Assembly (NCBI GenBank): GCA_965221775.1
Contig: CBDCSU010000004.1
Span: 992,001-1,056,000 of the forward strand
Source: Candidatus Latescibacterota bacterium
GTDB taxonomy: Bacteria; Latescibacterota; UBA2968; UBA8231
Direction: 5' to 3'
Length of the DNA stretch: 64,000 nucleotides
The notes under the pieces were generated by a model. That model saw only the letters and a list, made by a program, of their open reading frames with translations, ran no database searches and was not told the origin of the DNA. Shown piece after piece: positions 1-64,000 of this stretch. The position numbers and the translations under genes are program-made. Position 1 is the first letter of the stretch. Each line of letters opens with the position of its first letter.

Positions 1-128
1 TCGCCGGGCTCGAGGGTCCGAGTGTCGGTGGAGACACCCGTCACCGTCCGCTCTCTGGGCTTCTCCCCTCCTCTCCACTCCGCCCTCGTCCAGGTGCGGA
101 CCTCCTCGATGTGGATGTCGCGCCACAT
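1..128 (-). CDS. murF: UDP-N-acetylmuramoyl-tripeptide--D-Ala-D-Ala ligase, 5' part only (runs off window)
   Basis: Not in ORF track; ATG at 128 overlaps murE TAA; translates MWRDIHIEEVRTWTRAEW...VTGVSTDTRTLEPG, typical MurF N-terminus; dcw position. Confidence 0.85.
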   Translation of the reverse strand, partial: MWRDIHIEEVRTWTRAEWRGGEKPRERTVTGVSTDTRTLEPG

Positions 129-1579
129 TACTTGCCAAGCACCTGCCGAAGGACCTGGCGGTCATCGAAGTTCGTGGGTCCCTCGGCCAGGATCTGGTAC
201 GGTTCGTCCCCCTTGCCCGCCACCACCACCACGTCCCCTTCCCGGGCCTCCCGCAGGGCTGCATCGATGGCGCCACGGCGATCCGCACAAACCACGGCGG
301 AGCCGGCGTCGCGCATGCCGGCGGCGATCTGATCGATGATCTCCTCGGGCGGCTCCCCCCGCGGGTTGTCGGAGGTGAGGAAGACGAGATCGGCCAGATC
401 CTCGGCGACGCGCCCCATGAGCGGCCGCTTGCCCTTGTCGCGGTCGCCGCCGCAGCCAAAGAGGCAAAGAAGCCGGCCCCGCGTCAACTCCCTGGCCGTG
501 CGCAGCACCGTGTCGAGACCGGCGGGCGTGTGAGCGTAGTCGACGATGACCTCGAAGGGCTGGCCCTCCTCCAGGCGTTCGAAGCGGCCCGGCACCTGGG
601 ACACGGCGGCGATGCCCGACCGCACGGCGGCGGCATCGATCCCCAGGGCGACGCCGACGCAGACGGCGGCCATCACGTTGGAACGGTTGAACCGGCCCGC
701 CAAGGTGGTCTCCACCGACCACTCTCCGGCGGACGTCTCCAACCTCAGAAGGGTGGTGGAGCCCCCCCGGGTATCGAAGGAGGAGAGCCGTACATCCTCG
801 CCCCTCTCGCCGTAGGTGAGCACCCGGGCCGAGGTGCTTGCAGCCACCTCCGGGGCGTGGGGATCATCGGCGTTCACCACCGCCGCCCCTCCCTGGCCGA
901 GACCCCGGAAGAGAGTCGTCTTGGCCGCCAGGTAGGCCTCCTCGGTGCCGTGAAAGTCGAGGTGGTCTCTCGTGAGATTGGTGAACACGGCCACAGAGTA
1001 GTCGATCCCGTCGACGCGGCGGAGGGCCAGACCGTGGGAGGAGACCTCCATGACCAGAGCGTCGCATCCGGCGTCACGGGCCCTGGCGAGCAGCGCCTGC
1101 AGCCGGTCGGCCTCGGGCGTGGTGTTGTCGAGGCTCTCCATTCCGTCGCCGCAGGAGAATCCCAAGGTCCCGATGTAGGCACTGCGAGCCCCGGCGGCCT
1201 TCAGGACGTGGCGCACAAGCAGGGCCGTCGTAGACTTGCCGTTCGTCCCGGTAACTCCGACACGCCACCGGAAGGAGCGGGCCGGATAGCCGTGCAGCCG
1301 GGCCGCGAGGGCGGCCAGAGCCTGGCGGCAGTCCTCGACGCGGATGCGGGTCGACGGCAGACTCTCGTCCTCCTCCTCGACCACTACCGCCGGCGCCCCA
1401 CGGGCGAGGGCATCATCGACGAAAGCATGGCGGTCGATCTCCTGCCCGCCGCGAACCGCCACGAACAGGGCTCCCGGTCCGGCCCGGCGCGAATCGGAGA
1501 CGACGGATTCGATCTCCAGGTCCAGGGATCCGCCGATGTGGACGGGCTGGATCGCGCCGATCAGGTCGCGAAGCTTCAC
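128..1579 (-). CDS. murE: UDP-N-acetylmuramoyl-L-Ala-D-Glu--diaminopimelate ligase
   Basis: GVTGTNGKST P-loop, MEVSSH, NLTRDHLDFH, DYAHTP, DNPR (mDAP-type); GTG start overlaps ftsI stop (ORF track start 1990 overextended). Confidence 0.97.
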   Translation of the reverse strand: MKLRDLIGAIQPVHIGGSLDLEIESVVSDSRRAGPGALFVAVRGGQEIDRHAFVDDALARGAPAVVVEEEDESLPSTRIRVEDCRQALAALAARLHGYPARSFRWRVGVTGTNGKSTTALLVRHVLKAAGARSAYIGTLGFSCGDGMESLDNTTPEADRLQALLARARDAGCDALVMEVSSHGLALRRVDGIDYSVAVFTNLTRDHLDFHGTEEAYLAAKTTLFRGLGQGGAAVVNADDPHAPEVAASTSARVLTYGERGEDVRLSSFDTRGGSTTLLRLETSAGEWSVETTLAGRFNRSNVMAAVCVGVALGIDAAAVRSGIAAVSQVPGRFERLEEGQPFEVIVDYAHTPAGLDTVLRTARELTRGRLLCLFGCGGDRDKGKRPLMGRVAEDLADLVFLTSDNPRGEPPEEIIDQIAAGMRDAGSAVVCADRRGAIDAALREAREGDVVVVAGKGDEPYQILAEGPTNFDDRQVLRQVLGK

Positions 1580-3630
1580 CTCCGGGCCTCCCCCGGTGCC
1601 AGGGCCACCAGCTGCGGGCCCTGCAGCTTGCGCACCAGCACGGCCTGGCGCATCGGTGCCTCTGGCAGACCCAGGGCCAGCAGGTCGGCGCGGCTGCCGA
1701 GACGGCACAGGATGTCCGCCTCCGTGAGGCGTGATCTGGGCGCCGGCTCCTGGCCGACCACGATCGGGCCCGAACCCTCGAAGCGGAGGTTGAGATCCCG
1801 GCGGCGGGCCTGGACCCTGACCCGGAGCACGTCCAGTCCCCTGAAGTCGGGCACGACATCGCCGCGGACCTCGGTCCCGGCGTCGGCCAGGGCGTCCGGC
1901 CGGCTCCCGCCGGGTGCCTGCGACCCGTCGAGAATGAGGATCCGTTCCATCGTGCGGCGGAAGGCGGGAGCCGCCACGACGCCCCCCCACTTGCCGACCC
2001 GGGGGTTCTCCACGGAGATCAGGCAGAGGTAGCGAGGTTGCCCGGTGGCCGGGAGGAAACCGATGAAGGAGGCGATGTACTCGCCCTGGGCGTAGCCGCC
2101 GCCGCCCGGCAGGGCGCGTTGCGCGGTCCCCGTCTTGCCCGCCACCCGGACCCCTTCGATCGCCGCGTTGCGCCCCGTTCCGTCACTGACCACCCGCTGC
2201 AACATCCCCTTCAGGACCGAGGCCGTTCTGGCGGAGAGGACACGGCGCACGGGCTTCGGTTCCTCCCGCCGCAGGATCTGTCCCGCTGGATCCCGCACCT
2301 CCTGGACCACCTTCGGCGCCATCAGCATGCCCCCGTTGGCGATGGCGCTGAAGGCCTGCACCATCTGCACCGCGGTGACGCTGATCTCCTGGCCGATGGA
2401 GATCGTCTCCAGGGAGCGGTTGGACCAGTCGCGGGCATGACGCAACAGCCCGGCGCTCTCCGCCGGAAGGCCGATCCCGGTCCGGGTCCCGAAGCCGAAG
2501 CCGCGCAGGGACTGGTAGTAGCTCGACCGGTCCAGCCCTTGGGCGAGCTTGATCACCCCGATGTTGCTCGACTGGGCGACCACCTCGGCCGGTGTCATCC
2601 AGCCGTGGGGCTTGACGTCCCGGATGACGTCCCCCATGGACAGGACGTAGGCGCCCTCCTCGCAGTAGACCTTCCTCTCGAGGACCTTCGGGTCGTCGTC
2701 GAGGACGGCTGCCATGGTGATGGGCTTGAAGATCGAGCCCGGCTCGAAGGGATCGGTGACCAGACGGTTCCGGCGGTGGTTGGCGGGGACTCCGCCCGGA
2801 TCGTTCGGATCGAAGAGGGGAATGCCGGCCATGGCCAGGATCTCCCCGGACCGGGGATCGGCGATGATACCCAGGGCTCCCTCGGCCCGGGTCTCGGTCA
2901 CGGTGCGGGCCAGCTCCTCCTCCAGGATCTCCTGGATGGCGGCGTCGATGGTCAGATGGACGCTGGCGCCGTGCCGAGGGGCGGCGGTGGGCTGCGAACG
3001 CTCGGGGAGGATGTTCCCCAGGCCGTCGACGTAGGACCGGGCGGAACCGGCCCGTTCGGCGAGGATCTCCTCGAAGGCCAGCTCTGTCCCCTCCTGGCCC
3101 CGGTTCTCGATGTCGGTGAACCCCAGGAGCTGCCCGGCCAGGCGGCCGTAGGGATAGTGACGGCGGACCTCCAATTGCTCGTACACCCCTTCGAAGGTCT
3201 TCTGGCGAACCTGGCGGAGCCGCTCACCGTCGACCTGACGTAGGAGATAGACGAAGGGGTGTCCGCCGCTGATCAGCCGGGATACCGCGCTGGCGGAGCG
3301 CCGGCCGAACCGCATGAAGTGGGCCGTCACCGACTCGGGATCGCGGACCTGCGCGGGCCGGCAGTAGAAGGAGACGGCGGTGACGTCGAAGGCCAGCTCG
3401 CGGCCCTGGCGATCGAGGATGGCGCCGCGCCGTGCGCTCAGCGGGATCTGGCGCTGATGCTGGTTGCGGGCGCGCATCTGGTACGTGCCGTGGTCGATCG
3501 CCTGCAACTGCACCAGCCTCAAACCGATCAGCGACCAGATGAGACCTCCGGCGAGCAGGACCCACTTCAGGCGGTGGCGGCCGAGGTCAAAGGGGCGGCG
3601 TTCGTCTTCGTGGGAGCCGCGGCTTGTCAT
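1576..3630 (-). CDS. ftsI: Class B penicillin-binding protein FtsI with C-terminal PASTA-like domain
   Basis: N-terminal TM, RGAILDR, SIFK (SxxK), SSN, KTGT motifs; VPDFRGL...GSGPIVVGQEP PASTA-like tail; dcw context. Confidence 0.95.
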   Translation of the reverse strand: MTSRGSHEDERRPFDLGRHRLKWVLLAGGLIWSLIGLRLVQLQAIDHGTYQMRARNQHQRQIPLSARRGAILDRQGRELAFDVTAVSFYCRPAQVRDPESVTAHFMRFGRRSASAVSRLISGGHPFVYLLRQVDGERLRQVRQKTFEGVYEQLEVRRHYPYGRLAGQLLGFTDIENRGQEGTELAFEEILAERAGSARSYVDGLGNILPERSQPTAAPRHGASVHLTIDAAIQEILEEELARTVTETRAEGALGIIADPRSGEILAMAGIPLFDPNDPGGVPANHRRNRLVTDPFEPGSIFKPITMAAVLDDDPKVLERKVYCEEGAYVLSMGDVIRDVKPHGWMTPAEVVAQSSNIGVIKLAQGLDRSSYYQSLRGFGFGTRTGIGLPAESAGLLRHARDWSNRSLETISIGQEISVTAVQMVQAFSAIANGGMLMAPKVVQEVRDPAGQILRREEPKPVRRVLSARTASVLKGMLQRVVSDGTGRNAAIEGVRVAGKTGTAQRALPGGGGYAQGEYIASFIGFLPATGQPRYLCLISVENPRVGKWGGVVAAPAFRRTMERILILDGSQAPGGSRPDALADAGTEVRGDVVPDFRGLDVLRVRVQARRRDLNLRFEGSGPIVVGQEPAPRSRLTEADILCRLGSRADLLALGLPEAPMRQAVLVRKLQGPQLVALAPGEARR

Positions 3631-3914
3631 CGCGATGCCCTGACAAAGAGGTCGACCGTGGCGCCCGGGTCCGGATAGGTCATTCCGAGCTCGCCTTCAG
3701 CCCGCTGGCGCAGCAGACTCGGCCGACTCGCCAGGTCCAGGGAGGCCTCGAGCCGCGAGCTCTCCACCACCAGCGCCTGGGCCTTGGTCCTGGCCGCCTC
3801 GGAGGCGCGCGCCAGCTCCGAGACCTGCACCTTGATCCATACGTACGCCGTCGTCGCCGCCGCCATGGCGAGGACGGTCAGCACCCGGACCCAGTCGCCC
3901 TGAAACCAGGCCAT
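3627..3914 (-). CDS. ftsL: Cell division protein FtsL-like
   Basis: 95 aa, one TM followed by coiled coil ending ELGM; overlaps rsmH stop and ftsI start. Confidence 0.8.
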   Translation of the reverse strand: MAWFQGDWVRVLTVLAMAAATTAYVWIKVQVSELARASEAARTKAQALVVESSRLEASLDLASRPSLLRQRAEGELGMTYPDPGATVDLFVRASR

Positions 3915-4891
3915 CACCGGACGGCTCCTCGGGTGCCGCCGGAAGCGGAGGGGACCTTCTCGAAGAGTCGCAGGGTGGCGCTGCGGGACCGGGAGTTGGC
4001 GGCCTGCTCTCCGGCGCCGGGGCGGCGGGCCGGGCCCAGGCGCAGGAAAGTCGGCCGCCGGCCGCACGCACAGGCGGGCAACTCCGGCGGGCAGACACAG
4101 CCCCTTATAAGGCTGGCCATCCTTTGCTTGACGATCCGGTCCTCCAGGGAGTGGTAGGCGATGACGGCGAGCCGGCCGCCCGGTACGAGCAGGTCGACGG
4201 CCGCCCGGATCCCCTTCTCGAGCTCGGCCAACTCATCGTTGACGGCGATTCTCAGCGCCTGGAAGACCCGTGCCAAGGTCTTGGTCGGTCTTTCGGGGCG
4301 CGTCGATTCGATCGCCCTGGCCAGTTGCGCCGTCGTCTGCATGCGGCCTTCGTCCCTGGAACGGCAGATGGAACGCGCGATGCGCCTCGCCTTCCGTTCC
4401 TCACCATATCGTCGGATCAACTCCGCCAGGTCGGCCTCCCGAATCCGCGCCAGCAGTTGGCCTGCGGGCTCTCCGGCGCCTCGGTCCATGCGCATGTCCA
4501 GAGGACCGTCCTGGTGATAGCTGAATCCGCGTCCAGGCTCGTCGATCTGATGCGAACTGACCCCCAGATCGAAGAGCACCCCCTGCACTCCGGATCGCTC
4601 CAGGCGATCCAGGAATGGGGCCGCCGACCGGGCGAGGGAGGAAAACGCGCACTGGAGAAAGGTCACCCGTCCGCGGTACGGATCGAGCCGGCGGCCCGCC
4701 TCGTTCATAGCCGCCGCGTCCCGATCACATGCCAGCAGGTGCCCGCTCTCTCCGAGAACCCGCAGGAGGGCCTCCGCGTGCCCTCCCCCCCCGGTTGTTG
4801 CGTCCACATAGACCCCTGAGGGGTCCGTTGCCAACCCGGTGACGACCTCCTCGACCATGACCGGCACGTGGTAGGCCATCCTCGGGTTCAC
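3914..4891 (-). CDS. rsmH: 16S rRNA C1402 N4-methyltransferase
   Basis: HVPVM, DATTGGGGHA, DLGVSSHQID, PLDMRMD, FQALRIAVN, HSLEDR; alternative start ATG 4879. Confidence 0.97.
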   Translation of the reverse strand: MNPRMAYHVPVMVEEVVTGLATDPSGVYVDATTGGGGHAEALLRVLGESGHLLACDRDAAAMNEAGRRLDPYRGRVTFLQCAFSSLARSAAPFLDRLERSGVQGVLFDLGVSSHQIDEPGRGFSYHQDGPLDMRMDRGAGEPAGQLLARIREADLAELIRRYGEERKARRIARSICRSRDEGRMQTTAQLARAIESTRPERPTKTLARVFQALRIAVNDELAELEKGIRAAVDLLVPGGRLAVIAYHSLEDRIVKQRMASLIRGCVCPPELPACACGRRPTFLRLGPARRPGAGEQAANSRSRSATLRLFEKVPSASGGTRGAVR

Positions 4892-4912
4892 CGCTTCAGA
4901 GTGGCGCCGAAT

Positions 4913-5356
4913 TCACAGATCCAGCGTCTCGGCTACTTCCTCCAGGGTGGGCTCGGCCTGGGAGAGGTATCCCTGCCAGGCCTCCGGCTCCCAGAATTCG
5001 AGATGGTCCAGCGCCCCGATGACGACCAGGCGATCACTGATACCGGCCCGGTCCAGAAGCTTCTTCGGAAGCGACGCCCGGCCCTGACGGTCCAGTCTCA
5101 CCTCGGTCGCCTGGGACAGGAGTGCCCGCGTATAGAGTCTGACCCGCTGCTCCTTCCATGGGAGCTGCAGCATCCTCGCCGCGATCTGGGCCCACAGGTT
5201 GCGGGGATGTCCGGTGAGACACCCATCCAGCCCCCGGATGACCACGAAGGTGTCATCGGCCTCCGGCTCGAGGTTCCGCCGCAACTCGGCGGGCAGGAAG
5301 ATCCGGCCCTTGTCGTCGACGGGAACCTCGTACTCTCCGAGGAATTGTGCGCTCAT
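4913..5356 (-). CDS. mraZ: Division/cell wall cluster repressor MraZ
   Basis: Two AbrB-like repeats (VDDKGRIFLP, LDRQGRASLP); first gene of dcw. Confidence 0.97.
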   Translation of the reverse strand: MSAQFLGEYEVPVDDKGRIFLPAELRRNLEPEADDTFVVIRGLDGCLTGHPRNLWAQIAARMLQLPWKEQRVRLYTRALLSQATEVRLDRQGRASLPKKLLDRAGISDRLVVIGALDHLEFWEPEAWQGYLSQAEPTLEEVAETLDL

Positions 5357-5381
5357 GGGGCTCCTGAGAGGCCATTATCGC

Positions 5382-5425
5382 CCCGGTAGAACCATCAAGC
5401 TCCACATTACACCATTTTCCACCCC
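5382..5425 (-). promoter_or_regulatory. MraZ-binding direct repeats
   Basis: Minus strand GGGG/ATGG/GTGG/ATGG/CGGG in exact 10-bp register (plus-strand starts 5422, 5412, 5402, 5392, 5382) between -10 box and mraZ. Confidence 0.75.
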
Positions 5426-5430
5426 GGCAA

Positions 5431-5460
5431 AGTATACCTTCCCCACGCAGGGCATGTCAA
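5431..5460 (-). promoter_or_regulatory. sigma70-type promoter of dcw operon
   Basis: TTGACA-N18-TATACT on minus strand. Confidence 0.85.
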
Positions 5461-5653
5461 GAGGAATCGTACACCCCGGTACAGATCCCCGAGGAGATAT
5501 GTAACCGACTGTTATTTAGTCAGTTGAGGAGATTCTGTGCGAGGTCCCCGGCCGGTTTTCGCCGGAAGTGGGGCCGAAATGCGATTCCACCCCGGGTCAC
5601 CCTCGGGCGCCCCGGGCGAAGCTTCCGGAGCAGGGGTGGAGGGCCGGCGGCGG

Positions 5654-6265
5654 TCAGGGCTTCTCGAGGACGCGCCGGTGAATCGGTTTCCCCTGGCCCA
5701 CGAACTTGTCCTCGTAGTTCGTGCTCGCCCCTTCCCAGACCGCCTCCACGGGAAGCAGGAGGCCGTTGAACGGGTCGAGGGCTTCGAGGATCGCTTCGAA
5801 GTAGCCGTCGTGGTCGGTTGCGATCCACAACCGCCCGCCGGGGACGAGGATCCTCTGCGCCTCGGCGAGAAAGGCCTCGTCGAGCAACCGCCGCTTGTGA
5901 TGCCGTTTCTTCGGCCACGGGTCGGGGAAATAGACGTGAATGGCCCGGACCGAAGCGGCGGCGAGGAAGAACTCGACGAACTCCCTGGCGTCGCCGTGGA
6001 CGAAGCGGAGATTGGTGCAGCTCCGGCGCAGGGCCCTGGCATGGGCGAGGCGGAGGTACTTGGCCGCCTGCTCCACTCCGATGTAGTTCACCTCCGGGTG
6101 ACGCAGGGCGGCGTCGAGTAGGAAGCGTCCCTTGCCGATCCCGAGCTCAAGCTCGACGGGCCGGGAATTGCCGAACTGCGACTCCAGGTCGAGAACGGGA
6201 TCCTGGCCGGTCTCCTCGTCGAGACCGATGAGAAGGGAGTCGACGCCGGCGGGCGGCGCCACCAT
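5654..6265 (-). CDS. trmB: tRNA (guanine46-N7)-methyltransferase
   Basis: ELGIGKGRFL, FPDPWPKKRHHKRRL, ATD, TNYEDKF. Confidence 0.95.
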   Translation of the reverse strand: MVAPPAGVDSLLIGLDEETGQDPVLDLESQFGNSRPVELELGIGKGRFLLDAALRHPEVNYIGVEQAAKYLRLAHARALRRSCTNLRFVHGDAREFVEFFLAAASVRAIHVYFPDPWPKKRHHKRRLLDEAFLAEAQRILVPGGRLWIATDHDGYFEAILEALDPFNGLLLPVEAVWEGASTNYEDKFVGQGKPIHRRVLEKP

Positions 6266-6292
6266 CCGAAGGCGACCGAGGCGGCCGATGCC

Positions 6293-7483
6293 TCAGCCAG
6301 CCGCCTCGCTGTGGCCCGGGAGGCCGCAGAACTGGTTGTAGTCGATCAGCTCCTTGACGGTGGGGGCGTCGCCGCACACGGGGCAGGCCGCGTTCCGGCG
6401 CAGCTTCATCTCGCGGAACCTCATGTCGAGAGCATCGTACAGGATCAACCGGCCCACGAGGGGGACGCCCTGTCCGATGACGAGCTTGACGACCTCCGTG
6501 GCCTGGATCATGGCGACGGTTCCGGGCAGAACGCCGAGAACTCCCCCTTCGGCGCAGCTGGGCACCTCGCCGGGAGGCGGCGGCTCGGGATAGAGGCAGC
6601 GGTAGCAGGGCCCGCCCGCGGCGGGGTGGTAGACCGTCGCCTGACCCTCGAAGCGGAAGATGCTGCCGTCGACGACCGGCTTGCCGGAGAGGACGGCCGC
6701 GTCGTTGACCAGGTACCGCGTGGGGAAGTTGTCACAGCCGTTGACGATGATGTCGTAGCCGCCGATGAGGTCCATGGCATTGGCGGAGGTCATCAGCTCA
6801 TGGTGGGCCTCGACGCGGATGCCTGGGTTCAGCTTCAACAGCCGGTCGCGGGCGGCCTCGACCTTCGGCTGGCCGAGCACGTCTTCGCCGAAGAGAACCT
6901 GCCGCTGCAGGTTGCTCCGGTCGACGACGTCGGCGTCGACGAGGCCGACGGTGCCGACCCCGGCCGCGGCCAGGTAGAGGGCCGTCGGGCAGCCGAGGCC
7001 ACCGGCCCCGATGAGGAGCACCTTCGCCTTGAGCAGCTCCTGCTGGCCGCGCTCGCCGACCTCGGGCAGGATGATGTGCCGCGAGTAGCGCTGCAGGTCC
7101 TCGTCGGACAGGAGGCCGTCCTGCTCGATGCCGTATCCCGCGTCCTTCCAGCCCTTGATGCCGCCGATCATCGAGCTCACCCGGGTATAGCCCATGGCCA
7201 CCAAGTCGCGCGCGGCCAGGGCCGAGCGGTTGCCGCCGGCGCAGTAGAGGACGATCGGCTCCTCCCGGTCGAGGGTGACGTCGTCCTCGACGTTGAGCTC
7301 GAGGAAGCCCCGTGGGATGAGGTGCGAGCCGGGGATGTAGCCGTCCATGACCTCGTCGCGTTCGCGCACGTCGACGACGTGCCGGATCTGACCACTGTTC
7401 AGGGACCGCTTGACATCCTCGGGGGTGACCTCCGTGATCGACTTCTTGACCTCTTCGAGGAGCTGGCTCGAAGTGAGACCCAT
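6293..7483 (-). CDS. moeB: Rhodanese-MoeB/ThiF adenylyltransferase fusion (MoeZ-like, rhodanese N-terminal)
   Basis: DVRE and CAGGNRS rhodanese motifs; RYSRH, GAGGLG, SNLQRQ, CYRC, CPVC; start taken at ATG 7483. Confidence 0.92.
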   Translation of the reverse strand: MGLTSSQLLEEVKKSITEVTPEDVKRSLNSGQIRHVVDVRERDEVMDGYIPGSHLIPRGFLELNVEDDVTLDREEPIVLYCAGGNRSALAARDLVAMGYTRVSSMIGGIKGWKDAGYGIEQDGLLSDEDLQRYSRHIILPEVGERGQQELLKAKVLLIGAGGLGCPTALYLAAAGVGTVGLVDADVVDRSNLQRQVLFGEDVLGQPKVEAARDRLLKLNPGIRVEAHHELMTSANAMDLIGGYDIIVNGCDNFPTRYLVNDAAVLSGKPVVDGSIFRFEGQATVYHPAAGGPCYRCLYPEPPPPGEVPSCAEGGVLGVLPGTVAMIQATEVVKLVIGQGVPLVGRLILYDALDMRFREMKLRRNAACPVCGDAPTVKELIDYNQFCGLPGHSEAAG

Positions 7484-7559
7484 TCTGGTCTTCTCCGTCC
7501 TGTTGGTGAACTCGTCGGCCAAGAAGCTAGGGACCACCCCGCTTCCCGCAAGACCGTCC

Positions 7560-8765
7560 TCAAGCGAGAGAAGGCGCCGCGAGACGCCGGGCCTCGTGGA
7601 CGGTGCGCCGCGCCGCGTAGTCGATGTCGCCGGCCGTGTTGAAGCGTCCGATGCCGAAGCGCAGCGTCGCGGCCGCCGTGGCGTCGTCGCACCCGATCGC
7701 CTTGAGCACGTGGGACGGCTCGCCGGAGCCAGAAGAGCACGCCGAGCCCGCGGATACGGCCAGGTCCCGCAGAGCCAGCAGCAGATCGCTTCCGTGGATG
7801 CCGGTGAAGGAGACGCTCAGCGCCCCCGGCAGGCGTCCGCGAGGGTTGCCGTTGCGCCGGACCTGCCCTGCGAGGCCCTCGAGGAGCCGCGACTCCAGGT
7901 CGTCGCGCAGGCCCCCGATGCGCGCGGCATCGGCAACCATCTCCTCGGCGCCCAGGCGGCAGGCCTCGCCGAGGCCGACGATCCCGGGGACGTTGAGGGT
8001 GCCGGAACGCAGACCGCGCTCCTGACCCCCTCCGTCGATGAGCGGAGTCAGCCGCAGGGGCGGCCGGCGGCGGCGGACGAAGAGCGCCCCCTGCCCCTTC
8101 GGTCCGTAGAGCTTGTGGGCCGAGATCGACAGCAGGTCGATGGGAAGCCCGGCGACGTCCACCGGCACCTTGCCCGCGGCCTGGGCGGCGTCGCAGTGCC
8201 AGATGACACCGCTGGCCGCCACCAGGCGCCCGATCTCCTCCAGAGGCTGCAGGGTGCCGAGCTCGTTGTTGGCGGCCATCAGGGAGAGCAGGACCGGCTC
8301 CTCGGCGAGGGCCTCCTCCAGCCGCTCGAGGTCGACGCTCCCGGCGCTGTCGACGGGCAGACGAGTCACCCGGAAGCCGCGGCGCTCCAGGGCGGCGAAG
8401 ACGTCGATCACGGCTCGATGTTCGGTGACGCAGGTCACGAGGTGGTCGCCGCGGTCCCGGTTCGCCTCGGCCACGCCCTTGATGGCCAGGTTGTTGGCCT
8501 CGGTGGCGCCGCTGGTGAGGACGATCTCGCGCGGGGCGGCCCCGATCAGGGCCGCCACCTGGGCGCGGGCCCGGTCGACGGCCTCCGCCGCCCTCCAGCC
8601 GTAGGCGTGGGTCCTGCTGGAAGGATTGCCGAAGTGGGTGGCGAAGTACGGCCACATCGCCTCCAGGACTCGGGGGTCCAGGGGCGTGGTGGCCAGATTG
8701 TCGAGGTAGGGTGTGTACCGCGCAGGCCCGCCCGGAGGCAGGTCAGACGGAGAACGACTCGCCAC
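7560..8765 (-). CDS. iscS: Cysteine desulfurase, IscS type
   Basis: YLDNLATTP, FGNPSSRTH, SGATEANN, SAHKLYGPKG, GSACSS; start uncertain (overlaps iscA by 23 nt). Confidence 0.9.
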   Translation of the reverse strand: MASRSPSDLPPGGPARYTPYLDNLATTPLDPRVLEAMWPYFATHFGNPSSRTHAYGWRAAEAVDRARAQVAALIGAAPREIVLTSGATEANNLAIKGVAEANRDRGDHLVTCVTEHRAVIDVFAALERRGFRVTRLPVDSAGSVDLERLEEALAEEPVLLSLMAANNELGTLQPLEEIGRLVAASGVIWHCDAAQAAGKVPVDVAGLPIDLLSISAHKLYGPKGQGALFVRRRRPPLRLTPLIDGGGQERGLRSGTLNVPGIVGLGEACRLGAEEMVADAARIGGLRDDLESRLLEGLAGQVRRNGNPRGRLPGALSVSFTGIHGSDLLLALRDLAVSAGSACSSGSGEPSHVLKAIGCDDATAAATLRFGIGRFNTAGDIDYAARRTVHEARRLAAPSLA

Positions 8766-9066
8766 AGCCGCAGGTGGTCCGGGCGTTGGGGTTCTCCACC
8801 TGGAAGCCGGCCCCCATCAGACCATCGTCGTAGCGCAGGACGACACCGTTGAGGTAGAGGCTGCTCTTGGGATCGACGAAGAGGCGGACACCGTTGGACT
8901 CGATGACCTGATCCATCTCGCCGGCCGCCTCTTCGAAATCGAGCTGGTACTGGAAGCCGGAGCACCCGCCTCCCCGGACCGCCACGCGCAGGCCGCGTTC
9001 CGGGGTACCCTCCCTGTCCAGAAGGCTCCGGATCTTCTCAGCGGCTTCGTCGGAAACGGTGATCAT
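8743..9066 (-). CDS. iscA: HesB/IscA/ErpA Fe-S carrier
   Basis: GGGCSG and CGCGESF; start ATG 9066. Confidence 0.92.
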   Translation of the reverse strand: MITVSDEAAEKIRSLLDREGTPERGLRVAVRGGGCSGFQYQLDFEEAAGEMDQVIESNGVRLFVDPKSSLYLNGVVLRYDDGLMGAGFQVENPNARTTCGCGESFSV

Positions 9067-9097
9067 CGGCTTTGGCAGGGGGGCGGCAAGGGTGTGC

Positions 9098-9559
9098 TCA
9101 GCGTCGGAAGATGGCGTACTCCACGAGGTCGGGGACATCCTCGTGACATCGGTAGGTCTCGCAGTTGTGGCAGTCACGCTCGAAGACCGGTATCTCGCAA
9201 AGGAGACATCCGCGCAGTACTTGGATACCGCGCAGGTTTCGCTCCTTCATCTCCTCGTACTGGGCGATCCGTCGGTCGATCTCCTCCTGCTGACCCTGGA
9301 GGAGGTCGATCATCTGACATGCCAGATCGCCGCCGGTCTCGGCCGTCTCGCGCACGGAGAACAACCGGCGCACCTGCTCCAGCTCGAAACCCAGGGCCTT
9401 GAGGCCCTGGATGATCTGCAACCGGCGCAGCTGATCGGCGCCATACTGCCTGAAGCCGCCGTTGGTCCGCGCCACGGGCTCGATGATCCCGAGCTCCTCG
9501 TAGTAGCGGAGGGTCCGCGTCGAGACACCTGCGCGCGCGGCCAAGTCACCGATCTGCAT
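9098..9559 (-). CDS. MerR-family regulator with Cys-rich C-terminus
   Basis: IGDLAARAGVSTRTLRYYEELGII HTH; coiled coil; CLLC-x8-CHNC-x4-CH tail. Confidence 0.9.
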   Translation of the reverse strand: MQIGDLAARAGVSTRTLRYYEELGIIEPVARTNGGFRQYGADQLRRLQIIQGLKALGFELEQVRRLFSVRETAETGGDLACQMIDLLQGQQEEIDRRIAQYEEMKERNLRGIQVLRGCLLCEIPVFERDCHNCETYRCHEDVPDLVEYAIFRR

Positions 9560-9608
9560 TGTGGGTTCAGGGACTGCCAAGAGGTTGTTTCTATTCGACT
9601 CTCGCGCG

Positions 9609-9637
9609 AATGTAACCAGCCCCCGCGGGAGTGTCAA
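9609..9637 (-). promoter_or_regulatory. sigma70-type promoter of merR-iscA-iscS-moeB
   Basis: TTGACA-N17-TACATT; spacer contains CCCGCGGG dyad. Confidence 0.75.
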
Positions 9638-9646
9638 CGCGGGCCC

Positions 9647-10600
9647 TCAGGCCTTTCCGGCGGGCTCGCCGACGAAGCCGTCCACGCTGAAATAGCGGAA
9701 TCCCGTGTCGCACAGCACGGTGACGACGGTGGCCCCCTCCCCCAGCTCGAGCCCCACCCGCAAGGCCGTGGCGACATTGGCTCCAGAGGAGGGCCCCACG
9801 AGCAGGCCTTCCTCGCGCGCCAGGCGCCGGGTGTAGAGAAAGGCCTCCTCGTCCTCGACGGTGACCACCTCGTCGATCACCGAGCGATCGAGCACCTCCG
9901 GTACGAACCCGGCGCCGATCCCCTGGATGCCGTGGACTCCGGCCTCGCCCCCGGACAGCACGGGGGAGCGCGCGGGCTCGACGGCCAGGATCCGCAGCGC
10001 CGGTCCCAGCTCCTGGCGGAGGACGCCGCCGACGCCACTGATGGTCCCGCCCGTCCCGACACCAGCGACGAAGGCGTCGATCCGGCCGTCCAGAGCCTTC
10101 AGGATCTCCCGGGCCGTCGTTCGTCTGTGAACGTCCGGGTTGGCGGGATTGCCGAACTGCTGCGGCATGAAGGAGCCCGCGGGATCGGCGGCGACGATCT
10201 CCTCCGCCCGGTCGATCGCTCCGGCCATGTCCCGGGCGGCGGGCGTCAACTCGATCCGGGCGCCGTACGCGGCCATCACCGAGATGCGCTCCTCGCTCAT
10301 GTGATCGGGCATGGTCAGCACGAGGTCGTACCCGAGGGCGGCGGCAACCATGGCGAGGGCGATCCCCGTGTTGCCGCTGGTGGGCTCCACGATTCTCATG
10401 CCCGGCTTCAGGCGTCCGTCGCCCTCGGCGGCGCGGATCATGCTCAGACCGATGCGGTCCTTCACGCTGCCAGCCGGGTTGAGGGCCTCCAGCTTGCACA
10501 GGACCCCGGCGCTCCCGGCCGGAGCCATGCGGCGCAGGGGCACCATGGGGGTGTCCCCGACCGTGTCGAGGATCGAGTTGGCGACCCTGCCCTCAGCCAT
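9647..10600 (-). CDS. cysK: Cysteine synthase A
   Basis: [10 protein letters not shown] (PLP Lys), [25 protein letters not shown]; start ATG 10600. Confidence 0.95.
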
Positions 10601-12680
10601 CTCTCTCGGCGAGGAGGCGGGTGAGTTCGGCCACGTCCTCCACGGGAGCGGAGCAGACCGAGTCGCGGCAGACATAGGCACGGGCCCCTCCCCCGGCGCC
10701 GGGGCGGCGCTCGGCCAGGGCCGGGACGACGGCCTCCGCCGCGGCTGCGACCCCGGCTCCTCCCGAGAGCACGCGGGTCGGCAGGTACGGCCGGTTGGCG
10801 GCCTCTACGAAGGGACGGCGGGAATCCTCGGCGCCCACCACCGTGACCTCCAGGGGGCCCCGGAGGTACTGGTGCAGGGCGCAGGCCATGAAGGGACAGG
10901 CGCCCGGAGACCGCTCGAGGAGCCGGGCGTAGAGATGCAGGGTCTCCTCGGCGCAGCGGTGGAAGTCGGCCTCGCCGGTGAGAGCGCCCAGGCGCAGGAG
11001 GGCCATGGCCGCCAGGGAATTGCCGGCCGGGGTCGCTCCGTCGAAAGGGTTCTTCGTGCGCACGAGGAGGTCGTCGCGGCCGGCGTCGACGAAGAAGAAC
11101 CCGCCCTCGTCGGGATCCCGGAAGCGTTCGATCATCGCCCTCGCGAGGGTGGTGGCCTCGCGGAGCCAGCCGGCCTCGAAGGTCGCCTCGTAGAGATCCA
11201 CGAGGCCGGCCACCAGGGCTGCGTAGTCGTCCTGGCAGGCGGCGATGCGGGCTTCGCCGTCCTTGTAGACGTGCAGCAGCCGGCCCTCCGGGACCATGCG
11301 GTCGAGGACGAAACGGGCCGCCTGCCCCGCCGAGGCCAGGTAGGCCGGGTCCCCCAGGACCTGGGCGCCGCGGGCCATGGCGCCGATCATCAGGCCGTTC
11401 CACGACGCGATCACCTTGTCGTCCCGGGCCGGGGCCACCCGCCGCCGGCGCGCCTCGAACAAGGCAGCCCTCGCCGCCGAGTTCGCCGACGCCAGCCCTT
11501 GCGGATCGACCCCGAGGAAGCGGGCCAGCCCCTCGGGCTCGGAGGAGAGATGTAGGATACTGCGGCCCTCGAAGTTGCCTTCCGGAGTCACGTCGTACGT
11601 GCGGCAGAACAGGCGCGCCGTCTCCTCGTCCTCGACCACCTCCTCCACCTGCTCCGGGGTCCATACGAAGAAGCGGCCCTCCTCGCCCTCGGAGTCGGCG
11701 TCCTGGGTCGAGCAGTACCCTCCCTCGGGAGCGGTCATCTCCCGGATCACGTAGTCCAGGGTCTCGCGGGCGACACTCTCGTAGAGATCGATTCCCGTGG
11801 CCTGCCAGGCATCGAGGTAGACCGGCACCAGCAGGGCATTGTCGTAGAGCATCTTCTCGAAGTGCGGGACGAGCCAGCGCTCGTCGACGGAATAGCGGTG
11901 GAATCCGCCGCCGAGGTGGTCGTAGATGCCGCCTCGGGCCATCTGCGTCAGGGTGTGGGAGGCGGCCTCCAGGGCCGACTCCCCGCCACCGTCGCTCCAG
12001 TGGCGCAGGAGCAGGGAGAGCCCGCCGCTGTTGGGGAACTTGGGGCCCTGGTTGCTGAACCCTCCATGGGTCTCGTCGTGATCGCGCACCAGCTGGCGGA
12101 CGGCGGCCTCCACGAGGCCATCGGCGATCGCCCCGGACCGTGCCAGTGGAGCCGCGTTCTGCACCAGGAACCGGCGCAGCTCGGCGGCCCTCTCCTCGAC
12201 GCGGTCCCGGTGATCGCTGTAGTGCGCCGCCACGGCCTCCAGGACCCGCCCGAATCCGGGGCGCCCGTAGCGGTCGTCGGGGGGGAAGTAGGTGCCGCCG
12301 AAGAAGGGCCGGAGGTCGGGGGTGAGGAAGACGGTCATGGGCCAGCCGCCGCTGCCGGTCATGGCCTGCACCGCCGCCATGTAGATCTCGTCGACCTCGG
12401 GGCGCTCCTCGCGGTCGACCTTGATGTTGACGAAGTGACGGTTCATCAGGGCCGCGATGGCCGCGTTCTCGAAGGACTCGCGTTCCATCACGTGGCACCA
12501 GTGGCAGGCGGAGTATCCCACCGACAACAGGATCGGCCGGTCCTGCCGCCGCGCGAGATCCAGGGCCTCCTCCCCCCATGGGAACCAGTCCACGGGGTTG
12601 TGGGCATGCTGCTGCAGGTAGGGACTGGTCTCGCGGGAAAGGCGGTTGGGGCCGGGGGAGGAAGGGGCGTCGGCGGTCAC
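10593..12680 (-). CDS. YyaL/SPATA20 (DUF255) thioredoxin + alpha/alpha barrel protein
   Basis: [54 protein letters not shown]. Confidence 0.93.
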
Positions 12681-12869
12681 GGGCGGAATCTAACCAGCGG
12701 CCAGGTACGGAACAATCGACGAGGACAGCGGCGGCGGCCCCCGCCGATGCCAGCGGGTGCCACGGTTCCCGGGGCCGTCACCGTCAGGCCACACGCCCGC
12801 CCGCCCCCCGGGCGGGAGCATGAGATCGTAGTCGACTGCGGTCCAACGAGGTGGAACCGTCGACCCGCC

Positions 12870-12886
12870 CTGGCACGAGTCGTGCA
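12870..12886 (+). promoter_or_regulatory. sigma54 (-24/-12)-like promoter upstream of ssb
   Basis: CTGGCACGAGTCGTGCA versus consensus YTGGCACGNNNNTTGCW, correct GG-GC spacing, one mismatch; about 70 nt before ATG. Confidence 0.65.
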
Positions 12887-12957
12887 TCACACAAGGTCCG
12901 TCACGGGTCGGCCTTCCCGCTCGACCTGTCCCCACCACCACCGCTTGGAGGGATGTC

Positions 12958-13383
12958 ATGTCCGACTTGAAGATGCCGTCCATCAACCAGGTTGCCCTTG
13001 CCGGCCGGTTGACGCAGGATCCGGAGTTCCGAATCACCGAAGGCGGGTTCGGCCGGCTCACGGCTCGGATCGCCGTCAACCGCACCTATCGCGACCGCAA
13101 CGACGAGTGGCAGGACGAGGCCTCGTTCTTCCAGATCGTCATGTGGGGGCAGCTCGCCGAACGCATGGCCGACCGGCTGCACAAGGGCACCCCCGTGTTC
13201 CTCAGCGGACGCTTGAAGAGCAACAGTTGGCGGGACGAGGAGGAGAACTCCCACACCATCGTCGAGGTTCAAGTCCGCAACCTGCAGATCCTCGAGCGCG
13301 CTTCCGCCGTCAACGGAGACGCTCAGGACGTGGCCGAGGAGGTCGCGGAGGAGGAGGGCGAGGAGCTCGAACTGGCGGCCTGA
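12958..13383 (+). CDS. ssb: Single-stranded DNA-binding protein (atypical C-terminus)
   Basis: NQVALAGRLTQDPE, IAVNR, WGQLAE, KGTPVFLSGRL OB fold; GGAGG RBS. Confidence 0.93.
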   Translation: MSDLKMPSINQVALAGRLTQDPEFRITEGGFGRLTARIAVNRTYRDRNDEWQDEASFFQIVMWGQLAERMADRLHKGTPVFLSGRLKSNSWRDEEENSHTIVEVQVRNLQILERASAVNGDAQDVAEEVAEEEGEELELAA

Positions 13384-13469
13384 CGAGGAGCGGCGCGGGG
13401 GCGGCGGCAAGCAGGCGTGGCCCCCGCACGCGAATCACCCTGCTTCCCGGCGCCCAGGCATGGTCCTGA

Positions 13470-13498
13470 TTGACTCTCTCCGCACCCGTCGCTATTGT
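13470..13498 (+). promoter_or_regulatory. sigma70-type promoter of tRNA-Ala
   Basis: TTGACT-N17-TATTGT about 20 nt upstream of tRNA. Confidence 0.7.
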
Positions 13499-13517
13499 CG
13501 ATTGCGGCCAGCCGGAC

Positions 13518-13593
13518 GGGGCAGTAGCTCAGTTGGGAGAGCGCGGGCTTTGCAAGCCTGAGGTCGTCGGTTCGATCCCGATCTGCTCCACCA
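13518..13593 (+). tRNA. tRNA-Ala (UGC)
   Basis: 76 nt cloverleaf: GGGGCAG/CTGCTCC acceptor stem with G3:U70, anticodon loop TT-TGC-AA, GGTTCGA T-loop, encoded CCA. Confidence 0.98.
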
Positions 13594-13631
13594 CTCCCAG
13601 GTCTCGCATCGGCGACCGCAACCGCCGCGGT

Positions 13632-14813
13632 TCAGCGTTGCGCCCGGTACCCGCCGCTCACGCCCCCCGGGGACAGCACGATCTGCCACACTTGGTTCGC
13701 CCGCGCCCGGAAGGACCCGGCGCAAGCGAGCAGGTAGTAGCGCCACATCCGTCTGAACCGTTCGTCGTAGTTCGGTATCTCGTCCCACCGGGGCTCGAGG
13801 TTGGCATGCCAGGCCATCAGGGTGGGGTCGTAGTTGGCGCCGATGTTGTGCCAGTCCTCTAGAACGAACAGGCCCTCCGCCGCCTCGGCGATCTGTCGAA
13901 CGGAAGGCAGCTTCGCATTCGGAAAGATGTAGCGGTCTATCCAGACGTCTCCGGCCAGGTTCGAACTGTTGCTGCCGATGGTGTGCAGCAGAAACAGCCC
14001 GTCCGCGTCGAGACAGCGGCGCACGACCTGCATGAAGACCCGGTAGTTCCTCACCCCCACGTGCTCGAACATGCCCACGGACAGGATGCGATCGAAGGGC
14101 TCCTGCAACTCCCGATAGTCCTGGAGCCGGATCTCGATCGGCAGATCGCCGCACCGCCGGCGCGCGTGCTCCGCCTGGTCCCGTGAGATGGTGACGCCCA
14201 CGCCTTCGACGCCGTAGCGCTCGGCGGCATACTGCAGCGTCCCCCCCCAACCGCAGCCGATGTCGAGCACCTTCATGCCCGGCTGCAGACCGAGCTTCCG
14301 GCAGATGAGATCGAGCTTGGCCTCCTGGGCGGCGTCGAGGTCATCGGCCTCGTTCCAGTACGCACAACTGTAGACCATGCGTTGGTCGAGCATGCGCCGG
14401 AACAGGTCCTCACCGATGTCGTAGTGGCGCTGCCCGACCTGGAAGGCGCGGGAGACGCTCTGCAGGTTGACGAAGGAGGCCCGCAGGCTGGCACCGACCC
14501 GGGACCAGCCGATGGCGCTCTCCTTCAGATCGCCCCGCAGTATCCGATGGATCATCTCGTCGAGGCGGCGGCAGTCCCACCAGCCGTCCATGTAGCTCTC
14601 GCCCATGGCCAATGAGCCCGCCCGCAGCAACCGGCCGTAGAACCGGTCATCGTGCACGTGCAGATCCCAGTCCCGCTTGCCGTCGACGCCGACATCGACG
14701 CTGCGCAGCCGACCGATGACGACTCGGCGAGGATTGAGGCGTGAGAGGAGGGGCCTCGGCTCGGCCCAGGTCTGTCCGGGAGAGGACTGATCGTTGGGAT
14801 CGTCAGGATTCAT
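13632..14813 (-). CDS. cfa: Cyclopropane fatty acyl phospholipid synthase
   Basis: GESYMDGWW, HYDIG, MVYSCAYW, VLDIGCGWG, SVGMFEHVG, WIDRYIFP; start 14813 or 14843. Confidence 0.93.
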   Translation of the reverse strand: MNPDDPNDQSSPGQTWAEPRPLLSRLNPRRVVIGRLRSVDVGVDGKRDWDLHVHDDRFYGRLLRAGSLAMGESYMDGWWDCRRLDEMIHRILRGDLKESAIGWSRVGASLRASFVNLQSVSRAFQVGQRHYDIGEDLFRRMLDQRMVYSCAYWNEADDLDAAQEAKLDLICRKLGLQPGMKVLDIGCGWGGTLQYAAERYGVEGVGVTISRDQAEHARRRCGDLPIEIRLQDYRELQEPFDRILSVGMFEHVGVRNYRVFMQVVRRCLDADGLFLLHTIGSNSSNLAGDVWIDRYIFPNAKLPSVRQIAEAAEGLFVLEDWHNIGANYDPTLMAWHANLEPRWDEIPNYDERFRRMWRYYLLACAGSFRARANQVWQIVLSPGGVSGGYRAQR

Positions 14814-14941
14814 GGCGGAAACGGCGCACCTGGCGGCCGACATACGGCAACGTCGTGTGAGGCGCGGAACGGGTCGGTCCCGCGCCCGGCCACCTGATTC
14901 TGACGAGCCGTGGACCGGCCGTCAAGGGTTCCCGGCGGCCT

Positions 14942-15832
14942 TCATAAGGCCGGTTCCACTACATACAGCAGGGCCAGGCTGAGCCCCGCCCACAGGGCCA
15001 AGGCGAGCTGCAGGGGCCGGTCGCGCCACAACAGGGCCGTCGGGTCACCTCCGGCCTCGCTGCGGTGAACGAGATAGAGGTAACGCAGCACCCCGTAGAG
15101 CACCAGGGGGATCGTCCATTCCATCCGATGACCGGCGGATAGGCCACCCTCGCCAACGCCGGTGGCGTACAAGGCGTAGCAGACGATGGTCGCTGACGCC
15201 AGCACCCCAATGACCTGATCCAGGAAGGGGATCTCGTACGCCGCCAGGGCCGGCCGATGCCCGGCCGCCCCCTCCCGCAACAGGTCGAGCTCGCCGCGTC
15301 GTTTGGCGGCGGCCAGGAACAGGGTGAGGGTGCAGGTGCAGAGGATGAACCAGGTGGAGATGCCCACGTCGATGGCCACGGCGCCGCCCATGGCCCGGAG
15401 GAAGAACCCGGCGGCCACTATCAGAATGTCCACCAGGAAGGCGTCCTTGAGCCCGAGGGAGTAGGCGAGGTTGAGGGCCGCGTAGAAGGCGAGGACGGCG
15501 GTGAAAGCCGGCTGCAGGAACCAGGACCCGGCGAGGCTCCCCACCAGGAGCACCGCCGCCGCCGAAACGGCCACCCGGGGGGAGAGAGCGCCGCTGGCCA
15601 CGGGGCGCCGGGCCTTCTGCGGATGCAGGCGGTCCCGATGCGCGTCCGCCACGTCGTTGATCAGGTACACGGAGGCGCTGCTGAGCAGGAAGGCCACGGC
15701 CGCCGCCAGGGCGGTGAGCGCGAAGTCGGCATCGAGGAGGTGCCCGGAGAACACGAGAGCGGCGAGAACGAACAAGTTCTTCACCCACTGCCGGGGCCTC
15801 GTGGACCGCAGAAGCGGGGCGATCACGGCCAC
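14942..15832 (-). CDS. UbiA-family polyprenyl-phosphate phosphoribosyltransferase-like membrane protein
   Basis: RPRQWVKN, YLINDVADAHRDRLHPQKARRPVASG, KRRGEL, GDPT; many TM segments. Confidence 0.85.
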   Translation of the reverse strand: MAVIAPLLRSTRPRQWVKNLFVLAALVFSGHLLDADFALTALAAAVAFLLSSASVYLINDVADAHRDRLHPQKARRPVASGALSPRVAVSAAAVLLVGSLAGSWFLQPAFTAVLAFYAALNLAYSLGLKDAFLVDILIVAAGFFLRAMGGAVAIDVGISTWFILCTCTLTLFLAAAKRRGELDLLREGAAGHRPALAAYEIPFLDQVIGVLASATIVCYALYATGVGEGGLSAGHRMEWTIPLVLYGVLRYLYLVHRSEAGGDPTALLWRDRPLQLALALWAGLSLALLYVVEPAL

Positions 15833-15987
15833 CTGGCCTTCCCGGCTGCAGCTTTCGAGAACCCCGGGAGCGCGCAATGGCTGCTTCCGTCCTGAGCTTC
15901 ACCCATCCGCCGGCTGTCCCTGGTCCCGTTCATTTCAGTCAGTCGCGCGAGCTTCTCCCAAAGCCTTCAGTCCTCGCCGTGGGGCGC

Positions 15988-16019
15988 AAAAAGGGCGACG
16001 CGGCGGTGCCGCATCGCCC
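15988..16019 (-). terminator. Rho-independent terminator after frr
   Basis: GGGCGATGCGGC-ACC-GCCGCGTCGCCC-TTTTT on minus strand, 12-bp stem. Confidence 0.85.
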
Positions 16020-16045
16020 GGTGACCGCCGAGGACCAATGCTGCC

Positions 16046-16606
16046 TCAGACCTCCATGATCTCCGTCTCTTTGTTCGTGATGGTCTCGTCCACCTTTTTG
16101 ACGAAGTCGTCGGTCAGGGCCTGGATCCGGGCCTGGCCCTGCCGCGCCTCGTCCTCCGAGATCTCCCCCTCTTTCCTGGCCTCGCCGATCAGGTCCAGAC
16201 CGTCCCGACGGGCGTGTCGTACGGCCACCCGCCCCTCCTCGGCGCGGTTTCGGGCGACCCGGGTCAACTGGATCCGGCGCTCCTCGGTCAGTTCGGGGAT
16301 CGGCAGGCGGATGATCTGGCCGTCGTTGCTGGGATTGAGGCCCAGGGAGGCCTCGGCGCGAATCGCCCTCTCCACGGGATCGATAAGGCTTTGCTCGTAG
16401 GGCCGGATCGTGAGCAGGCGCGGCTCCGGAGCGCTGATGGAGGCGAGCTGGTTCAGGGGTGTGGGCGTTCCGTAGTAGTCGATCCGGATCCCGTCCAGGA
16501 GGGAGACGGTGGCGCGCCCCGTGCGGATGCCGCCGAGATCCCGCAACAGGGCGGCGATGGCGTTTTCCATCGCCTTCCGAACCTCGTCGAAGATCTCTTC
16601 TAGCAT
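16046..16606 (-). CDS. frr: Ribosome recycling factor
   Basis: IRTGRA, YYGTPTPLNQLA, LGLNPSNDG, LTEERR. Confidence 0.98.
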   Translation of the reverse strand: MLEEIFDEVRKAMENAIAALLRDLGGIRTGRATVSLLDGIRIDYYGTPTPLNQLASISAPEPRLLTIRPYEQSLIDPVERAIRAEASLGLNPSNDGQIIRLPIPELTEERRIQLTRVARNRAEEGRVAVRHARRDGLDLIGEARKEGEISEDEARQGQARIQALTDDFVKKVDETITNKETEIMEV

Positions 16607-16639
16607 GTCATCTGGCGCTGTCGACGGCAGGCTCCGGAC

Positions 16640-17239
<600 letters not shown>

Positions 17240-17277
17240 GGTTATTCCTGCCTCCCTTCCAGGTCTCCGGACGCCCC

Positions 17278-18036
17278 TCAGGCGGAGGTGGCGGCTTCGA
17301 CGGGCGCGGCGGCCGGCTCGTCTTCTTCGGTACGGGCCCCCCGGCCCTTGTCGGCGGCGGCGCTCCCCTCGATGACAGCGTCCGCCACGGCGCGCGTGAT
17401 CAACTCGATCGAACGGATGGCATCGTCGTTCCCGGGCACCGGGTAGGTCACCGCCTCGGGATCGCAGTTGGTGTCGACGATCGCCACGGAGGGGATGCCG
17501 AGCTTGCGCGCCTCGGCCATGGCCAGCCGCTCCTTGCGGATGTCGATGATGTAGATGAGCCCCGGAATGCCGTTCATCTTGCGGATCCCTTCCAGGGTCC
17601 TGACCATCCGGGTCCGCTCCTTCTCCAGAAGCAGAACCTCTTTCTTCTTGAGCTTCTCGTAGGTGCCGTCGTTGGCGATGCGGTCGAGGTGGTCGAGGTG
17701 CCGGATATTCTGCCGGATCGTCTGCCAGTTGGTCAGCATGCCGCCAAGCCAGCGCTCGGTGACGAAGAACATGCCGCAGCGCTCGGCCTCGGACCGGATG
17801 ACGTCCACGGCCTGCTTCTTGGTGCCGACGAAGAGCACCGCCCGACCCTGCTGCGCCGTGCGGCGCACGGCGTCGGTGGCCTCCTGAAGGCGCTTTAGCG
17901 TCTTGTTGAGATCGACGATGTGGATGCCGTTCCGCTCGGTGAAGATGAAAGGCTTCATCTTCGGATCCCAGCGGCGGGTCTGGTGGCCGAAATGGGTGCC
18001 CGCCTCGAGCAGATCGCGGAGGCTCACTTCTGTCAT
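17278..18036 (-). CDS. rpsB: 30S ribosomal protein S2
   Basis: [40 protein letters not shown]. Confidence 0.98.
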
Positions 18037-18095
18037 TGAGGAGTCGTCTCCTGAGGAACTGGTTGAGGCTTCCACCCGGCTCGCCTGCGGCGTGC

Positions 18096-18491
18096 CTATC
18101 TCTTGGAGAACTGGAAGCGCTTTCGGGCGCCGGCGAGCCCGTACTTCTTGCGTTCCTTCTCGCGGGGGTCGCGAGTCAGGAAGCCGGCCCTCTTCAGCGT
18201 CGTCCGCATGGTAGGATCGTACGCCACCAGGGCACGGGCGATTCCGAGAGACATGGCGCCTGCCTGACCACGCAGGCCGCCGCCCTGGCTGCTGATGTGG
18301 ATGTCGAACTTGTCCCGCGATTCCGTAACCTGCAAGGGCTGGACCATGATCATCTCGAGAGCGTCGCGCCGAAGGTAGTCCTCGACGCGGCGGCCGTTGA
18401 TCAGGATCTGTCCGGACCCGGGGCGCAACCGCACTCTCGCCACGGAAGTCTTGCGGCGTCCTGTCGCTTCGAACCTGTGTTCCTCTGCCAT
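18096..18491 (-). CDS. rpsI: 30S ribosomal protein S9
   Basis: TGRRKTSVARV, GGGLRGQAGA, ERKKYG...QFSKR. Confidence 0.98.
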   Translation of the reverse strand: MAEEHRFEATGRRKTSVARVRLRPGSGQILINGRRVEDYLRRDALEMIMVQPLQVTESRDKFDIHISSQGGGLRGQAGAMSLGIARALVAYDPTMRTTLKRAGFLTRDPREKERKKYGLAGARKRFQFSKR

Positions 18492-18512
18492 GACTCCTAG
18501 ACGCGCTCCGTC

Positions 18513-18947
18513 CTAGAGATCGAGCACTTCGGGTTGCTGGGCCCCGTGGCCGTGCTCGCCGCCGACGTAGACCCTGAGCTTCTTGAACATGCTACGGCCG
18601 AGGGGCGTGCGGGGCAGCATCCCCCTGACCGCCGTGCGCAGAATCCGCTCCGGGTGCTTCTCCATCATCTGGGCGAAGCTGGTGGTGCGGATGCCGCCGG
18701 GATAGCCGGTGTGCCGGTAGTAGACCTTCTGCTCGGCCTTGTTCCCCGTGACGCGGATCTTTTCGGCGTTGATGACCACGATGTGGTCTCCCATATCGTG
18801 GTGAGGCGTATAGGCGGGCTTGTGCTTACCGCGCAGGTAATGGGCGATCCGGGTCGCCAGCCGGCCGAGGGTCTTGCCCTCGGCATCGACCAGGTACCAG
18901 CGGTTCTCGATCTCGGCCCCTTTCGGGGAATAGGTCCGTGTCGTCAA
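18513..18947 (-). CDS. rplM: 50S ribosomal protein L13
   Basis: [32 protein letters not shown]; TTG start with GGAG RBS. Confidence 0.97.
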
Positions 18948-19022
18948 CTCCGGGTCCACCTTTGGAGAAGCCCAGCATTCGAGACGCGACGACTCCTCGC
19001 GGCAATTCGAAAGGAACATGTG

Positions 19023-19051
19023 AAGCTATTCCGAACGGCTCCGATTGTCAA
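19023..19051 (-). promoter_or_regulatory. sigma70-type promoter of rplM operon
   Basis: TTGACA-N17-TAGCTT overlapping the dedA 3' end. Confidence 0.75.
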
Positions 19052-19670
19052 TTGTGGAACGCCGCCGCAGCCACACGCGAAGCCCGGCAGCGGCCGCGGC
19101 GGCGGCCAGCAGGACCGCCATCCCCCGGTTGTAACGCGCCAGCAGCTCCGAGACCCGGTCCCAGTTCTCCCCGAGGGCCATCCCCGCATACAGGAGAACG
19201 CCGTTCCACAGGAGCATGCTCACCAGGCCCAGACCCGCCACCGTGGGCCAGCCCAGCCCCCCGAAGCCCGCGCTGATGGCGATGACCGACCGCACGCCGC
19301 TGAGGAACCGGTTGCCGAGGACCAGCCACGCGCCGTAGCGCTGCAGCCACCGGGAGGCCCGCTGCAGCCGCCGCTCCGGGAAGATCCGGCCGCGCCAGCC
19401 ACCGCCCTGCAGAAACCCGCGGCCCTGGGATCGGCCGATGGCGTACATGACCAGGAACCCCGCCGTTCCCCCCAGGCAGGTCACGGCGTAGACCGGGACC
19501 CAGGAGAGCACCCCCCGGCCGGCCAGGTAGGCGGAGAACACGACCACCATGTCCCCCGGGACCGGCGGCAGGACGTTCTCGAGGAAGGCGCTCAGGGCCA
19601 GGGCCGCATAGGCCCAGGGCGCCGGGAGTTCCCCGATCCGCTGCACCAGCTGCTCGAAATACTCACCCAC
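19026..19670 (-). CDS. DedA-family membrane protein
   Basis: AFLENVLPPVPGD, MYAIGR, RYG...RFLSGVRSVIAISAG; GTG start 19670. Confidence 0.9.
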   Translation of the reverse strand: MGEYFEQLVQRIGELPAPWAYAALALSAFLENVLPPVPGDMVVVFSAYLAGRGVLSWVPVYAVTCLGGTAGFLVMYAIGRSQGRGFLQGGGWRGRIFPERRLQRASRWLQRYGAWLVLGNRFLSGVRSVIAISAGFGGLGWPTVAGLGLVSMLLWNGVLLYAGMALGENWDRVSELLARYNRGMAVLLAAAAAAAGLRVWLRRRSTIDNRSRSE

Positions 19671-19672
19671 GG

Positions 19673-20803
19673 TCAGAGCCGCACCGAGGCCACGGCCTGC
19701 GCCGCCATCCCCTCCTGCCGGCCGATGAACCCGAGGCGCTCGGTGGTCGTCGCCTTGACGCTGATCCGGCGGGGATCGATTCCCAGGGCGCCGGCGAGGG
19801 TTTCGGCCATGGTCCCGGCGTGGGGGGCCAGCTTCGGCGCCTGCGCCATGACCACGGCATCGACGTTGACGACCTCCGCCGCCACCTCCCGCAGGCGGTC
19901 CCCCACCCGGGCGAGGAGGACGAGACTGGAGATGCCCTCGTACTCGGGGTCGTCGTCGGGGAAGAGACGCCCGATGTCCCCCAGGCCGGCGGCTCCCAGG
20001 AGGGAGTCGATGACGGCGTGGGTAAGGACATCCGCGTCCGAGTGACCGGCGAGCCCCCGGTCGGAGGGGATGGCGACACCGCCCAGGACCAGCGGCCGGC
20101 CGGCGGTGAAGGCATGCACGTCGTAGCCGATCCCGGTCCGCACCTCGGCGGCGGACCGAAGGTCCTCGGGGTGGGTGATCTTCACGTTCTCCTCCTCCCC
20201 CCGCACCACGTGCACGGGGATCCCCGCCCGCTCCAGCATGGAGGCCTCGTCCGTCGGCGGCGGGCCTGGCGCGGACGATCGAAAGGCCCCTTCCAGAAGG
20301 GAGCGGCGGAAACCCTGGGGGGTCTGGGCGCGGAAGAGGCGGCTGCGGTCGGGCGACTCGATGACCCGGCTGCCGTCGACGACCTTGATCGTCTCCGTCA
20401 CCGGCAGGACGGGCACCGCGGCCCCGTGCTCCTCCGCCGCCGCCGCGACGCGCTCGATCAGGTCCGTCGATACCCACGGCCGCACGGCGTCGTGCACGAG
20501 AACGAGCCCTTCGTCGGCGACGGCCTCCAGCCCCGCCCGCACCGACTCCGACCGGGTGGAACCGCCGATGACCGGAGCCTGGAGCTTGTCGAGGAGGGGA
20601 TCGGAGGCGATGCGCCCGAAGCGCTCCTCGTCATCGCCGTGGATGGCCGCGATGATCCGCCCGATCCTCGGGCTGGCCTGCAGGCGCGCCAGGGTGTGCC
20701 AGAAGACCGGGCGTCCCCTCAGCAGCCGGTACTGCTTGGCCGGCCCTTCGCCCATGCGGAGGCCCCGGCCGGCGGCGGGGACGATGGCGGCGGCCGTCGT
20801 CAT
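19673..20803 (-). CDS. ispDF: Bifunctional IspD/IspF (MEP pathway)
   Basis: [33 protein letters not shown]; then [29 protein letters not shown]. Confidence 0.96.
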
Positions 20804-20804
20804 G

Positions 20805-21863
20805 TCAGGCGATGAACATGGCGTCGCCGTAGCTGTGGAAGCGATAGTCCTTGCGCACCGCCTCGACGTAGGCGTCCAGCAGCCTGTCGCGGCCGGCAAA
20901 GGCGGCGGCCAGCATGAGCAGGCTGGACCGCGGCCGGTGGAAGTTGGTGATCAGGGCATCCACCGCCCGGAAGTGGTGGGGGGGTTTGATGACGAGGTCG
21001 GTCCAGCCCTCTCCCGCCCGCAGCCCCCGGCCGTCCCAGGCGGACTCGAGGACGCGCACGGCCGTGGTGCCCACGGCGATCGCCCTGCCTCCCGCCTGGC
21101 GGCGCCGGTTCACCTCCTCGGCGGTCTCGACGGGCAGGCGGTAGTACTCCGCCGCCACTCGGTGGCGCCGCGGGTCGGCGCAGCGGATGGTCTCGAAGGT
21201 CCCGGGGCCGACGTGGAGGACGAGGTGCGCCACCGCCACTCCCAGCGACCGGACGCGGTCCAGCAGCTCGCCGGTGAAGTGCAGTCCGGCCGTGGGGGCG
21301 GCGATCGATCCCGGATCACGGGCGTAGACGGTCTGGTAGCGGTCCCGGTCCAGGGGCTCGCCCTCGCGGCGGATGTAGGGAGGCAGCGGCACCTCGCCGG
21401 CCCGCTCCAGCAGCGGCAGGAGAGCCTTGAACCCGGTGGGATCGTCCTCGGGCGCCTCGGCCCCCGCCGGGGGCAGACGAAGGCGGACCCTGTCCTCGAC
21501 CCGCTCGACAACCTCCAGGGAGTCCTGTGAGCCGTCGAGGTCGATGCGATCCCCCGGCGCCAGTCCCCGCAGGGGCCGGGCCATGGCCAGCCAGCACTCC
21601 TCCTCCCGGCCGAGGAGCAGGATCTGAACCCGTCCCCCCGTCCGCGCCTTGCGTCCGTTGAGCCGGGCCGACACCACCCGGCTCCGGTTCAGGACGAGGA
21701 CGTCTCCGGGGCGCAGGAGGTCGGGAACCTGGCGGAACAGGAGATGGCGCCGGCTGCCGCCATCCCGATCGATGGCCAGCAGGCGCGATGCGTCGCGGCG
21801 GCAGGAAGGGTACTGGGCTACGAGCCCCTCGGGCAGGTCGAAGTCGAGGTCTTCGAGACGCAT
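20805..21863 (-). CDS. queA: S-adenosylmethionine:tRNA ribosyltransferase-isomerase
   Basis: [48 protein letters not shown]. Confidence 0.97.
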
Positions 21864-21913
21864 GGGGGGGCTTGCTCCGGGACGCGGCAAGCTACGGGGG
21901 GTCGAGAGGGGGG

Positions 21914-22597
21914 TCAAGCGTGGCGGAAGATCGTGCTCAGGATCTTCCACCCGGCCCGCACCGTCCCTGTCAGGGTCCCGGTGACCTTCGAGGCCCCGGC
22001 CAGGCGGCGCCGGTAGCTGACCGGCACCTCGACGGCGGCCACGCCGAGACGCGCGGCCTTGACCTGCATCTCGACGGTCCAGCCGAAATCACGGTCGGAC
22101 ATGCCGATGCGCTCGAGGGTCTCCCGCCGGATCGCCCGGAAGGGCCCGAGGTCGGTGTACGATACACCGTACAGCCACCGGATCAGGACGGTGGCCAGGG
22201 CGTTGCCGAAGCGGGCCTGGGGCAGCATCGCCCCGGGCTCACGCCGGCCGAGGACCCGTGAGCCGACGACGAAGTCGGCCCGGCCCGCCAGCAGCGGCTC
22301 GACGAGATCCACCATCTCCCCGGGGAAATCGCTGTAGTCCCCGTCGAGGAAAACGACGATCTCGGTCTCCGGATGCAGCGCGGCGATCCCGGCCAGGCAG
22401 GCCTGCCCGTACCCCCTTCGGGGTTCGTGGACGACGCGGGCCCCCCACTCGGCCGCCCTCTGCGCGGTGGTGTCACTGGAGTCGTTGTCGACGACGATGA
22501 CGTCGTCTGCGGTTGCGGGCGGAATGTCGGCCAGGACGCGAAGGATGGCGTCCTGCTCGTTGTGGGCGGGGATGATGACCGCGACCTTGCCCGCCAA
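21914..22597 (-). CDS. Glycosyltransferase family 2 (DPM-like)
   Basis: IIPAHNE, VVDNDSSDTT, GYGQAC, FLDGDYSD, TDLGPFRAI. Confidence 0.9.
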   Translation of the reverse strand: MAGKVAVIIPAHNEQDAILRVLADIPPATADDVIVVDNDSSDTTAQRAAEWGARVVHEPRRGYGQACLAGIAALHPETEIVVFLDGDYSDFPGEMVDLVEPLLAGRADFVVGSRVLGRREPGAMLPQARFGNALATVLIRWLYGVSYTDLGPFRAIRRETLERIGMSDRDFGWTVEMQVKAARLGVAAVEVPVSYRRRLAGASKVTGTLTGTVRAGWKILSTIFRHA

Positions 22598-22631
22598 CTG
22601 GAGGATCGCCGGCGCCCGGAGGCCGCGTCTT

Positions 22632-23474
22632 CTAGAGGTGCGCCTGGAGCCAGTCGAGGATCCGCTGCATGACCCCCGGCGTGTTCAGCAGCTCGAAGCC
22701 GTGGGCGGCGCTCTCCTCGACGATGTGCAGACTCGACTCCGGCGTGTTCTCGGCCAGGAGGGAGGCCCACTCCCACAGATTGACGACCGTGTCGCCGAGG
22801 GTCAGGGTATCCGCGCCCCCCACGAGGTAGAGGATGGTGTGGGGTGCGAACGGTGAGATGCCCCCGCCGATGACGACAGGCCGCAGGTCGGGATCCCAGA
22901 ACCCCGGGGACAGGGCCACGCCGGCGCGAAGGTCGTCGGCGAAGGCCCCCATGCTCACGAAGGCGACACTGGCGCCGAGGCCGACGCCGATGACACCGAT
23001 GCGGGCCCTGTCGGCCGTGGGCTGGCCGCGCAGCCAGCTGATGGCGGCGCCCACCTCCAGGTGCATCTCTTCGAGATCGGCGTAGGTCAGCTGTCCGGCC
23101 GGACGGCCGTCGTCGGGCAGGGGTGTCTCCCCGTGGCCGCGCAGGTCGACGGCCAGGGCGTGGTAGCCGGCCTCCAGGATCGCCGGGAACCGATCGGACA
23201 GCACCCACTCCAGGCGGGCGAGCGGATCTCCAAGGCCGTGGATGAGGATGACCACGGGGCGGGTCTCCTCGCTGGCGCGGACATAGGAGGCCGCCACGGG
23301 GATCTCGTCGACCGTGGGAAAGGTGACCTCCTGTATCCGGTAGAGACGACCCTCCGCGGCGGGAAACTCGGGACCCGTGATCTGCGTGCGGTCGTCGTCG
23401 TCGGCGCAGCCGATGGACAGCGCCGCGGCCAGCACCAGCGGGCGCTGGAACCTCGCGAGGAGGGATTGGATCAA
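22632..23474 (-). CDS. Alpha/beta hydrolase-fold lipoprotein
   Basis: Lipobox LSIG-C; ILIHG, DLRGHGE, elbow GVGLG, late D and HG. Confidence 0.75.
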   Translation of the reverse strand: MIQSLLARFQRPLVLAAALSIGCADDDDRTQITGPEFPAAEGRLYRIQEVTFPTVDEIPVAASYVRASEETRPVVILIHGLGDPLARLEWVLSDRFPAILEAGYHALAVDLRGHGETPLPDDGRPAGQLTYADLEEMHLEVGAAISWLRGQPTADRARIGVIGVGLGASVAFVSMGAFADDLRAGVALSPGFWDPDLRPVVIGGGISPFAPHTILYLVGGADTLTLGDTVVNLWEWASLLAENTPESSLHIVEESAAHGFELLNTPGVMQRILDWLQAHL

Positions 23475-23613
23475 AGCAGCCTCTCAGGCTTGGCGGCCCG
23501 TCACCGGCCGCGATGCGTCACTTGACGGGCGCCGCAGAACTGGCGCCCTTATGAGCACGCTTTCGAAGGTAACCCCCCGCAGTGGCGGGGGCAACGCATC
23601 CTCCCTCCCGGCG

Positions 23614-25338
23614 ATGATCCGTACCCGATCTCTCTCCGTCGACCACCCCGGCGGCATCCAGGCCCTGCGTGGCGTCGACCTGGAGGTGGCCCAGGGTGAG
23701 TGGGTGGCGCTCATGGGCCCGAACGGCTCCGGAAAGACCACCCTCGCCCGCGCCCTCAACGCCCTTGTGCTGCCGACCTCGGGCAGCGTCAGCGTCGACG
23801 GCCTGTCCACGGCGGAGGAAACCAGCCTCCCGGAGATCCGGCGCCGGGTGGCGATGGTCTTCCAGCATCCGGACGACCAGCTCGTGGCGCCGACGGTCGA
23901 GTCCGAGATCGCCTTCGGACTGGAGAACCACGGCGTCGAGCCGGGGGCCATGCGCCGCCGCGTCGAGGAGGTTCTGCGGGAGTTCGACCTCGACGTCTAC
24001 CGGAACCATCCTCCCCATCTGCTGTCGGGGGGAGAGCGCCAGAGACTCGCCGTCGCCTCGGCCGTGGCCGTGCGGCCCCGCTACCTCGTGCTCGATGAGC
24101 CCACGGCCCTGCTGGATCCCGGGAGCCGCCGCAACCTGGTCGAGACCGTGTCCCGGCTGTGGCGACGGCACGGCCTGACCCTCCTGCAGATCACCCAGTC
24201 TCCGGAGGAGGCGGCCGAGGCCGGGCGCCTCCTGATCCTGTGCGAGGGGCGGATCCTGGAGGACGGACCGCCGTCCAGGGTGTTCTCCGGCGGCGCGCGG
24301 TTGCGCCGGATCGGCCTCTCCGTGCCCTTGGCCGCCGAGGCCGCGGAGGCGGCGGGAGGGAGTGCTTCCGACGCCCTGGATCTGAAGGGACTCGCCGGCT
24401 GGCTGACGGACCGCTTCTCGCCGAACCGTCACCATCCGGAAGCCCCCGCCTCCGGCGTCCCCGAGGCCGCTCCGAGCCGGCTGTCCGCACGCCAGGTGGG
24501 ACACACCTACCGCAACGGTCTGCCGGCGCCGGTGGCGGCACTGCACGGAGTCGACCTGGAGGTCCCCGGCGGTCTGATCACCGGCCTGCTGGGCCCCGGC
24601 GGATCGGGCAAGACCACCCTGGCGCAGCACCTCAACGGGCTGCTGCGGCCGACGTCGGGGCAGGTCCTGCTCGACGGCGGCGACATATGGCTCACCGGCG
24701 ATGCGGCGGCCGTGCGGCGGGAGGTGGGACTGGTCTTCCAGTTCCCCGAGACCCAGCTCTTCGAGGAGACGGTGCAGGAGGATGCCGCCTTCGGCCCTCG
24801 GAACCACGGCCACGACGAAGCCGAGTCGCAACGACGGGCCGTCTCCGCACTCGACGCCGTGGGCCTGCCCGCCCCGGAGTTCGGCTCCCGGCCTCCCCTG
24901 AGTCTCAGCGGCGGGGAGCGAAGGCGGGCGGCGATCGCCGGCGTGCTCTCCATCCGGCCCTCCATCCTGGTCCTGGACGAGCCCACCGCCGGACTCGACC
25001 GCGGCAACCGGGAGAGGATCGCGGCCCTGCTCACGGATCTCGCCCGCGGCGGGCACGGGCTGGTGCTGATCAGCCACGACATGGACCTGGTGGCGGAGCT
25101 CTGCGGCCGCATCACCTGTCTGGACGCCGGACGGGTGCGGTGGCACGGCCCTACACGGGAGACCTTCGACCGGATCGGCGCTTGCGCCGACCCGGAGCTT
25201 CCCGTGGAGCTGCCCGGCGCCCTGCAGCTCGCCGTCGCCCTGAGGCGCCGCGGGTGGACGGTGCCGCCGTGGATGACACGCGACGAAGCCTGCGGCTTCC
25301 TTCGAAACCTGCGGCAGGCAGAGGAAGGAACAGGATGA
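23614..25338 (+). CDS. Fused dual ECF-type ABC ATPase (EcfA-EcfA')
   Basis: Two NBDs: GPNGSGKT/VFQHPDDQ/LSGGE/LDEPT and GPGGSGKT/VFQFPETQLFEETV/LSGGE/LDEPT. Confidence 0.9.
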   Translation: MIRTRSLSVDHPGGIQALRGVDLEVAQGEWVALMGPNGSGKTTLARALNALVLPTSGSVSVDGLSTAEETSLPEIRRRVAMVFQHPDDQLVAPTVESEIAFGLENHGVEPGAMRRRVEEVLREFDLDVYRNHPPHLLSGGERQRLAVASAVAVRPRYLVLDEPTALLDPGSRRNLVETVSRLWRRHGLTLLQITQSPEEAAEAGRLLILCEGRILEDGPPSRVFSGGARLRRIGLSVPLAAEAAEAAGGSASDALDLKGLAGWLTDRFSPNRHHPEAPASGVPEAAPSRLSARQVGHTYRNGLPAPVAALHGVDLEVPGGLITGLLGPGGSGKTTLAQHLNGLLRPTSGQVLLDGGDIWLTGDAAAVRREVGLVFQFPETQLFEETVQEDAAFGPRNHGHDEAESQRRAVSALDAVGLPAPEFGSRPPLSLSGGERRRAAIAGVLSIRPSILVLDEPTAGLDRGNRERIAALLTDLARGGHGLVLISHDMDLVAELCGRITCLDAGRVRWHGPTRETFDRIGACADPELPVELPGALQLAVALRRRGWTVPPWMTRDEACGFLRNLRQAEEGTG

Positions 25339-26624
25339 GGGCAGACACCGGGGGGGAGCTGGTCCTGCGGGGTGGACGCGTCGTCGATCCCGCCCGCGGC
25401 GTCGACGCCGTGGGCGAACTGATCATCTCGAAAGGCCGGGTCGCAGCGGGAGCCGCGCCGGGAGCGGAGGTCGTCGACGTTTCCGGACGGATCGTCTGCC
25501 CTGGCTTCATCGACTCTCACGTGCACCTGCGCGAACCGGGGTTCGAACACAAGGAGACGATCGCCTCCGGCACCGCCGCCGCCGCCGCGGGCGGCTTCAC
25601 CGCCGTCGCCGCCATGCCGAACACCGAGCCGCCGCCGGACTCCGCCGGCCGCGTGCGCGACCTCGCCCGGCGCGCCGGAAAGGACGCCCGCATCCGGGTC
25701 CACGCCATCGGGTCGATCACCCTGGGCCGGGCCGGCCGGGAGCTGGCCCCCCTCGCGGAGATGGCGGAGGCCGGGGCGGTGGCGTTCTCCGACGACGGCG
25801 ACCCGGTGGAGGAGGAGGGCCTCATGCGCGCCGCCCTCGAGGAGGCCCGGCGGCTCGGCCGTCCGCTCTTTCCACACGAGGAGGTGCGGTCCCTCACCGC
25901 CGGCGGCTGCATGCACGAGGGCGAGGTCTCGGCCCGCCTGGGGGTGCGCGGCATGCCCGCGGCGGGCGAGGAGGAGATGATCCGGCGGGACATCGACCTC
26001 GTCCGCCGGACCGGCGGGCCCCTGCACATCGCCCACATCAGCACCGCGGGCACGGTGGAGCTGGTCCGCGCCGCCAAGGCCGAGGGCCTGCCGGTGACCT
26101 GCGAAGCGCTGCCCCACCACTTCACCCTCACCGATGAAGAAGTGGCCCGCCAGGGACCGCTGGCGAAGATGGCGCCCCCCCTGCGCTCGGCAGCCGACGT
26201 GGCCGCCATTCTCGCCGGGCTGGCCGACGGGACGATCGACACGATCGCCACCGATCACGCGCCGCACACGGCGGCGGAGAAGTCCTGTCCCATGCCCGAG
26301 GCGGCCTTCGGCATCGTCGGACTGGAGACGGCCATCGGGCTGTCGATCGCATCCCTCGTGGAGACCGGACTGCTCGACCTGCCGGCCCTCGTCGATCGCT
26401 GGTCCGCGGCCCCGGCCCGCATCCTGGGTCTGCCCGGCGGACGGCTGGCCGAGGGCGATCCGGGGGACGTCACGGTGATCGACCCGGCCCGCCGCTGGAC
26501 CGTGGACCCCGCCGCCTTCCACTCGCGTTCGCGCAACACCCCCTTCGCCGGGTGCGAGCTCGTCGGCCGGGCGGTGGCGACGGTGGTGGCCGGACGGGTG
26601 GTCTACCGGGAACCGGGGCTGTAG
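25335..26624 (+). CDS. pyrC: Dihydroorotase (type I, long)
   Basis: DSHVHLREPG, AMPNT, FSDDG, HIAHIS, PPLR, IATDHAPH, SRNTPF; ATGA overlap with upstream gene. Confidence 0.93.
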   Translation: MRADTGGELVLRGGRVVDPARGVDAVGELIISKGRVAAGAAPGAEVVDVSGRIVCPGFIDSHVHLREPGFEHKETIASGTAAAAAGGFTAVAAMPNTEPPPDSAGRVRDLARRAGKDARIRVHAIGSITLGRAGRELAPLAEMAEAGAVAFSDDGDPVEEEGLMRAALEEARRLGRPLFPHEEVRSLTAGGCMHEGEVSARLGVRGMPAAGEEEMIRRDIDLVRRTGGPLHIAHISTAGTVELVRAAKAEGLPVTCEALPHHFTLTDEEVARQGPLAKMAPPLRSAADVAAILAGLADGTIDTIATDHAPHTAAEKSCPMPEAAFGIVGLETAIGLSIASLVETGLLDLPALVDRWSAAPARILGLPGGRLAEGDPGDVTVIDPARRWTVDPAAFHSRSRNTPFAGCELVGRAVATVVAGRVVYREPGL

Positions 26625-26633
26625 AGTCGGCGC

Positions 26634-27803
26634 TCAGGCTCCGGAGTCGAAGGCGTCCTCCATGTGCTCGACGGCCGGCGTCCGGGCGGAGAGATCGACG
26701 GCGACGACGTCGAACCGGTACTCCGTCCCCGGGGCGGCGGATCTCTCCACGAACTGGCGGGCACAGCGGATCAGCTTGCGGCGCTTGTCCCGGCGGACCC
26801 GGTCCTCCGGCCGATCCGACGCCCGGTCGGTGGACTTGACCTCGACGAAGACACAGCAGTCCCCGTCCGCGGCGATGAGATCGATCTCCCCGCCGGCGGC
26901 GCGGTAACGGCGGTGGAGGACGCGGTACCCCTTGTCGCGGAGGTAGTCGGCGGCGACGGTCTCCCCATCCCGCCCGGTGTCCGGGCCGAGGTCCAGACTG
27001 AGCTGTTCGCGCTGGGCCAGTGGCGAGAACGTTCGGCGGTGGAGCGGGCAGGGACCGTGGCGTGCCAGGGCCTCCCGGTGCGCGGGGCTCGCGTATCCCT
27101 TGTTGGTGTCGAAGCCGTACTCGGGAAACCGCCGGTGTAGCTCCTCCATCATCCGGTCCCGGTGCTCCTTGGCCACCACGGAGGCTGCGGCGATGCTCAG
27201 GGAGCGCGCGTCGCCGTCGACGACGGCGGTTTCGGGCAGGCCGCTGCCCGGAGCCCGGGCGCCGTCCACCAGGACCCGGTCCGGGGTCGGATCGAGGCCC
27301 GAGATCGCCATGCGCATCGCCTCCATGGAGGCCTCGAGGATGTTGATCCGGTCGATCACCTCCGCGGCTACCGGGGCGACGGCCCAGGAAAGGGCCAGGG
27401 CGAGGATCTCGTCCCGGAGCCGGGCGCGGGTGCCGGCGTCGAGAACCTTCGAGTCGTCGAGGTCGAAGAGCTCGCCCGCCCGCGCCGCCTCGGGGGGCAG
27501 CACGACGGCCGCGGCCACGACCGGACCCGCCAGGCATCCCCGCCCGACCTCGTCCACCCCGGCCACCCGCAGCGGGCCCTCCTGCCAGTACCGCTCCTCG
27601 AGGTCCCGCAACCGGCGCCGGCGCCGGTTCTCGGCCATGCGCGCCCGGTAACGGCGCCGTTCGCGCATGGCCAGGAGACGCACTCCGGCGCGGCGGTCCC
27701 GCTCCAGCAGGGCGATGACCCGCCGGCCGGCGCCGGCGCCCGCCAGGGCCGCCTCGATCTGCGCCACCGTCGCCCGGGGGATCGAGTCGGCGTCCAGCCT
27801 CAT
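26634..27803 (-). CDS. rnhB: Ribonuclease HII fused to C-terminal YraN (UPF0102) nuclease domain
   Basis: GVDEVGRG, DDSK, LVDG, SIAAASVVAK, NKGY, HRRTF; then GRDGE...YL..KGY, GEIDLIA, VFVEVK, RFDVVAV in one frame. Confidence 0.92.
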   Translation of the reverse strand: MRLDADSIPRATVAQIEAALAGAGAGRRVIALLERDRRAGVRLLAMRERRRYRARMAENRRRRRLRDLEERYWQEGPLRVAGVDEVGRGCLAGPVVAAAVVLPPEAARAGELFDLDDSKVLDAGTRARLRDEILALALSWAVAPVAAEVIDRINILEASMEAMRMAISGLDPTPDRVLVDGARAPGSGLPETAVVDGDARSLSIAAASVVAKEHRDRMMEELHRRFPEYGFDTNKGYASPAHREALARHGPCPLHRRTFSPLAQREQLSLDLGPDTGRDGETVAADYLRDKGYRVLHRRYRAAGGEIDLIAADGDCCVFVEVKSTDRASDRPEDRVRRDKRRKLIRCARQFVERSAAPGTEYRFDVVAVDLSARTPAVEHMEDAFDSGA

Positions 27804-27807
27804 GTCG

Positions 27808-27835
27808 TTGACTGTCCCGCGGCGAACCGTATATT
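27808..27835 (+). promoter_or_regulatory. Putative sigma70-type promoter
   Basis: TTGACT-N16-TATATT upstream of the 27900 ORF. Confidence 0.55.
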
Positions 27836-27899
27836 GCCGAAGACCGCTGCTGGAATCGAATTCGCCTTGTGGTGCAACACCTTACGCGGGAGGCACGCC

Positions 27900-28496
27900 A
27901 TGCGTCCGATGATCTCTCTGATCGTGGTCACCTGTCTCGCCCTGCAGCCCGCGGCGCTGCTGGCGCAGGGAGCTCCGGACGCCCGCATCTACCTGGCCGA
28001 CGGCACCGTCGTCATGGGGCAGTTGCTCAATCGCGACGACGATCTCCTCATCCTGCGGAGTGGAGATGGAGAGATCCACACCTTCGACGTCGCCGAGATC
28101 TCCAAGGTGGTCACCCTCGATTCCCTGGGCAGCCAGGCCCGCGTCGTCCAGGTCCGGGAGTTCCCGTACATCAGCTTCCTCGGCGGGACCGTGGCCCTCG
28201 GACTCATCTCCTGGCTCCAGTTCGACACCGCCTCCGCCCGCGACGAGGAGGCGCAGATCAACCGCAACAACAACTCGGATCTGGACGATCAGGCCGGCCT
28301 GCTCGCACGGGCCCAGGACCTCGAGGACAAGGCCGACCGGGCCCGCCTCTGGGGCTGGAGCTCGGGCGCGCTCGCCGCCGCATGCCTGGGTGTGGCCCTG
28401 ATCCCTCGCACCAAGACCACGAAGGTCTTCCCCACCCTGTCCCTCGACGCGGCGGGAAAGCCGGCGGTTCAACTCGTCTACCGGCACGCCTTCTGA
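27900..28496 (+). CDS. Hypothetical exported/membrane protein
   Basis: GGAGG RBS, signal peptide, small beta domain, two hydrophobic helices, C-terminal strand ending in F. Confidence 0.8.
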   Translation: MRPMISLIVVTCLALQPAALLAQGAPDARIYLADGTVVMGQLLNRDDDLLILRSGDGEIHTFDVAEISKVVTLDSLGSQARVVQVREFPYISFLGGTVALGLISWLQFDTASARDEEAQINRNNNSDLDDQAGLLARAQDLEDKADRARLWGWSSGALAAACLGVALIPRTKTTKVFPTLSLDAAGKPAVQLVYRHAF

Positions 28497-28569
28497 GGAG
28501 CTGCCGCCTCCGGGCTCCGGCCCTGCGGCCAGCGGTTTCTCTCCGGGAGGGCGGCGGTCGGTGCGGCCC

Positions 28570-29025
28570 TCAGCTGTCGGCTGCCCGGATTCGTTCCACC
28601 ACCGCGCGCAATCCGAGTACATAGCTCTCCGGGCCGAAGCCGGCGATCTGGCCGAGGCAGACGGGGGCGATCACGGAGCGGCGGCGGAAGGACTCGCGGC
28701 CGTGGACGTTGGACAGGTGGACCTCGACGGTGGGCAGTCCCGCCGCCGAGACGGAATCCCGCAGGGCGAGGCTGTAGTGGGTGAAGGCCCCGGGGTTGAA
28801 GACGACACCATCGGCCCAGCTCCGGGCCTCGTGCAGGGCCTCGACCAACTCGCCCTCGTGGTTCGATTGCCGGCAGCGGACCTCGGCGCCCAGCTCGGCG
28901 GCGGCGGCCCTGACCCGCTCCTCGATGCCGGCGAGGGTATGGGAACCGTAGACCTCGGGCTCCCGGGTGCCGAGCAGATTCAGGTTGGGGCCGCTCAGAA
29001 CGAGGATGCTGCAGTCTCTTCGCAT
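28570..29025 (-). CDS. aroQ: Type II 3-dehydroquinate dehydratase
   Basis: [35 protein letters not shown]. Confidence 0.96.
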
Positions 29026-29735
29026 TGCCACTCCATCACGGTGATGACCATCGCCGACAGGACGACGGCGGCGGTCTCGGCGCGCAGCCTTCGATTCCCC
29101 CACGCGAACATCCGCGCCCCGAGGGAGCCAAGGGCGTCCAGTTCCTCCGGCGCGAAGCCCCCCTCGGGGCCCACGAAGAGCGCCGCGGACCGGGCTCCGG
29201 GGCAGCAGACCGAACGAAGATCGCCGGGGGCCGCGGGGTCGGCTACCAGAAGCCGGGCGCCCTCGGCCGCCATGGCCCCGGCGGCCTCGGGCAGGGGGAC
29301 CGGCTCGCTCACACGAGGCACGCGGCTCCGCCCGCACTGCTTGGCCGCCGACTGCGCCAACCGCCGCCAGCGGTCGCCGCGCCCCCCGGGCCGGGCGACG
29401 TTGCGCCGCGCCGTCACCGGGGTGATGGAGGCGACGCCCACCTCAGTGGCCTTCTCGACCACCAGGTCGAACCGGTGCCCCTTGACGAGGGCCGATGCCA
29501 GGTGCAGCCGCACGGGGCTCTCACCAAGATCCGACCTGCGTCCCACGATCCGGCCCGTCGCCCGTTCCTCCTCGATCGTCTGGATGCAGATGCGGTACCC
29601 CGTCCCCTCGCCGTCGATGACGTCGACCTCGTCGCCGGGACGGTGCCGGCGAACGCGGAGGTGATGGGCCTCCTCCGCCCCCAGCACCACGCCCCCCTCC
29701 CGGACGCAGGCCGCGTCAACGAGGAACGCCGGCAT
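28995..29735 (-). CDS. rsmE: 16S rRNA U1498 methyltransferase
   Basis: [36 protein letters not shown]. Confidence 0.95.
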
Positions 29736-30613
29736 CAGCTCCCTTGCCTCCGGGCTCGCAGGCCGAGCCACTCCCCCTTGGTCCAACTTTGGTCGACGCG
29801 CAGGCCAACGGCGAGGAGCCAGTCCTCGAAACCTGACCTCTCGTTGACGACCAGACCCGAGAACAGAGCGGCGCCGGCGGCGGTCAAGGAAGAGGCGATG
29901 GCGGGCAGCAAGGGACGGACCAGGTGGCTCTCGAGATTGGCCACCACCAGGTGGAAGGCTTCCTCCGAGGCCGCCTCCACACTGCCGCGGCAGACCCTCG
30001 CCCGGCCGGCGTCCCTTCCCAGGTTCTCGCGCAGGTTGTGCCTGGCGTTGTCCACCGCCACGGGGTCGGTGTCGACAGCTGTCACCCGGCGGGCGCCGAG
30101 GAGGATGGCGGCGATGGACAGCACCCCGCTGCCGGCGCCGACATCGAGACAGGAGCGATCCTCGCAGCCCGTCTCCTGCAGGGCCCGCAAGGCCAGTTGG
30201 GTCGACTCGTGTCCGCCCGTGCCGAAGGCCATGGCCGGATCGATGGCGATGGCGATCTGACCGGGGCCGGTGTCGACGGGAAGCCAGGGCGGGTGCACGA
30301 CGATCCGTTCGGTGGCCCACTGCGGGCGGTAGAAGCGCCGCCAGCCCTCGCTCCAGTCCCGCTCGGGCTCGACATCCAGGGCCATGGGGAACTCCCCGGA
30401 GAGGCCGTCCGGAAGGCCGCTCCGCAGTCGGCGGCCCAGCCCCTGGAGGTCCGCGGAACCCTCGAAGTAGACGGTGAGCCTCGTCCCCTCACCCCGCTCC
30501 TCGGCGTGGACACCGCAACTGCCGAACTCGAAGCAGAGGGCCGCTACCTCGTCGCTGGCGCCGGACGGGACATCGATGGCGACACGGTGCCAACTGCGGG
30601 CCTCGGCTTCCAT
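29735..30613 (-). CDS. prmA: Ribosomal protein L11 methyltransferase
   Basis: DWSEGWRRF, IDPAMAFGTGGHEST, LDVGAGSGVLSI, VVANL. Confidence 0.95.
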   Translation of the reverse strand: MEAEARSWHRVAIDVPSGASDEVAALCFEFGSCGVHAEERGEGTRLTVYFEGSADLQGLGRRLRSGLPDGLSGEFPMALDVEPERDWSEGWRRFYRPQWATERIVVHPPWLPVDTGPGQIAIAIDPAMAFGTGGHESTQLALRALQETGCEDRSCLDVGAGSGVLSIAAILLGARRVTAVDTDPVAVDNARHNLRENLGRDAGRARVCRGSVEAASEEAFHLVVANLESHLVRPLLPAIASSLTAAGAALFSGLVVNERSGFEDWLLAVGLRVDQSWTKGEWLGLRARRQGS

Positions 30614-30619
30614 GGCGGC

Positions 30620-31015
30620 TCAGGACCCGGACCAGCTCAGTCGCTGCAGCGCCGGCCGCAGCGACCCGGGCGCGGGTGGGCAGCCGGTCACGTAGGCGTC
30701 CACGGGGATGACCGAATCCGCCGGCATCACCTCGTCGGTGTCGTAGGCCCCGCCGGAGCACGCGCATGTCCCGAAGGCGATCGCCCGCGCCGGCCGGGGC
30801 ATGGACTCGAAGGCGTGCAGCAGGTGGGGGGCAAGGGCGCGGGTGACGCGGCCGGCGATGACGATGGCGTCGGCGCGGGAGGGATCGTGGACAAGGCGCA
30901 GGCCGAAGCGGCCCAAGTCGTGGGGGGGAGCGAAGAGGGCGGCCAGATCGGCGGCACAGCAACTGGTGCCGAAGGGCAGGAGCCAGATCGACCGGGAGCG
31001 CGCCCAGCCCCGCAT
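30620..31015 (-). CDS. Stand-alone NuoB-like [4Fe-4S] protein (131 aa)
   Basis: GTSCC, DLGRFG, PSRAD, FGTCACSGG, PVDAYVTGCPP; ATG overlaps mrp stop. Confidence 0.8.
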   Translation of the reverse strand: MRGWARSRSIWLLPFGTSCCAADLAALFAPPHDLGRFGLRLVHDPSRADAIVIAGRVTRALAPHLLHAFESMPRPARAIAFGTCACSGGAYDTDEVMPADSVIPVDAYVTGCPPAPGSLRPALQRLSWSGS

Positions 31016-31818
31016 CAGGACAGGCTCTCCAGGACCCGGATCAGGCCGGCGGCGACGGTGTCGAAGGCCCGGGCCCGCGCGGAGTCCGGCTGCGCCAGCA
31101 TCAGCGGCTGACCCCGGTCGCCCGCCTCGCGTATCTCGCCGTCGAGGGGGATCTCTCCGAGAAAGGGCGCCTCGAGGCGCTCGGCGGCCTCCCGTCCCCC
31201 CCCGTGGCCGAAGATCTCGTGCCGGGCGTCGCAGTGGGGGCAGAGGTACCAGCTCATGTTCTCCACCAGCCCCAGGATGTCGACCTCGACCTTGTCGAAC
31301 ATCGCCATCCCGCGCTCCACGTCCTGGAGGGCCACGCCCTGGGGCGTGGTGACCACGACGGCGCCGCTGAGGGCGACCACCTGGCTCAGGGTGAGGGCGA
31401 TGTCGCCCGTGCCGGGGGGCATGTCGACGAGGAGGAAGTCGAGTTCCCCCCAGTCGACCTGCTGCAGGAACTGCTGAACGGCCTGCCCGAGAAGAGGGCC
31501 GCGCCAGATGACCGGAGCCTCCCGCCGGGTGAGAAAGCCCATGGACATCATGGCCAGGCCGTGGGCCTGGAGAGGCTGGATGCGGTCGCCGTCGCCGACT
31601 GCCGGTTCTTCCCGCACCCCCGTGAGCACGGGCAGGCTGGGACCGTAGATGTCGGCGTCCAGCAGACCGATCCGGGCTCCGCGGGCGCACAAGGCCAGGG
31701 CCACGTTGAGGGCCACGGTGGACTTGCCGACACCCCCCTTGGCGGAGGAGAAGGCCACCGCGTTCGCCACTCCCGGAAGTGTCGTGGAATCCTCTGGCAG
31801 GGTCCGCGGGAAAGCCAT
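31015..31818 (-). CDS. mrp: Mrp/ApbC/NBP35 Fe-S carrier ATPase
   Basis: KGGVGKST, DADIYGPS, WRGP, DMPPGTGD, VENMS, CPHC; lacks N-terminal DUF59 domain. Confidence 0.93.
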   Translation of the reverse strand: MAFPRTLPEDSTTLPGVANAVAFSSAKGGVGKSTVALNVALALCARGARIGLLDADIYGPSLPVLTGVREEPAVGDGDRIQPLQAHGLAMMSMGFLTRREAPVIWRGPLLGQAVQQFLQQVDWGELDFLLVDMPPGTGDIALTLSQVVALSGAVVVTTPQGVALQDVERGMAMFDKVEVDILGLVENMSWYLCPHCDARHEIFGHGGGREAAERLEAPFLGEIPLDGEIREAGDRGQPLMLAQPDSARARAFDTVAAGLIRVLESLS

Positions 31819-31847
31819 CGTCACACCCGTGGGGAGCCCTCGCGGCC

Positions 31848-32990
31848 TCAGCCGAAGGCTCTCAGCATGCGGTCGAAGAGACCCTTGCCCTCGCTCTCGG
31901 CGCGTCTCCTCTGGATCTTCTCCAGTTGCTCGAAGAGACGCCGCTCCTCGGCGCCCAGATGGGTGGGCGTCCATACCAGGACCTCGACGAGCTGATCGCC
32001 GCAACCGCGCCCGTCGACATCGGGAATCCCCTTCTGCCGGAGGCGGAAGACATGTCCGGACTGGGTGCCCTCGGGAATCTTCATCCGCACCTCGCCGTGC
32101 AGGGTGGGCACGGCCACCGAGTCGCCGAGGGCCGCCTGGCCGATGGTGATCGGCAGCCGGAAGAGAATGTCGTTCCCCTCGCGGGAGAAGTGCTCGTGCT
32201 CCTCTTCCTCGATGAAGACGAGGCAGTCTCCCGGCGGACCCCCGCGCGGACCCACGTCGCCCTGACCGCGCAGGGGGATGTAGTTGCCGGTGGTGACCCC
32301 GGCGGGAATGCGCACGGTGATCGTCGACGTGTCGCGCACGCGGCCCTCGCCCCTGCAGTCGCGGCAAGGATCGGCCACGGTCCGGCCTTCGCCGCCGCAG
32401 GCGGGGCAGGCGGTGACGGTGACGGACTGTCCGAAGAAGGAGCGCGACACCTGCTGCACCTGGCCCATGCCGTTGCAGGTGGCGCAGATGCTGGCGCCGG
32501 AGCCGGCCGCGGCCCCGCTCCCCTCGCAGGCGGGGCAGCGCTGCTGACGAGTCAGGTTGATCTTCTTCTCGGCGCCGGTGGCCACCTCCTCGAGGGTGAG
32601 CTGGAGGGCGATGCGCAGATCCCTGCCCTTCGGGGGGCCGGAAGGACCTCGGGCCCGCCGCCGGCCACCGCCGAAGATTCCGCCGAAGAAATCGCCGAGG
32701 ATGTCCTCCACGTCGGTGGCGTGGGTGAAGTCCGACCACTGGAAGCCGCCGCTGCCGAAGTTGCCCTCCACGCCGGCGTGCCCGAAGCGGTCGTACTTCT
32801 GCCGCTTCTCCGAGTCGCTGAGGATCTCGTAGGCCTCGGAGGCCTCCTTGAAGCTCGCCTCCGCCTCGCCGTCGCCCGGATTGCGGTCGGGGTGGTACTT
32901 CAGCGCCAGCCTTCGGTAGGCGCTCTTGATCTGGTCCTCCCCCGCGTCCCGTTCGAGCCCGAGGACTTCGTAGTAGTCGCGCTTCGCCAT
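31848..32990 (-). CDS. dnaJ: Chaperone DnaJ
   Basis: J domain with HPD, G/F region, four CxxCxGxG repeats. Confidence 0.98.
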   Translation of the reverse strand: MAKRDYYEVLGLERDAGEDQIKSAYRRLALKYHPDRNPGDGEAEASFKEASEAYEILSDSEKRQKYDRFGHAGVEGNFGSGGFQWSDFTHATDVEDILGDFFGGIFGGGRRRARGPSGPPKGRDLRIALQLTLEEVATGAEKKINLTRQQRCPACEGSGAAAGSGASICATCNGMGQVQQVSRSFFGQSVTVTACPACGGEGRTVADPCRDCRGEGRVRDTSTITVRIPAGVTTGNYIPLRGQGDVGPRGGPPGDCLVFIEEEEHEHFSREGNDILFRLPITIGQAALGDSVAVPTLHGEVRMKIPEGTQSGHVFRLRQKGIPDVDGRGCGDQLVEVLVWTPTHLGAEERRLFEQLEKIQRRRAESEGKGLFDRMLRAFG

Positions 32991-33003
32991 TCGATCTCGC
33001 CCG

Positions 33004-33672
33004 CTACCCTTCGTCCTCGGCTCCCTCGTCGCGGCCGCCCTCGCCGTCCCGGCCTCCCGACCCGGCCTCGGAGGAACCCTCGTCCACCGGCGCCGTGCTG
33101 ACCACGACCCTGGACGGACGGATCACGCGGCCATTGAGCTTGTAGCCCTTCTCCATCTCCTGCATCACCGTTCCGGGAGGATGCTCTTCGGAGGGTATCT
33201 GCAGCATGGCCTCGTGCTGGTTGGGATCGAAGCCCTGTCCCTCCGCCTCGATCTCCTCGAGACCGTATCCGGAGAGGATCTCGTTGAACTGCCGGAAGAT
33301 GATCTCGATGCCCTCGCGCAAGGCCGCCGGATCGGATGCCTCCTGCCCCAGGGCGCGGCGGAAGTTGTCGAGGAGGGGGGCCACCTGCAGGAGCATGTCG
33401 CGCAGGGTGTCGTCCCGGGTCTCGGCGCGGATCCTGACGGTGCGCTTGCGGAAGTTGTCGAGCTCGGCGGCGGTCCTGAGGTAGCGGTTCTGGTTCTCTT
33501 CGGCCTCCGCCAGGGCGCGCTCGAGGTCGGTCGGCTCGGCCTCGACCTCCGCCTCTTCCGGCGCCGGCTCGGCCGCCTCTTCCTCGGACGCCTCCACCGC
33601 GGGGGCCTCGGGTCCCGCCTCAGGCGGGACGTCGGGCTCTTCGTCGGGCTGGTCCTTCACTTCTCGACTCAT
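33004..33672 (-). CDS. grpE: Nucleotide exchange factor GrpE
   Basis: AELDNFRKR, FDPNQHEA, KGYKLNGRVIRPSRVVV. Confidence 0.97.
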   Translation of the reverse strand: MSREVKDQPDEEPDVPPEAGPEAPAVEASEEEAAEPAPEEAEVEAEPTDLERALAEAEENQNRYLRTAAELDNFRKRTVRIRAETRDDTLRDMLLQVAPLLDNFRRALGQEASDPAALREGIEIIFRQFNEILSGYGLEEIEAEGQGFDPNQHEAMLQIPSEEHPPGTVMQEMEKGYKLNGRVIRPSRVVVSTAPVDEGSSEAGSGGRDGEGGRDEGAEDEG

Positions 33673-33757
33673 GGATGATCGCCCTCGATGGTTGCAGCGG
33701 CGGCGCACGGGGACGCCGACCGCCCGGTGCAGCGGTCCCTCCCGGAGGCGCGGGGCT

Positions 33758-34774
33758 TCAGGAGACCAGCTCCGGCGCCCTCGACGCGGTGTAGTTCACC
33801 AGCGCCATGACGCGGTCGTAGGGCATGCGCGCCGGCCCCATGACGCCGATGACGCCGACGGCGCCGTGGACCTCGTAGCTCGCCGTCACCAACCCGCACA
33901 GGCGGAGCCCCTGGGGGTCGTGCTCCTCGCCGATGGTGACGACCACCCCTTCGCGGTCGGAGAGCAGACCGGCCAGCTCGTCGCGGTGCTCCACCAGGTC
34001 CATCAGCTCGGCCACGTCCAGGGCGTCCCGGAACTCCGGCTGCGCGCAGATGTGGCGCGCCCCGGCCACGTGCAGGGCGGGTCCGGCGGGCGACGACATG
34101 GACTCGAGCTGCTCGATCACCTGGCGCAGCAGGTCCTGCTGCCCCCTGGCCATGTCACCGAAGCGCTCGCGGACGGTCTCGCGCACCTCGGCCAGGGTCA
34201 GGCCCGCGAGGCGCTCGTTGAGGCGCGTGGAGACGCCGACCACCTCGCCGGGGTCGACGCTGGAGCCGACCTCGATCACCAGGCTGTGGACCGGCCCCGT
34301 CTCGAGGGAGACCACCAGCAGCAGGCGGCCCCCGGCCAGGCGCATGAGCTCGAGCCGCTGCAGGCGCACCTGCTCGAAGGCGGGCGCCAGAACAAGCCCC
34401 AACTGCATCGACAGGTCGCCGATGATCCCGGCCAGCTGTCCGTGGATCTCGTCGGCCGAGAGCTGCTGCAGCCTGGCCTCGAGCTGACGCCGCAGGACGC
34501 CGATGTGCGTGAGGTCCTGACCGTCGAGGGCGTGGGAGGCGTAGAACCGGTAGGCCCTGTTCGTGGGAAGCCTGCCGGCCGAGGTGTGGGGCTGCCGGAG
34601 GAAGCCCTTCTCCTCGAGGCTGACCAGTATCTTGCGGATGGTGGCGGGGCTGACCTCGAGACTCTCACGCTCGAGCAGGCCGGCCGAGCCCACGGGGCTG
34701 CCGACCTCGACGTGGACGCGCACCAGAGCGGCGAGGATGGTCTCCTCGCGGGGGGTCAGAAGCTCTCCCGGCAA
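33758..34774 (-). CDS. hrcA: Heat-inducible transcription repressor
   Basis: PVGS, SPATIR, QPHTSAGRLPT, IGEE, GVIGVMGPARMPY. Confidence 0.95.
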   Translation of the reverse strand: MPGELLTPREETILAALVRVHVEVGSPVGSAGLLERESLEVSPATIRKILVSLEEKGFLRQPHTSAGRLPTNRAYRFYASHALDGQDLTHIGVLRRQLEARLQQLSADEIHGQLAGIIGDLSMQLGLVLAPAFEQVRLQRLELMRLAGGRLLLVVSLETGPVHSLVIEVGSSVDPGEVVGVSTRLNERLAGLTLAEVRETVRERFGDMARGQQDLLRQVIEQLESMSSPAGPALHVAGARHICAQPEFRDALDVAELMDLVEHRDELAGLLSDREGVVVTIGEEHDPQGLRLCGLVTASYEVHGAVGVIGVMGPARMPYDRVMALVNYTASRAPELVS

Positions 34775-34924
34775 GAGGCGCAGGTCCCTGTCTGCGATTC
34801 CCCTCCGTGGTCGGAGGCCGCGCGGCCCCGGGCGCGGTCGCCCGGGGGGCGGGCAGAGGGCTGCGCCACCGGCCTGACCGTGGGAAGGTTGTATGGGAGG
34901 GAGGCCATCTCGATCGAAATCGTG

Positions 34925-34952
34925 AAGGTAGGTTCGAGCCGCACCCTGTCAA
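34925..34952 (-). promoter_or_regulatory. Putative sigma70-type promoter of hrcA operon
   Basis: TTGACA-N16-TACCTT. Confidence 0.55.
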
Positions 34953-35120
34953 CCCGCCTGCAGGAGTCGCCGCGAGGCGATCCTCGGCAGCCCCTCCCGG
35001 GCTGGAAGGACCTCCGGCGGCGATCCCGGATCCCCTCCGCGCCGGTTGCCGATGCCCCGCCTCGTGCCGAACTTTCCGCCGACCCACCAGGAGTGGATCT
35101 CCCCATCCCAAGGAGCGACC

Positions 35121-36068
35121 GTGTCCTTTCCACGTGCCTTGCCCGGGTTCCTCGCCGCCAGCCTGATCGCCTCCAGCTTCGCGGCCCGGGAGGCCGCCGC
35201 CGCCGAGGAGCCGTCCGGCGTCTTCAGCGAATCCCCCCTCCCCCACTACATGGTGCGCCAGGCCGGCGGAGAGATCTCCGTCGACGGCCGTCTCGACGAG
35301 TTCGACTGGGCCGCGGCGCCCCAGATCGACGCCTTCACCCGCATCCTCAACGACTACGGGCGCATCGCCAATCCCACGCGGGCGCGGATGCTCTGGGACG
35401 ACGAGGCCCTCTACGTCGCCTACGCCTGCCGCGACGCCGACATGTGGGCCCTCTTCACCGAGGAAGACGACCCCATGTGGTCGGAGGAGGTCGTCGAGGT
35501 CTTCATCGATCCCGACGGCGACGGACTCGACTACCTCGAGCTCGAGGTCAACCCCCTCAACGCCGTCGTCGACCTCCACATCGGCCGGATCCACCCCGAG
35601 TGGGTCTCCGACAAGGACTGGGACATCCTCGGGCTGGAGACGGCCGTTCAGGCGGTGGGCACGGTGAACGACAGCACCGACGTCGATGGCGGATGGACGG
35701 TGGAGATCGCCATCCCGTGGGCGGCCTTCGCGCCGACCATCGCCGGGGGCGGGAAGCCGCGCGTCGGCGACCGCTGGCGGCTGAACCTCTACCGCATCGA
35801 GCGCGGCGCCGGCGCCGGCGTCCGGGCCCGGCTGCGCGAGCTGGGAGAGGCCGTGGCGCGGCTGACCGAGAGGCTGGAAGCCCTTGGCGACGACGGCGAC
35901 CCCGGCGAGCGCTCCCGCCTCGAGGGGGAGATGCGGGTGCTGGAGGCGGAGTCCGAGCCCCTGGGAGAACGCTACCGCCAGGAGACGGAGTACACAGCCT
36001 GGAGCCCCACCTTCCAGAGGGGTTTCCACCATCCCGCCCGCTTCGGCGTGGTGGAGTTCGCGCCGTGA
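35121..36068 (+). CDS. Secreted CBM9-like (DOMON-like) sugar-binding domain protein
   Basis: Signal peptide; VDGRLDEFDW, MLWDDEALYV, VEVFIDPDG, YLELEVNP, WTVEIAIPW, WRLNLYR, WSPT...FHHPARFG; AGGAG RBS. Confidence 0.85.
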   Translation: MSFPRALPGFLAASLIASSFAAREAAAAEEPSGVFSESPLPHYMVRQAGGEISVDGRLDEFDWAAAPQIDAFTRILNDYGRIANPTRARMLWDDEALYVAYACRDADMWALFTEEDDPMWSEEVVEVFIDPDGDGLDYLELEVNPLNAVVDLHIGRIHPEWVSDKDWDILGLETAVQAVGTVNDSTDVDGGWTVEIAIPWAAFAPTIAGGGKPRVGDRWRLNLYRIERGAGAGVRARLRELGEAVARLTERLEALGDDGDPGERSRLEGEMRVLEAESEPLGERYRQETEYTAWSPTFQRGFHHPARFGVVEFAP

Positions 36069-36700
36069 GCCAGGCCCCCCGGGGGAACCTCCGGGCCGGG
36101 GCCGCCCTGTCCGCCCTGGCCCTGCTTCTTTCCGCCCTGCCGGCGGTCCTGCTGCAGGCCGAGGAGGGCGGAACGGCCGCCGCCTCGGCCGGGATGGTCC
36201 GCGTCGGCGACTTCTGGATCGACCGCTACGAATACCCCAACGTGGAGGGAGAGCTGCCCCGCGTGGACGTCACCTGGCGCGAGGCTTCGGATCTGTGCGC
36301 CGCCCGGGGCCGGCGCCTGTGCACGGAGCGCGAGTGGGAGCTGGCCTGCCGGGGCCCGAGGAACTTCGTCTACGGCTACGGTCCCGACTTCGAGCCGGAG
36401 CGCTGCAACACCCCCTTCCTCGGCGCCGGCGGGACCTGGGTGCGCGACCGGGGAACGGCCCCGAGCGGAGCCCACGACGGCTGCGGCAACGACTACGGCG
36501 TCCGCGACATGATCGGCAACGTGTGGGAGTGGACGGACGGATGGTACGACGCCGGGAGCGGATGGCGCGTGGTCCGCGGGGGGTCCTGGTTCCACAGCGC
36601 CAACTACGCCCGCGCCGACGCGCGCTACGGCCGCCTCCTCGACGAGAGCTACAGCCTCGACCTCATCGGCTTCCGTTGCTGCCGGTCGGCCGGGCCATGA
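36065..36700 (+). CDS. Secreted FGE-sulfatase (SUMF1/EgtB/PvdO) domain protein
   Basis: IDRYEYPN, RRLCTEREWELAC, DMIGNVWEW, RGGSW, IGFRCC. Confidence 0.88.
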   Translation: MSQAPRGNLRAGAALSALALLLSALPAVLLQAEEGGTAAASAGMVRVGDFWIDRYEYPNVEGELPRVDVTWREASDLCAARGRRLCTEREWELACRGPRNFVYGYGPDFEPERCNTPFLGAGGTWVRDRGTAPSGAHDGCGNDYGVRDMIGNVWEWTDGWYDAGSGWRVVRGGSWFHSANYARADARYGRLLDESYSLDLIGFRCCRSAGP

Positions 36701-37191
36701 CTCCGGCCCCCGAACCCGGAGTCGGCATCCGTCCCTACCGATCCGCCGATCTGGAGCGCCTGAAGGAGATCACCGCCATCTGCTTTGAAGGCGTGTCGAT
36801 CGACCGCAACATCGAGCAGATGTTCGGCCTCATGGGCGGCCGCGACTGGCGGTTCCGCAAGCTGCGCCACATCGACGCCGACGTGGCCGGGGAGAACGGC
36901 CGCGGCGTCTTCGTCTACGAGGACGGCGGCGAGATCGTCGGATACATCACCACGCGGATCGACGGCGCCTCCCGGATCGGCCACATTCCGAACACGGCGG
37001 TCCACCCGGACCACCAGGGCCGCGGCATCGGCCGGCGTCTGATGGAGCACGCCATCGAGTTCCTGCGCGCCGAGGGGATGGAGGCCGTCCGGATCGAGAC
37101 CCTGGAGCAGAACCCGGTCGGCGCCCGCTTCTACCCGGACGTGGGGTTCCAGGAAGTGGCCCGCCAGATCCACTACGTCATGCGCCTCTGA
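36697..37191 (+). CDS. GNAT-family N-acetyltransferase
   Basis: AVHPDHQGRGIGRRL, N..GARFY...GF. Confidence 0.9.
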   Translation: MTPAPEPGVGIRPYRSADLERLKEITAICFEGVSIDRNIEQMFGLMGGRDWRFRKLRHIDADVAGENGRGVFVYEDGGEIVGYITTRIDGASRIGHIPNTAVHPDHQGRGIGRRLMEHAIEFLRAEGMEAVRIETLEQNPVGARFYPDVGFQEVARQIHYVMRL

Positions 37192-37199
37192 GGGACGGG

Positions 37200-37889
37200 A
37201 TGTCCGATCGCGACAAGGAGCTGGCCGCCCGCCGGGCCGTGGATTACGTCGTCGACGGCATGGTGGTCGGCCTCGGGACGGGCTCGACGGCGGACTTCGC
37301 CATCCGCGCCCTTGGCGAGCGGGCCCGGTCGGAAGGTCTCGACATCCGGTGCGTGCCCACCTCCCTGGCCTCGGCCCGACTCGGGGAACAGGTCGGTCTC
37401 GACATCCGCAGCCTCGAGGACTGTCCGGCCATCGATCTGACCATCGACGGCGCCGACGAGGTCGATCCCCGCCTCGACCTGATCAAGGGCCTCGGGGGCG
37501 CGCTGCTGCGCGAGAAGATCGTCGCCGGCGCCAGCGCCCGGGTGGTCGTCATCGTCGACGCCTCCAAGCGGGTCGAGCGCCTCGGCACGCGGTCGCCCCT
37601 GCCGGTGGAGGTCGTCCCCTTCGCCTGGACCCTGGCCCGCCAGCGCCTGATGGAGCTGGGTCCGCGGGTCGAGCGGCGGCAGGACCCGCAGGGTCAGCCC
37701 TTCGTGACCGACAACGGCAACTACATCCTCGACTGCCGCTTCACCGAGGGCATCGCCGACCCCGGCGGCCTGGAGCCCCAGGTCAACGCGATCCCCGGGG
37801 TGGTGGAGAACGGGTTTTTCATCGGCCTGGTGGACGCCGTCGTCGTGGGCGACCACGGCCGGTACCAGGTGCTGGAGCGCCAAGCCTAG
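37200..37889 (+). CDS. rpiA: Ribose-5-phosphate isomerase A
   Basis: GLGTGST, IDGADEVD, IKGLGGALLREKI, TDNGN, PGVVENG. Confidence 0.97.
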   Translation: MSDRDKELAARRAVDYVVDGMVVGLGTGSTADFAIRALGERARSEGLDIRCVPTSLASARLGEQVGLDIRSLEDCPAIDLTIDGADEVDPRLDLIKGLGGALLREKIVAGASARVVVIVDASKRVERLGTRSPLPVEVVPFAWTLARQRLMELGPRVERRQDPQGQPFVTDNGNYILDCRFTEGIADPGGLEPQVNAIPGVVENGFFIGLVDAVVVGDHGRYQVLERQA

Positions 37890-38305
37890 GGCCTGCGGAC
37901 CCCGATCCCCCGCTCATAGACCAGCGCTCCCCCCTGAAGGCCGGCGGCGAAGAGGAGCCCCAGGGCAACGGCGCCCACCAGCAGCCAGGCCGGCGCCAAG
38001 CCGGCATCCCCGGGGCGCAGAACACCCGGCAACCGGCCCAGGGCCGACGCCAGGTAGAGCAGCAGGGCGAGGGTGGCGTAGTCCTCGTGCTGCTGAATCG
38101 CCGCCGCGTGCACCGAAGCGCGGAAGTCGGCGGCGGCGAGATTGCCGGTTACCACCGCGGCCATGGCGCCCGCGGTGCCGGCCAGGAGCAGCACATAGCC
38201 GAGCCGGTGCCAGGGCCGGCGAGCCACCAGGCCGGCCACGTCGAGGCAGAAGCCGAAGGCGAGAAGGGCCATCGGGAAGTGGACGACGATCGGATGCAGG
38301 GGCAT
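37886..38305 (-). CDS. DUF2231-like membrane protein
   Basis: LHPIVVHFP, four TM segments, GGALVYERGIGV. Confidence 0.8.
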   Translation of the reverse strand: MPLHPIVVHFPMALLAFGFCLDVAGLVARRPWHRLGYVLLLAGTAGAMAAVVTGNLAAADFRASVHAAAIQQHEDYATLALLLYLASALGRLPGVLRPGDAGLAPAWLLVGAVALGLLFAAGLQGGALVYERGIGVRRP

Positions 38306-38361
38306 GGAGGGGGATGGTAGACGGCGCCTCACGGCCCGGCAAGGCGAGCCGGACCGCAGAG

Positions 38362-38391
38362 TTGACCCCTTCCGAAGCGTGCGGCTATCAT
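38362..38391 (+). promoter_or_regulatory. Putative sigma70-type promoter of ilvD
   Basis: TTGACC-N18-TATCAT. Confidence 0.6.
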
Positions 38392-38483
38392 GCCCTCACC
38401 CCACTCCCGGAGTTGCCCCTGCCCATGGCTTCCGATCTGTCCGAGCACATCGAGACGACCCCCCGGGACCAAACAGGAGGTGA

Positions 38484-40145
38484 ATGATGCGGCCGAGCCG
38501 AACCATGGTCGAAGGGCCTTCCCGCGCCGGAGCGCGGGCCATGTACAAGGCCGTCGGCTACGACGACGACGCCCTCGGCCGGCCGCTGATCGGCATCGCC
38601 AACACGTGGACGGAGATCGGCCCCTGCAACTACCACCTGCGGGACCTGGCGGAGCACGTGAAGCGGGGGGTGCGCGAGGCCGGCGGCACGCCGATGGAGT
38701 TCAACACCGTCGTCGTCTCCGACGGCATCACCATGGGCACGGAGGGGATGAAGACATCTCTCGTGAGCCGCGAGGTGATCGCCGATTCCATCGAGCTGGT
38801 GGCGCGCGGCCACATGCTCGACGGCGTGGTCGCCATGACCGGATGCGACAAGACCACTCCGGGAGCGATCCTCGCCCTGGGCCGCCTCGACCTTCCGGCT
38901 CTCGTGTTCTACGGCGGCTCGATCATGCCCGGGAAGCACCGCGGCGCCGACCTGACGATCCAGGACGTGTACGAGGCGATCGGCGCCCAGGCCGGGGGCC
39001 GCATCAGCGCCGACGAGCTCAAGGCGATCGAGGATGCCGCCTGCCCGGGCCCCGGCTCCTGCGGCGGCCAGTTCACGGCCAACACCATGGCCACGGCGAC
39101 GGAGATCCTGGGGCTGGCGCCCATGGGATCCGGATCGATCCCGGCTGCCGATCCCGTCAAGGAGGGGGCGGCGGTGGAGGTCGGCGCGATGGCTGTCGAC
39201 CTGATGCGGCGAGGCCTGCGCCCCCGGCAGGTCGTGACCCGACCTTCCATCGAGAACGCCATCGCCTCGATCGCCACCACCGGCGGCTCGACGAACGGGG
39301 TCCTGCACTTCCTCGCCATCGCCCGCGAGTACGGCATCGAGCTGGATCTGGACGACTTCCAGCGCATCTCCGGGCGCACGCCGCTGATGGTCAGCCTCAA
39401 GCCGGGCGGGCTCTTCGTCGCCTCCGACCTGCACGAGGCCGGGGGCGTCGCCCTGGTGGCCGAGCGGCTGAAGGCTCGGGGCTGCCTGAACGAGGGCTGC
39501 CCCACGGTCACCGGGCGCACCATCGGCGAGGAGGCGGACCTCGCCCGGGAGACGCCGGGGCAGGAGGTGGTTCGCCCCGCCGACCGTCCCATCCGCTCCA
39601 GCGGCGGACTGGTCGTCCTGCGGGGGAACCTGGCTCCGGAGGGATGCGTGGTGAAGCTCGCCGGGTACGAGCGTTCCAGGCACGTCGGCCCGGCCCGCGT
39701 CTTCGACCGCGAGGATGACGTGCTCCCGAGGATCGAAGGGGGCGACATCAGGGATGGCGATGTCGTGGTGATCCGCTACGAGGGGCCCGTCGGCGGCCCG
39801 GGCATGCGCGAGATGCTGCAGATCACCGGCGCCATCGTCGGCGCCGGCCTCGGGGAGACGGTGGCCCTGCTCACCGACGGCCGGTTCTCGGGCGCCACCC
39901 GCGGCCTGATGATCGGCCACGTCGCTCCGGAGGCGGCCTCCGGGGGGCCGATCGCGCTGATTCGCGACGGCGACGAGATCACCATCGACACCGAGGCTCG
40001 CCGCGTCGACGCAGCCCTCGACCCGGAGGAGCTGGAGCGCCGCCGGGCGCGGTGGACGGCGCCGGAACCCCGCTACCGGAGCGGGGTGATGGCCAAGTAC
40101 GCGCGCCTCGTCTCCAGCGCCTCCACGGGGGCCGTCACCGGCTGA
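38484..40145 (+). CDS. ilvD: Dihydroxy-acid dehydratase
   Basis: PCNYHL, SDGITMG, GCDKT, CGGQFTANTM, GGSTN, GPGMREM, TDGRFSG; AGGAGG RBS. Confidence 0.97.
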   Translation: MMRPSRTMVEGPSRAGARAMYKAVGYDDDALGRPLIGIANTWTEIGPCNYHLRDLAEHVKRGVREAGGTPMEFNTVVVSDGITMGTEGMKTSLVSREVIADSIELVARGHMLDGVVAMTGCDKTTPGAILALGRLDLPALVFYGGSIMPGKHRGADLTIQDVYEAIGAQAGGRISADELKAIEDAACPGPGSCGGQFTANTMATATEILGLAPMGSGSIPAADPVKEGAAVEVGAMAVDLMRRGLRPRQVVTRPSIENAIASIATTGGSTNGVLHFLAIAREYGIELDLDDFQRISGRTPLMVSLKPGGLFVASDLHEAGGVALVAERLKARGCLNEGCPTVTGRTIGEEADLARETPGQEVVRPADRPIRSSGGLVVLRGNLAPEGCVVKLAGYERSRHVGPARVFDREDDVLPRIEGGDIRDGDVVVIRYEGPVGGPGMREMLQITGAIVGAGLGETVALLTDGRFSGATRGLMIGHVAPEAASGGPIALIRDGDEITIDTEARRVDAALDPEELERRRARWTAPEPRYRSGVMAKYARLVSSASTGAVTG

Positions 40146-40157
40146 GCGGGACCTGCC

Positions 40158-41075
40158 TCAAAGCCGGACCGCGTGCTCTCGCACGTAGGCCTCGACCTGC
40201 CGCCCGGTGTCGCGCCAAGGGAAGGTGCCGCCCGGCGGGAAGTAGTAGTGGTACTCGGCGTATTCCAGGCCGTAGGGCGCCGCCATCCGCCGGTTTTCCT
40301 CCAGTCCGAAGAGCCGGATGTACTCGCGGTCGGCGGTCTCGTCGTCGTCGCCCAGGGCCGGCAGCTTCCTTCCCTCCGCCGCCAGCCGCGCCCTCAGCCG
40401 GCGCCCGTGGGACCCGGCCGGCCCCTGGGACTTGTTGGCCGCCATGGACTCGATCTTCAGCTCCAGGAAGGGGCCGATGTCGGTGACCAGGTTGTAGGGC
40501 GACCCGGGGCGCATGGCCCAGTAGTACTTGTCGCGCACGCCGCGGGGCTTCATCCCGGCCTGCACCTGCTCGGGGTAGTCCTTCGCCGAGGCCGCCATCC
40601 AGCACGCCGACTCCACCAGCTGCCCCGTCACGTAGTGGTCGGGGTTCTCCTCCCACCGGGCCCACGGGTGGAAGCTCATCACCGTGTCCACCTGCAGGTG
40701 GCGGAAGAGGAAGATCAGCCGGCAGCGCTGCTCCAGCATCGAGTTTTCCTCCTGGCGGTGGTTGCGGTAGCCGAGGTTGAAGATGTCCTCGATGCCGAGA
40801 CTGTCGGCCAGGGCGCTCACGTCGACCTCGTTGCTCTTGATGGCGTCGGCGATCGTGCCGGGGCCGCACTTCTCGTCGTTGGTCGTCTGGATGAGGAACG
40901 CCTTGTAGCCCTCGGCGATCAGCTTGGCCACCAGCCCGCCCGAGTAGAGAGGCATGTCGTCGGCGTGGGCCTGGACGATGCCGAGGACCTTGCCTTCGTG
41001 GGGCCGCGACTCGTCGAAGGTGTCGATCCTCACCGGACCGTGGGTCGTGTCTTCCGCGTACCAGCCGTCGTGCAT
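40158..41075 (-). CDS. PIG-L/LmbE-family deacetylase
   Basis: AHADD and NPDHY metal-binding motifs, NKSQ. Confidence 0.85.
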   Translation of the reverse strand: MHDGWYAEDTTHGPVRIDTFDESRPHEGKVLGIVQAHADDMPLYSGGLVAKLIAEGYKAFLIQTTNDEKCGPGTIADAIKSNEVDVSALADSLGIEDIFNLGYRNHRQEENSMLEQRCRLIFLFRHLQVDTVMSFHPWARWEENPDHYVTGQLVESACWMAASAKDYPEQVQAGMKPRGVRDKYYWAMRPGSPYNLVTDIGPFLELKIESMAANKSQGPAGSHGRRLRARLAAEGRKLPALGDDDETADREYIRLFGLEENRRMAAPYGLEYAEYHYYFPPGGTFPWRDTGRQVEAYVREHAVRL

Positions 41076-41123
41076 GGGAATCTCCTGGCCCGATGGGAAG
41101 CGGCGCGCCCGGCGGTCTCCGCT

Positions 41124-42614
41124 TCAGTCCGCTCCGGCCGAGGCCTTGATCCGCTTCAGCTCGGCCGCCTCGGGAAGGGCCTTGTATAGGGGGTCGAGGG
41201 GGAAGCACCCGGAGATCATGCCGTTGCGCGGCGCCGTGGTGCAGTCCGAGAAGGTGCGGCAGATCCGCTTGCGCGCCAGGGGCCGCCCCCCGAGCACGTC
41301 CGCCGGCAGGTCCGGATAGGCCAGCACCATGCGCCCGAGGCCGGCCAGATCGACCTCGCCGGCGCGCACCAGGGCCTGGGCGGCATGGGGCAGGTATTCC
41401 TGCAGATAGGAGTACCCCGAGCCGACGATCACCATGTCGGGGTGGCGCGCCTTGACCTCGCCGACCATGGCCAGCTGGCGGGCCACGCCCACGAGGGGAT
41501 CCTCCGGCGGCTGGTACCCGTCCGAAGGCGGGAAGAGGGCCGGCCGCTGGATGTGGGGATTGTAGTACGGGCTGCCGCAGGAGAGGTTGACCAGCCGGAT
41601 GCCGAGGTCCCGCAGCAGGTCGAGGAAGCGGAAGGTCTCGGTCAGGTCCCAGGAGTCCGCCGGGTTGCCGCTGTCGGTGCCGAATCCGTAGCGGTAGGGC
41701 AGGTGGTCCTCGTAGGGCTCGGGGATCCCCTGCCCCGGCCGGCCTCTCTCGGCGCCGTCCGGATCGGGCCGGAAGGGCACCCAGTCGAAGGCCGAGAGCC
41801 TGACGCCGATGGCGATCGTCCCGGCCCCCTGGTCGGCGCGGATCCCCTCGACGATCCCGCGCAGGAAACGGGTGCGGTTCTCGAAGGAGCCGCCGAACTC
41901 ACCTGGTCGCGTGAAGCCCGACAGCAGCTCGTGGCCCAGGTACCCGTGGCAGTGCTTGACGTCGACGAAGTCGAACCCCGCCTCGCCGGCGACGCGGGCG
42001 CCGGAGACGTAGAGCTCGATCAGACGATGGAGCTCGTCGTCGCTGACCGGCTCGTGGCCGGCGCCAATCCCGAACCTGCGGTCCAGGATCGGGTGGCGGT
42101 AGGCGATGACCGGCTCGGGGCGGTCCTTGCGGAAGGGCCGGCAGAACCGCCCGGAGTGGGTCAGCTGCAGGCCCGCCACCAGGCCCTCACCGGAGCCGAA
42201 CCGCTCCCGGTGAGCGCTGCGGAGCAGGCCGTGGAGCTCGGCGATGCCGCCGGCCGTCTCCTGCGAGCAGATCAGCTGGTTCGGGTTCGCCCGGCCCTCG
42301 GGGCAGACGGCGCAGGCCTCGCCGCCCCAGATCAGCTTCGCCCCCGAGATCCCGAAGTTGCGCCAGCGCTGCCGAACGAGGTCCGTGGGCCGGCCGTCGC
42401 CGGTCCCGTCCCAGCCCTCCATCGGCTGGATGGCGAAGCGGTTCCCGATGCGCAGGCCGGACCCGGCGTCGATCGGCTGCGCCAGCGGGGACCCGGGCGC
42501 CGCCAGGACCTCGTCGTCGCAGGGGATGCGCACACCGAGGGCGGCGCAGTGGGCGCGCAGGTCGGCGGCGCTCCGGAAGGTGGAGACCCGCTTGTGGCGG
42601 GGCCGCTCGCCCAA
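41124..42614 (-). CDS. NADH:flavin oxidoreductase (Old Yellow Enzyme-like)
   Basis: QPMEG, QLTHSGR, DVKHCHGYLGHE, GGSFENR, GLGR, CRTFSDC. Confidence 0.9.
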   Translation of the reverse strand: MGERPRHKRVSTFRSAADLRAHCAALGVRIPCDDEVLAAPGSPLAQPIDAGSGLRIGNRFAIQPMEGWDGTGDGRPTDLVRQRWRNFGISGAKLIWGGEACAVCPEGRANPNQLICSQETAGGIAELHGLLRSAHRERFGSGEGLVAGLQLTHSGRFCRPFRKDRPEPVIAYRHPILDRRFGIGAGHEPVSDDELHRLIELYVSGARVAGEAGFDFVDVKHCHGYLGHELLSGFTRPGEFGGSFENRTRFLRGIVEGIRADQGAGTIAIGVRLSAFDWVPFRPDPDGAERGRPGQGIPEPYEDHLPYRYGFGTDSGNPADSWDLTETFRFLDLLRDLGIRLVNLSCGSPYYNPHIQRPALFPPSDGYQPPEDPLVGVARQLAMVGEVKARHPDMVIVGSGYSYLQEYLPHAAQALVRAGEVDLAGLGRMVLAYPDLPADVLGGRPLARKRICRTFSDCTTAPRNGMISGCFPLDPLYKALPEAAELKRIKASAGAD

Positions 42615-42620
42615 GGCCTC

Positions 42621-43397
42621 CTAGGAGCCCTTCCCCGGGGCCGGCGCCGGTCGGCGCAGGAGGCGGATCCCGACTCCGACTCCCGCCGCAGCCATGACGA
42701 GACTGAAGACCTGGGCCCCGGTCAGCCCCCACAGGACCTCCGGGTTGAGGCGGATCGTCTCCACCCAGAGCCGGGCGGCCCCGGCGAGGACGAGGTAGAC
42801 GCAGAACAGCAGACCGGGCCTCCCCTCCAGGGACCTGCGCAGGCGCCAGAGCAGGCCGAATGTGGCCACCCCCAGAAGGGTCTCGTAGACCGGCGTCGGA
42901 TGGACGATCTCGTCGGTGGGCACCACGCCCTTCGGATAGGCCATGCCCCAGGGCAGGTCGGTGGGGATGCCGTAGTCGCCGTCGCCGGCGAGCTGGCAGC
43001 CGATGCGGCCGATGCCGTACCCCAGGGCCAGGCCCATGCCGACCGCGTCGGCCGTGGGCGGCAGCGGCGCTCCATGCCGCCGGATCGTCCAGACCACCGC
43101 CGCCGTGGCCACGAGGAAGCCCCCGTGCCAGGTGAGGCCGCTGCCCGAGAACACGGAGCGCAAGCTCTCGCCCCAGGTGGTCGCGTCGGGCATCTCGAAG
43201 AGGATGAAGTAGAGCTTGGCCCCCGCCAGGCCCCCGAGGATGGCGGCGGTGATCAGGTTGGCGGAGAGCTCGGGATCGATGCCGCGGCGCCGCAACTCGC
43301 TCTTGATGACGAGATGGGCCGACAGGAACCCGAGGACCACCATGGGGCCGAAGGTGGGCAGACGGAAGCTCCCGATCTCGAGCCAGTACGGATACAT
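42621..43397 (-). CDS. lgt: Prolipoprotein diacylglyceryl transferase
   Basis: MYP N-terminus, GAKLY, GLTWHGG, GRIGCQLAGDGDYG, LPWGM, HPTPVYE. Confidence 0.9.
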   Translation of the reverse strand: MYPYWLEIGSFRLPTFGPMVVLGFLSAHLVIKSELRRRGIDPELSANLITAAILGGLAGAKLYFILFEMPDATTWGESLRSVFSGSGLTWHGGFLVATAAVVWTIRRHGAPLPPTADAVGMGLALGYGIGRIGCQLAGDGDYGIPTDLPWGMAYPKGVVPTDEIVHPTPVYETLLGVATFGLLWRLRRSLEGRPGLLFCVYLVLAGAARLWVETIRLNPEVLWGLTGAQVFSLVMAAAGVGVGIRLLRRPAPAPGKGS

Positions 43398-43403
43398 GAA
43401 GGG

Positions 43404-46400
43404 TCAGTCCTCGGCGGGCGGCGCCCGCCCCGGGGTGGCGGAGCCGGCGGATGCCGGCCCCGGGTCAACGATGCGCCGGCGCACGGCCTCGGCGATCTCG
43501 CGGTAGACTTCGTAGGGGGTCAGGCGCTCCTGCAGGCACCGGAACGAGCCGGCTTCGACGGCGGCGCCGAGGCGCACCCGGGCGCGCCGGGGGCTGTCGC
43601 TGCCGGCGCCGGAGAGATCGACCCGGACGGGAACCACCGGCAGGTCCAGCTCCAGGGCCAGGAGGCCGATCCCCGGCCTGTAGGCGCCGACGGCGGAGGG
43701 ACGGGGCCCTCCCTCCGGGAACAGCAGCAGGGGCCGGCGCCGGCCGATGCGCCCTGCCGCCTCCTCCAGGGCCCGCGGCAAGCCGTCCTGACCGGAGAGG
43801 GTCACGAGCTCGGCGAACCAGCGGCACAACCGGGACTCCCACCGGCCTCCGATGGCGTCGTGCCCCTCCACCAGCAGGCAGAGCCCGTCGAGCTCGGGCC
43901 TCAAGGCGGCGTAGACCGCCGCGGCGGCGGCCGGTCCCGGACGGCTGGCAGCCAGGAGAAAGGGGCCCTCAGGCAGGCCCCCGGCGCCATCCACCTCGAC
44001 CCGCAGGGCGGCCCTCAATGCCCTGGACGCGATCGTGCCCAGGGCCGATCTCCCGCTCCGCGCCACGGATCCCGGGCGGCGGAGCACGGAGGACCAGTAT
44101 CCCTCCGCCTCGGACTCCGCCAGGGTCAGACCCGGCCCCACCTCGTCGAGGAGCCGGCGCAGGGTGGTCCGCTCGCGGTCGATGGTCACCTGCCCGGCCC
44201 CGGCCCCCTGCAGGGAGGCCGCCAGCTCGACCGCCATGAGCGAGTCGATCACCGTGTCCAGGGGGGCGTCGGCATGGGCGATGATCTCTCCTACGGCCAG
44301 CCCCGACAACTGGCTCAGCCGGTGGTAGACCTGCCGTTCCCAGGGAGCCAGACCGTCCGCGGCATCCACCTCTTCGGGGGCTCCGCGCTCCAGGTCCTGG
44401 CGCAGGGCCCTGCGGTCGACGCGGCCGTCGTCGAGCCGCGGCAGAGGCCGCCGCTGGATGTGCAGCCGGGCGATCCGCTGCCAGGCCGGCAGGTCGCGGG
44501 AGAGGGCATAGGCCCGTTGCCGGATCTCCTCCTCCGCTTCCGGCAGGTCCAGGTCCCGGGAGCGGGGATCGAGAACGACGACGCCGTGCACCTCTTCGCC
44601 GAGGGTGCGCGCCGACGGCAGGCCGACGACGGCCAGCTCGGCCGTGTGCGGCAGGCCTCCGTAGAGGTCCTCCACCTCGTCGGGATAGACGTTCTTGCCG
44701 CCGCCGGTGACGATCAGGGCCCGCCGCCGGCCGGTGATGAACAGGTACCCGTCCTCGTCGACGTGGCCCACGTCGCCGGTGTGCAGCCAGCCGTCCCGCA
44801 GGACCTCGTCGGTCAGGTCCGGGCGGTTCAGGTATCCCGCGGTGACCGACGGCCCCGAGACCAGGATCTCTCCGTCGTGCCCGAGGGGAGCGTCGATGCG
44901 CAACTCGACGCAGGGCAGGGCAACGCCCACGGAGCCCCGGCGGGCCGCACCCGAAGGATTGACCGTGACGATGGGGGAGGTCTCGGTCAGCCCGTAGCCC
45001 TCGTACACCGTGAGGCCTAGATCGCGGTAGGTGTCGAACAGCGTCTCGCCGAGGGGCGCGCCTCCGGAGACGATCAGGCGCAGTTGCCGCAGCACGTCGA
45101 TGTTGGGCGACCGCCCGCCCTCGGCCCGCGTGTCCAGACGCTGCACTCGATCCGCCAGGATCTTGAGGACCCTCGGCACGGCGAGCATGGCGGTGATTCC
45201 GCGCTCGCGGATGGCCTCGAGGATGTTGCGGCTGTTGAGAGGGCCGTCGAGGTAGACGGTCGAGGCTCCGCTCCACAGGGACATGAGCAGGACCCCGGTG
45301 AACTCGAGGCCGTGGTGCAGGGGCAGCAGGGACAGGATGCGGTCGCTGTCGTGAACGCGCTGCAGCTCCCCCAGGGCCAGGAGATCGGAGATCAAGTTGC
45401 CATGGGTCAGGACCACCCCCCGAGGCTCGACCCGGGTGCCGGAGGTGAAGATGATCGACGCCTCCCGGTCCCGGTCGATCTCCGGCTCCTGGAAGGTGGA
45501 TCCAGTCCCTTCGGCGGCATCCACGGAATCGCCCGAGGCCAGGTCGATTCGGGTACGGACCGCGGCCGGGGGGATCCGGGCGAGGATCGCGTCATCGGCC
45601 ACCAGGGCCCGGGCCTCGGAGAAGGCGGCCAGCCGTTCCACCTCCTCCTCCGGCGTCTGCGGGTCCACGGGCAGGACCGCCGCGCCGAGGAAGGAGCAGG
45701 CCATGTAGGAGACGACCCACTCGGGGCCGTTCTCCCCGGCCAGCAGGACGCGGTCCCCGGCGCCGAGGCCGAGACCCTGCCAGCGGCCGGCGCGCTCCTC
45801 CACGCGCTGCAGCAGGTCGGCGTAGGTGATCCTCCGCCAGCGGCCGCCGCGGCGGGCCTCGAGGGCGACGCGCCCGGCGTGGCGGGCGCAGGTCCAGCGC
45901 AGCAGGTCCGGCAGGGTGGCGATCTCGCGCTCCGCCCGCAGTCGCTCCTCCTCGGCCCCCGGCTCCCCGGGCGGCTCCGGCAGCGCCGCCTCCACGGCGC
46001 TCTCCTCGCGCAGCACGTGGCGCCGCAGGCCGGGCAGGTGGATCCCGGCCACGTACTCGGACCAGTCGATGGCGGTGACGTCCATGTCGAAGGTGGCGCG
46101 CTCGTCCGGCGGAAGCGACTCGTACAGGGCCCGGGTGCGTCCGGTCTCGAAGCGGCAGTCGAGGTGGGTGTAAGGGTGGTAGATCTCCACGTAGTAGAGC
46201 ACGCGCTGCAGCCGGATCCGGGCCGTCGCCAGAAGCCGCCGCTGCCGGGGCCGCGGCGAACGGCCCGGCAGGTCGAGGAGCCGCTCGCGGAGCCGGAGCG
46301 GAGCCAGATGCTTGAGCCGGAAGACGAACCGGAAGAGGCGCAGGCTGGGATAGCGCCAATCGGGCAGGGTCGGACGGCGGCCGTCGCGATCCGGCATGGG

Positions 46401-47597
46401 CGACCGACGGAAGTGGGCGCGCACGATGTCGAAGAGAGAGCTCAGACGTACCGGGTTCTCGGTGCTCGTGGCCACCTGGAAGACCTCCACGGCCTCGGGC
46501 CGAGCCCGCACCGCGGCGGCGATCGCGGCGTTGACCACCCGGTCCACCGGGATCACGTCGAGGATGATCTCCGGTCGCGCCGGGAAGTCGGGCACGAGTC
46601 CCCGGCCGTAGGCAACCAGCAGCGGGTCCATCACCTTCAGGCCCGTGATCCAGCCGGGCTCCGGATCGGCGAGGCTGCTCTCGATGATGCTCGGACGGAC
46701 GACGACGACCGGCACCTCCCCGCGCCGCAGGCTGAGCATCTGCTCACCCATGGCCTTGGTATAGGTGTAGACGTCGTTCCACCCGTGCTCGCGGGCGCGG
46801 CGCATCCCCTCGACCACCAGCTCTCCCCGGACCCAGCGGTCCCGGCGGTCCTCGACGAGCTGTTCCAGCCGGGCGGGCGTCAGCTTGCGGCTGCGGGACT
46901 TCCCGTACTCGCGGACCACCTCGCGCTTCAGCCGCCTCGTGAACTCCTCCTCCGCGGCTTCCTCCCGGAGGCGCCGGCAGGCGGCGCGGCAGTCCGCCAC
47001 CTCGCTCACCGGATCGAAGCCGGGTCCGCCGCCGTCGATGACCTGGCGCATGTCGCGGTCGACGGGCAGGGGCTCGTCGGCGATCGTCCCCTGGCGCCGG
47101 CCGTTGACGTAGGCGGTGGAGACGTGCACGAAGTCGACGTTCCGCCTCGAGGCCCGGGCGAGCTCCATCAGCGCCATCGGACCTCCGACATTGGCCTGGA
47201 GCGCCACGTCCAGGGGTTCGTCGAAGACGACGGTGGCGGCGCTGTTGAAGATCGTGTCGACCTCCGCCGTGAGGCGCTGCCGGTCCTCGGAGGACAGCCC
47301 GAGGTCGGGCTGGCGCTCGTCGATGGCCACGGGGACGACCTTCTCGCGCAGGCGTTCCCAGCGGCCGGGGTCGGCCCCGGCGACCCACTGGAAGAGGGCG
47401 GTGTTGTAGAGCTCCTGGAGCCGCTCGGAGGGCGCGATCTCGCGGCCGTCGGGCCGGCGGCGGGGCCGGATCAGCAGGTAGACGCGGCGGACCTCATCCC
47501 CGAGATCGCGCAGGATCTTGGCCAGCAGGGCCTGGCCGACGAACCCGGTGCCGCCGGTGATCAACAGACTTCGGTCCGTGTAGTACTCGCGGATCAT
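43404..47597 (-). CDS. Multidomain fatty acyl reductase - acyl-AMP ligase - ACP - PlsC-like protein (ElbD-like)
   Basis: TGGTGFVG, HVSTAYV, YTYTK, RPSIIES (FAR); FTSGT, YEGYGLTE, TGD, GKNVYP (adenylation); IDSLMAVEL (ACP); LLFPEGG, PVVPV (acyltransferase fold). Confidence 0.88.
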   Translation of the reverse strand: MIREYYTDRSLLITGGTGFVGQALLAKILRDLGDEVRRVYLLIRPRRRPDGREIAPSERLQELYNTALFQWVAGADPGRWERLREKVVPVAIDERQPDLGLSSEDRQRLTAEVDTIFNSAATVVFDEPLDVALQANVGGPMALMELARASRRNVDFVHVSTAYVNGRRQGTIADEPLPVDRDMRQVIDGGGPGFDPVSEVADCRAACRRLREEAAEEEFTRRLKREVVREYGKSRSRKLTPARLEQLVEDRRDRWVRGELVVEGMRRAREHGWNDVYTYTKAMGEQMLSLRRGEVPVVVVRPSIIESSLADPEPGWITGLKVMDPLLVAYGRGLVPDFPARPEIILDVIPVDRVVNAAIAAAVRARPEAVEVFQVATSTENPVRLSSLFDIVRAHFRRSPMPDRDGRRPTLPDWRYPSLRLFRFVFRLKHLAPLRLRERLLDLPGRSPRPRQRRLLATARIRLQRVLYYVEIYHPYTHLDCRFETGRTRALYESLPPDERATFDMDVTAIDWSEYVAGIHLPGLRRHVLREESAVEAALPEPPGEPGAEEERLRAEREIATLPDLLRWTCARHAGRVALEARRGGRWRRITYADLLQRVEERAGRWQGLGLGAGDRVLLAGENGPEWVVSYMACSFLGAAVLPVDPQTPEEEVERLAAFSEARALVADDAILARIPPAAVRTRIDLASGDSVDAAEGTGSTFQEPEIDRDREASIIFTSGTRVEPRGVVLTHGNLISDLLALGELQRVHDSDRILSLLPLHHGLEFTGVLLMSLWSGASTVYLDGPLNSRNILEAIRERGITAMLAVPRVLKILADRVQRLDTRAEGGRSPNIDVLRQLRLIVSGGAPLGETLFDTYRDLGLTVYEGYGLTETSPIVTVNPSGAARRGSVGVALPCVELRIDAPLGHDGEILVSGPSVTAGYLNRPDLTDEVLRDGWLHTGDVGHVDEDGYLFITGRRRALIVTGGGKNVYPDEVEDLYGGLPHTAELAVVGLPSARTLGEEVHGVVVLDPRSRDLDLPEAEEEIRQRAYALSRDLPAWQRIARLHIQRRPLPRLDDGRVDRRALRQDLERGAPEEVDAADGLAPWERQVYHRLSQLSGLAVGEIIAHADAPLDTVIDSLMAVELAASLQGAGAGQVTIDRERTTLRRLLDEVGPGLTLAESEAEGYWSSVLRRPGSVARSGRSALGTIASRALRAALRVEVDGAGGLPEGPFLLAASRPGPAAAAAVYAALRPELDGLCLLVEGHDAIGGRWESRLCRWFAELVTLSGQDGLPRALEEAAGRIGRRRPLLLFPEGGPRPSAVGAYRPGIGLLALELDLPVVPVRVDLSGAGSDSPRRARVRLGAAVEAGSFRCLQERLTPYEVYREIAEAVRRRIVDPGPASAGSATPGRAPPAED

Positions 47598-47908
47598 GCG
47601 ACGTGGAGGGCCGTGGGACGGGAGGGGAAGGAGGACGTAACTCTCCGTCGAATCTGTATGTTATGTATACGGTTGCGGCCGAACAAGGAGACCGGCGCGG
47701 CGTCAGGCGGGCGGCGGGGACCGGCCCTCTGCCCCCTCGCCGCGGTCCTCGTCCTCGGCTCGCCGGCGCGGCTCCTGGCGGGTGATGTAGGGATGCCGCA
47801 CCCGTCGGCGCAGTGCCTCTCGATCCGGCTCGGGACGGCCCGAGGCGTCAGAACTGCAAGGTCCATCCTTCATGAGACCAAGTGTACGCCGTGTATCCGG
47901 AAGCTGAA

Positions 47909-48823
47909 ATGACCGACCCGGACCGACGGCGCCAAGCCTGGACCCTGATCGCGAATCCGGCGGCGGGCGGGGGACGGGGCGCCCGGGTGGCGGAGCGCGG
48001 CCGGCGCCGCCTGCTCCAGGCCGGCATGGAGGTCTCCCTCGACTGGACGAGCCGGCGGGGACAGGCCCGGGAGCTGGCCGCCGCCGCCCGGGACCGCGGC
48101 TCCGCCGTGGTCGTCGTCTGCGGCGGCGACGGCACCGTGGCGGAGGTGCTGCCGGTGCTGGCGGGCGGCGCAACGAGCCTCGGACTCCTGCCCGCGGGGA
48201 CCTGCAACGACCTGGCCCGCGCCCTGGGGATCGGCATCTCCGAAGACCCGGCCATGCGGGTACTGCTCGAAGGGCAGCCCCGGCCGATCGATCTGGGCCG
48301 CTGCGGCGACCGCCTCTTCGCCACGGTGGCCTCCTTCGGCTTCGACGCGGAGGTCGGCGAGGAGATGGCCGAAGGCCGTTCGCCCCTCCCCGGAACGGCC
48401 GGATACCTGTACACCGCTCTCCGGCGTCTGCGGGGATACCGGCCGGCCCCGGTCTGTCTCCGGGGCGAGTTCGGCGAGCGCGAGCAGGAGGTCTTTCTCC
48501 TGGCCATGGGCAACACCCCGTCCTACGGAGGCGGCCTGCGCATCTGCCCGGAAGCCGACCCGACGGACGGACGGCTCGATCTCTGCCTGGTGGACGGCGG
48601 CATCTCCACCCGCGAGGTGCTCGCCCTGGTTCCCAGGATCTTCCGCGGCGGGCACGTGGGCTCTGCCGCGGTGCAGATGCTGCGCTCCTCCTGGGTGGAG
48701 ATCGAGGCCCTCGACGGCAGTCCCATGTCCCTGCGCGCCGACGGCGAGCGTCTGTGCGAGACCCCGGCCGTTGTGCGCGCCGAGCACCACGCCCTCAGGG
48801 TGATCCACCCCGGCCCTGCCTAG
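47909..48823 (+). CDS. Diacylglycerol/lipid kinase (YegS/DagK family)
   Basis: NPAAG, GGDGT, PAGTCNDLAR, GFDA, GNTPSYGGG, DGE. Confidence 0.92.
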   Translation: MTDPDRRRQAWTLIANPAAGGGRGARVAERGRRRLLQAGMEVSLDWTSRRGQARELAAAARDRGSAVVVVCGGDGTVAEVLPVLAGGATSLGLLPAGTCNDLARALGIGISEDPAMRVLLEGQPRPIDLGRCGDRLFATVASFGFDAEVGEEMAEGRSPLPGTAGYLYTALRRLRGYRPAPVCLRGEFGEREQEVFLLAMGNTPSYGGGLRICPEADPTDGRLDLCLVDGGISTREVLALVPRIFRGGHVGSAAVQMLRSSWVEIEALDGSPMSLRADGERLCETPAVVRAEHHALRVIHPGPA

Positions 48824-48957
48824 GGCAGGGCACCGCCGGCGAGGGCCGGGAACCACGCCGACGGTGGCGGATCCGCGGCCGATTCCGCATATTGGCGGGT
48901 GCCGCTGCCCCCCACTGGCGGACTCCTCCCTGACCCATCCCGCACCCCCCGGACCGC

Positions 48958-49929
48958 ATGGCCACCAGGGCACAGAGAGTCCGTCTCGCCCTCTTCCTCG
49001 CCTTCTCCATCAGCGTTCTGGCCGGCTTCCTGCTCGTGGTGGCCGGGTCCCAGTTGCTGCTGAAGCGGGTGACCTACTACATCGAGTTCGACGAGTCCGT
49101 CGGCGGTCTCTCGGCCGGTGATCCCGTCAAGTACCAGGGTATCACCGTCGGGCGCGTGGAGGGCGCGCGGGTCTCGCCCGACGAGATCGGCGTCGTCCTC
49201 GTCGAGATCTCCCTGGAGGCCAGCAAGGTTCCCAACCTGATCCGCACCGACACGCAGGCGCGGCTCTTCAGCCAGGGCGTGACCGGCCTGAAGTACATCG
49301 AGCTGAGCTCCGGGTCGCCCGACGCGCCGCTCCTCGAGCCGGGTGAGGTGCTGCCGGCGCGGGCGACCTTCCTGTCGAACATGGAGGAACGGGCCGAGGT
49401 GCTCATGGTGCGCATCGAGGACCTGCTGACCAATCTCACGGCGATGACGGCGGAGCGGAACCAGCGCCGCCTGGGCCGGATGATCGAGGCCGGCTCGGAG
49501 CTGATGGAGAACACCAACGCCCTGATCACGGACAGCCGGGGCGACTTGGGAGAGACGGTCGCCAACCTGGCCCTGGTCACCGACAACCTCGCGGCCACCA
49601 CCGCCTCCATGAACGCCGCCATGGACTCGATCCGGGCCCTCACCTCGGCCGAGGAGACGAGGGCCGCCCTTGTCGATCTCAGGCTGTCGATCCGCGTCCT
49701 CCGCGAGCACCTCGAGGGCCCCGTGCCCGAGCTGCTGGCCAGCCTGCACCAGATGACGGGGACGATCGACGCCACCGTCACCCACGTCGACCGGACGGTA
49801 CTGCAGAGCCGCAAGAACATCCTCGACGCCATGCAGAGCCTGGAGGAGACCCTGCTCAACGTGCGCCAGGCCACCGAGCTGATCCGCGAGAACCCCGCCG
49901 TGCTCCTTCGTGGAAGGACGGACCCATGA
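48958..49929 (+). CDS. MCE/MlaD-family protein with long helical C-terminus
   Basis: N-terminal TM; FDESVGGLSAGDPVKYQGITVGRV, QGVTGLKYIEL; about 170 aa helical region ending NPAVLLRG. Confidence 0.92.
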   Translation: MATRAQRVRLALFLAFSISVLAGFLLVVAGSQLLLKRVTYYIEFDESVGGLSAGDPVKYQGITVGRVEGARVSPDEIGVVLVEISLEASKVPNLIRTDTQARLFSQGVTGLKYIELSSGSPDAPLLEPGEVLPARATFLSNMEERAEVLMVRIEDLLTNLTAMTAERNQRRLGRMIEAGSELMENTNALITDSRGDLGETVANLALVTDNLAATTASMNAAMDSIRALTSAEETRAALVDLRLSIRVLREHLEGPVPELLASLHQMTGTIDATVTHVDRTVLQSRKNILDAMQSLEETLLNVRQATELIRENPAVLLRGRTDP

Positions 49930-50720
49930 CCCTCCGTTCAAGCTGCGGACGGGGCGCCGCGGTCCTGCTGGCCCTGCTGGCGGCCGGCGGCTGCTCGAGT
50001 CTCTTCGCGGGCAAGGCCGAGATCCCCGAGCGCCGCAAGTTCATCATCGAGGGCCAGCCCCTGCCCCTGAAACTGCCCTTCTCGGAACGCCCCTACGAGA
50101 TGAAGGTCCAGATCGAGCGCTTCGCCATCTCCAAGTTCTACGAGCGCGATCAGATCATCTACCGGCTGTCACCCGAGGAGATCCGCGACGACCGCTACAA
50201 CCTCTGGGCCGTGCGGCCGAGCGAGATGATCACCAACGCCGTCGCCGGCTACCTCCGGGGGGCGGGCCTGTTCACCGACTTCCGCCCGGACTTCCTCGAC
50301 GTCGCCCCGGAGTTCACCCTCACCGGGACGATCGACGCCATCGAGCGCTTCGATTCGGGAGACCGCTGGTGGGCGCGGCTCGACGGCTCCCTGAAACTCG
50401 TGGACGGCGAAGGCCGGATCTTCTGGCAGCACCGGTTCGCACCGAACGAGATGGAGGTCTTCGAACGGGACATGGTCTTCACCGTGCAGGGCATGAACCA
50501 GATCCTGCTCCAGAACATGATCGAGGCCATCCGCTCTCTCGACCGGGCCCTGCTGATCCGCAAGGCCAGCGCCGAGGGCCGCGACCTGACGGGGCTGCTG
50601 GAGGAGGAGGGCGGGAACGGGATCGCCGTGCTGACCGAGGACCAGACGGAGGAGGTCCCGCGCGAGACCGAGGACTACATCGTGGTGCCGGGGAAGCTGG
50701 CGCCGCAGGGGGACCGATGA
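49926..50720 (+). CDS. PqiC-like ABC auxiliary lipoprotein
   Basis: Lipobox AGG-C; YERDQIIYR, YNLWAVRPSEM, LTGTIDAIE; follows MCE gene with overlap. Confidence 0.8.
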   Translation: MTLRSSCGRGAAVLLALLAAGGCSSLFAGKAEIPERRKFIIEGQPLPLKLPFSERPYEMKVQIERFAISKFYERDQIIYRLSPEEIRDDRYNLWAVRPSEMITNAVAGYLRGAGLFTDFRPDFLDVAPEFTLTGTIDAIERFDSGDRWWARLDGSLKLVDGEGRIFWQHRFAPNEMEVFERDMVFTVQGMNQILLQNMIEAIRSLDRALLIRKASAEGRDLTGLLEEEGGNGIAVLTEDQTEEVPRETEDYIVVPGKLAPQGDR

Positions 50721-52231
50721 TGCGCACCCCCCTGGCCTGTGCCTTCCTCCTCGCCGTGACCATGGCCGCCGCGGCCGACGAGAGCACCTGGTCGGCCGCC
50801 TCCCCCCACGCCCAGTTGTCTCGCGACCCGGCCCTGCTGCCCAAGGGCAAGGGGATGCTTTTCATCCCCACCATGACCCTGCCCATCGGCAACGAGCCCA
50901 AGGTCCAGGTCTTCCGGGACGGCCGCGAGGTCCGGTTCGCCTCCCCGGGCCGCGGCCTGGCCCTCGACCCCGGGATCTACCAGGTCCGGTTCGGCTCCGG
51001 GAACCTCGCTCAGCTGATCCGCAAGGACGTGCCCATCTTCGAGGACGAGACGACGCTGCTGAAGCCGACCTGGTCGGCCCTGGTGATCGACGTCATCGAT
51101 CAGACACGGACCTCGGTGAACGAGAGCTACGAGCTCTTCGACGAGAGCGGCGAGAGCTACGGGCCCGGTTTCGGCATCGAGGAGGAGCGGGGAGAGCGGG
51201 TACGCACCTGGATTCTGAGGCCCGGGGTGTACAGCGTCGTGCGCCTCGGCGACTCCTTCGCCACCATCGACAAGTTCAGCGTGCAGCTGCTGCCGGGGGT
51301 CGTGACCCAGCGCAGCCTGGTCTACGACAGCGAGGCCGGTGAGTTCACCTCCTTCTACCAGCGGCCGCTGCTGCACACCCTGACTCCGCGCGAGACCTCC
51401 GCCGTCCTCTCCCAGACCGAGCTCTCCGGCTCCGTCCGCGTCAACACCTCCCAGAAGACGGCCGGCGACAATCTGACGAGCGCGAACCTCGCTCTCCAGC
51501 TCTTCAACCACACGCGCTACAACACCGACCGCCACTTCGCCAGCATCCGCGTCCTCATCGAGCAGGGCGACAGCTGGCAGGAAGGCCAGGAGCTGCAGAA
51601 GGGGATCGACCGCGCCGAGACCCGCGCCACCTACATATACCGGCTGTCGCCCCGCATCGGCCCGTACCTTCGCGGCGTGATCCACTCCAGCGTCTTCCCC
51701 TCGGAGACGCGCTTCCCGATGCCGCGCGACCTGATCCGCAACACGACCAGCGGCCGCATCGACACCCTCAGGCAGGTCACGCGGTTCACCACGGCACCCT
51801 CGTTCTCGCCGATCACCTTCCGCGAAGGCCTCGGCATCAACTCCCGGGTGTTCCGGTTCTTCGCCCTGAACACCGACCTGCGCCTGGGCATCGGGGCGCT
51901 TCAGGAGGTGTACAAGGACTTCTTCGACGTCCGCACCGACTCGGTGGCCACGAGGGTTACCGAGCTCAAGTCGTCCTCCACCTCCGGCGTCGAGGCTCTC
52001 GTGATCCTCGACGCCCGCCTGTCGAGGCTGGTCAGCCTCGACTCGGAGTTCGACATCCTCATGAGCTCGCCTGACTCGCAGGAGTGGTTCTTCACCTGGG
52101 AGAACCGCCTGCGCATCGCCCTGACGAGCTTCGTCAACCTCGACATCACCGTCGATCTCGAACGGACGCAGGGACTGCGGCGCCTGGCCGCCCGCGAGCA
52201 GGTACTGCTGCGCTTCTCCCGGCTCTTCTGA
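50717..52231 (+). CDS. Hypothetical secreted protein, probable outer-membrane beta-barrel
   Basis: Signal peptide; N-terminal beta-sandwich-like part; C-terminal alternating amphipathic strands ending LLRFSRLF. Confidence 0.7.
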   Translation: MMRTPLACAFLLAVTMAAAADESTWSAASPHAQLSRDPALLPKGKGMLFIPTMTLPIGNEPKVQVFRDGREVRFASPGRGLALDPGIYQVRFGSGNLAQLIRKDVPIFEDETTLLKPTWSALVIDVIDQTRTSVNESYELFDESGESYGPGFGIEEERGERVRTWILRPGVYSVVRLGDSFATIDKFSVQLLPGVVTQRSLVYDSEAGEFTSFYQRPLLHTLTPRETSAVLSQTELSGSVRVNTSQKTAGDNLTSANLALQLFNHTRYNTDRHFASIRVLIEQGDSWQEGQELQKGIDRAETRATYIYRLSPRIGPYLRGVIHSSVFPSETRFPMPRDLIRNTTSGRIDTLRQVTRFTTAPSFSPITFREGLGINSRVFRFFALNTDLRLGIGALQEVYKDFFDVRTDSVATRVTELKSSSTSGVEALVILDARLSRLVSLDSEFDILMSSPDSQEWFFTWENRLRIALTSFVNLDITVDLERTQGLRRLAAREQVLLRFSRLF

Positions 52232-52235
52232 CACC

Positions 52236-53333
52236 GTGGACGTGCAGCCCGAGGCCGGCGGCCGCCTCCGCATCACCGGGGCCTGCACCGTGGAGTCGGT
52301 GGCGGCAGGGTCCCGGCAGGTCCGGCTGCTCCTCCGCGACAGCGCGCACGCCGAGCTGACCGCCGACCTGTCGGGGATCACCCGCCTCGACACGGTGGGC
52401 GCCGTGTGGCTGCGGCGCCTGCCCTCCCTGGCATCCGAAGCCGGCCGCGGTCTGCACCTGGCCGCGGCGCCGGCATCGGTTCAGGCCCTGATCGACAGCG
52501 TCGACGCGGGCCCGCCGCCGGCCGCCGGCGCCGACTCCCGGGACGGGACGGGATTCCTCGAGCAGGTCGGCGAGGGCGCCTACCGCCGTTTCCAGGCGGG
52601 CCTCGACTTCCTGTACCTGGCCTCCGACCTGACCTGGGCCGCGGCCGCCTCCCCCTTCCGGCGACGGGGCGTGCGGCGCGGCGACTTCGTGCGGCAGTCG
52701 GCCGTCGTCGGGGCGGACGGGCTGCCGATCGTCGCCGTCATCCTCTTCCTGGTGGGCGGCGTCTCCACCCTGCAGGCGGCGGCCCAGCTGCGCCGCTTCG
52801 GGGCCAACGTGCTGGTGGCCGATCTCCTGTCCATCGGCATCACCCGCGAGCTGGGCCCGCTGATGACGGCGATCGTCATCGCCGGCCGCTCGGGGTCGGC
52901 CTTCGCCGCCGAGATCGCCTCGATGAAGTTCAACGAGGAGATCGACGCCCTGCGCACCATGGCCCTCGACCCGCTGCGGCTCGTGGCCGTACCGAAGATG
53001 TGGGCCATGCTCCTCACCCTTCCCCTGCTGACGATCGCCGCCGACTTCGTCGGTCTCCTGGGAGGTACGGTGACGGGGGTCCTCTCCCTCGACATCTCGC
53101 CCCAGGCCTTCGCCGGGCGCGTGCAGAGCGCCCTGTTGCTGAAGGATGTCCTCACCGGCCTGGTGAAGTCCCTCTCCTTCGCCTGGGTCATCACCGTCGT
53201 CTCCGTCTACCGGGGCCTGCGGGCGGGGGGCGGCGCCGCCGGCGTCGGGGCGGCGACCACCTCCTCGGTGGTCTCGTCGATCTTCGCGATCATCGTCCTC
53301 GACCTCACCTGGGGCCTCGTCTTCTACCTGTGA
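52236..53333 (+). CDS. MlaE-family permease with N-terminal STAS domain
   Basis: DLSGITRLDTVG (STAS); RELGPLMTAIVIAGRSGSAFAAEIASMK, EEIDAL, VGAATTSSVV. Confidence 0.93.
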   Translation: MDVQPEAGGRLRITGACTVESVAAGSRQVRLLLRDSAHAELTADLSGITRLDTVGAVWLRRLPSLASEAGRGLHLAAAPASVQALIDSVDAGPPPAAGADSRDGTGFLEQVGEGAYRRFQAGLDFLYLASDLTWAAAASPFRRRGVRRGDFVRQSAVVGADGLPIVAVILFLVGGVSTLQAAAQLRRFGANVLVADLLSIGITRELGPLMTAIVIAGRSGSAFAAEIASMKFNEEIDALRTMALDPLRLVAVPKMWAMLLTLPLLTIAADFVGLLGGTVTGVLSLDISPQAFAGRVQSALLLKDVLTGLVKSLSFAWVITVVSVYRGLRAGGGAAGVGAATTSSVVSSIFAIIVLDLTWGLVFYL

Positions 53334-54109
53334 CCGCCGCACCGCCACCCGGGGGACTGCCGCCCGGCGAGCCCGTCGTCGAGGTCCGCGGCCTGTCCGT
53401 GGCCTACGGAGAGCAGGCGCCGCCGGTCCTCGACGGCGTCGACCTCACCGTCCGCCGCGGCGACATGACCTGCATCGTCGGCGGCTCGGGTTGCGGCAAG
53501 AGCACGCTGCTGAAGACGGTGATCGGCCTCGTCTCTCCCCGCGCCGGTGACCTGGGCCTGCTCGGGGAGCCCCTGCACGAGCTGGCCGAGCCCGAGCGCG
53601 ACGCCCTGCTGAAGCGGGTGGGGGTGATGTTCCAGTACGGCGCCATGCTCGGCTCCCTGACGGTGGCGGAGAACGTCGGACTCCCCCTGCAGATGCACAC
53701 CGACCTGGAGCCGGCCCTGATCGACGACATCGTCGACACCCGTCTGGGGCTCGTCGGCCTGGCAGGGAGCGGCGGCAAGCTGCCCAGCGAGCTGTCGGGG
53801 GGCATGCGCAAGCGCGCCGCCCTGGCCCGCGCCATGGCCCTCGAGCCGGAGGTCCTGTTCTGCGACGAGCCCGGCGCCGGCCTGGACCCGGTGACCGCCG
53901 CCGGCATCGACCGCCTGCTCCTCTCCCTCAACCGGGGACAGGGGACGACGGTCGTTGTCGTCACCCACGAGTTGCTGAGCATCGAGCGCCTCGACGGCCA
54001 GCTCGTCATGCTCGACGGAGGACGGGTCGTCTTCGACGGCACGGTGCGCGCCGCCCGGGAGGAGCAGCGTGACGACCTGCGGCGGTTCTTCAATCCCTCC
54101 GCAGCATGA
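53330..54109 (+). CDS. MlaF-family ABC ATPase
   Basis: GGSGCGKST, FQYGAM, ELSGGMRKRAALARA, CDEP, VTHE. Confidence 0.93.
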   Translation: MTAAPPPGGLPPGEPVVEVRGLSVAYGEQAPPVLDGVDLTVRRGDMTCIVGGSGCGKSTLLKTVIGLVSPRAGDLGLLGEPLHELAEPERDALLKRVGVMFQYGAMLGSLTVAENVGLPLQMHTDLEPALIDDIVDTRLGLVGLAGSGGKLPSELSGGMRKRAALARAMALEPEVLFCDEPGAGLDPVTAAGIDRLLLSLNRGQGTTVVVVTHELLSIERLDGQLVMLDGGRVVFDGTVRAAREEQRDDLRRFFNPSAA

Positions 54110-54582
54110 AGATCTGCCTCATCGCGGCGGTCTCCCCCGATCTGGTGATCGGCCGCGACGGCGGCCTGCCCTGGCACTACCCGGCGGACATGCGCCACTT
54201 CATGCGCACCACCATGGGCCACGCCTGTCTCATGGGAAGGCGCACGTACGAGTCCCTGCCGCGCAGGCCCCTGCCCGGGCGTGCCAACCTCGTGCTGACG
54301 CGCAATCCCGACTACCCCGCCGTGGAGGGGATGCGGCCCTTCCTCGACCTGGAGTCCGCCCTCGACCATTGCCGCCGGGCCGGACGATGCCGGGTCTTCG
54401 TGTGCGGGGGGGCGAGCGTCTACGCCGAAGCCCTCCCCCTGGCCCACGAGATGGTCCTGACCCACGTGCCGGACCGCGTGGAGGGAGAGACCCGCTTCCC
54501 GGAATGGACGGCCCGGGAATGGACGGTCGCGGAAGAGAGCGAGGAGGGGAGGCTGCGTTTCGTCAGCTACCGGCGCAGGTGA
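54106..54582 (+). CDS. folA: Dihydrofolate reductase
   Basis: IGRDGGLPWHYPAD, MGRRTYES, PLPGR, GGASVY, GETRFP. Confidence 0.95.
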   Translation: MKICLIAAVSPDLVIGRDGGLPWHYPADMRHFMRTTMGHACLMGRRTYESLPRRPLPGRANLVLTRNPDYPAVEGMRPFLDLESALDHCRRAGRCRVFVCGGASVYAEALPLAHEMVLTHVPDRVEGETRFPEWTAREWTVAEESEEGRLRFVSYRRR

Positions 54583-54620
54583 GGGCACGCTGCTCGGGCC
54601 CGCTCCGAGCGCGGCACCGC

Positions 54621-55760
54621 TCAGAACACGGAGAGTTCCCGAAGCCGCGCCACGATCGCCGGCAGGACCTCGACGACGCGGTCGATGCCGGCCTCGTCGT
54701 TGCCCCACCCCAGACTGAAGCGCAGGGCCCCGGCGGCCAGCCGCGGCTCGATGCCCATGGCCAGCAGGACGTGGGAAGGCTCGGCGGCGCCCTCGGTGCA
54801 CGCCGAACCGCTCGAGGCGCAGATCCCCTCCAGGTCGAGGCCGACGAGGACCGCCTCGGCCTCGACGCCGCGGAAGGAGAGGTTGAGGGTGTTGCTCAGC
54901 CGGTGCACGCGGTGGCCGTGGACGACCACGTCCCCGATGCGCTCCCGCAGGGCCGACTCCAGGCGGTCCCTGAGCCGCCCGATCCGCCGCTCCTCATCCA
55001 CCATCTCCGCCCGCCGGATCGCGGCGGCGGCGCCGAAGCCGACGATGGCCGCCACGTTCTCGGTGCCGGCCCGCAGCCCGCGCTCGTGCCCGCCCCCGAC
55101 CTGCCAGGGCTCCAGGGAGGTGCCCTGGCGCACGTACAGGGCGCCCACGCCCTTGGGACCGTTGATCTTGTGGGCCGAGAGAGAGACCAGGTCCGCCTCC
55201 AGGTCGTCGACCCGGGTGGGGATCTTGCCGAAGGCCTGCACGGCGTCGACGTGGAAGGGCACCCCGCGTTGGCGCAGGAGGGCGCCGATCTCGGCGGCCG
55301 GCTGGATCGTCCCGGTCTCGTTGTTGGCCAGGATGAGGGAGACCACCGCGGCGCCCTCGGCCGCCTCCAGGACCCGCTCCGGATCGACCCGGCCCGCCGC
55401 GTCCACCGGGAGGAGGACGACCTGGCGGCCGGACCGCGCAAGCTCCTCGGCGGCTTGGAGGACGGCGTGGTGCTCCACGGAGGAGACGACGACGGGGCCC
55501 TGCGAGGAGGCCGCCGTGCCTCGCAGGGCCCAGTTGTCGGCCTCGGTCCCGCCGCTGGTGAAGTGGATCTCCGCCGGATCGCAGGCGAGGAGCCCGGCGA
55601 TCTGTCCGCGGGCCCCTTCGACGGCTTCGCGGGCCCTCCGTCCGGGGCCGTGGCGGCTGGAGGGATTGCCGAACTCCTCGCCGAGGTACGGCCACATCGC
55701 CTCCCGGACTTCGGGCCGCACCGGCGTCGTGGCGTTGTGGTCGAGGTAGATCACCTTCAC
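54621..55760 (-). CDS. Cysteine desulfurase (NifS/IscS-like, second copy)
   Basis: YLDHNATTP, FGNPSS, SGGTEADN, SAHKINGPKG, SGSAC, SHVL. Confidence 0.93.
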   Translation of the reverse strand: MKVIYLDHNATTPVRPEVREAMWPYLGEEFGNPSSRHGPGRRAREAVEGARGQIAGLLACDPAEIHFTSGGTEADNWALRGTAASSQGPVVVSSVEHHAVLQAAEELARSGRQVVLLPVDAAGRVDPERVLEAAEGAAVVSLILANNETGTIQPAAEIGALLRQRGVPFHVDAVQAFGKIPTRVDDLEADLVSLSAHKINGPKGVGALYVRQGTSLEPWQVGGGHERGLRAGTENVAAIVGFGAAAAIRRAEMVDEERRIGRLRDRLESALRERIGDVVVHGHRVHRLSNTLNLSFRGVEAEAVLVGLDLEGICASSGSACTEGAAEPSHVLLAMGIEPRLAAGALRFSLGWGNDEAGIDRVVEVLPAIVARLRELSVF

Positions 55761-56911
55761 CGGTAGCGCACGAGGGCGCTGTAGGCGCGGGCGATGACCG
55801 TCCCCTCGAGGCGCTCCCCGGGACTGTCGAAGGTGGTGCCGTCGTCGTACACGAACCGCTCCTGCTCTCCCCTCTCCACCCCCTCGGGGCCGCGGCTGAC
55901 CGCGACGGAGTCGGCTCCCGCGGTGCGCTGCAGCAGGCGGGCCACGGCGGCGTCCACCAGGTCGAGGCCGACGAACCGGTCGAGGCGCCCCTCGGACTGC
56001 AGCTGATCGAGCTCCTCCCAGAGGGTGCTGCGATCCTCCTCGATGCGCGGCGCCGCCAGAAAGTAGAGGGTATGGACCAGGTCGTCCCGGGAAAGGGTGT
56101 GCCAGGCGTTCTCGCCCGGGGCGTAGTACCATCTTCCTCCGTAGATCGTGGCCCCGCCCACCAGCGGATGGGTCGCGCCGTCGGACAGGAGCAGGAAGGC
56201 CAGGACCTCGCAGTCACGGTCGGCCCGGTAGCGCAGCTGGATTTGGTCGTCCACGGCCAGCATGCCCCCCTCCTCGAAGTCGATCCTCTCCGGGAACCCA
56301 CCCTCTTCACGCCGCACCAGCAGGTGCAGCTCGATCTCGATCGGTCGCGCCACCTCGGCGACGGCACCGGTCAGGCGGCGGCTTCGGTCCCGGACGAGAC
56401 GGACCAGGTCGCGCTCGGCGATCCTGGAGCCGTGATCCTGGTGCACCCGGCCGGTCAGGGGATCGGCCAGCACCAGGCGCAGGTAGGCCCACGGCGGCTC
56501 GACGCGCAGCTGGCCTCCGGCCACCAGGTCGCCCGGCAGTTGCCGCCAGTCGTCGGGCAGGGGGGATTCCCCGGACCAGTCGAGGTCCTCCGCCGAGGCC
56601 GAGCCGGCGATGCCGGCGTCGGGCAGGGCCAGCACCCCGGCGCGCACCGCAGCCGAGAGCCACGCCTCGTCGAGGGCCTCGGTCTCGACCGAGGTCTTGC
56701 CGTCGGCGTGCCGGAACCCGGAGATGGTCACCGTCCGGCCCTGGTGGGGCCAGTCGCCGAGGAGCCTGCCAAGGGAGGTTTCGGCATCGGCTGGCCGGGG
56801 GGCGCTGCGTCCCGGAAAGCCGCAGCCCAGGCATAGGGCCAGGGCCGCGAGGGACGCCCATTCGGCGGCCTTCGGGGTGCGCCCGGGGCGGCGGCTCCCG
56901 CTTCGCTGCAT
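55757..56911 (-). CDS. Hypothetical lipoprotein (C-terminal DUF4384-like domain)
   Basis: Lipobox-like CLG-C; MLAVDDQIQLRYRADRDCEV...SDG resembles DUF4384; coupled on both sides. Confidence 0.6.
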   Translation of the reverse strand: MQRSGSRRPGRTPKAAEWASLAALALCLGCGFPGRSAPRPADAETSLGRLLGDWPHQGRTVTISGFRHADGKTSVETEALDEAWLSAAVRAGVLALPDAGIAGSASAEDLDWSGESPLPDDWRQLPGDLVAGGQLRVEPPWAYLRLVLADPLTGRVHQDHGSRIAERDLVRLVRDRSRRLTGAVAEVARPIEIELHLLVRREEGGFPERIDFEEGGMLAVDDQIQLRYRADRDCEVLAFLLLSDGATHPLVGGATIYGGRWYYAPGENAWHTLSRDDLVHTLYFLAAPRIEEDRSTLWEELDQLQSEGRLDRFVGLDLVDAAVARLLQRTAGADSVAVSRGPEGVERGEQERFVYDDGTTFDSPGERLEGTVIARAYSALVRYR

Positions 56912-58677
56912 CACTGTGCTGACCCTGCCTTCTCCAGGCGCCGCAGGACCGGCAGGAACCTCCCGGTCACGATCCTCTCCCAGCCCATCTCCGAGGCCGC
57001 CTCGTGCCCGGCCTCCAGCAGCCGCTCCCCTTCCGCGTCGGAGGCGGGTAGCGCGCCGGCCAGGGCCGAGGCCACCGCCGCGCCGCAGGCGCGCTCGCCG
57101 GCCTCCAGGACGCCGTCGTCCAGATCGAGAAAGGCCGCCGGATCGGCGCCCTCTGCCGGGCCGGCCCCGCCCCGGAGTGTGTAGCCGCCGCAGACGTGGG
57201 TGGCCGGCTTCCCGGGGGCCGTCGCCTGGCGCAGGAAGCCGGCGCAGCCGCAGGCATCGCTGACGACGCTCAGGGCGCCGAAGGCGAGGGCCTCCACCTG
57301 GGCGATGCCGAAGGGCTCGTACGTCGACAGCCCGAACTCGGCGTCGCTGCCCCGCCGCAGGTCCTCGAGGCCCATCCCCGGGGGAACGGCGCCCCCCGTG
57401 CTGCCGGCGTCGAAACCGAACTGATTGAAGAACACCACCTTCGTCCGACGGCTGCGGGCGTTGTGGTCTCTCACCCGCTGGTCGAAGCCCAGTTCCCCCG
57501 GGGTCAGATCGGGAGGGCCCTCGCGGTGGGCGGTGGGCCATCCGTACTCGGCGCGCATGGCCGCCACCGCCTCCGGCGGACGGGGCTCCGCGTCGGTGGC
57601 CAGGACGATCAGCGCCCAGGGGCCCGTCGACGGCGCCACGGCCTCGAGCCCCTCCAGGACCTGCAGGTCCCGCCAGAACCCCTTGCTCGGCACGAGCCGT
57701 CCCACGTGGGTGAAGACCCCGCGGGGACGGCAGCCTGTCAGGCTCTCGACGAGCCCGGCGAGGCTCTCCCGCGCCCGGCGGCGGTCCGCCGGGGCGAGGG
57801 CCGGCGCGGGGGGCAGGCCGTTGTAGACCCGGTCGATCTCCAGGCCGGCGAATTCCCGGCCGAGGAAACGCAGCTCCTCGACGACGAGATCGCCCACGGC
57901 GAGCACCGCGTGGCAGCGCCAGGCCCGGGAGACCAGGGCGTGCTTGAAGAAGTCGTCCTGCGGACCGAAGACGTCCTCCACGAAGCATCCGCGGGGGATG
58001 GCCGCTCGCAGGGCTCCGTAGAAGCGGGCGTCCCCTCCCGGGCCTCGCTCCACGAGGCGCCGGGCGGTGGCCACCTCGTGGGCGTAAAACAGGGTGTGCA
58101 CGCCGGGCTCGTCGGCCAGGAGGGCCTTGAAGGCCGTGGGCAGGCCCATGAACTCGTGGGCCAGGACGTGCAGCGGCCGCCCGCGGCGGTCGCCGAGGAG
58201 GGCGAGGACGGCCTCGTAGGCGGGCTCCGCCAGACGCACGTAGAGCTCGTATTCCCACTCCTCCTCGTAGCGGTCGGAGGCGAGTCCGAAGGCCTGGTAG
58301 AGCTGATGCTTGAAGCGATCCAGTCCGTTGGGGGCGCCGCTCTCCAAATCGACGAGGAGCACCTCAGGTTCCACCGCGGCCCCGTCCGGGCACCGGAGCC
58401 GCCGCCGGCCGTAGAGGATGCGCACTCCGCGGCGGGCCTCCACCTTGGACAGCGCCTCCCCCGCCGCGTCGGAGCGCACCCCGTTCCGGCTGTCGTGGAG
58501 GAGGATGCCCTCCGGTCCCAGGGCCTCGCTGCCCGGGCGCCTGAGGAGCGGCCCCACGAGGATCGTCCGCTCAACGGCCCGCCGGTAGGACCCGGCGGTG
58601 ATCAGCCCCGTGAGCACGGCGCCGATGCCGCCGACCTTGTGGACCGCCTCGTGGGTGACGTGGACGACGGTGGTCAC
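56911..58677 (-). CDS. Glycogen synthase-like glycosyltransferase (GT3/GT-B)
   Basis: HEAVHKVGGIGAV (KxGG), AHEFMG, YAHE, GRLVPSKG, STYEPFG; GTG overlaps upstream stop. Confidence 0.75.
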   Translation of the reverse strand: MTTVVHVTHEAVHKVGGIGAVLTGLITAGSYRRAVERTILVGPLLRRPGSEALGPEGILLHDSRNGVRSDAAGEALSKVEARRGVRILYGRRRLRCPDGAAVEPEVLLVDLESGAPNGLDRFKHQLYQAFGLASDRYEEEWEYELYVRLAEPAYEAVLALLGDRRGRPLHVLAHEFMGLPTAFKALLADEPGVHTLFYAHEVATARRLVERGPGGDARFYGALRAAIPRGCFVEDVFGPQDDFFKHALVSRAWRCHAVLAVGDLVVEELRFLGREFAGLEIDRVYNGLPPAPALAPADRRRARESLAGLVESLTGCRPRGVFTHVGRLVPSKGFWRDLQVLEGLEAVAPSTGPWALIVLATDAEPRPPEAVAAMRAEYGWPTAHREGPPDLTPGELGFDQRVRDHNARSRRTKVVFFNQFGFDAGSTGGAVPPGMGLEDLRRGSDAEFGLSTYEPFGIAQVEALAFGALSVVSDACGCAGFLRQATAPGKPATHVCGGYTLRGGAGPAEGADPAAFLDLDDGVLEAGERACGAAVASALAGALPASDAEGERLLEAGHEAASEMGWERIVTGRFLPVLRRLEKAGSAQ

Positions 58678-60836
58678 GAGCCCACGTAGAAAGGGCTTGT
58701 CCAGGCACGGGATCCGTCGATCTGGGTCACCCGGACGTAGTAGGGATGGGGACGGCCGGCGGCGGGCACCGGCTCGGTGTATTCGAAACGGCAACTGCTT
58801 CCGCAGCCGACCGGCGCCGGCTCGACCCGGACCTGGAGGCCCTCCCCTCCCGCATCGTGCACCCAGGGCGCTTCGGTGACCTCCGCCAGGGCCACTTCGA
58901 AGGAGGCGATGGCGGTCTCGAAGCGAAGCCTGGCCCCGGGACCGGCGTCGACGTCGAGGAGGACGCCGTCCTCGTCTCCCGAGGTGACCGATCGCCAGGC
59001 CACCCGCTCTCCCGTCTGCTCGACGATGCCCTCGGCGGCGCTGTCGAAGGCGTACCCATCGGCCGAGAGGATTCGCCCTCCGTGAAGGGTGAGCGACCCG
59101 TCCCAACGCGCCAGGCGGTCGCGGCCCCGGATGCGGGCTCCGCTCCAGACGACGCGGAGCCGGTCCGGGTCCCGCTCGAGAGGGTCGGGGTGGCTGTAGA
59201 CGCACTCCTTTCCGCGCATGACTCGCACCTCTTCGAGATCGGCGGTGCCCTCGACGGAGACCGAGAGCTGGATGCGGTCGGCGTCGAAGGCCTCTCCGAT
59301 CCAGCGGGTGCCGTCCTGGGCCCGTACGTCCAGGTCGATGCGCCGGCCGGTGGTGGCGTAGCAGCGCCGGGCCCTGAGCGCCTCCCATACGCCCTTCCGG
59401 GTCAGCTCGGTGGCCAGCACGCAGGTGAGCCCCCCGTACACGCCGAAAGACGCGGCGCCCGGATAGCTGGCCCCCGGACGCCCCTTGTGGTCGTCGCTGC
59501 CGGCGACGAAACCGACCCGGCAGCCGCGCTCCAGGGCCTCTTCGAGGAGCCACTCGAACTGGCCCCAGGCCGAGTAGATCTCGATGACGGGCTCCAGTTC
59601 CGGATCGTGGTACCGCAGGTTGGCCGGGCGGCCGCCGATGTGGGGCACCACGAGGGCCGGTCCCCCCCGGCGCAACTCGGCGAACAGCTCCTCCACCGGG
59701 TAGCGGTCGCTGGCCAGGTCTTCCCGATCGTCCACCTGCCAGTGGCTGGTGCGGTGGATGGGGAGACCGTCCTCGAGGTAGTAGACGTTGCGGTCGCCCC
59801 CGGCGGGCGTCGTGGCCGACCACTCGTAGCCGGGGAAGAAGACGAAACGCCCCGGGGCGTCGAATTCGCGCGCCCTCCGGCCGATGCGGTCCCAGAAGGC
59901 CGGGGTGATCTGGAAGTCGTTCCCTTGGTGGCCGGCGAAGTCGAGGAGGGCCACGTCGCGGGCGAAGACGAGGTAGTCCTCGAGGCTGTTGGTGCCCACC
60001 GTCTCCTCGCTCTGGCCGTGCAGGTCCCCCCAGTACGGCGCAAAACGCTCCCCGCCGTCGACGCAGACCACGGGATTGCTCTCGGCTTTCAGGGGTCCGA
60101 TGCGAGCGCTCACCCGGTAGGCGCCGGCCGCTTCCGCCGAGACCTCCTGGATCCGCTGGACGCCCCCCTCGCCCCTGGTGAAGACGACCTCTGCCGGGAC
60201 GCCCTCGAGGCCGCCGGGGTCCAGGGCCACCCGGCCCTTGTGGCCGCGGACGGGGTTCCCCCACTCGTCCTCGAGCTTGACGCCGAGGGGAAAGGGCTCG
60301 CCTCGGACGACCCGGGTCGGAGCGGTCAGGACCAGCCTCGCCGGGGAGGCCGGCACGATCTCGACCGCGGGCTGGTCCTCGATCTCGATGAACCGCCCGG
60401 TGCCGAAGGGATCGACGCAGACCTTGAACTCGAAGGTCCTCTCCTGGAAGGTCTGGGCCACCGTCCCCGCCGAACCTCCGGAGCGGTCCCCGTACACCAC
60501 GGTGATCCTCTCTCCCCGCGACAGGGCCCACTCCGAGACATCGATGACCAGGCACTTCTGCCAGGGCCGCACGTAGCCCTTGGGGTCCCATCGGTGAGAG
60601 ATCCGCCCGGGCCCGTCGGTGGTGACCGTGCAGTAGTCGAGGGCCGTGGGGTCCTGGCTCTGGGGGCGGCCCCAGTCCGAGGCGAAGCGCCAGGCGATCT
60701 TGAGGGTTCCGCCGTCGTCGATCCCGTACTCACCGACGTGGTAGGTGAGGGTATAGGTCCCCAGGCTGCCCGCCACCACCGACCCCGAGGGCTTCAGCTC
60801 CGCCCAGCCGATGTACCGGCCTGTCTTTCTCGTCAT
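58674..60836 (-). CDS. DUF3604-like PHP-fold metalloprotein
   Basis: YWGDLHGQSEETVG, HQGNDF, PGYEWS, PHIGG, EIYSAWG, GFVAGSDDHKGRPG, RRCYATTG, YYVRVTQ, AWTSP. Confidence 0.85.
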   Translation of the reverse strand: MTRKTGRYIGWAELKPSGSVVAGSLGTYTLTYHVGEYGIDDGGTLKIAWRFASDWGRPQSQDPTALDYCTVTTDGPGRISHRWDPKGYVRPWQKCLVIDVSEWALSRGERITVVYGDRSGGSAGTVAQTFQERTFEFKVCVDPFGTGRFIEIEDQPAVEIVPASPARLVLTAPTRVVRGEPFPLGVKLEDEWGNPVRGHKGRVALDPGGLEGVPAEVVFTRGEGGVQRIQEVSAEAAGAYRVSARIGPLKAESNPVVCVDGGERFAPYWGDLHGQSEETVGTNSLEDYLVFARDVALLDFAGHQGNDFQITPAFWDRIGRRAREFDAPGRFVFFPGYEWSATTPAGGDRNVYYLEDGLPIHRTSHWQVDDREDLASDRYPVEELFAELRRGGPALVVPHIGGRPANLRYHDPELEPVIEIYSAWGQFEWLLEEALERGCRVGFVAGSDDHKGRPGASYPGAASFGVYGGLTCVLATELTRKGVWEALRARRCYATTGRRIDLDVRAQDGTRWIGEAFDADRIQLSVSVEGTADLEEVRVMRGKECVYSHPDPLERDPDRLRVVWSGARIRGRDRLARWDGSLTLHGGRILSADGYAFDSAAEGIVEQTGERVAWRSVTSGDEDGVLLDVDAGPGARLRFETAIASFEVALAEVTEAPWVHDAGGEGLQVRVEPAPVGCGSSCRFEYTEPVPAAGRPHPYYVRVTQIDGSRAWTSPFYVGS

Positions 60837-60862
60837 GTCCCTCCCGAAGGCTGCATGGATCT

Positions 60863-60930
60863 AATGTAGAAGCCCCCCGGTTTCCGTGTCACCCCGCCCT
60901 TTTGCCGGCGGTGTCCATTGTTGGTATCAT
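60863..60930. promoter_or_regulatory. Back-to-back divergent sigma70-type promoters
   Basis: Minus: GTGACA-N18-TACATT (60863-60892); plus: TTGCCG-N17-TATCAT with TGn extension (60902-60930). Confidence 0.6.
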
Positions 60931-60947
60931 CGCCCGAGCTACCCAAG

Positions 60948-63320
60948 GTGCCGACCCTTTCCGCCCACATTCTCGAACCCGCCGGCGTCGCCAGGAGCCG
61001 CTGGCCGGTCACCGCGGGACTGCCCTTCGCCCCCGGCGAGCTGAGAGAGACGGAAGGCCTGGGCGTTTCCACCGAGGACGGCCAGGCCCTGCCGGCACGG
61101 GCCGACGTGCGCGCCCGCTGGCCGGACGGCTCGGTGCGCTGGGCCCTGCTCGACCTGCAGGTGGAGATCGGGGCGCAGGAGCGGCTCGGGCTGCTGATCG
61201 ATCCGCAGGCCGGCCCAGGCGACTTCAAGTCGCCGCTGCACGGCGAGATCCGCGGGGACTTCATCGATGTGGAGACGGGCGCGCTGGCTCTGCGCATCGG
61301 CCGCCGGGGGCGCCGCCTGATCCGGTCCGTCTCCAGGGGGCGCCGCGAATTCCTCGCCATGGGGGACGAGGGTGACCTGACGGCCTGGGACGGAGAGGGG
61401 AACGCCTGTTCCGGCCGGATCGAGGCGGCCGCGATCGAGGAGGCGAATCCCCTGCGCCTCGTGGTCCGCTGCCGAGGCCGCTTCACCGGTCCGGCGGGGC
61501 CCTTCCTGGGCTTCGAGGCCCGCATCATCTGCTTCGCCCATCAGCCCTTCGTGCGCATCGACTTCACTTTCGTCCACGACCTCGACCACCGGGCCGAGCT
61601 GTTCCTCCGCAGGCTCGCGCTGCAACTGCCACTGTCTCTGGCCGCGGCTCCGCGCCGGGCCCTGGCGGGCTCCCAAGTCTCGGGGTGGACCTTCCACGAG
61701 CCCATCGACCTTGCGCCCACGGACAGGATCGACCTGACGCAGTGGAACCTGGAGCGCCACTGCCTCCGCTGGGGGGGCGGCCAGCGTCTCGACCTGCGGA
61801 CCAACAGCCTCGGGTGGCTGCACGTCGCCGACGGCCAGGCCGGAGTGACCTGCAAGCTGCGCCGCCCCTCTCAGAGCTATCCGAAGAGATGGGCCTTCGA
61901 GGACGACCGCCTGTGCCTGGACTTGTTCCCGGATCTCTCGGGTCTGGGCGACGCCGAGAGCGGCCCCGGACGCAGGTACACGGAGATCGACTATGCCGGC
62001 GGCGCCTGCCACGACGGGCCGCTGCGGTTGCCCCAGGGCATGGCGCGGACCCACGAGATCTACCTGCACTTCGGCCCCGGGGCCGCCGGCGCGGCCGAGG
62101 TCGACCGCTTCTGCCTGGCCGCGGAGATGCCGCTGCTGCTGCAGCTGCCTTCCACCCGATACGCCGAGACCGGTGTCTTCGGGCCCTTCCCCCCCTTCTC
62201 GGAAGCCCGCTGGCCGCTGGAGGCCAGGCTGCGACGGTTCTGCCGCCCCCCGAACGGCCGCGGCATCCTCAACGACGGCGACCAGGTGCGCCTGGAGAGC
62301 CTGGCCGATGGCCGCGTGGTGACCCGCACCACCGAGAACCTGGCCTACGAGCTGCCGCGCTCGATCCTGCGGCAGTACCTGCGCTCGGGGGATCAGCGCC
62401 TGTTCTGGGAGGGCCAGGCGGCCGTCCGCCACCTCATGGACGTGGACACCGTGCACCACCAGTCGGAGCATCCGGAGTGGGTCGGCGGACCGTACTTCCA
62501 GTGGTCGCAGAACCACCACTATGCCACGACCGACGAGACCGACCTGACCGGCCCTCGCACGAGCCACACCTGGCTCGGGTCGCTCCTCGACTACCACTTC
62601 CTCACCGGCTGTCCCCGCGCCCGGCAGGTCGCCGAGATGTGCGCCGACTATTGCCGCCGCGCCGCACCGTATCACTGGAAGCAGGAGCTCACCCCCGAAC
62701 GAGCGGCCGCGGCGGCCGCCGGCGAGCCCGTCCCCTGGCGGTTCTCCACCCGCAGCGTGGGATGGGCCCTGACGGGGATGGGGACCTACTACGACGCCTT
62801 CCCGGAGGACCGCTTCCTGCCCGCCATGGAGTCCCTCGTCGACCTCCTCGAGGTCTGGCAGGACGAGCAGGGCCGCTGGCGCGACCGCATCGGCACCCAC
62901 AACCTGGGCGAAACCCCCTTCATGGTCTCCGGAGTTCTCCAGGGGCTGCAGCTCTACCATGCCGCCACCGGCGAAGAGCGGGCCCGAAGGATGCTGCTGG
63001 ACGGCACCCGCTTCCTGTCCCGGAAGGGACGCACCCCGGAAGGCCTATTCTATTACAAAGAAGCTCCCATATCGGCCGATCCCCACACCTCGACGGCCAT
63101 GCTTCTCGGCCCCTTGGCCTGGGCCCACGAGCAGACCGGCGAGGCCGACCTGCTCGATGCGGGGTACCGGCTCTTCCGCTGGCTCGTCGACGAGGGCCAG
63201 GTCTCCACCTACATGCTGAAGGACCTCTTCGCCTTCATGCCGCTCATGGAGCGGCTGGGCCTTCTGGGCGACTACGAGCCCCCCGACGCCAGGTCCGCTG
63301 CCCGGGAGGGCTCTGGATGA
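60948..63320 (+). CDS. YetA/PcRGLX (exo-rhamnogalacturonan lyase, PL26)-like protein
   Basis: PVTAGLPF, RWPDGSVRWALLD N-terminal barrel motif; DVDTVH, SHTW, YHFLTG, RSVGW in alpha/alpha region; family from memory, activity unproven. Confidence 0.65.
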   Translation: MPTLSAHILEPAGVARSRWPVTAGLPFAPGELRETEGLGVSTEDGQALPARADVRARWPDGSVRWALLDLQVEIGAQERLGLLIDPQAGPGDFKSPLHGEIRGDFIDVETGALALRIGRRGRRLIRSVSRGRREFLAMGDEGDLTAWDGEGNACSGRIEAAAIEEANPLRLVVRCRGRFTGPAGPFLGFEARIICFAHQPFVRIDFTFVHDLDHRAELFLRRLALQLPLSLAAAPRRALAGSQVSGWTFHEPIDLAPTDRIDLTQWNLERHCLRWGGGQRLDLRTNSLGWLHVADGQAGVTCKLRRPSQSYPKRWAFEDDRLCLDLFPDLSGLGDAESGPGRRYTEIDYAGGACHDGPLRLPQGMARTHEIYLHFGPGAAGAAEVDRFCLAAEMPLLLQLPSTRYAETGVFGPFPPFSEARWPLEARLRRFCRPPNGRGILNDGDQVRLESLADGRVVTRTTENLAYELPRSILRQYLRSGDQRLFWEGQAAVRHLMDVDTVHHQSEHPEWVGGPYFQWSQNHHYATTDETDLTGPRTSHTWLGSLLDYHFLTGCPRARQVAEMCADYCRRAAPYHWKQELTPERAAAAAAGEPVPWRFSTRSVGWALTGMGTYYDAFPEDRFLPAMESLVDLLEVWQDEQGRWRDRIGTHNLGETPFMVSGVLQGLQLYHAATGEERARRMLLDGTRFLSRKGRTPEGLFYYKEAPISADPHTSTAMLLGPLAWAHEQTGEADLLDAGYRLFRWLVDEGQVSTYMLKDLFAFMPLMERLGLLGDYEPPDARSAAREGSG

Positions 63321-64000
63321 AGGACGACCCCGGCCTGCTGGAGATCGTGGAACGCGCCCTGCGGGAGGATCTCGGCGGCGGCCTCGACCCCGATGCGGAC
63401 GTCACCACCCGGTGGACGGTGGGCGTCGCCGCCGAGGCCCGCGCCCGGATCCTGTCCCGCGGCGCCGGGGTCGCGGCCGGCGTGCAGGCGGCGGTCCTGG
63501 TCTTCCGGCGGCTCCATCCAGGACTATCGGTCCACGCGGTCCTGGCCGATGGCGACCCCCTGGTCCCGGGCGACAACGTCCTCCACCTGAGTGGCCCCGC
63601 CGCCCCCATCCTCGTGGGCGAACGCACCGCTCTCAACCTGCTTCAGCAATTGTCGGGCATCGCCTCCCTGACGCGGACCTACGTCGATGCCGTGGCGGGG
63701 ACCCGGGCCCGAATCACGGATACCCGCAAGACCATCCCCGGCCTGCGGCGCCTGCAGAAGGAGGCGGTGCGCAGCGGAGGCGGCTTCAATCACCGTTTCG
63801 GGCTGCACGATGCCGTGCTCATCAAGGAGAACCACGCCCGCGCCGCCGGGGGGGTGGTCGAGGCGGTGCGCCGGGCGCGCGCAGGGGCCGCCGAGCCGGA
63901 GAGGGAGCGGCCCCCGATCATGTGTGAAGCGGAGACTCTGGAGGAGGTTCAGGCTCTGGTGGTAGCCGGTCCCCGGAGCCGCCCGGACCGGATCCTCCTC
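63317..64000 (+). CDS. nadC: Quinolinate phosphoribosyltransferase, 5' part (runs off window)
   Basis: Not in ORF track; ALREDL, DVTT, GERTALN, SGIASLT, DTRKTIPG, NHRFGLHDAVLIKENH; ATGA overlap with upstream gene. Confidence 0.95.
   Translation, partial: MKDDPGLLEIVERALREDLGGGLDPDADVTTRWTVGVAAEARARILSRGAGVAAGVQAAVLVFRRLHPGLSVHAVLADGDPLVPGDNVLHLSGPAAPILVGERTALNLLQQLSGIASLTRTYVDAVAGTRARITDTRKTIPGLRRLQKEAVRSGGGFNHRFGLHDAVLIKENHARAAGGVVEAVRRARAGAAEPERERPPIMCEAETLEEVQALVVAGPRSRPDRILL

Follow-up and report, generated by a model that had tools for sequence, protein, structure and literature searches.

We analysed a window of 64,000 nt (the whole stretch, positions 992,001 to 1,056,000 of contig CBDCSU010000004.1) from a Candidatus Latescibacterota genome, here called G000. 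On the minus strand of the window, four genes follow one another: a gene for an ElbD-type protein of 1397 aa with four modules (P0001, 43404..47597; ORF list, translation and Pfam), lgt for a prolipoprotein diacylglyceryl transferase of 258 aa (P0002, 42621..43397; PF01790), a gene for an FMN oxidoreductase of the Old Yellow Enzyme (OYE) family of 496 aa (P0003, 41124..42614; PF00724) and a gene for a PIG-L family deacetylase of 305 aa (40158..41075; PF02585). The letters of the junctions, inspected directly, read TGA, 6 nt and ATG between ElbD and lgt, and TAG, 6 nt and TTG between lgt and OYE; the spacer between OYE and PIG-L, which lies downstream on the same strand, is 48 nt by the coordinates. 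The stretch is also present in sequencing runs labelled as sponge metagenome.

Ahead of the ElbD gene, a divergent intergenic region of 284 nt (47598..47881), seen by inspection of the sequence, includes an AT-richer patch 40-70 nt from the ElbD start and is likely the promoter region; a scan for the sigma-70 consensus gave no site. On its other side, on the plus strand, is a YegS/DAGK-type lipid kinase (47882..48823; PF00781, PF19279 and TIGR00147, the last with a score of 149.5, over its cut-off), and after it a group of Mla/MCE-type lipid transport genes on the same strand, assigned with Pfam (48958..53333 as a whole; MlaD, 48958-49929; ABC_trans_aux, 49926-50720; MlaE, 52236-53333). Of the 15 conserved loci, 12 have the kinase at this place and three (L004-L006) lack it; it is also found at the edge of the truncated locus L007 and, in 12 loci with distant ElbD homologues, immediately upstream of these. 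MlaD adjoins the kinase in L003 and L008-L018; at L004, where no kinase was found, MlaD is upstream of ElbD.

The 1397-aa protein matched, in Pfam, NAD_binding_4 (PF07993, residues 13-357, 210 bits), Sterile (PF03015, 464-531, 44 bits), AMP-binding (PF00501, 567-923, 257 bits) and AMP-binding_C (PF13193, 974-1048). Precisely, its modules are, all on the minus strand, a FAR module made of an NAD(P)-binding reductase and Sterile (residues 1-540, 45978..47597), an acyl-AMP ligase (ACS) module (residues about 560-1075, 44373..45920), an ACP-like module with a DSL serine at position 1119, assigned by alignment only (residues about 1085-1165, 44103..44345), and an AGPAT-like module lacking the catalytic motif (residues about 1195-1375, 43473..44015), for which PF01553, with a cut-off of 23 bits, stayed under its threshold at 17.4 (E=0.004). 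Judged by this domain set, the gene encodes a genuine ElbD-type enzyme. More than 2200 homologues were found, and 111 sequences of at least 1300 aa (110 homologues and the window protein) were aligned.

An alignment of 19 sequences shows no variation in the FAR module at a GxxGxxG-type site, S160/Y163 or Y277/K281, the catalytic Y/K pair being kept, and this gene gave the only FAR-domain match in G000 at E<=1e-60. The ACP module of the window protein had no Pfam match; its Ser1119 (DSL) is invariant in 19/19 aligned homologues, some of which do match PF00550, and a DSL or NSL motif is retained in 110 of the 111 full-length sequences. At two sites of the aligned ligase module where ANL enzymes usually carry a Lys, one in the P-loop and the other, catalytic, in the C-terminal part, the residue is Arg, so that activity of the module is not assured.

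The alignments showed that, in the acyltransferase module, NHxxxxD has become SRPGPAA and FPEGTRS has become FPEGGPRP. NHxxxxD is missing from all the 15 closest sequences of the set (P0001, P0005-09 and P0011-19, the window protein counted) and is retained in 90 of the 96 remaining full-length homologues. Among the five closest homologues the acyltransferase-like domain is 83-91% identical, a conservation equal to that of the FAR module. In the window's genus, then, this module looks inactive and would be retained as a non-catalytic domain and, because it is also lost altogether in six sister genera, the enzyme appears cut down to its alcohol-forming function. A tie between the loss of HX4D and the adjacency to lgt was considered and rejected: the adjacency is seen in L008-L018, and NHxxxxD is intact in homologues of the corresponding identity range (44-46%).

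The OYE-family protein gave 79 bits with Oxidored_FMN. In the PDB it best matched Thermus-type ene-reductases, and its H-x-x-H-G-Y site lines up with theirs (KHCHGYL with HMAHGYL of 5nux); we take H-x-x-H plus Tyr to be the functional site of this family. The gene is single copy in 39 of the 41 relatives. The PIG-L protein (46 bits with PF02585; 60 bits, under the cut-off, as BshB1-like) was tried as a member of the conserved block and rejected, as among the related loci it adjoins the block only in L004.

An earlier note on this DNA had described a FAR-adenylation-ACP-acyltransferase protein of 1397 aa at 6 nt from lgt, with a flavin oxidoreductase and a PIG-L deacetylase after lgt, and had likened its domain set to ElbD of Myxococcus. 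ORFs, junctions and Pfam bear out this description, with the provisos already given on the ACP and acyltransferase modules, and the order agrees with that of M. xanthus ElbD (FAR, ACS, ACP, AGPAT-like) in an excerpt of PMC9131029. The same note saw no other elb genes next to this one, and this stands: in the window, 20 genes were called from 26.6 to 63.3 kb, and neither a HAD nor an NAD-epimerase gene was found among them.

The scan for promoters and terminators gave no site of either sort, hence no terminator-like site inside the ElbD-lgt-OYE block; as only 0.2 promoter and 1.3 terminator sites were expected, it is uninformative. A contig from an RNA library spans the 3' end of ElbD and the 5' part of lgt in a strain about 91% alike; contigs of this kind tell neither strand nor ends, nor whether there is one transcript, gaps in the RNA-library cover are meaningless, and we considered it a weak hint of an operon. 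We infer that the ElbD-type gene is co-transcribed with lgt and OYE.

Of the 25 genomes of the window's family (f1), 20 have the triad uninterrupted, and two more are consistent with this across contig ends; in 55 of 64 f1 genomes, FAR and OYE are no more than about 5 kb apart. The order FAR/ElbD-lgt-OYE is kept in f1 and not in the sister families f2-f4, where lgt is elsewhere. With four Lgt queries, no Lgt gene was found within 9 kb of any of 64 other FAR/ElbD loci from other lineages. It is, hence, a family-specific gene arrangement and not a new kind of pathway, and the comparison of loci indicates that this operon of envelope-lipid genes arose once, in one family.

The protein encoded by lgt reached 152.6 bits with the LGT profile PF01790 (cut-off 24.9) and stayed under the NCBIfam equivalog cut-off (TIGR00544, 100.7 vs 118.9). 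The equivalents of R143, R239, E243 and R246 are conserved in all 42 window-type Lgt sequences. The E. coli positions 26, 146, 151 and 235 (Y, N, E, Y) are F, C, D and A in the window protein; for E. coli Lgt, the mutants Y26F, E151A/Q and Y235F/L/S are given as inactive in the part of PMC4728403 used here. We considered the variants Y103, C146 and non-Tyr 235 as a marker of ether lipids and rejected them: Y103 and C146 occur in all the 15 examined genomes of the same phylum where no FAR was found, and acidobacterial genomes bearing ElbD keep Y235. In fact, C146 is general in the phylum and present in other phyla. From these alignments, the odd residues appear as traits of the lineage and not of the operon.

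As regards copy number, the window-type lgt is the only LGT match in 32 of the 41 relatives, closed genomes included, and in all five genomes holding related loci; LspA (signal peptidase II) was present in 5/5 tested genomes with related loci. In a tree of Lgt, which matches the taxonomic families, the window protein lies in the f1 clade, sister to the f2 clade. To judge from copy number and tree, the adjacent lgt is the ordinary, vertically inherited copy of the lineage; a dedicated paralogue was rejected, as this is the only LGT match in closed relatives with LspA. G000 itself carries a second lgt, of canonical type; the window Lgt may act as the lipoprotein transferase of the cell, for which the copy number and LspA are indirect evidence. 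That the neighbouring lgt is ordinary, and its odd residues untied to ether lipids, removes a tempting over-reading of the locus.

Elsewhere in G000 there is an AGPS homologue (G000:C4:169708-171552), which matches mammalian AGPS (4bby) with E=3e-153 (residues 42-608) and 2uuu with E=1.3e-91. Of the 41 relatives, 38 have AGPS. A further protein, here called X (G000:C6:650180-652291), is present in 40 of the 41 and has a HX4D-like motif. Searches of Pfam, NCBIfam and PDB sequences, with the single sequence and with a profile, gave no match for X. In its predicted model (pLDDT 85.8; an earlier AlphaFold model from 4 sequences, with pLDDT 58, was left out), the best Foldseek match was PlsC (5kym, E=4.9e-4, probability 1.00), followed by GPATs and PatA, and by these best matches the model has an acyltransferase fold. 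Its similarity to the ElbD acyltransferase domain in hhalign was weak (E=0.0018, probability 15%), with the motifs in register.

In the families f2, f3 and f4, FAR, X and AGPS form one cluster on the same strand, with X between the other two, which argues that the FAR orthologue works with AGPS in this class. A short-chain dehydrogenase is 0.6-1.5 kb downstream of the cluster, or directly after it in G028, where an acyl-AMP ligase gene also stands ahead of FAR. For this dehydrogenase, no clear orthologue was found in G000, only generic matches of 29-31% identity. In G000, where AGPS and X are on contigs C4 and C6, the pathway genes are scattered.

We propose, with a probability of roughly 0.6, that the ElbD-type FAR enzyme feeds AGPS for the synthesis of ether lipids, the link to lgt being most likely organisational. 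The ligase module would activate a free fatty acid and load it on the ACP of the same protein, and the FAR module would reduce the ACP thioester to a fatty aldehyde or alcohol. The alcohol would then pass to the stand-alone AGPS, to be swapped for the acyl group of acyl-DHAP, yielding 1-O-alkyl glycerolipids. The acyl-DHAP would probably come from the separate protein X, the enzyme's own acyltransferase being devoid of HX4D. Of this, the substrates, the products and the hand-over to AGPS are inferred, while the identities of genes and domains, the loss of the motif, the gene orders with their distribution and the occurrence of AGPS and X were observed. The ether-lipid role is plausible for the gene, because a strong homologue of AGPS is encoded in G000, whose sole FAR-domain match is this gene. 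The role of OYE is unexplained by this model.

The earlier note had suggested ether-lipid synthesis outside the myxobacteria: the AGPS homologue and the sole FAR favour it, while its novelty is lost, as ElbD in Latescibacterota is already published. It had also raised a possible feed into ether-containing lipoprotein anchors; an lgt dedicated to this is not supported, given an ordinary copy, the sole LGT match in most relatives, and an adjacency confined to one family. As grounds for giving up its proposal, that note had named a single housekeeping lgt with non-conserved adjacency; the outcome here is mixed, as the copy is of the housekeeping type, while the adjacency is conserved locally and G000 has its second lgt.

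A functional coupling to lgt was considered as the first alternative. According to it, the PG of f1 would be partly 1-O-alkyl-2-acyl, and the co-expressed Lgt would transfer alkyl-acyl-glyceryl groups, giving ether-containing lipoprotein anchors. The position of lgt between FAR/ElbD and OYE in most f1 genomes, with spacers of few nucleotides, is consistent with this, as are an AGPS pathway found throughout the class and the Phe at the E. coli Y26 position in all the 30 operon-linked Lgt sequences, against Tyr in 12/12 unlinked sequences of f2. In E. coli Lgt, according to PMC4728403, the sn-2 ester oxygen of PG is hydrogen-bonded by Y26, and the sn-1 ester oxygens are bound by R143. However, Y26F is confounded with family membership, Y103 and C146 are shared with the genomes where no FAR was found, and the linkage arose once, with the 64 other FAR/ElbD loci devoid of a nearby Lgt gene. 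Moreover, f2-f4 share the ether-lipid genes with lgt elsewhere, in G013 FAR adjoins OYE with lgt on another contig and, with ether-PG in the membrane, any Lgt might use it without an operon. We consider this coupling unlikely. Its stricter form, in which the sole Lgt of f1 is translationally coupled to the only alcohol-forming enzyme because it acts on 1-O-alkyl-2-acyl-PG, with Y26F as an adaptation and OYE as third step of the same envelope-lipid route, is slightly less likely still; if it were true, lipoproteins would carry ether-containing anchors in this sponge-associated family. Most likely, the partnership with lgt is organisational and does not form a dedicated ether-lipoprotein pathway. 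As a separate observation, the tight placement of lgt between FAR and OYE across the family could mean a functional tie that the explanation through ElbD and AGPS plays down.

Alternatively, the product might not be an ether lipid: the fatty aldehyde or alcohol would serve wax esters, signalling lipids or aldehyde handling with OYE, its use by AGPS being incidental or nil. In f1, FAR has left the FAR-X-AGPS cluster and is now beside an ene-reductase with an intact site, also in G013, with no lgt between them. By family, the distributions of FAR and OYE in the phylum largely coincide, both being present in f1-f4 and f7 and neither in f5, f6 and f9-f13, and an excerpt of PMC11868695 reports elbD homologues in Pontiella isolates in which ether lipids were not found. 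Against this, the two are discordant in f8 (OYE in 4/5, FAR in 1/5) and in f14 (FAR only), and this sole FAR is in a genome that keeps AGPS and X. AGPS requires a fatty alcohol. The neighbours of OYE had been considered as a functional clue and were rejected, being unrelated in f2, f3 and f4 (amtB/P-II, transposase, mreBC). A non-ether product is therefore a doubtful reading, about as improbable as the functional coupling to lgt. Very improbable is an Lgt that moves its diacylglyceryl group to a fatty alcohol instead of cysteine and forms the ether bond itself, as might be read in its score under TIGR00544, in Y26F, N146C, E151D and Y235A, changes at sites where mutation inactivates E. coli Lgt, and in the second, canonical-type lgt, since in closed relatives that keep LspA it is the sole LGT-family gene and so must serve lipoprotein maturation there, its residue pattern is general in this and other phyla, and AGPS is already available for ether-bond formation.

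With regard to known systems, excerpts of two reports describe ElbD homologues in Latescibacterota, one in 50 of 92 MAGs, with AGPS in 67 of 92 (PMC11868695), the other, on sponge symbionts, as a preprint (10.64898/2026.06.23.733905). They deal with the same kind of organism and probably with the same gene family, of which these excerpts give the presence and no more ('standalone elbD hits'); the main text of the preprint never mentions lgt, diacylglyceryl or flavin. ElbD and AGPS in Latescibacterota are hence already published, while neither the operon context nor the inactivity of the acyltransferase module turned up in the literature searched. The route to alkyl ether lipids in aerobic bacteria outside the myxobacteria is unsettled, with sponge symbionts as suspected producers, and the locus offers a testable division of labour among an alcohol-forming ElbD-type enzyme, a stand-alone AGPS and the previously unassigned, acyltransferase-fold protein X.

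Compared with E. coli Lgt (5azb/5azc), the window protein keeps the equivalents of D129 and H196, of G154 and of the four residues named above (R143, R239, E243, R246), as well as the HGG motif; it is shorter (258 vs 291 aa) and differs at positions 26, 146, 151 and 235. Of the FAR/GNPAT/AGPS route (mammalian peroxisomal; MXAN_1674-1676 in M. xanthus), G000 has AGPS, FAR and the acyltransferase-fold X, for which no sequence similarity to GNPAT was detected. The FAR-X-AGPS cluster of the sister families, with the short-chain dehydrogenase 0-1.5 kb downstream, mirrors the MXAN_1674-1676 set as given in PMC9131029 and PMC13012113, whereas the genes of G000 are scattered (C4, C6) and its FAR is fused to a ligase, an ACP and an apparently dead acyltransferase, not to a working GNPAT. 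With M. xanthus ElbD (MXAN_1528, elbA-E operon), likened by its published domain description, the window protein shares the four modules, their order and the presumed role, the supply of alkyl chains for ether lipids; it differs in its acyltransferase module, which has no HX4D. In place of elbB (HAD), elbC and elbA/elbE (NAD-epimerase), the window has lgt, OYE, the divergent lipid kinase and the Mla genes.

ORF calling confirmed the four minus-strand ORFs of the earlier note, namely an ElbD-type gene (43404-47597, 1397 aa), lgt (42621-43397), a gene for an Old Yellow Enzyme-type FMN oxidoreductase (OYE, 41124-42614) and a PIG-L gene (40158-41075), the last three being assigned by Pfam to LGT, Oxidored_FMN and PIG-L, respectively, as had been proposed. 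As read from the sequence, the ElbD-lgt junction is TGA, 6 nt, ATG and the lgt-OYE junction is TAG, 6 nt, TTG; the gap between OYE and PIG-L is 48 nt. In the 1397-aa protein Pfam recognised NAD_binding_4 and Sterile, i.e. a FAR-type reductase, and an AMP-binding ligase with its C-terminal lobe. The ACP was seen by alignment only, with the serine of a DSL motif (Ser1119) invariant in 19/19 homologues, some of which carry PF00550, and the acyltransferase fell below the Pfam threshold (E = 0.004). With this four-module reading, by Pfam and alignment, the ElbD-type identity claimed for the protein is likely. A review (PMC9131029) describes the order of the ElbD domains as well as the elb operon, and gives the ether-forming step as unknown.

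The acyltransferase motifs were compared in an alignment of 111 full-length sequences (>= 1300 aa, the window protein counted). NHxxxxD was absent in all the 15 closest sequences (>= 57% identity), the window protein having SRPGPAA, and in these the FPEGTRS block was altered too; 90 of the 96 remaining sequences kept NHxxxxD. Among the five nearest homologues the acyltransferase module is 83-91% identical, as is the FAR module, which argues that it is not decaying, and we read it from its sequence as a retained, putatively inactive, non-catalytic domain in the window's genus. In six other genera of the window's family (f1; genomes G010, G011, G013, G017, G023 and G024) lgt is paired with a protein of about 540-590 aa that consists of FAR only, hence FAR is the constant part.

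For the gene-order survey we retained 80 loci around relatives. ElbD, Lgt and OYE followed each other in this order on one strand in 15/15 loci that are not truncated and whose full-length homologue is at least 45% identical. Upstream, a divergent lipid kinase and then MlaD were found in 12 of these 15 loci, MlaD only in locus L004, and neither of them in L005 and L006. The link to lgt suggested by the earlier note held within f1, where FAR/ElbD, lgt and OYE are contiguous in 20/25 genomes (two more being consistent with contiguity across contig ends), but not beyond, since four different Lgt queries found no Lgt gene within 9 kb in any of the 64 remaining loci. Of the latter, 34 contain distant full-length homologues, with MAG titles of Poribacteria, Acidobacteriota, Planctomycetota and other groups; L062, among these 34, belongs to a genome that is flagged as unpublished. 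Within f1, FAR and OYE adjoin in G013 with lgt elsewhere, and G018 and G020 were found without window-type Lgt, OYE and intact FAR. In a wider sample, read from coordinates, FAR and OYE were at most about 5 kb apart in 55/64 f1 genomes and in 0/53 genomes of other families having both. From this restriction to f1 it follows that the cluster has a single origin and is a trait of one family.

Among the genes next to ElbD homologues, a YegS/DAGK-type lipid kinase (47882-48823 in the window) recurred most widely, being divergent in the window's family and on the same strand, directly upstream, in 12 distant loci (L038, L041, L044, L045, L050, L053, L056, L057, L060, L062, L064 and L065); an alkyl(acyl)glycerol may be its substrate.

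The OYE protein has the H-x-x-H-G-Y site of ene-reductases and is single copy in 39/41 relatives. Its subfamily is large, the best 120 of more than 8000 matches all being at least 60% identical, with the few named ones from several phyla. Across the phylum its distribution mostly tracks FAR, with discordance in families f8 and f14, and its neighbours outside f1 are unrelated.

We then considered whether lgt is a dedicated paralogue serving the ElbD-type enzyme. The window's genome (G000) has two LGT-family genes: the window copy, below the NCBIfam equivalog cut-off, and a canonical-type copy on contig C5 (G000:C5:1333742-1334473; L001:1453-2334), above the TIGR00544 cut-off. The latter has Y26, H103, N146 and E151, groups in a quick maximum-likelihood Lgt tree with six others and E. 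coli, and is of a type that 7/41 examined genomes have. Exactly one LGT match was found in 32/41 relatives, the closed genomes G006, G017, G025 and G032 among these, with a score in the window-type range (144-174 bits) except in G018 and G028; in 5/5 genomes of related loci the ElbD-adjacent gene was the only LGT match, and signal peptidase II was present both there and in G000. In the tree, 25 operon-linked sequences (f1) and 12 unlinked ones (f2) form sister clades, f3 being next. The adjacent copy is thus the lineage's ordinary lgt, despite its sub-cut-off score, inside a family-specific operon, and the idea of a dedicated paralogue was abandoned; a special ether-lipoprotein function for it is possible but unsupported.

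Window-type Lgt keeps R143, R239, E243 and R246 but has C146, D151 and A235, and the f1 clade has F at position 26; in E. coli Lgt, Y26F, H103Y, E151A/Q and Y235F/L/S are reported as inactive (PMC4728403). As a marker of ether lipids these variants were ruled out: Y103/C146 is present in 25/29 Lgt sequences of other lineages (24 genomes bearing FAR/ElbD), and also in the 15 genomes of the same phylum that were examined and gave no FAR match.

A scan for promoter-like and terminator-like sites, uninformative in a 71% G+C genome, gave none inside the block; ahead of the ElbD start, at 40-70 nt, there is a patch richer in A and T. An 863-nt contig of run X20 (labelled metatranscriptomic), with about 91% similarity, spans 43468-43801 and 42937-43396 and therefore bridges the ElbD-lgt junction, although it cannot prove a single transcript, DNA being possible in such libraries.

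G000 has 5.36 Mb in 6 contigs. In the species collection, the loci nearest to this one have record titles of Latescibacterota, plus one 'Gemmatimonadetes' and one 'Handelsmanbacteria' MAG; in the Lgt tree all of them, these two included, fall within f1, the 'Handelsmanbacteria' Lgt being identical to that of G021. At least half of the window's sampled words were present in 19 runs, with readable organism labels of sponge (12) and marine (2) metagenome. The whole 8.4-kb stretch (39800-48200) lies within one DNA contig of a different study with 43 differences, and seven pieces of the block are covered by RNA-library contigs, 90-95% alike (runs considered: X20 and X5), hence several sponge samples contain close strains. 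G+C varies strongly within the class, from about 71% in the window to 54-59% in the fetched stretches of G013, G017, G030, G032 and G040 (L119-L125). Single in-frame stops (TAG, TAA or TGA) were seen inside OYE/FAR matches in G023, G024, G017, G126, G124, G138 and G116.

ElbD and AGPS (alkyl-DHAP synthase) homologues have been described in Latescibacterota MAGs (PMC11868695), and 'standalone elbD hits' in sponge Latescibacterota (preprint 10.64898/2026.06.23.733905); lgt, diacylglyceryl and flavin are absent from the main text of the preprint, whose supplements may list these genes. In full-text literature, the papers listed for 'diacylglyceryl transferase' with 'ether lipid' deal, by title and abstract start, with archaeal lipoproteins and unrelated topics.

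Besides the ElbD-type gene, no FAR-domain match was found in G000. A stand-alone AGPS homologue (G000:C4:169708-171552; L131:9708-11555; E = 3e-153 to mammalian AGPS 4bby) lies on the window's contig, about 820 kb away, with unrelated flanks (RraA-like, M16 peptidase), and AGPS is present in 38/41 relatives. Near it are two 648-aa DUF6785 + DUF6784 paralogues (L131:1060-3006 and L131:6859-8805), one adjoining a solute-binding protein. In sister families (G029, G028, G040) the FAR orthologue is clustered with AGPS and, placed between them, an acyltransferase-fold protein of 646-684 aa (protein X), a short-chain dehydrogenase being 0.6-1.5 kb downstream, except in G028, where the dehydrogenase follows directly and an acyl-AMP ligase gene precedes FAR. 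In G032 the cluster is interrupted by an inserted DUF4276 cassette. The DUF4276 gene and a 587-aa ORF lie between X and AGPS (L120:4221-6589), and the cassette resembles a small element of mobile or defence type.

Protein X (635-685 aa; G000:C6:650180-652291, L135; also L133:5155-7209, L132:5145-7085 and L134:5827-7821) is present in 40/41 relatives and G000. Sequence searches of Pfam, NCBIfam and PDB gave no match to it, and among 1.84 billion proteins only 66 representative clusters matched. An HX4D-like motif is in register with the ElbD acyltransferase motifs (a weak match, probability 15%), and a language-model look-up gave AGPAT-type clusters (score 0.91; a lead only).

A complete FAR / acyltransferase / AGPS route appears to be present in the class, and an ether-lipid role of the window's enzyme is likely. 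The ElbD-type enzyme would be the source of the FAR step, while acyltransferase activity would be supplied from elsewhere in the genome, with which its loss of HX4D fits. Background on FAR/GNPAT/AGPS is given in PMC13012113. A confident model of protein X (pLDDT 85.8) best matched PlsC (5kym; E = 4.9e-4, probability 1.00), then GPATs and PatA. Protein X is a candidate bacterial DHAP acyltransferase, analogous to GNPAT, and represents a new sequence family.
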